Shown one piece after another: positions 1-24,000 of a stretch of DNA of 24,000 bases (its first letter is position 1; each line of letters begins with the position of its first letter). Origin of the DNA: Alkalihalobacterium elongatum (lineage in GTDB: Bacteria > Bacillota > Bacilli > Bacillales > Bacillaceae_F); assembly GCF_019024285.1 (NCBI RefSeq), contig NZ_WMKZ01000008.1, positions 1 through 24,000 of the forward strand. The letters run 5' to 3'. The notes below the pieces were generated by a model. That model saw only the letters and a list, made by a program, of their open reading frames with translations. It made no database searches and had not been told where the DNA came from. Both the position numbers and the translations under genes were made by a program.

Positions 1-44
1 TTTGTTATAGCGCAGTAGGTAAAGTGAGTAAATTTTATAGCCCC

Positions 45-78
45 AAAAAAGAAGTTGATATGGATCAACTTCTTTTTT
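45..78. terminator. Bidirectional rho-independent terminator, presumably for a gene ending upstream of the window
   Basis: 9-bp perfect stem GAAGTTGAT (51-59) / ATCAACTTC (64-72) with a 4-nt loop. It is flanked by an A6 run (45-50) and a T6 run (73-78). Confidence 0.7.
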
Positions 79-159
79 GATTCATAAAAACAAGCTGTTC
101 TGAACTGAACAGTTGTAACATAGGTTGTACAAAGAGAGTTTCGCTTAGAGGTGAATGTG

Positions 160-441
160 ATGAAAGGCTTCTTTACAGGAATTGAAACAGCTTTACTTGG
201 AATGGTGTTATTACGTGTTATTTCAGGATTAATTGAACTTTCTGCAGCTGGTCTTATGCTTAAGTTTAATAGTATTGAAAAGGCTGTTGCAATCAATGCT
301 ATTTTAGCAATTGTTGGTCCGCTCGTGTTAATTACAACGATGACAATAGGACTTATTGGATTAGCAGACAAACTTTCAGCCAGTAAACTTATTCTCATTG
401 GATTAGGTGTAACATTAATCCTTATTGGAATTAAAAGATAA
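160..441 (+). CDS. yqhV: YqhV-like small integral membrane protein. The ATG at 160 is preferred over the GTG at 151.
   Basis: The roughly 93-aa hydrophobic protein resembles B. subtilis YqhV from memory (ILAIVGPL...ITTMT motif). It occupies the same position immediately upstream of spoIIIAA. RBS GAGGTGA at 148-154 lies 5 nt before the ATG at 160. Confidence 0.75.
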   Translation: MKGFFTGIETALLGMVLLRVISGLIELSAAGLMLKFNSIEKAVAINAILAIVGPLVLITTMTIGLIGLADKLSASKLILIGLGVTLILIGIKR

Positions 442-470
442 GGAATAAACAAGCTTTTTGTGCATACATT
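442..470 (+). promoter_or_regulatory. Candidate sigma-E-type promoter for the spoIIIA operon
   Basis: CATACATT (463-470) matches the sigma-E -10 consensus CATACAnT. GGAATAA (442-448) lies 14 nt upstream as a weak -35 (consensus approximately kmATAtt). spoIIIA is sigma-E dependent in B. subtilis. Confidence 0.4.
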
Positions 471-582
471 TGGTTGAGACTAGCTTTTTTAGTACTCTTG
501 ACCATCTTTGTAACTTTAGCCTTAACGGTATTTAAATTAAACTGTTTAACTAACTTTTAATGAGGATGAAGGAGAGAGAAAT

Positions 583-1512
583 ATGAAAGAAGTTCTTGAT
601 GTTTTACCAGAGCCGATAGTTCACCTTATTACTCAATGTCCAGACTCATTAAAGAAAGAAATTGAAGAGATTCGCATTCGTGTAAATCGACCGTTAGAAA
701 TAATCGCAAACGGAAAACCTTACTATCCTGAAATCAAAAATCAAGTTTATAAAATCCGTCCAGAAGATGGTCAACATTTACTAAACCAACTAAGTCAATA
801 TTCTCTATATGCTTTTGAAGAAGAATTGAAACGAGGGTTTATAACTATTCGTGGAGGGCATCGAGTTGGTTTAGCAGGCAAGGTCATTATTGACCAGGGG
901 CAAGTAAAAGCATTGAGAGATATTAGCTCCTATAACATTAGAATTGCGAGGCAAAAAATAGGGGTTGCAAATAAGGTAGTTCCACACATTTACCAAAAAG
1001 GTTGGCAAAACACTTTAATTATCGGAGCACCGCAGACAGGAAAGACCACCTTGTTAAGGGATATAGCACGAATTGTTAGTAGTGGAGTACCGGAATTAAG
1101 TATTCCTCCTTGTAAAGTTGGAATTGTTGATGAACGTTCTGAAATAGCAGCGAGTGTCCGAGGAGTTCCTCAACACAACTTAGGTCATCGAATAGATGTC
1201 CTTGATGGTTGTCCGAAAGCAGAGGGAATGATGATGATGATCCGCTCTATGAGCCCTGATGTGTTAATCGTAGATGAGATCGGTAGACAAGAAGATGCAA
1301 TAGCGATAATGGAAGCGATACATGCTGGAGTAAAAATTATTACTACTGTTCACGGTTTTGATATGGAGGAGTTAGAACATCGCCCAACAATTTCACAATT
1401 AATGAAGGCCAATGTCTTTAATCGGTGCATAGAATTAACGAGAAGGAATTCTGCAGGGGCGATTAGGAGAATTCGTAATCAGCTTCGGAAAGATGTGGTG
1501 AGCGTTATTTGA
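583..1512 (+). CDS. spoIIIAA: Stage III sporulation protein AA (AAA+/secretion-type ATPase)
   Basis: Walker A motif GAPQTGKTT and a Walker B-like motif LIVDEIG. It is the first gene of a colinear eight-gene spoIIIA cluster. RBS GGAGAG lies upstream. Confidence 0.95.
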   Translation: MKEVLDVLPEPIVHLITQCPDSLKKEIEEIRIRVNRPLEIIANGKPYYPEIKNQVYKIRPEDGQHLLNQLSQYSLYAFEEELKRGFITIRGGHRVGLAGKVIIDQGQVKALRDISSYNIRIARQKIGVANKVVPHIYQKGWQNTLIIGAPQTGKTTLLRDIARIVSSGVPELSIPPCKVGIVDERSEIAASVRGVPQHNLGHRIDVLDGCPKAEGMMMMIRSMSPDVLIVDEIGRQEDAIAIMEAIHAGVKIITTVHGFDMEELEHRPTISQLMKANVFNRCIELTRRNSAGAIRRIRNQLRKDVVSVI

Positions 1513-2021
1513 AGCTAATAGGTGCAATCATCATTTTAATTGCTACGACTTGGGTCGGTTTTGAAATTGCTAGAAGGCTAAGTGAACGTCCCCGCCAACT
1601 TAGACAATTAAAAATTGCGCTTCAATCTTTAGAGGCTGAAATCATGTATGGAATGACACCATTGGCTGAAGCCTGTCAAAACTTAGCAAAGCAAATGCCT
1701 AAACCAGTGTCTTATTTCTTTTCTCGATTTGCTCATAGACTCAAAAATCAGGAGGAAAGTGTACCAATTGCCTGGGAAGAGAGTTTGAAAGAAACGTGGA
1801 AGTTTACAGCCTTATGTGATGCTGAATATGAAATTATGCAACAATTTGGTACAACACTCGGTCAACATGACCGCACAAACCAGCAGAAACAAATATTGCT
1901 CACAATTAATCATCTTGAACGTGAAGAAAGTGAAGCAAGGGATCGCCAAAATCGCTATGAAAAAATGATAAAAAGTCTAGGGTTTTTAACGGGTTTACTC
2001 ATTATTATATTAATGTTGTGA
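1509..2021 (+). CDS. spoIIIAB: Stage III sporulation protein AB
   Basis: 170 aa with N- and C-terminal TM segments, matching the position and size of SpoIIIAB. The TTG start overlaps the spoIIIAA TGA stop (TTGA), and RBS GGTGAG lies 7 nt upstream. Confidence 0.9.
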   Translation: MKLIGAIIILIATTWVGFEIARRLSERPRQLRQLKIALQSLEAEIMYGMTPLAEACQNLAKQMPKPVSYFFSRFAHRLKNQEESVPIAWEESLKETWKFTALCDAEYEIMQQFGTTLGQHDRTNQQKQILLTINHLEREESEARDRQNRYEKMIKSLGFLTGLLIIILML

Positions 2022-2058
2022 GACTTTTGCATCTTCAGGAATAAGGGAGGGTTTAACG

Positions 2059-2265
2059 GTGGCATATGATGTAAATACCATCTTTCAAATCGCAGGAATA
2101 GGAATCGTTGTTGCCATGATTCATACCGTTCTAAAACAAATGGGGAAAGACGATTGGGCACAATGGGTAACACTCATTGGATTTGTCGTAGTTCTTTATA
2201 TGGTGGCATCAATCGTTGACGACTTATTCCAAAAAATAAAAGGTGTATTCTTATTTCAAGGTTAG
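2059..2265 (+). CDS. spoIIIAC: Stage III sporulation protein AC
   Basis: The 68-aa two-TM protein closely resembles B. subtilis SpoIIIAC from memory (VN.IFQIAG.GIVVA...DDLF.KIK.VFLFQG). GTG start with RBS AGGGAGGG. Confidence 0.93.
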   Translation: MAYDVNTIFQIAGIGIVVAMIHTVLKQMGKDDWAQWVTLIGFVVVLYMVASIVDDLFQKIKGVFLFQG

Positions 2266-2268
2266 GGG

Positions 2269-2667
2269 GTGGTGACCATTGAAATTATTCAAATTGTCGG
2301 ATTAGGGCTAATCACCACCTTTCTAGCTCTCGTTGTAAAAGAGCAAAAGCCGATCTTTGCTTTTCTATTAACTGTATTCGTTGGTATTCTAATTTTCTTA
2401 TTTATTATAGATGAGATAGTCAAAGTGATTACTATGCTTGAGAATATAGCGAAAAATGCCAATATTAATATGGTCTACGTTCAAACAATCTTAAAGATTA
2501 TTGGCATTGCCTATATAGCTGAATTTGGAGCACAAATTGCAAAAGATGCTGGACAAGCAGCAATTGCTTCAAAAATTGAGCTGGCAGGAAAAATATTAAT
2601 TCTAGTAATGGCCATTCCGATATTAACTTCCATCATCGAAATGATCATCTCGTTAATTCCAGGTTAA
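2269..2667 (+). CDS. spoIIIAD: Stage III sporulation protein AD
   Basis: The 132-aa polytopic membrane protein resembles SpoIIIAD (IVQIVGLGLI...KEQKP.FAF...IGIAYIAEFGAQ..KDAGQ.AIASKIELAGKILILVMA.PIL). The start could be GTG 2269 or GTG 2272. Confidence 0.92.
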   Translation: MVTIEIIQIVGLGLITTFLALVVKEQKPIFAFLLTVFVGILIFLFIIDEIVKVITMLENIAKNANINMVYVQTILKIIGIAYIAEFGAQIAKDAGQAAIASKIELAGKILILVMAIPILTSIIEMIISLIPG

Positions 2668-2714
2668 TTAAGTTGTACAAGCATTCTCCCATTAAAAATA
2701 GAGGGGGTGAAGAG

Positions 2715-3884
2715 ATGCGCCTTTTTACAGTATGTTTTTTCGCTTTTATGCTATTTATACCATTTCACGTATCTGCCGAGACTGCAACCATTGATGAACA
2801 AACTTTCGTAGAAGAACAATTGGAGAAATTAGGAGTAGATGAGGTTAGAGAATATTGGGATAAGATTGCAACAGAATATGGAGGGTTTCTACCAGAAAGT
2901 CAAAAAGGCACATTTATGGAATTTGTGAAAGGTGAAAAAGAGTTTTCCATTAAAGAATGGTTTGGTGGACTTATTAAATTTTTTCTTCATGAATTATTAG
3001 TAAATGGAAAGCTCCTTGGTTCACTTATTCTATTAACTATTTTTGCAATGGTTTTACAATCCTTACAAAATGCTTTTGAGCAGCATACGATTAGTAAGGT
3101 GGCTTATGCGATTACCTACATGGTATTGATCGTAATTGCATTAAACAGTTTTCATGTTGCGATATCCTACGCTTCTGATGCAATTAGTAATATGATCCAT
3201 TTCATGATTGCATTACTGCCCTTACTGTTAGCATTAATGGCGGCTGTAGGAAGTGTTACATCCGTAGCGTTATTTCACCCATTGATCGTCTTTCTTGTTA
3301 ATACAAGTGGTCTTTTAATACAGCATATTGTAATGCCTTTACTGTTCTTATCTGCTTTGTTAAGTATCGTGAGTACACTTAGTGATCATTATAAGGTTAC
3401 CAAGCTAGCAAACTTCCTACGCAATTTTAGTATTGGAATATTAGGAGTGTTTTTAACCGTTTTTCTCGGTGTTATATCAGTTCAAGGTGCAACTTCAGCT
3501 GTTGCTGATGGTATTACAGTAAGGACAGCAAAGTTTATAGCAGGTAACTTTGTTCCAGTTGTTGGTAGGATGTTTACCGATGCAGCGGATACTGTAATGG
3601 GTGCTAGTGTCTTATTGAAAAATACAGTTGGACTAGCTGGTCTATCCATACTTCTTTTACTATGTGCGTTTCCAGCAATAAAGGTATTGTCACTTGCAAT
3701 CATTTATACAGTTGCAGCTGCAGTTCTACAACCATTAGGTGGTGGTCCAATCATTGATTGCTTATCTATCATTGGTAAATCAGTTATTTTCATATTTGCA
3801 GCACTTGCAACAGTATGCCTAATGTTCTTTTTAGCATTAACGATTATTATTGCAGCTGGAAATGTTTCATTAATGATGCGGTAA
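2715..3884 (+). CDS. spoIIIAE: Stage III sporulation protein AE (polytopic membrane protein with signal peptide)
   Basis: It has a signal-like N-terminus (MRLFTVCFFAFMLFIPFHVSAE) followed by many TM segments, in the conserved operon position. The ATG at 2715 with RBS GAGGGGGTG (2701-2709) is preferred over the tracked TTG at 2673. Confidence 0.9.
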   Translation: MRLFTVCFFAFMLFIPFHVSAETATIDEQTFVEEQLEKLGVDEVREYWDKIATEYGGFLPESQKGTFMEFVKGEKEFSIKEWFGGLIKFFLHELLVNGKLLGSLILLTIFAMVLQSLQNAFEQHTISKVAYAITYMVLIVIALNSFHVAISYASDAISNMIHFMIALLPLLLALMAAVGSVTSVALFHPLIVFLVNTSGLLIQHIVMPLLFLSALLSIVSTLSDHYKVTKLANFLRNFSIGILGVFLTVFLGVISVQGATSAVADGITVRTAKFIAGNFVPVVGRMFTDAADTVMGASVLLKNTVGLAGLSILLLLCAFPAIKVLSLAIIYTVAAAVLQPLGGGPIIDCLSIIGKSVIFIFAALATVCLMFFLALTIIIAAGNVSLMMR

Positions 3885-3896
3885 GGGGTGTGAAAA

Positions 3897-4529
3897 ATGA
3901 GCTTTTTAACAGACTGGCTAACAAATATTATTATATTTATTTTACTAGCTACGATCCTAGAGCTCCTATTACCGAATTCTAGTATGCAACGCTATGTCAA
4001 AATGGTTGTTGGTCTATTGTTATTGGTTATTATTCTTAATCCTTTGCTTTCCATTTTTTCTAAAGATATTAACGATATAATTCCTGGATTTTCCAATAAT
4101 GAGCATATTTCAGAAAAATCTTTAGAAAATTCAATAGAAAGAAAGAAAATAGAAATAGAAAGAGGACAACGTGCATATATTTCAGAACAGATGGCTGTCC
4201 CAATGAAGAGACAAGTAGAAGAGGAGTTGGTGGCAAGGTTTGATGTAGAAATTGATAGTGTTCTTATTACCCTCGATGAATTTGCCTTTGATGCAACAGA
4301 TGAAGGTGCAGTTGTTCAGGTGACTGTGTATCTTAAAACAGTAGCAGAAGAGGAAAGTGAAGGAGATCTTGTTCAAGCAGTATCTGTGGTAAATATCGAT
4401 ACTAGTAAAGAAATACCTACAAAAGAAAATACAAAAGTGGATGTAGTACCAATCCAATCATTCTTAGCTGATGAATGGCAAATTCCTAAAGATAAAATTT
4501 CTTTAGCCTGGGAAGGAGGGGAGCAGTGA
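3897..4529 (+). CDS. spoIIIAF: Stage III sporulation protein AF
   Basis: Two N-terminal TM segments plus a soluble C-terminal domain, with SpoIIIAF size and position. RBS AAGGGGTG. Confidence 0.88.
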   Translation: MSFLTDWLTNIIIFILLATILELLLPNSSMQRYVKMVVGLLLLVIILNPLLSIFSKDINDIIPGFSNNEHISEKSLENSIERKKIEIERGQRAYISEQMAVPMKRQVEEELVARFDVEIDSVLITLDEFAFDATDEGAVVQVTVYLKTVAEEESEGDLVQAVSVVNIDTSKEIPTKENTKVDVVPIQSFLADEWQIPKDKISLAWEGGEQ

Positions 4530-4530
4530 T

Positions 4531-5193
4531 ATGGAAAAAGGTGACAAAGGGGATAAGCAATGGTTAAAAAAGCTGTTTGACCAAAAAGCTGGCAGTCCAA
4601 AGAAAAAAAATACGATCCAATACGTGATCATGGTCCTTTGTGTAGGTGTTGGACTGATGATATTAGGAAATTTCATTGGAGATGATCAAAGTGCTCCACC
4701 AAGTGAACCCGTCTTTAATCAAAAAGAAAATGAAGAGGTAGAACCAGCTTTAGGGAGAAATAGCTCTTCAGGTCCTATGACGATGGAAGACTATGAAATT
4801 CGTTATGAAAATCAGCTGAAGGAAGTTTTAGAACAAATGATAGGCGTTTCTGAAGTTTCCATTATGATCAATCTAGCGGAAACTGAAAGAAAGGTGTATG
4901 AACGAAATGTTCATACAAAACACCAAAAAACGGATGAGACTGACCGTGAAGGTGGAACAAGACAAGTAGATGACTTAACGAGAGATGAACAAGTTGTCAT
5001 TGTCCGTAAAGGAGACAGTGAGGAACCGCTTTTAGTAAAGAAACAAAAACCTGAAATTCGCGGCGTCCTTGTCGTCGCTTCAGGGGCTGACAATATGCAA
5101 GTAAAAGCAAGGATAGTTGAAGCTGTTAGTCGAGTTCTGGATGTTCCAGCTCACCGAGTATCAGTAATGCCTAAGAAATTAAAGGAGGAATAA
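4531..5193 (+). CDS. spoIIIAG: Stage III sporulation protein AG (ring-forming, YscJ/FliF-like fold)
   Basis: A single TM segment followed by a conserved C-terminal domain (PEIRGVLVVA.GA....VKARIVEAVSRVLDVPAHRVSV.P). RBS GGAGGGG. Conserved operon position. Confidence 0.9.
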   Translation: MEKGDKGDKQWLKKLFDQKAGSPKKKNTIQYVIMVLCVGVGLMILGNFIGDDQSAPPSEPVFNQKENEEVEPALGRNSSSGPMTMEDYEIRYENQLKEVLEQMIGVSEVSIMINLAETERKVYERNVHTKHQKTDETDREGGTRQVDDLTRDEQVVIVRKGDSEEPLLVKKQKPEIRGVLVVASGADNMQVKARIVEAVSRVLDVPAHRVSVMPKKLKEE

Positions 5194-5196
5194 AAA

Positions 5197-5817
5197 ATGG
5201 TATTAAAGAAACAAACAGTATGGTTATTAACAATGCTAAGCTTAATCGTAGTTTTATCAGTTTATTACATGACATCCCAGCCTCAAAACACAACAGATTT
5301 AGCGTATATGGATGAAGAAATGGAAGGTATTGAAGAATTGATGGGTGAAGAAGATGCTGGCCAAGTTTCTGTAAATATTGAAGAAGATGAAATGGAAGAG
5401 ATGATGACAGAGGGTAACAATGAAGATGAAGGTGAAGTTGAAGAGGGAATGATCTCAGCAATTAATAGTGATGAATTCTTTACGGAAATTCGCCTAGATC
5501 GTGAAGTGTCTCGTAGCAAGATGTTACAGGAATATACAAACATCATCGCTGAAGCTGATGTTCCAGCTCAAGTAAAAGTAGAAGCATTAGAAAAACAAAA
5601 TAATTTACTTGCATTAGAACAGAAAGAAAATTTACTAGAAACATTAATTCGCTCAAAAGGTTATAAAGATGTACTCGTTTTATCTGAGGAAGAGCAAGTA
5701 AAAATTATTGTAAAAGCAGATGAACTAACAAAAGAACAAGCTAATGAAATTCTTCTAATGGCTAATGAACAATTAGGAGAGAGGTTAGTTGTGGTAGGGC
5801 ATCAACCGACTAAATAA
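5197..5817 (+). CDS. spoIIIAH: Stage III sporulation protein AH (SpoIIIAH/SpoIIQ channel component)
   Basis: N-terminal TM segment, an acidic linker and a YscJ-like C-terminal domain (FF.E.RL.RE..RSK..E...). It is the last gene of the cluster. RBS AAAGGAGG. Confidence 0.9.
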   Translation: MVLKKQTVWLLTMLSLIVVLSVYYMTSQPQNTTDLAYMDEEMEGIEELMGEEDAGQVSVNIEEDEMEEMMTEGNNEDEGEVEEGMISAINSDEFFTEIRLDREVSRSKMLQEYTNIIAEADVPAQVKVEALEKQNNLLALEQKENLLETLIRSKGYKDVLVLSEEEQVKIIVKADELTKEQANEILLMANEQLGERLVVVGHQPTK

Positions 5818-5831
5818 ATTTAAGGTAAAAG

Positions 5832-5861
5832 GGGGCTACTATATTCAGTTAGCCTCTTTTT
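5832..5861 (+). terminator. Rho-independent terminator after spoIIIAH
   Basis: Stem GGGGCTA (5832-5838) / TAGCCTC (5850-5856), 7 bp including one G-U pair, with an 11-nt loop followed by TTTTT (5857-5861). Confidence 0.55.
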
Positions 5862-5929
5862 GTTATTCAATGTTTATATCCTTATTCAATTGGAACATGC
5901 TATACTATAATGCGAAGGAAACGATGAAA

Positions 5930-5938
5930 TGGTATAAT
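5930..5938 (+). promoter_or_regulatory. Candidate extended -10 promoter (TGgTATAAT) for the orphan ORF and possibly accBC
   Basis: TG at 5930-5931 and TATAAT at 5933-5938. There is no good -35. A second TATAAT at 5906-5911 also has a poor -35 (TATTCA). Confidence 0.35.
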
Positions 5939-5993
5939 ACGTCAATATCGGAGTACTAAAAGCTTGTAAGTATGATTTTATGAGGTGATAATT

Positions 5994-6344
5994 GTGGAAT
6001 GGAATGATTTAACAGAAGGTGCAAAAGCAGTATTCGAACAAACTCGTAACTTAAAGAATGATAATATTCAAATTGTTGAATTTGAAGTTGGATTTGTGCA
6101 GGATTTTGAAACTGAAGGCGGAAATACATATACAGTATCCATCCAAGAAGAGGACTACGCTAGTATTAAAAGATATACCCAAGAGAATGAATATGGTGAA
6201 AAGTATCATATGGCAAGAAATAAGAATATTGTAAAGCTCATTCTTTTAGAGAACGGTAAGATACCAGATAACTTATCTGAGTTTCCTGTATTCCGCCAAT
6301 ATAAGAATGATGCAATTGTTAAAGAAGTAGAAACAAATGAATAA
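5994..6344 (+). CDS. Hypothetical small soluble protein (116 aa from GTG 5994; 119 aa from GTG 5985). No family recognised.
   Basis: Open frame with RBS GAGGTGA (5982-5988) 5 nt before the GTG at 5994. Composition is acidic and hydrophilic with no TM segment. It lies between spoIIIAH and accB, which are adjacent in B. subtilis as I recall. Confidence 0.6.
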   Translation: MEWNDLTEGAKAVFEQTRNLKNDNIQIVEFEVGFVQDFETEGGNTYTVSIQEEDYASIKRYTQENEYGEKYHMARNKNIVKLILLENGKIPDNLSEFPVFRQYKNDAIVKEVETNE

Positions 6345-6380
6345 AACAGTTAGCAGAGATCGTGAAGGGATAATCTGATT

Positions 6381-6896
6381 ATGTTAAAAATTCAAGACAT
6401 TAAAGAATTAATAAGAGTTATTGATAAGTCGACCATTGATTACGTAAAAGTTGAACAGGATGGTACGAAATTAACGATTAAAAGAAACACAAACCAAGCA
6501 ATAAGTACATCAACAACTGTATCGACTCCAGCACTTCAAGAAAACGTGCAAAAAATTCAACCAGAAGTGGCAAAGCCAGTTGATACCGAAAAAACAGTGG
6601 TTACCGAAAAAACAATAGAAACAACCGTTCAACCTGAAGCAAAAGTTGAGGATAACTACATGACAATTAAGTCTCCAATGGTTGGGACTTTTTATGCGGC
6701 ACCAGCACCAGATGCAGAGCCGTACATCAAAACAGGTGATCATGTAAATGAGAGTACGATTGTTTGTATTGTCGAAGCGATGAAATTAATGAATGAACTC
6801 GAAGCTGAAGTTAAAGGGAAAGTTGTTGAAATACTCGTTCAAAATGGGGAATTAGTAGAATATGGACAACCGCTATTTGTTGTTCAACCAGATTAG
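6381..6896 (+). CDS. accB: Acetyl-CoA carboxylase biotin carboxyl carrier protein
   Basis: Biotinyl-lysine motif EAMKLMNE, a T/E/P/A-rich linker, and the C-terminal lipoyl/biotinyl fold signature (GQPLFVV). It lies directly upstream of accC. Confidence 0.95.
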
Positions 6897-6908
6897 GGAG
6901 AGTTTATA

Positions 6909-8261
6909 ATGATAAAAAAGGTTCTAATTGCAAACCGAGGAGAGATAGCCGTTCGAATTATTCGAGCTTGTAAAGAGTTAGGAATTGAAACGGTTGCTGT
7001 TTATTCAGAAGCCGATAAAGACGCACTTCACGTTCGACTTGCAGACCAAGCATTTTGCATTGGGCCAACTCCTTCGGCAAAAAGCTACCTAAACTTCACA
7101 AACATCATGAGTGTAGCTACCTTAACGGAGGTTGATGCCATTCATCCTGGTTATGGATTTTTAGCTGAAAATGCTGACTTTGCTGAGATTTGTTCCGCTT
7201 GTAATGTGACATTTGTTGGACCAAGTCCAGAAGCTATTAATAGAATGGGAACTAAAGATGTAGCAAGAGAAACAATGGCAAAAGCAAATGTACCAATTGT
7301 TCCTGGATCAAAAGGAATTATTGAAGATGTTGAAGCAGGCTTAAAAGTAGCTAGTGAAATTGGATACCCAGTCATTATTAAAGCAACAGCTGGCGGTGGT
7401 GGAAAAGGTATCCGCGTTGCTCGCAATGAAACAGAGTTAAAAAAAGGTGTACAAATAACACAGCAGGAAGCAAGTACAGCTTTCGGTAATCCTGGTGTTT
7501 ACCTAGAAAAATACATAGAAGACTTCCGCCATGTTGAAATTCAAGTACTTGCAGATAATTATGGGAATGTTATTCATTTAGGAGAGAGAGATTGTAGTAT
7601 TCAAAGAAGATTGCAGAAGCTTTTAGAGGAAACACCTTCTCCAGCTCTTGACCAAGAAATGAGAGAGGAAATGGGAGAAGCAGCAGTAGCAGCTGCAAAG
7701 GCCGTTAATTACTCTGGCGCAGGAACTGTTGAATTTATCTATGACTACCGTAATCAGCAGTTCTACTTTATGGAGATGAATACGAGGATACAAGTTGAGC
7801 ATCCAGTAACAGAAATGGTCACTGGAATAGATCTAATTAAGGAACAACTTCTTGTTGCATCAGGTAAACAACTTTCAGTAACACAAGAAGAAGTGACTAT
7901 GAGTGGTTGGTCGATTGAATGTCGTATTAATGCTGAAAACCCAAGTAAAAACTTTATGCCTTCACCTGGTAAAATTACAAAATATCTCCCACCTGGTGGT
8001 CTAGGTGTCCGTGTGGACTCTGCAGCGTATCCAGGGTACATGATTTCCCCTTTTTATGACTCCATGATAGCAAAGGTTATAACCTACGGTGCTACACGGG
8101 AAGAAGCAATCGCAAGGATGAAAAGAGCTTTATCAGAGTTTGAAATCGAAGGAATTGACACTACGATTCCATTTCATCTGCAGTTACTTAGTCATGAAAA
8201 ATTTATTTCAGGTGATTTTAACACTAAATTTTTGGAAGAACATGATTTAACCTTGAAGTAA
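6909..8261 (+). CDS. accC: Acetyl-CoA carboxylase biotin carboxylase subunit
   Basis: Typical motifs: [16 protein letters not shown], the ATP-grasp segment [20 protein letters not shown], and a length of 450 aa. Confidence 0.97.
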
Positions 8262-8305
8262 TATGGTAAAATGAAAATAAGGCTGAATGTTGGAGGTGCG
8301 CTACG

Positions 8306-8710
8306 ATGGCAGAAAACCATATCATAGACCTAGAGGAACAAAAAAATGACCTAGGTAAAGTTGAGATTTCTCCAGAAGTAATTGAAGTAATTGCTGGTAT
8401 CGCAGCATCAGAAGTTGACGGTGTTGCAACAATGAGAGGTAACTTTGCAACAGGTGTCGCTGAGCGATTAGGAAGAAAAAATCATGGTAAAGGTGTAAAA
8501 GTTGAGCTGAAGGAAGATGGCATTGTTGTGGATGTATCAGTAGTTATTATCTACGGTGTTTCAATTCCCGATGTAGCTAAGAAAATTCAATCAAATGTGA
8601 AGCAAGCACTACAGACGATGACAGGTATTGATCTTGAAGCAGTAAATGTTCATGTGGTTGGTGTGCAATTTGAATCTCAAACAGAGCCACAAGAAGTAAT
8701 TGAAGAATAA
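8306..8710 (+). CDS. yqhY: Asp23/Gls24-family envelope stress protein (YqhY-like)
   Basis: The sequence has the Asp23-family pattern (G.V.IS.EVIE.IAG.AA.EV.GV..M...). It holds the conserved position after accC, as in B. subtilis. Confidence 0.88.
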   Translation: MAENHIIDLEEQKNDLGKVEISPEVIEVIAGIAASEVDGVATMRGNFATGVAERLGRKNHGKGVKVELKEDGIVVDVSVVIIYGVSIPDVAKKIQSNVKQALQTMTGIDLEAVNVHVVGVQFESQTEPQEVIEE

Positions 8711-8765
8711 ATTGAAGAAAATAGTTATTAACTGAATTGACGGTGGGAATACTATTTCTAAACAA

Positions 8766-8797
8766 ACAGCCAAAGGATTATACCTTTGGCTGTTTTC
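8766..8797 (+). terminator. Rho-independent terminator after the Asp23-family gene
   Basis: 11-bp perfect stem ACAGCCAAAGG (8766-8776) / CCTTTGGCTGT (8783-8793) with a 6-nt loop and a trailing TTTT. Confidence 0.85.
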
Positions 8798-8946
8798 TAA
8801 TTGATAATGAGCAATAAATAGTTAAACAGAGAAGAAAAACCGACAAAAAAGTCGTAAATTCAATAAATATCGGCAATCTCTGTTATCGGCTAGTAGAATA
8901 TGCTATTATCATACATATAATTAGGCAACAGAAGGAGAAAACACGT

Positions 8947-9351
8947 ATGAATAGACGTCTAGCACGTTTAAGAGCAGTTCAAGCTCTTTTTCAAATTGAT
9001 TTAACAGCAGTAGAATGGAAAGAAGCATTATCAAACTCACTCGAAGATAATGAAGAAATCACTCCATTTTTAGAAAAAATCGTTTCAGGAACTTTAACAC
9101 ACAAAGAAGAAATCGATGCTATTTTATCAAAAAATCTATCGAATTGGTCATTAGATAGAGTAGGGAACGTCGATCGAGCCGTCCTCCGTATGGCTGTACA
9201 TGAAATGAAATTTATTGATGACATTCCGATGAATGTCACATTCAATGAAGCGATTGAACTTGCAAAAGCTTTTGGTGGGGAAGAGTCAGGCCGCTTTGTT
9301 AATGGGGTCTTATCTAATGTTGTCCAAGCTATAAGTAAAGAAGAAAATTAA
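8947..9351 (+). CDS. nusB: Transcription antitermination factor NusB
   Basis: NusB-like sequence (R..AR..A.Q.LFQ.D...; ...DR...VDRA.LR.A..E......P..V..NEA.ELAK.F.....G.FVNGVL). 134 aa. Confidence 0.95.
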   Translation: MNRRLARLRAVQALFQIDLTAVEWKEALSNSLEDNEEITPFLEKIVSGTLTHKEEIDAILSKNLSNWSLDRVGNVDRAVLRMAVHEMKFIDDIPMNVTFNEAIELAKAFGGEESGRFVNGVLSNVVQAISKEEN

Positions 9352-9378
9352 AAAGGTTATGGGAATAGGAGTGTTACC

Positions 9379-10224
9379 ATGTCAGCAACGATTATTAGTG
9401 GAAAAGAATTAGCAGCAAATAAGAGACAAGCGATGAAATTAGAAGTTGAACAGCTTAGTAAAAAAGGTATTGTTCCTGGGCTAGCAGTTATATTAATTGG
9501 GGAGCACCCAGCTTCAAAGTCTTACGTTTCAGGAAAAGTTAAAGCTTGTGAAGAAGTTGGAATTCGTTCAGTTCTTATTGAAAAATCAGAAGACATTACT
9601 GAAGAAGAACTATTAAACCTGATTGAAAGCTTGAATAATGACAGTGAAATTCATGGAATCCTCGTACAGCTGCCATTACCGAAACATATTTCTGAAAGAG
9701 CAGTTATCGAAAAAATTAGTCCAGAAAAAGATGTTGATGGTTTTCATCCAATTAGCATTGGAAAAATGATGATCGGTGAAGAAACTTTCCTTCCGTGTAC
9801 CCCTTTTGGTATCGTAGAAATGTTGAAGTCCAAAGAAATTAAATTAGAAGGAAAGCATGTTGTTGTTATTGGAAGAAGTAATATTGTTGGGAAACCTGTA
9901 GGACAGCTCTTACTAAATGAAAATGCAACTGTAACTTACTGTCATTCTCGTACGGAAAACATGAAGGAGCTAACAAAACAAGCTGATATCCTCATCGTTG
10001 CGGTTGGAAAAGCAAATTTTGTTGATGCAAGTTATGTGAAAGAGGGCGCGGCAGTTATTGACGTCGGAGTAAATCGTTTAGATACAGGAAAGTTATGCGG
10101 TGACGTCGTGTTCGATGAAGTAAAAGAAGTTGCATCTTATTTAACACCTGTACCTGGTGGAGTAGGGCCAATGACAATAACGATGCTTTTACATAATACA
10201 ATTATTTCGGCAAAGCGAGGTTAA
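9379..10224 (+). CDS. folD: Bifunctional methylenetetrahydrofolate dehydrogenase/methenyl-THF cyclohydrolase
   Basis: FolD signatures: [54 protein letters not shown], and VGVN...GKL.GDV followed by [11 protein letters not shown]. Confidence 0.97.
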
Positions 10225-10241
10225 GGTAAGGAGCCGTTCTT

Positions 10242-11603
10242 ATGTCTAATGAAAATATTTTATCTGTAACTGAAGTAACTCGTTACATAAAAAGGCAGTT
10301 CGAAAATGATGATGTTTTACAGAATGTCTGGATTAGAGGAGAGCTTTCTAACTTTAAACATCATAATCGTGGACATATGTACTTCACAATAAAAGATGAA
10401 CAAGCACGAATGCAAGCGGTCATGTTCGCTGGAAATAATCGTTTCTTAAAATTTAAACCTGAAGATGGCATGAAAGTTCTTATACGTGGTGAGATAACTG
10501 TTTATGAAGCATATGGGCAATATCAAATGTATGCTAGAGAAATGCAGCCTGATGGTGTTGGAAGCCTCTATATGGCTTACGAACAATTAAAGGAAAAGTT
10601 AGAAATTGAAGGACTTTTTGCTCCACATTTAAAAAAGCCGCTTCCTAATTATGCAATGAGGATCGGTATTGCAACCTCACCAACAGGGGCGGCTATCCGT
10701 GATATTATCACTACGATAAAAAGGCGTTTTCCAATAGCTAATATTACGTTACTACCAGTATTAGTTCAAGGGGAAGGAGCTGCACCTTCCATAGTAAAGG
10801 CGATCCGACAGGCGAACGAAGTAGATATGTTTGACGTCTTAATTATTGGGCGTGGTGGCGGTTCGATTGAGGAGTTGTGGGCATTTAATGAAGAAGCGGT
10901 AGCTCGTGCAATTTACCACTCAGCTATACCAATCATTTCTGCAGTAGGCCATGAAACTGACTTTACAATTGCTGACTTTGTTGCAGATATACGAGCGGCG
11001 ACACCTACAGCTGCAGCTGAACTAGCAGTTCCAGAACTAAAAGAACTGGTAAAAGCAATTGATTTGCAAAAACTTAGATTGCGTCGAGCCTTAATGGAAA
11101 AGATAGACCGTGAAAAACAACGACTAAATAGGTTACAAAAATCATATGCGTTCCGCTACCCACAACAACTAGTTCATCAAAAAGAGCAAGAACTTGACCG
11201 ATTATATGACCGTTTAGAACGAGAGATGCGGAGATTATTAGATAAACGCACAGAACAGGTAAATCAGTTAACAAAAGACATAATGAGGAACCATCCAGAA
11301 GCAAAGGTTGTAGAAGCTAGACAACAGTCTATTTTTTTAAGAGAACAACTTCTGCGAAATATGAAATGGTTACTTAAGGAGAAACAAAATAAGTTTCAAA
11401 ATCAGGTACAGACACTTGAAGTACTCAGTCCCTTGCGAATGATGGAACGAGGGTATAGTTTAGCTTTTAATGATCGTGACCAGTTAGTTAAATCCATAAC
11501 TGATGTAACCAAGAATGACGAAGTTAAGATTCGAGTTATGGATGGTACCGTTAAGTGTCAAGTATTAGATACTAAAGAGGAAACTTTATTAAAAGGTGGA
11601 TGA
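10242..11603 (+). CDS. xseA: Exodeoxyribonuclease VII large subunit
   Basis: N-terminal OB fold (V.GE.SNFK.H..GH.YF.IKD), the catalytic core (GRGGGS.EELW.FNEE.VARAI..S..P.ISAVGHETD.T.ADFVAD.RA.TPTAAAE), and a coiled-coil C-terminus. Confidence 0.96.
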   Translation: MSNENILSVTEVTRYIKRQFENDDVLQNVWIRGELSNFKHHNRGHMYFTIKDEQARMQAVMFAGNNRFLKFKPEDGMKVLIRGEITVYEAYGQYQMYAREMQPDGVGSLYMAYEQLKEKLEIEGLFAPHLKKPLPNYAMRIGIATSPTGAAIRDIITTIKRRFPIANITLLPVLVQGEGAAPSIVKAIRQANEVDMFDVLIIGRGGGSIEELWAFNEEAVARAIYHSAIPIISAVGHETDFTIADFVADIRAATPTAAAELAVPELKELVKAIDLQKLRLRRALMEKIDREKQRLNRLQKSYAFRYPQQLVHQKEQELDRLYDRLEREMRRLLDKRTEQVNQLTKDIMRNHPEAKVVEARQQSIFLREQLLRNMKWLLKEKQNKFQNQVQTLEVLSPLRMMERGYSLAFNDRDQLVKSITDVTKNDEVKIRVMDGTVKCQVLDTKEETLLKGG

Positions 11604-11606
11604 GTT

Positions 11607-11852
11607 ATGAGCGAGCAAAAGCGAGAGGAATTATCTTTTGAAGATGCAATAAACGAATTAGAAAGTGTTGTCGAAAAGCTTGAACAAGGTGATGTGCCAT
11701 TAGAAGAAGCAATTTCGATGTTTCAACAAGGAATGAACTTATCTAAATTATGCCATGACAAATTAACTGTTGTTGAAAAACAATTAGAACAAATTCTTAC
11801 AGAAGATGGCCAATTAGAAGAAGTATCTTTTCAGGAGGATCAAGCAGAGTGA
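11607..11852 (+). CDS. xseB: Exodeoxyribonuclease VII small subunit
   Basis: 81 aa with the motif [30 protein letters not shown]. It lies directly after xseA. Confidence 0.95.
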
Positions 11853-12736
11853 TTGATCTAAAACAATTTCTACAAAAAAGTAAATTAGAATTAGAACAAC
11901 AATTACCAAACTGCATCAGCGGATTAAAAGCCCCAGCAACTTTAAAAGAAGCGATGGCTTATTCATTGTCTGCTGGTGGAAAACGAGTGCGTCCTGTTTT
12001 ATTATTAGCAACTCTTCATGCTTTTAATCGCGATGAAAAAATTGGAAATAATATTGCATGTGCAATTGAAATGTTACATACGTATTCGTTAATCCACGAT
12101 GATTTACCAGCGATGGATGACGATGACTTGCGTAGGGGCAAGCCAACTAATCATAAGGTTTTTGGTGAAGCGATGGCTATACTCGCTGGGGATGCTCTTC
12201 TAACTTACTCGTTTCAGTTAATTTCTGAAATACCAAACGAGTTTGCAACAGATAGTATGAAAGTTAAATTAATTCAAGAACTGGCAAAAGCAGCGGGTCC
12301 TGAAGGAATGGTAGGTGGGCAAGTTGCCGATATGGAAGGGGAAGGAAAAAATTTAACTCTAGAGGAGCTGGAGTATATTCACTATCATAAAACGGGTGAT
12401 TTACTAACATATTCTGTCTTGGCGGGGGCTATCCTTGCAGGGGCACAAGAGGAAGAAATTGAACAATTACGTCTGTTTGGGAAAGAGCTAGGCCTTGTCT
12501 TTCAAATCAAGGATGACATCCTTGATATAGAAGGAGATGCGAATATGATTGGTAAGCCAGTCGGTAGTGATTCTGGTAAGGATAAAAGTACATATCCTTC
12601 ATTATTGACGATGGATGGAGCAAAAGAAAAATTATTCGAGCATACAAATAGAGCAAAGGAATATTTATATAATGTAAAGCTTGAAAACTCATTATTAATG
12701 GCAATAACGGACTATATTGTGGAAAGAGATCATTAA
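11849..12736 (+). CDS. ispA: Farnesyl diphosphate synthase (polyprenyl synthetase family)
   Basis: First and second aspartate-rich motifs [20 protein letters not shown] and FQI.DDILD. The GTG start overlaps the xseB TGA stop (GTGA). Confidence 0.95.
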
Positions 12737-12781
12737 TTTGTTAGTGGCGGAAGCTTGTTATATGGCTGACAGACATTTTCA

Positions 12782-12810
12782 TTGAGCGATTTTCTATCTA
12801 GTGATATAAT
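12782..12810 (+). promoter_or_regulatory. Near-consensus sigma-A promoter internal to the operon, positioned to drive the large ncRNA
   Basis: -35 TTGAGC (12782-12787), a 17-nt spacer, an extended TG (12802-12803) and a perfect -10 TATAAT (12805-12810). The predicted transcription start is near 12817. I saw no terminator between the ispA stop and this promoter. Confidence 0.65.
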
Positions 12811-12816
12811 AACTCT

Positions 12817-13420
12817 ACAAAGAGAGTGGTGCAGTATTCTAGTCGGCTCTCTATTCTTGAAGGCGGGGCTAAAAATCCGCCAAAGGGCACATCGATGAAG
12901 CTCCTTGTGTCGGCTTGAGGCGCCCAGCTTTGGGTCGGCGCTGGGTGTTAAGGTGTGGGGGCGATCCACAAAGGCATGTGGGCGTTGACCCTCACTCCGC
13001 GGAGGCCTTGTATTTACACTGTATGCGGTGCATACAAATGGTGTAATATGGGGTATGAACCTGCTAAGGCATGCTTGGGTAGTATGCCGGCAGCGTAGCC
13101 TGCCTTGAGTGGAGTTAGAGGGGATTATGGGAGTGGGTCTAAAGGTTGTCGGCCAACAACGTTTATTCCTTGTCCATATGAAATCTGCTCTGCAAAAGAG
13201 GATAAAAGAATAGCGAGGAGCTGCCGAGGAAAACTCCTAGACTGTTCGAAAGACATTTAAAGAGGATTGAAGTGTGGACTAAGTGGTAATCTAGTCTAGC
13301 GTTAGGTGACTGCGCTAAGATATGTTGAAAGGGAAACCACCAAAGCGGCGACGCTTCGGTACGTATCTGGGAAATCCTACTGGACCTAAGCCACAGCATT
13401 TACTCTTTAAATGACCACTC
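12817..13420 (+). ncRNA. ole: OLE (ornate, large, extremophilic) RNA candidate. Boundaries are approximate.
   Basis: The 769-nt gap has no + strand ORF and is visibly more GC-rich than the flanks. It contains many local helices, including a GNRA-capped hairpin. It has the diagnostic synteny ispA - RNA - 4-TM protein - dxs known for OLE RNA. I assigned the strand from the promoter and the co-orientation with flanking genes. I could not run a covariance-model search. Confidence 0.78.
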
Positions 13421-13505
13421 AGCTATACATATATACTAATGGCGTGTAAGTTGAGTCGTCTTTTGAACTTTGTTAAATTAAAAAGATAGGTGACAAAAAA
13501 TATAA

Positions 13506-14111
13506 ATGAAACACTCATTTATTAAATCCATAAATTGGAGTTTAGCAATTGCCGTTATCACACTTGTGTTAGCGGCTATTTTTTCAGTTATTTCTACGCT
13601 CTTATTGAGTGGTGTAACATGGGCTCTAGGTATGGTTATCGTATTTATTATTGTGTTAATTGGAATCTTTTTTGATACAATTGGTGTAGCCGCAACAGCT
13701 GCCAATGAAGGTCCTTTTCATGCTATGGCCTCACGAAAGCTCATAGGGGCGAAACATGCTGTTAAAATAACAAGAAATGCGGATCGTTTTGCAAACTTCT
13801 GTAATGATGTAATTGGTGATATCGCAGGGATCGTAAGTGGTACTGCATCTGCTTATGTTGTTCTCCAACTGTCTATACAGCTTGGCCACGGAGAAGGATC
13901 GTTGGACCAATTTTTTATTTCTGTTTTGTTTACAAGTGTAGTGGCTGCTTTGACTGTTGGTGGAAAATCTATTGGAAAAACGCTAGCTATTCAATACTCT
14001 ACTCCTATCATTTATCAGGTTGGTAGAATATTATATATTTTAGAGGTAAAATTAAAAATAACACTTTTTGTTAATAATGGTAAGAACGGAAAGCGTAAGA
14101 AAAAGAGATAA
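13506..14111 (+). CDS. oapA: OLE-associated protein A (small four-TM membrane protein with a basic C-terminal tail)
   Basis: 201 aa (about 21-22 kDa) with four hydrophobic segments and a C-terminal NNGKNGKRKKKR tail. It lies immediately downstream of the OLE-like RNA and upstream of dxs, as described for oapA. Confidence 0.72.
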   Translation: MKHSFIKSINWSLAIAVITLVLAAIFSVISTLLLSGVTWALGMVIVFIIVLIGIFFDTIGVAATAANEGPFHAMASRKLIGAKHAVKITRNADRFANFCNDVIGDIAGIVSGTASAYVVLQLSIQLGHGEGSLDQFFISVLFTSVVAALTVGGKSIGKTLAIQYSTPIIYQVGRILYILEVKLKITLFVNNGKNGKRKKKR

Positions 14112-14136
14112 GAATAATTGAAAGTGAGGGTTCTTA

Positions 14137-16026
14137 ATGGAACTTGAAAATATAAAAGACCCTAGTATGTTAAAGCAGCTATCCAAAGCAGAATTAGAAA
14201 AATTAGCATCTGAAATTCGTCACTTTCTAATAGAAAAGTTATCAGTTACAGGTGGTCATCTAGGTCCTAATTTGGGAGTCGTTGAGTTAACAATGGTCTT
14301 ACATTACTGTTTAGAAAGTCCTAAGGATAAAATTATCTGGGATGTCGGCCACCAAGCGTACGTTCATAAAATTCTAACAGGAAGAGCAGGCCAATTTGAC
14401 AGCTTACGTCAGTATAAAGGGTTATGTGGTTTTCCAAAAAGAAACGAGAGTGAACATGATGTTTGGGAAACAGGACATAGCTCTACATCCTTATCTGCTG
14501 CAATGGGTATGGCAACGGCTCGTGATTTAAAAGGTACTGATGAAACTGTTGTTGCTGTTATTGGAGATGGAGCGCTTACTGGTGGAATGGCACTAGAAGC
14601 ATTGAACCATATAGGTCATGAGCAAAAGGACATTATTGTGATCTTAAACGATAATGAAATGTCTATTGCGCCAAACGTTGGGGCACTTCATAATGTTTTA
14701 GGGCGTTTAAGAACTGCTGGAAAATATCATAAAGCTAAAGAAGAATTAGAAATGTTAATTCGAAAAATCCCAGCATTTGGTGGTAAATTAGCAGCTACTG
14801 CAGAACGTGTAAAAGATAGTCTGAAATATTTACTGGTTTCTGGCATCTTTTTTGAGGAAATGGGATTTACTTATTTAGGTCCAGTTGATGGTCATGATTT
14901 TGATGATTTACTGGAAAATATGAAGTATGCCAAAAAAACAAAAGGTCCTGTATTAATCCATGTTCTTACAAAAAAAGGAAAAGGCTATGCCCCTGCTGAA
15001 AATGATGCTGAAGGAACATGGCATGGATTAGGCCCGTATAAAATTGAATCTGGTGAAGTAGTTAAAAAGCCAGGACCACCAAGCTATAGTGGTGTTTTCA
15101 GTGAAACACTTAAAAAAATCGCTAGAGAAGACAAACGTTTAGTTGCGATTACTGCTGCGATGCCTGGTGGGACCAAATTGGATAAATTCGCTGCAGAATT
15201 TCCAGAGCGGATGTTTGATGTCGGGATCGCCGAACAACATGCAACGACGATGGCTGGGGGATTAGCTACACAAGGCATAAAACCTGTTTTCGCTGTCTAC
15301 TCGACATTCTTGCAAAGAGGATATGATCAAGTCGTCCATGATATCTGTCGTCAAAATTTAAATGTCGTATTTGCTATTGATCGAGCTGGTCTTGTAGGGG
15401 CTGATGGAGAAACACACCAAGGTGTATTTGATATTGCTTATCTTCGCCACCTACCTAACATGGTTATCCTTATGCCAAAGGATGAAAATGAACTTCAGCA
15501 TATGATTTATACTGCTGTTCAGTATGATGATGGTCCAATTGCGGTTCGCTATCCTCGTGGCAATGGTTACGGAATTAAAATGGATGAACAGTTAAAACAA
15601 ATCCCAATTGGAAAATGGGAAGTACTACAAGATGGAAATGATGCCTGTATATTAACGTTCGGAACGATGATTCCTGTGGCTGAAGAAGCAGCACGTCAAC
15701 TTGCATTACAAGGAGTATCAGTAAGAATAGTTAATGCTCGTTCAGTAAAACCTTTGGATGAGGAAATGCTTACTGAACTTGCTGAATCGAACTTACCGAT
15801 ATTAACTTTAGAGGAAACTGCTATTCAAGGCAGCTTTGGAAGTGCTGTATTAGAATTTTTCCACGATAATGATTTCCACAATGTTGTCGTTGAACGTATG
15901 GGTATCCCTGATAAATTTATTGAACATGGTAGTGTTTCGCAACTACTGGAGGAAATTGGTTTAACTTCAGCTAAAGTTGCAGAAAAAATTACTACGATGG
16001 TTCCTCGAAAAAGACAAAGGGCATAA
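14137..16026 (+). CDS. dxs: 1-deoxy-D-xylulose-5-phosphate synthase
   Basis: Motifs [31 protein letters not shown], the TPP motif GDGA.T.G.A.EALN and [14 protein letters not shown]. 629 aa. Confidence 0.97.
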
Positions 16027-16030
16027 ATAA

Positions 16031-16849
16031 ATGAGCAAAAAAGAACGAATTGATGTATTGCTAGTTGATAAAGGTTTAATTGAAACTCGAGAAAAAGCAA
16101 AACGAGCAGTTATGGCGGGCTTAGTATATGTTGAGAGTGAACGTATTGACAAGCCTGGTATGAAAATAAATATTGATGCGCCGTTAACGATCAAAGGTGA
16201 TGTTCTGCCATACGTTAGTCGTGGTGGACTAAAGCTTGAAAAAGCGATGAAGGTATTTGATCTTCAGTTAGAGGGAGCAACAGTATTAGATATTGGGGCT
16301 TCAACTGGTGGGTTTACAGACTGTGCCTTACAAAATGGTGCTAAGAGAGTTTATGCATTAGATGTAGGCTACAATCAATTAGCTTGGAAGCTAAGGACGG
16401 ATGAGCGAGTTTGTGTAATGGAACGAACGAATTTTCGCTATGTTAAGGCAGAGGATCTCATACATGGACTCCCTAATTTTGCTACAATAGATGTTTCCTT
16501 TATTTCGTTAAAGCTTATACTTCCCGTATTAAAATCATTACTGTTGGAAAAAGGTCACGTAATCGCTTTAGTTAAGCCACAGTTTGAGGCAGGAAGAGAA
16601 GAAGTAGGAAAAAAAGGAATCGTTAGAGATCCGAAGACTCACATTAAAGTTGTACAAGATATTGTAGACTTCTCGTTAAGGGAAGGGTATAAGATTGCTG
16701 GTATAGACTACTCGCCGATTAAAGGTGGAGAGGGTAATATTGAATTTTTATTATATTTAAGATGGAATTCAAATGAAGATATAATTCCTCCATTACTATC
16801 AGTGGAAGAAGTAGTTAGCGAGGCGCATGCACAACTAAAAAAAGACTAA
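16031..16849 (+). CDS. tlyA: TlyA-family rRNA 2'-O-ribose methyltransferase (S4 domain plus FtsJ-like methyltransferase)
   Basis: N-terminal S4-like region (R.D.LLV..GL..TREKA...) and the SAM motif VLDIGASTGGFTDC.LQ.GA..VYA.DVG. It corresponds in position to yqxC in B. subtilis. Confidence 0.92.
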   Translation: MSKKERIDVLLVDKGLIETREKAKRAVMAGLVYVESERIDKPGMKINIDAPLTIKGDVLPYVSRGGLKLEKAMKVFDLQLEGATVLDIGASTGGFTDCALQNGAKRVYALDVGYNQLAWKLRTDERVCVMERTNFRYVKAEDLIHGLPNFATIDVSFISLKLILPVLKSLLLEKGHVIALVKPQFEAGREEVGKKGIVRDPKTHIKVVQDIVDFSLREGYKIAGIDYSPIKGGEGNIEFLLYLRWNSNEDIIPPLLSVEEVVSEAHAQLKKD

Positions 16850-16852
16850 GAT

Positions 16853-16883
16853 GAGGGGGGACTTTTATTCCCCTCTATTTTTT
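16853..16883 (+). terminator. Rho-independent terminator after tlyA
   Basis: Stem GAGGGG (16853-16858) / CCCCTC (16870-16875), followed by TATTTTTT. Confidence 0.7.
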
Positions 16884-17013
16884 ATGCTTATCGTGGTGAA
16901 TGTAAGTATTAAATACACCTAGAGCGTGAAAAACGTATAAAGTATTTACAAAAACGCATAAACTTTAGAATATATTATTTATACATTTATTATTATAATT
17001 ATTTGTAAAGACC

Positions 17014-17041
17014 TTGAATTCAGTACGGATACATGTAAAAT
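17014..17041 (+). promoter_or_regulatory. Candidate sigma-A promoter for argR
   Basis: -35 TTGAAT (17014-17019), a 16-nt spacer, and -10 TAAAAT (17036-17041). Confidence 0.45.
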
Positions 17042-17140
17042 AATGAATATACAATTAGTGAATATAAGAGAGGCTTTTATTTCAAAAGCTGATTTTCACA
17101 AACTATATTGCTATATAAAAAATATGAGTAGGTGAATGAA

Positions 17141-17590
17141 ATGAATAAAGGACAAAGGCATATAAAAATTAGAGAGATCATAACAAATCAAGAAATAGAA
17201 ACACAAGATGATTTAGTCGAACAATTAAAAAGCTCAGGTTATAATGTTACGCAGGCTACAGTATCACGTGATATTAAAGAGCTACATTTAGTTAAAGTAC
17301 CAATGATTGATGGACGCTATAAATATAGCTTGCCTGCTGATCAACGCTTTAATCCATTACAAAAATTAAAGAGATCTTTAATGGATAGCTTTGTCAGTAT
17401 AGATCGTTCGGAAAATATGATTGTTATGAAGACGTTACCTGGTAATGCAAACGCGGTTGGAGCACTAATAGATAACTTAGATTGGAATGAAATTATGGGG
17501 ACCATTTGTGGTGATGATACCATATTAATCATTTGTAAACATAAAGAGGATAGCCCGAGTATTACTGAACGTTTCTTAGAAATGCTATAA
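17141..17590 (+). CDS. argR: Arginine repressor ArgR/AhrC. The ATG at 17141 is preferred over the tracked GTG at 17132.
   Basis: The sequence is very similar to B. subtilis AhrC from memory ([14 protein letters not shown]...[18 protein letters not shown]...[17 protein letters not shown]...[12 protein letters not shown]). RBS GTAGGTGA (17128-17135) lies upstream. Confidence 0.96.
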
Positions 17591-17603
17591 AGGGTGAAGT
17601 ATT

Positions 17604-19295
17604 ATGCTTGTAGAACTGTCCATTAAAAATTTTGCTATTATTGATGAACTAACAGTATCGTTAAATAAAGGATTGACTGTATTAACAGGAGAAACAGGTG
17701 CGGGGAAATCAATCATCATTGATGCAATTGGTTTATTAGTTGGAGGAAGGGGTTCAACCGAATTTATTCGCTTTGGAGCAAATCGAGCAGAGATTGAAGG
17801 CTTATTTTCTATTGATCACGACCATCCTGTTGTTGAGAAAGCAAAGTCACTTGGGATTGAAGTTGAAGAAGGCATGATCATTGTTCGTAGAGATTTAACT
17901 ACTAATGGGAAAAGTATATGTAGGTTGAACGGTAAATTAGTGACACTTGGAATTATTCGTGAAATTGGACAGACACTAGTAGATATACATGGTCAACATG
18001 AACATCAGGCATTGCTCCAACAAGAGCGCCATATTTCATATTTGGATAGTTTTGCAAAAAATGCATTAAAAATGACAAAAAACGAATATTTGTCTTTATA
18101 TAAAAAATTTACAAAGCTTAAGCAACAACTCGAACAAATGAACAAAAATGAGCAGGAGCTTGCCCATCGCTTTGATTTGATTCAATATCAATTAAACGAA
18201 ATTGAAAAAGCAAAGTTAAGCCCTAACGAAGATGAAGAACTATTAGCAGAAAAATTAAAATTAGCTAATAATGAAAAGCTTTATAAAGCTCTTCACGATG
18301 GTTACAATAGTCTTTATGGTGAAGGTAAGGGCCTCGATTGGGTACATAATGCTTTAACTCATGTAGAAGAAGCAGCTGCGATTGATCCAGATCTACAATC
18401 ACTTGTTGAGTCAGTTTCTAATTGTTACTACATACTCGAAGAAGCGTCATTTAAATTAAGTCATCATTTTGAGCATTTAGAATTTGATCCAAATCGTCTT
18501 GAGATGATTGAAACTCGTCTAAACGAAATCAGTTTTCTTAAAAAGAAATATGGGGTAACGGTAGATGAGATTTTAGTGTATGCTGCTAAAGTCGAAGATG
18601 AGCTAGATACTCTTGTTAATAAAGAAGATCGAATCCAAAGTTTACAGAAAGAGTTAGATGCAGTTATTTTAGATCTTGAAGTTGAAGCAAATGCTTTGTC
18701 TACGATACGAAAAGAAACAGCACAACAATTAAGTGATGCTGTCCATGACCAGTTACAAGCTCTCTATATGGAGAAAACGAAATTCGCAGTGGAAATAAAT
18801 CAGTTACCAAAGGGAAGATACACTGAAGATGGGATTGATACAGCAGAATTTTATCTATCTCCAAATCCAGGGGAACCACTAAAACCATTGTCAAAAGTTG
18901 CTTCTGGAGGAGAAATATCGAGAATAATGCTAGCTATGAAAACGATTTTTTCTTCTGGACAAGGTGTTACCTCGCTGATCTTTGATGAGGTAGATACAGG
19001 TGTAAGCGGAAGGGTGGCACAAGCAATTGCTGAAAAGATCCATCAAATTGCTACGCAATCACAAGTGTTGTGTATCACTCACCTCCCACAAGTAGCTGCT
19101 ATGGCAGATCAGCATTTATATATTTCTAAACAACAATTAGAGGAAAGAACGAAAACGAATGTAAGGCAACTTACCAATGATGAAAAAGTTACAGAAATTG
19201 CTAGGATGATTTCAGGCGTTGAAGTAACAGAACTAACTAGAGAGCATGCAAACGAGTTAATAACGCTAGCAGAACAAATAAAAACCAATACATGA
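17604..19295 (+). CDS. recN: DNA repair protein RecN (SMC-like ATPase)
   Basis: Walker A motif GETGAGKS, a long coiled-coil middle region, the signature motif ASGGE.SR..LA, and Walker B motif LIFDEVD.G.SG. Confidence 0.97.
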   Translation: MLVELSIKNFAIIDELTVSLNKGLTVLTGETGAGKSIIIDAIGLLVGGRGSTEFIRFGANRAEIEGLFSIDHDHPVVEKAKSLGIEVEEGMIIVRRDLTTNGKSICRLNGKLVTLGIIREIGQTLVDIHGQHEHQALLQQERHISYLDSFAKNALKMTKNEYLSLYKKFTKLKQQLEQMNKNEQELAHRFDLIQYQLNEIEKAKLSPNEDEELLAEKLKLANNEKLYKALHDGYNSLYGEGKGLDWVHNALTHVEEAAAIDPDLQSLVESVSNCYYILEEASFKLSHHFEHLEFDPNRLEMIETRLNEISFLKKKYGVTVDEILVYAAKVEDELDTLVNKEDRIQSLQKELDAVILDLEVEANALSTIRKETAQQLSDAVHDQLQALYMEKTKFAVEINQLPKGRYTEDGIDTAEFYLSPNPGEPLKPLSKVASGGEISRIMLAMKTIFSSGQGVTSLIFDEVDTGVSGRVAQAIAEKIHQIATQSQVLCITHLPQVAAMADQHLYISKQQLEERTKTNVRQLTNDEKVTEIARMISGVEVTELTREHANELITLAEQIKTNT

Positions 19296-19297
19296 AA

Positions 19298-19327
19298 AGT
19301 CGGCCAAATAAGGCTGGCTTTTTATTT
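19298..19327 (+). terminator. Rho-independent terminator after recN
   Basis: 8-bp stem AGTCGGCC (19298-19305) / GGCTGGCT (19312-19319) including two G-U pairs, with a 6-nt loop followed by TTTTTATTT. Confidence 0.65.
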
Positions 19328-19336
19328 CGAACACGG

Positions 19337-19366
19337 TTATAAATGATACGAAACAAGGCAACATTA
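19337..19366 (+). promoter_or_regulatory. Candidate forespore (sigma-F/sigma-G type) promoter for spoIVB
   Basis: TTATA (19337-19341), a 15-nt spacer, and GGCAACATTA (19357-19366). Compare the sigma-F consensus GYATA-N15-GGnnAnAnTw. spoIVB is expressed in the forespore in B. subtilis. Confidence 0.4.
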
Positions 19367-19417
19367 GTAATACAGCAAACATGGAGGTGTGTGTAAGGAG
19401 CGAGGAGAGTGAATTAA

Positions 19418-20737
19418 TTGTATTCAGAACAAATCAGAAAAATTATAGGAACAATTCTCCTTGTATTTGTCATCGGTATTGGCTTTTATAAGCCTGTACA
19501 CGAGTGGATAAACATTCCTTCACAAGTTGTAGTATTTGAAGGAGTGGAGCAGCAGCTAGTTAAGCAATCACCTGAATTAGAGCGCCTCACAGCTCACACT
19601 GGACAAGATCATCTCATGTTACAGACTAATGAACATGAAGAAGAACAGGCTATAACTGTTTTAGCCCAAGGGCAAGGGGATGGTGAGGTGACAATTCAGT
19701 CAGGATCACTGCCTGTTAAGAAAATGGACGTTAAAGTTTTGCCAGAAATTAAAGTAGTACCTGGCGGCCAATCAATAGGAGTTAAATTAAATACGGATGG
19801 AGTTCTAGTAGTTGGACATCATCTCATTCAAACAGATGATGGAGAGGAATCACCTGGAGAAATTGCAGGTATAGAAGTTGGAGATATGATCACAGCAATA
19901 AATGGTGAAAAAATTACGAGAATGAGTCAAGTAGCAGCGTTTGTACAAGAAGCTGGTAAAAATAATAAGGAATTAGATATTGAAGTCAAGCGAGAAAAGA
20001 AAACGTTGCAGAAGAGCTTATTACCTTTAAAAGCTAAGGGAGAAAGTTCGTATCGGCTAGGTCTATATATTCGAGACTCGGCTGCTGGAGTAGGAACATT
20101 AACTTTCTTTGATCCAAAATCAAAGAAATATGGGGCGTTAGGTCATGTCATTTCAGACGTAGACACTAAAAAGCCAATTGTTGTACACGATGGACAAATT
20201 ATTCGTTCCTCCGTTACGTCTATTGAAAAAGGAAGTAATGGTGACCCAGGAGAAAAGCTAGCCAGCTTTTCAGATCAAAGGCATGTTTTAGGAACTATTA
20301 CGAAGAATAGTTCATTTGGTATCTTTGGCGAACTGATTTCACCAGAGGAAGTCAAAAACGATTTGCTTGATAAAGCAATGCCAATTGCAGTATCCTCACA
20401 GGTTAAGGAAGGACCAGCCAAAATACTAACGGTTGTTGAAGGAGAAAAAGTACAAGAATATGAAATAGAAATTATTAGCTCAACTCCTCAAAAGTACCCT
20501 GCTACAAAGGGACTTGTTCTAAAGGTAACCGATAAAGAGTTACTCGAAGCCACAGGTGGTATAGTTCAGGGAATGAGTGGTAGCCCAATTATTCAAGATG
20601 GTAAAGTTGTAGGTGCTGTAACACATGTTTTTGTAAATGATCCAACATCAGGTTATGGATGCCATATCGAATGGATGCTACAAGAGGCTGGTATTGATAT
20701 TTATGGAAAAGAAGATAAAGGTGCGAAGGCGAGCTAA
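19418..20737 (+). CDS. spoIVB: SpoIVB signalling serine peptidase (S55 family, PDZ domain)
   Basis: N-terminal TM segment, PDZ segment ([19 protein letters not shown]), catalytic His context GALGHVI and catalytic Ser context GMSGSPI. TTG start with RBS GGAGAG upstream. Confidence 0.94.
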
Positions 20738-20752
20738 GCTCGTCTTTTTTTA
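20726..20752 (+). terminator. Rho-independent terminator after spoIVB. The stop codon forms the hairpin loop.
   Basis: Stem AAGGCGAGC (20726-20734) / GCTCGTCTT (20738-20746) including one G-U pair. The loop is TAA, which is the stop codon, followed by a T-run. Confidence 0.75.
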
Positions 20753-20925
20753 TGTTTGTTTGTTAGAGGTCGATTATTTAGATAATGCGCTTTTGTTTAA
20801 TGTATGACTTTAACAAAACCACAAAAAACGTCTATATCTTACAATTTATTTATGATACGATTAATAATAAAAGTATTTAGACATATATTTGAATTGTATT
20901 GCAAAAAAACAACAAATAAAGATTA

Positions 20926-21064
20926 TTCGACAAAATGAGTAGTAATATAAAATGTGGTATCGAAATATATCGAATTTTATATTATAACGTATATGTTTAA
21001 TAAAAAACAATATTTTTTTAGAGAAATTTAGAAATTTTAAAGGAGTTTTAATAAAGGTGTCGAA
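20926..21064. promoter_or_regulatory. Cluster of Spo0A-binding 0A boxes upstream of spo0A (autoregulation)
   Basis: Exact 0A-box heptamers TTCGACA (20926-20932, reverse orientation) and TGTCGAA (21058-21064). There are also two one-mismatch copies, TATCGAA, at 20958-20964 and 20968-20974. Confidence 0.6.
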
Positions 21065-21067
21065 ATT
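21039..21067 (+). promoter_or_regulatory. Candidate sigma-H (Ps-like) promoter of spo0A
   Basis: AAAGGAGTT contains AGG at 21041-21043, and GAAAT begins at 21062. The 18-nt gap between AGG and GAA fits the sigma-H consensus RnAGGwWW-N11-12-RnnGAATww. The -10 overlaps the 0A box at 21058-21064. Confidence 0.5.
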
Positions 21068-21129
21068 GTTGTTTGGAATATAAACTTTAGACATTATTTT
21101 ATTACTATAGAAGTTGAGGAGGACGTCGC

Positions 21130-21924
21130 GTGCAAAAGGTGAAGGTATGTATAGCGGATGATAACCGAGAGTTGGTTGGTTTATTAAATGAGTATATTTC
21201 GGCGCAAGATGATATGGAGGTTGTCGGGTTTGCTTATAATGGGCAGGAGTGCTTGAAGATTGTTGAGGAAAAACAACCTGATGTACTTATTCTTGATATT
21301 ATAATGCCTCATTTAGATGGTTTAGCTGTATTAGAGAAGATGAACCAAATGGGCTTAAAGAAAAAAACAAATATCATCATGTTAACTGCGTTCGGTCAAG
21401 AAGATGTAACAAAAAAAGCGGTTGATTTAGGTGCATCGTATTACATTTTAAAACCGTTTGATATGGATACGCTTATTTCAAATATTCGTGAAATCAGTGG
21501 GCAAAAGCAAACGTTTATTCAAAAAACAATTTCTTATCAGCAGCCCCAAATTAAATCGACACCGAAAGAATTTAATTTAGATGCAAGTATCACAAATATT
21601 ATCCATGAAATTGGAGTGCCAGCTCATATTAAAGGATATATGTATTTAAGAGAAGCAATTACAATGGTTTACAATGACATTGAACTATTAGGTTCAATTA
21701 CTAAAGTATTATATCCAGATATTGCAAAGAAATTTAATACGACAGCTAGTCGTGTAGAACGTGCGATTCGTCATGCGATTGAAGTCGCTTGGAGTCGTGG
21801 GAACATCGATTCCATTTCTTCCTTATTTGGTTATACGGTAAGTCATTCTAAAGCAAAACCGACGAATAGTGAATTTATCGCAATGGTCGCTGATAAATTA
21901 AGAATTGAACATAAAGTAAGCTGA
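21130..21924 (+). CDS. spo0A: Sporulation master response regulator Spo0A
   Basis: Nearly identical in long stretches to B. subtilis Spo0A from memory ([16 protein letters not shown]; [14 protein letters not shown]; [27 protein letters not shown]; the full C-terminal 0A-box binding domain [65 protein letters not shown]). GTG start with RBS GAGGAGG. Confidence 0.98.
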
Positions 21925-21940
21925 AAGGATCGAGAATAGG

Positions 21941-21974
21941 AAGAGGCTGACTCTAGAGTTAGCCTCTTATTTTC
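21941..21974. terminator. Bidirectional terminator shared by spo0A (+) and the convergent small ORF (-)
   Basis: Stem AAGAGGCT (21941-21948) / AGCCTCTT (21961-21968) with a 12-nt loop, followed by ATTTTC. The right arm overlaps the stop codon of the minus-strand ORF. Confidence 0.7.
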
Positions 21975-22143
21975 GTTCGTGTATATAATTTTTAAATAAA
22001 TGAACAATCGCATCTGTCCCTAACATTGGGGTAATATGTTCAATTTCATCTGTTTCTGAATTGTAGGTAATTAAGAAACGTTCCTCACAATATTCTGCTT
22101 GATAAACTTTTCGATCATTATGCTCATGTAAAAACTCAAACAT
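21967..22143 (-). CDS. Untracked 58-aa hypothetical protein (MFEFLHEHNDRKVYQAEYCEERFLITYNSETDEIEHITPMLGTDAIVHLFKNYIHERK)
   Basis: I translated this by hand from the reverse complement. The ATG is at 22143-22141 and is preceded on that strand by GGAGGTGAGCAG, a strong RBS at about 6-nt spacing. The TAA stop is at 21969-21967. It falls below the 60-aa cutoff of the supplied ORF track. Confidence 0.55.
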   Translation of the reverse strand: MFEFLHEHNDRKVYQAEYCEERFLITYNSETDEIEHITPMLGTDAIVHLFKNYIHERK

Positions 22144-22213
22144 CTGCTCACCTCCATATGATCTATTCTATTTTCCCCGTGTAGTTTTTTCCTTATACAG
22201 ACCTAATAGATGG

Positions 22214-22242
22214 TTGAAATTTGCCTAATTGGAACATACTAT
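22214..22242 (+). promoter_or_regulatory. Candidate sigma-A promoter for the steA-like operon
   Basis: -35 TTGAAA (22214-22219), a 17-nt spacer, and -10 TACTAT (22237-22242). Confidence 0.5.
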
Positions 22243-22269
22243 CAAAAAAGACACGAGGGGTTATTTTTT

Positions 22270-23403
22270 ATGAAACGGTTCCTGCGTGGAGTATGTTATG
22301 AAGGACAAGTGACAAAAGATTTAGTAAAGACAATTCCGCAAAAAAGTATTGCTGTACTTCATCATGAAGATATAGATAGTACGGCTGCAGATGCATTGGT
22401 TGAAAAAAAAGTAAGGGCAGTCATTAATATCAAACGATCTATGACAGGTCAATATGATCATAATGGAGTTTTAGAATTACTTGAAGCACAAATACCTGTT
22501 TATGACATTGTACAACTAAGCTATTTCAGTTTTTCTTTGCATTTATCCAAAGTAAAAATAATAAATGACACTCTTTTTGTATTGGACGAAGATAAATGGA
22601 AAGCTGTAGCAAAATTATATCGATATACTATTAAGTGGGTTAATGAACTGAAGAAAATTGCCTATTTCCGTTCGACTGAAAAATTTGAAGGGTTCGTAAA
22701 TAATTCATTATCGTATGCGAAGAAAGAACTTGATGATTTTTTAACTGAACCCATTAAAGACCAACCTTTTGAAGGTTTTGATGGAAAAGAAGTTGTTATT
22801 GTAGTTAGAGGAGCAAAATATAAAAAAGATTTTATGATGCTGCTGCCGCAAATTAAGAAAAGGAATTTATTAATAGTCGCAGTAGATGGTGCTGCTGATG
22901 GATTGGCTGAATTTGGTGTAATCCCAAATTACATTATTGGTGATATGGATTCTGTAAGTGAAAAGTTACTAAGGTCAGGGGCAAAATTAATTGCCCATTG
23001 TTATCCAAATGGCAAATCACCTGGATATGAAAGAGTTTGTCACTTAGGATTAAACTGTAAAAGATTACCTTTTATCGGTACTAGTGAGGATGTCGCTGTT
23101 ATCTTTTCGTATTGGGCAAATGCAAAAGTCATTTATTTAATTGGAGGACATAATTCAATGAATGACTTTTTAGAAAAAGGAAGAAATGGAATGGGGGCAA
23201 CGCTCCTTACTAGGATGCAGGCAGGACATCGAATCGTTGATCTAAAGGGTATCCACCGATTGAAGTTAAATAAGCAACAAAAGGTGACACTACCATTGTA
23301 TCCACTAGCAGGGAGCATAATAGCACTATTTCTCGTTGGCTCAAGCACAAAAGTACAATTACTTTTTGGTATCCTATGGAATTGGATGAAGGTAGGAGGG
23401 TAA
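22270..23403 (+). CDS. steA: SteA-like protein (thiamine-pyrophosphokinase-like domain, C-terminal TM segment). The ATG at 22270 is preferred.
   Basis: The N-terminus resembles actinobacterial SteA/Rv1697-type proteins from memory (G...V.K.....K.....IAVL.H.DID..AADALVEKKV.AVIN...S..G.Y...G...L..A.IP..D). It has the TPK-like GDMDS motif (IIGDMDSV) and a hydrophobic C-terminal segment. RBS GAGGGG lies before the ATG at 22270. Confidence 0.7.
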   Translation: MKRFLRGVCYEGQVTKDLVKTIPQKSIAVLHHEDIDSTAADALVEKKVRAVINIKRSMTGQYDHNGVLELLEAQIPVYDIVQLSYFSFSLHLSKVKIINDTLFVLDEDKWKAVAKLYRYTIKWVNELKKIAYFRSTEKFEGFVNNSLSYAKKELDDFLTEPIKDQPFEGFDGKEVVIVVRGAKYKKDFMMLLPQIKKRNLLIVAVDGAADGLAEFGVIPNYIIGDMDSVSEKLLRSGAKLIAHCYPNGKSPGYERVCHLGLNCKRLPFIGTSEDVAVIFSYWANAKVIYLIGGHNSMNDFLEKGRNGMGATLLTRMQAGHRIVDLKGIHRLKLNKQQKVTLPLYPLAGSIIALFLVGSSTKVQLLFGILWNWMKVGG

Positions 23404-23406
23404 ATA

Positions 23407-23880
23407 TTGCGAATGAGTATGCGGACTAATCTTATTTTATTAATGACTTTTGTATTTGGTGTTGTTGTTGGAGTTGTGATGGATAAAGATTGGTTAAGTG
23501 AACAACAAGTCCTATATTTTAATCAACTTCAATCTGAGAATACTTTATTAAAATCAGAAAGAGAAGGTTGGCTATCGTTCGTTGCTGAAGAGATGGGATC
23601 TACACCATTCTATATTGCATCAGAGGATGAGACTTCTAACAGTCTTGCCTTTTTGCTTGAAGAGATTGGTGCTGAAGTAAAGATGATTGAAAAAGGTGTA
23701 GTACCCATTCTAGAAGCTGATGGTATCCTCATTTCTTTAGGAAGTGAAATTTATATGGATTATGAAGGGCCTCATATGGCATTAGAAGCTATTCCAAGCC
23801 ATGAAATTGACATACAGAATTTTTATTTGTCGTTATTACGACTCAAAGGAGAAAATTATACTCATGAACATTCAAGCTAG
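23407..23880 (+). CDS. Membrane-anchored SteB/MctB-like (copper-transporter family, DUF3186-like) protein, short form
   Basis: N-terminal TM segment (LILLMTFVFGVVVGVVM) followed by a coiled-coil-like stretch (QLQSENTLLKSERE). This matches the N-terminal architecture of Rv1698/SteB-type proteins encoded after steA. RBS GGAGGG lies 6 nt before the TTG at 23407. Confidence 0.45.
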   Translation: MRMSMRTNLILLMTFVFGVVVGVVMDKDWLSEQQVLYFNQLQSENTLLKSEREGWLSFVAEEMGSTPFYIASEDETSNSLAFLLEEIGAEVKMIEKGVVPILEADGILISLGSEIYMDYEGPHMALEAIPSHEIDIQNFYLSLLRLKGENYTHEHSS

Positions 23881-24000
23881 TGTTATCATTCCCGCTTTTA
23901 ACGAGCAAGAAAGGTTGGAAAAAACATTACTAACTTTAAAGGAACAGTCATGGGTAAAGGAGATTATTACTGTTAATGATGGAAGCAATGATGAAACAGG
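23864..24000 (+). CDS. Family 2 glycosyltransferase, N-terminal fragment running off the window
   Basis: I translated this by hand: MNIQASVIIPAFNEQERLEKTLLTLKEQSWVKEIITVNDGSNDET. This is the typical GT2 N-terminus (VIIPA.NE ... DGS.D.T). It overlaps the previous ORF by 17 nt. Confidence 0.7.
   Translation, partial: MNIQASVIIPAFNEQERLEKTLLTLKEQSWVKEIITVNDGSNDET

Follow-up and report, generated by a model that had tools for sequence, protein, structure and literature searches.

The window, the whole 24-kb stretch of DNA analysed here, almost certainly carries the gene of a full-length OLE (ornate, large, extremophilic) RNA at 12810-13434 on the + strand, followed at 13506-14111 by oapA, the gene of its obligate membrane partner. 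The RNA is an unremarkable representative of a well-known family and is recognisable by a default Rfam scan; catalogues for Bacillota already include about 2,800 OLE genes (PMC11332333).

The RNA gene occupies most of a 769-nt gap (12737-13505) which opens after the end of ispA at 12736 and closes at the start of the next + strand gene at 13506. The gene order around it is nusB-folD-xseA-xseB-ispA / OLE RNA / oapA (encoding a 201-aa membrane protein) / dxs-tlyA-ahrC-recN, in which ispA was assigned as farnesyl diphosphate (FPP) synthase (NCBIfam NF045485, 443 bits). Upstream of the gap, spacings of 27 nt (nusB-folD), 17 nt (folD-xseA) and 3 nt (xseA-xseB) are followed by a 4-nt overlap of xseB and ispA, and downstream oapA is separated from dxs by 25 nt and dxs from tlyA by 4 nt. 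The preliminary description had drawn attention to a long gap in a tightly packed operon and to the OLE-type context xseA-xseB-ispA / RNA / membrane protein / dxs; both statements are borne out, the neighbouring genes being spaced by 27 nt at most and overlapping by no more than 4 nt, and the context being confirmed by gene annotation. Its remark that the gap is GC-rich also holds, the GC content rising to 0.51 in 12800-13199 while the genes on either side have 0.33-0.43, and the GC-rich run that it quoted, GGCGCCCAGCTTTGGGTCGGCGCTGGG, was located at 12919-12945, where it constitutes the P5.1 hairpin of OLE. The sporulation genes spoIIIA, spoIVB and spo0A are also found within the window. The best genome match reaches 90-92% at the protein level and ~85% at the DNA level, and the closest relatives are alkaliphiles of the genera Alkalihalobacterium and Alkalihalobacillus; the host is an Alkalihalobacterium-like alkaliphile, in agreement with the usual hosts of OLE, which are Bacillota and typically extremophiles or anaerobes.

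The open reading frames of at least 60 aa in the gap are, as previously listed, two 78-aa frames on the minus strand (12733-12969 and 13163-13399). Two further frames that were not in that list occur here, a 51-aa frame with a TTG start on the + strand (13105-13260) and the tail of a 75-aa minus-strand frame (13478-13705). The existence of the two 78-aa frames and of the TTG-start frame is what speaks for small proteins being encoded in the gap; however, these frames overlap the covarying RNA and the substitutions in it keep base pairs, which points to selection at the RNA level and leaves a coding function with a practically negligible probability.

The identity of the RNA was established with the Rfam OLE model RF01071, which matches 12810-13434 (+) with 516.3 bits (E = 6e-149; gathering cut-off, 50 bits) and extends untruncated over model positions 1-616 of 616. 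This is the single match and it lies on the + strand only, hence the covariance-model check proposed earlier for the OLE assignment was passed. None of the observations speaks against this identity. The claim that the gap contains a structured RNA is thus sustained for the 625 nt of the match, of which 597 nt form the core within the closing helix, but not for the rest of the gap, which lies outside the match: the 73 nt on its 5' side hold the promoter and the 71 nt on its 3' side constitute the oapA leader. The Rfam models of GOLLD, ROOL, HEARO and raiA, which are likewise large structured non-coding RNAs, gave no match in the window; their hosts and genomic contexts differ from those of OLE, as does their quaternary structure (nanocages versus a flat dimer).

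Conservation of the structure was evaluated in a MAFFT alignment of 79 OLE sequences from related Bacillales. Canonical pairing is possible at 149 of the 157 consensus pairs in the window RNA, and across the 79 sequences 88.6% of the pair cells are paired, compared with 40-45% when the partners are slid. Compensatory (double) changes occur in 119/157 pairs among these homologues and none of 500 shuffles reached the observed values; the covariation in homologous regions that had been anticipated was therefore found. Invariant positions amount to 194/625 (31%), an upper estimate since the Bacillales set is narrower than the whole OLE family, and positions conserved in at least 97% of the 79 sequences to 241/625; for the family, ~25% of the nucleotides were described as nearly invariant (PMC11332333, PMC12265935). 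The variable stems pair poorly in the MAFFT alignment (61-67% for helices 5-6 and 40-55% for helices 12-14), and the poor pairing of the length-variable P7 and the distal P9 is most likely the result of misalignment.

The window RNA was classified as full-length type rather than variant 2 because P7 is present (criterion in PMC11332333), and it also has P8, a long P9 and, at the P13 tip, an OapB site (PMC11332333, PMC7936274). Variant 1 (TANB77), variant 2 (RF39) and the short-P9 forms of Evansella, Salipaludibacillus and Alkalicoccus resemble it in the conserved core nucleotides and in being linked to oapA; in these variants, however, P7, P8 and P9 are shortened or missing and the OapB site is often lost, whereas the window RNA keeps all of them. 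It is extremely improbable that the region represents a decayed or truncated remnant of OLE, or a reduced variant 1 or 2 unable to form the full complex. Such a condition could be read from three non-canonical positions in distal P9 of the window RNA and one in P7, and from the occurrence of a short P9 devoid of the GGCC loop in OLE of Evansella, Salipaludibacillus, Alkalicoccus and Anaerobacillus, but every model position is matched, the long P9 retains GGCC, and both the OapB site and the nucleotides of the k-turn are preserved. Furthermore, OLE shares 91% identity with its nearest homologue (Alkalihalobacterium chitinilyticum) while the whole 8.3-kb locus, which is mostly coding, is ~85% identical, and therefore purifying selection is indicated. 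The features of the full-length OLE RNA and its surroundings are compiled in the table.

Features of the OLE-oapA locus, in order of position in the window
Feature	Position	Strand	Basis
Proximal OLE promoter	12782-12810	+	Consensus scan: 10/12 matches, TG present
Closing helix, joins 5' and 3' ends	GAGUGGU 12824-12830 with ACCACUC 13414-13420	+	Perfect pairing
P4 hairpin, A-rich loop GCUAAAAA (within 12868-12875)	12862-12881	+	Sequence
J4a/5 UCGAUGA, bulged strand of putative OapC k-turn	12892-12898; partner AGG 12951-12953	+	Position
P5/P5.1 hairpin, loop CGCCCAG 12921-12927	12901-12947	+	Rfam match, pairing
P6/P6.1 hairpin, loop AAGGCA 12971-12976	12952-12998	+	Rfam match, pairing, covariation
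P7 stem-loop, variable in sequence and length	13006-13053	+	Rfam match, pairing
P8 stem-loop	13061-13093	+	Helices 7-8 88-94% paired; 8/8 distal pairs compensatory
P9 long arm, palindromic GGCC loop 13151-13154	13102-13202	+	Rfam match, sequence, pairing
3' domain, multi-stem, inside 11-bp helix (13254-13264 with 13403-13413)	13254-13413	+	Rfam match
P13 hairpin, GUGA (GNRA) tetraloop 13306-13309, single bulged U 13302	13297-13317	+	
P14.1 hairpin, GCGA tetraloop 13348-13351	13339-13360	+	Rfam match, sequence
UACAUA box	13426-13431	+	5 nt past closing helix, 3' edge of conservation
oapA, OLE-associated membrane protein A, 201 aa	13506-14111	+	Motif, topology, synteny
First convincing intrinsic terminator 3' of OLE promoter, past tlyA	16853-16875	+	

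The closing helix is absent from the Rfam structure line; in the 79 sequences 98.7% of its cells are paired and five of its seven pairs show compensatory changes. The helices of the 3' domain (17-23) are 92-100% paired, with compensatory changes in most pairs, and helix 2, in the P5/P5.1 hairpin, has 95.3% of its cells paired and includes 11 compensatory pairs. Of the loops that mediate dimerisation of OLE, those of P4, P5.1 and P6.1 are strongly conserved in the same set. In P4, no variation is seen at loop bases U61, A62-A65 and U67, and cryo-EM structures show this A-rich loop as one of the dimer contacts (PMC12265935, PMC12286853). The P5.1 loop is invariant and the P6.1 loop is invariant save for position 12972; the GGC of the latter (12973-12975) and the GCC of the former are complementary, and both loops were described as partners in an intermolecular kissing interaction (PMC12265935). 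The GGCC loop of P9 makes a symmetric kissing contact in the cryo-EM dimer (PMC12286853). All four dimer-contact loops (P4, P5.1, P6.1 and P9) were thus found as sequences in the window RNA. They are the same as in the OLE dimers of Clostridium acetobutylicum and C. botulinum solved by cryo-EM, here recognised from sequence alone. With 577 nt, the Clostridium RNA is the shorter one, and its hosts are anaerobes of another class.

Binding sites for the OLE-associated proteins can also be proposed. The nucleotides T83 C84 G85 A86 T87 G88 A89 of J4a/5 and A142 G143 G144 opposite them are invariant in the 79 sequences, and UCGAUGA/AGG probably corresponds to the k-turn bound by OapC, mapped by position onto U84 and C85 of the Bacillus halodurans RNA (PMC9723947). 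By analogy, OapB binds primarily at P13, where the GUGA tetraloop and the bulged U are identical to those of B. halodurans OLE (U498 and GUGA 501-504; PMC7936274), in which P14.1 serves as a weak secondary OapB site (PMC7936274). Genomes with OLE also carry the genes of OapB (YbzG) and OapC (YbxF) and as a rule have no MpfA; neither oapB (ybzG) nor oapC (ybxF) nor mpfA is located within the 24-kb window, the only DNA covered.

The proximal promoter comprises a -35-like TTGAGC (12782-12787), a 17-nt spacer and the extended -10 element TGATATAAT (12802-12810), which from its sequence reads as a sigma-A type extended -10 promoter with a predicted transcription start at about A12817. In nearly every one of the 79 loci, a -35 element, a spacer of 17-18 nt and TGnTATAAT are found at a constant distance from the OLE core, with at least 9/12 consensus matches in 74/79 and the TG in 73/79, and the equivalent promoter of B. 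halodurans raises OLE expression more than 100-fold (PMC3413148). The terminator scan found no terminator between OLE and oapA and the first convincing one is placed past tlyA, for which reason OLE, oapA, dxs and tlyA appear to form one transcription unit.

A shared transcript without an intervening terminator would also be expected if the region were mainly a long structured 5' leader acting in cis on oapA-dxs, and the Shine-Dalgarno-like AGGTGA of oapA lies unusually far from the ATG (12 nt), which fits that possibility. It is nevertheless very improbable, given that OLE of B. halodurans is a single, very stable species of ~630 nt, bound to proteins and localised to the membrane (PMC3413148, PMC9723947, PMC12265935), and that conservation at the locus ends at the UACAUA box, short of the oapA start.

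This box is the sole new detail at the OLE locus. UACAUA recurs at this location in 68/76 loci, compared with 1.5% of random 45-nt windows, and a text search of the OLE papers found no mention of it in connection with OLE RNA, which is weak evidence as the figures are not searchable. Pairing of UACAUA with the conserved CAUAUG at 13176-13181, a UACAUA hairpin and a -10 box for oapA were considered by eye and none was consistent across loci. The box may be a sequence-specific signal for 3'-end maturation or protection that separates the stable OLE RNA from the oapA-dxs mRNA, a role that is possible though on balance unlikely; if true, it would account for the origin of two products with very unlike lifetimes, the stable RNA and the mRNA, in one transcript that starts at the OLE promoter and has no terminator between them.

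The gene that starts 71 nt past the OLE match is found directly 3' of OLE and on the same strand in 79/79 testable loci. Its product has four hydrophobic segments (~11-35, 38-63, 102-120 and 133-156), the first two of which merge in the hydropathy plot and were split by eye, and contains DVIGD at residues 101-105, a DxxxD motif that is invariant in 77/77 homologues and is distinctive for OapA (PMC11332333). Among the basic residues, K78 and R90 are invariant, K83 is basic in 74/77 homologues and R94 is always K or R. The earlier listing of the downstream gene product as a protein with four transmembrane segments agrees with these hydrophobic segments, and the protein carries the OapA-defining motif. 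Neither Pfam nor NCBIfam returned a family above threshold for this protein, both libraries apparently being devoid of an OapA model, and no relative was found by sequence search of the PDB; since no family model matches, its assignment to OapA relies on DxxxD, topology and synteny. A weak similarity to the CNNM domain (PF01595) of the Mg2+ transporters MpfA/CorB was observed, with E = 0.04 and 14 bits, below the cut-off of 28.4. By the Pfam threshold the protein does not belong to the CNNM family and would resemble it only distantly, in line with the description of OapA as the next-closest group to MpfA (PMC11332333). OapA differs from CNNM proteins in having the DxxxD motif and four instead of three transmembrane helices, and in lacking the cytosolic CBS and CorC domains.

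The experimental model for this system is Halalkalibacterium (Bacillus) halodurans C-125, which shares with the window the family model and the position of OLE between ispA and oapA-dxs. In both, a proximal promoter lies immediately 5' of the RNA, P13 carries GUGA and a bulged U, P14.1 carries GCGA, and OapA has DxxxD and four transmembrane segments; both hosts are alkaliphilic Bacillaceae. The k-turn U and C are numbered 83/84 in the window RNA and 84/85 in H. halodurans. The latter is a different species and its locus is outside the 80 compared, among which A. chitinilyticum is the nearest.

A role for the RNA can be outlined from the studies on these organisms (PMC12265935, PMC11332333, PMC9723947, PMC7936274, PMC12286853, PMC3413148). 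Judging from the work in H. halodurans and Clostridium, OLE would be transcribed from a promoter of its own and also by transcription reading through from nusB-ispA, and would be trimmed to a very stable species of ~600-630 nt. Conservation of the motifs suggests that it may dimerise through the A-rich loop of P4, the kissing loops P5.1/P6.1 and the GGCC loop of P9. The RNA would bind OapA, OapB at P13 and OapC at the k-turn in a complex held at the cell membrane, which by analogy may aid tolerance of short-chain alcohols, cold, excess Mg2+ and poor carbon sources.

How such a complex works can be conceived in several ways. The preferred proposal, tentatively held and somewhat short of an even chance, is that the RNA dimer organises and regulates OapA as a device for handling divalent cations, coupled to translation and metabolism. 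A mainly structural OLE acting as a membrane-spanning sensor appears doubtful. Less probable still, and rated as quite unlikely throughout, is that OLE is a ribozyme with a membrane reaction for which OapA, OapB and OapC provide an anchor and folding chaperones. Its size, complexity and ~25% of near-invariant nucleotides are typical of large ribozymes (PMC11332333, PMC12265935), an impression reinforced by the fraction of invariant positions in the 79-sequence set, and the highly conserved loops P14a and P15 contact no known protein (PMC7936274). However, almost 20 years have passed without any reaction, substrate or self-processing being found, splicing or cleavage products were not seen (PMC3413148), and the dimer revealed by cryo-EM is flat and has no obvious active site (PMC12286853, PMC12265935).

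The OLE class is important, its RNAs being among the largest and best conserved of bacteria. To this class the copy described here adds little, being a canonical full-length member in a canonical locus of an alkaliphilic member of the Bacillaceae. For annotation of the genome, the 769-nt gap is explained and a "hypothetical" protein of 201 aa can be named OapA. At the comparative level, a promoter that is kept in nearly all 79 loci and the UACAUA box at the 3' edge are gained, which could guide the mapping of OLE 3' ends.

The OLE (ornate, large, extremophilic) RNA interpretation advanced in the preliminary description is supported by an Rfam match, covariation, structural landmarks, the partner protein and the genomic context. 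Both the RNA, whose kind is already catalogued, and its context are canonical, and a default Rfam scan suffices to find it. When the whole window was scanned against Rfam 15 at gathering thresholds, OLE (RF01071) was the sole match (12810-13434, + strand), and the covariance-model check proposed for it gave 516.3 bits (cut-off 50; E = 6e-149) over model positions 1-616 of 616, untruncated. The Rfam model opens with the consensus 'uaauau', which appears to represent the end of the -10 box of the OLE proximal promoter and not transcribed RNA.

The element occupies an unusually large gap in a packed operon, as had been noticed: 769 nt separate the end of ispA at 12736 (farnesyl diphosphate synthase; NF045485, 443 bits) from the next + strand gene at 13506, while the surrounding genes are spaced from a 4-nt overlap to 27 nt. 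The gene order nusB, folD, xseA, xseB, ispA, gap, 201-aa protein, dxs, tlyA, ahrC/argR and recN agrees with the context first proposed, and the GC-rich composition was also confirmed (GC up to 0.51 at 12800-13199 vs 0.33-0.43 in the flanks; the GC-rich run originally quoted lies at 12919-12945). Both 78-aa minus-strand ORFs mentioned earlier are present (12733-12969 and 13163-13399), and besides them the gap holds a 51-aa + strand frame with a TTG start and nothing more; that the gap codes for a minus-strand protein is considered extremely improbable.

Relatives of the 201-aa protein (13506-14111, + strand) were sought in one genome per species, yielding 80 loci, a few of them from Paenibacillus and the others from alkaliphilic and halophilic Bacillaceae. 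In 79 of the 80, profile searching with the window RNA as query located an OLE homologue immediately 5' of the protein gene and on its strand; the one other locus contains no DNA upstream of that gene. The closest relatives are Alkalihalobacterium chitinilyticum, Alkalihalobacterium sp. APHAB7 and Alkalihalobacillus sp. BA299, with proteins 90-92% identical to that of the window and OLE identities of 91% (A. chitinilyticum, APHAB7) and 89% (BA299); DNA identity to A. chitinilyticum is about 85% over 8.3 kb. Looking up the exact 201-aa sequence gave no record, and the source is accordingly taken as a member of that group whose species lacks representation.

The Rfam consensus structure, when mapped onto the window sequence, gives 149 canonical pairs out of 157. 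The 79 OLE sequences were aligned with MAFFT and the same structure was counted on that alignment: standard pairs fill 88.6% of pair cells, compared with 40-45% after a shift of the 3' partners by 1-3 columns, and 0/500 shuffles reach the observed values on any measure. The suggested examination of homologous regions for covariation revealed both-side changes in 119 of the 157 pairs. P7 and distal P9 are poorly paired (40-61% in this alignment), which we regard as probably a limit of the alignment and not as evidence against the fold; they are the length-variable helices, beyond what MAFFT aligns. A closing helix joining the two ends of the RNA, absent from the Rfam structure line, is 98.7% paired over the set, and five of its pairs show compensatory changes. 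Within the same set 194/625 positions are invariant and 241/625 are at least 97% conserved. A decayed OLE relic is scarcely credible as an identity for the window element.

Every OLE landmark described in the literature was found in the window, including sites for the OLE-associated proteins OapB and OapC. P13 carries the same GUGA tetraloop and bulged U as B. halodurans OLE (PMC7936274). The k-turn nucleotides UCGAUGA and AGG, invariant in 79/79 sequences, probably correspond to the published OapC k-turn, as mapped by position (PMC9723947).

Landmarks of the OLE RNA and its putative promoter in the window
Feature	Position	Strand	Remark
Promoter-like site	12782-12810	+	TTGAGC, 17-nt spacer, TGATATAAT; end coincides with start of Rfam match
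Closing helix	GAGUGGU 12824-12830 with ACCACUC 13414-13420	+	7 pairs
P4 hairpin, A-rich loop	12862-12881		Dimer contact (PMC12265935, PMC12286853)
k-turn nucleotides	UCGAUGA 12892-12898, AGG 12951-12953		Probable OapC site (PMC9723947)
P5.1 loop CGCCCAG	12921-12927		Kissing loop; GCC pairs with P6.1 GGC (PMC12265935)
P6.1 loop AAGGCA	12971-12976		Partner in kissing loop (PMC12265935)
P9 loop, palindromic GGCC	13151-13154		Symmetric kissing contact, one of four dimer contacts (PMC12286853)
P13 GUGA tetraloop and bulged U	13306-13309, 13302		Primary OapB site (PMC7936274)
P14.1 GCGA tetraloop	13348-13351		Secondary OapB site, weak (PMC7936274)

P7, P8 and the long P9 are all present, and the window RNA is therefore of the full-length type, neither variant 1 nor variant 2 (types according to PMC11332333); that it is a reduced OLE variant has very little probability. 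Distal P9 and its GGCC loop are missing in OLE of Evansella, Alteribacter, Salipaludibacillus, Alkalicoccus and Anaerobacillus (columns 441-470 of the OLE alignment A1; loci L009-L012, L014-L019, L021-L032, L034-L036, L052 and L054). These RNAs keep the remaining parts and otherwise look full-length; the window RNA has the full P9 arm. A shortened P9 was reported for variant 1 RNAs (PMC11332333). Compared with the Bacillaceae set, Paenibacillus OLE (L064, L065, L075) is enlarged by big insertions and reaches lengths of up to about 735 nt; the alignment places the insertions in P8 and P9, and for L075 in the P13 region as well.

Searches placed the 201-aa protein in no family of Pfam or NCBIfam at threshold scores and found no sequence relative in the PDB. 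At a loose threshold it weakly resembles the CNNM transmembrane domain (PF01595, E = 0.04), as does OapA in the literature (PMC11332333). It contains four hydrophobic segments, conserved basic residues (K78, K83, R90, R94) and a D101-V-I-G-D105 motif, invariant in 77/77 homologues; this DxxxD motif was termed distinctive for OapA (PMC11332333). The protein was filed as OapA. A Shine-Dalgarno-like AGGTGA lies unusually far from the oapA ATG, 12 nt 5' of it (13488-13508), with a TAA stop codon immediately before the ATG; a similarly distant AAAGGTGA precedes oapA in several relatives, and OapA translation may be weak or regulated.

The 70 nt upstream of OLE were compared in the 80 loci (L001-L080). 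In nearly all of 79 loci a promoter arrangement (-35-like TTGAGC or TTGTCY, 17-18 nt spacer, TGnTATAAT) keeps a constant spacing to the conserved OLE core; 74 score at least 9/12 matches, and the TG extension occurs in 73/79. The equivalent proximal promoter of B. halodurans raises OLE expression >100-fold, and the RNA there is a single, extremely stable species with 5' ends near the P1 start (PMC3413148), about 630 nt long and co-transcribed with upstream genes (PMC9723947). In the window OLE and oapA are not separated by a terminator; further 3', a good one on the + strand is first met at 16853-16875, after tlyA. Together, these data suggest that transcription would start near A12817 and read through into oapA-dxs-tlyA, with processing releasing OLE. 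A purely cis-acting leader is judged a most improbable identity for the element. In 68/76 loci the 3' strand of the closing helix is followed within 1-9 nt by a UACAUA box, at 13426-13431 in the window, against 1.5% of random 45-nt windows from the same loci; sequence conservation ends immediately 3' of this box. No mention of the box was found in the searchable OLE papers; it may be a 3'-end marker or processing site, a lead rather than a finding.

Elsewhere the window has the content of an ordinary Bacillaceae chromosome, with spoIIIAA to AH, accB, accC and an Asp23-family gene upstream and spoIVB, spo0A and steA downstream. Two + strand ORFs, at 5985-6344 (119 aa, between spoIIIAH and accB) and 23407-23880 (157 aa, after steA), matched no Pfam/NCBIfam family. 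The arginine repressor gene ahrC/argR (17132-17590) lies three genes 3' of OLE, and ArgR was named as a candidate OLE-binding protein from unpublished data in a 2025 review (PMC12265935); this linkage may mean nothing, because OLE-less Bacillus species have the same gene order.

Roughly 2,800 OLE genes are known in Bacillota (PMC11332333), and as a discovery this copy is of low interest. In other species OLE dimerises, binds OapA, OapB, OapC and probably bS21, is located at the membrane and is required to tolerate ethanol, cold, high Mg2+ and poor carbon sources (PMC12265935, PMC10898510, PMC12286853). A membrane-spanning sensor or scaffold without transport appears unlikely as the function of the family, and a ribozyme decidedly unlikely; part of the probability is assigned to no model. 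The model preferred for the OLE family, albeit tentatively, has OapA acting as a divalent-cation device under the organisation and control of the RNA dimer, and the dimer would also link OapA to translation and metabolism. The grounds for this preference are the resemblance of OapA to CNNM proteins, the phenotype under Mg2+ and an anticorrelation with MpfA reported in the literature (PMC11332333).
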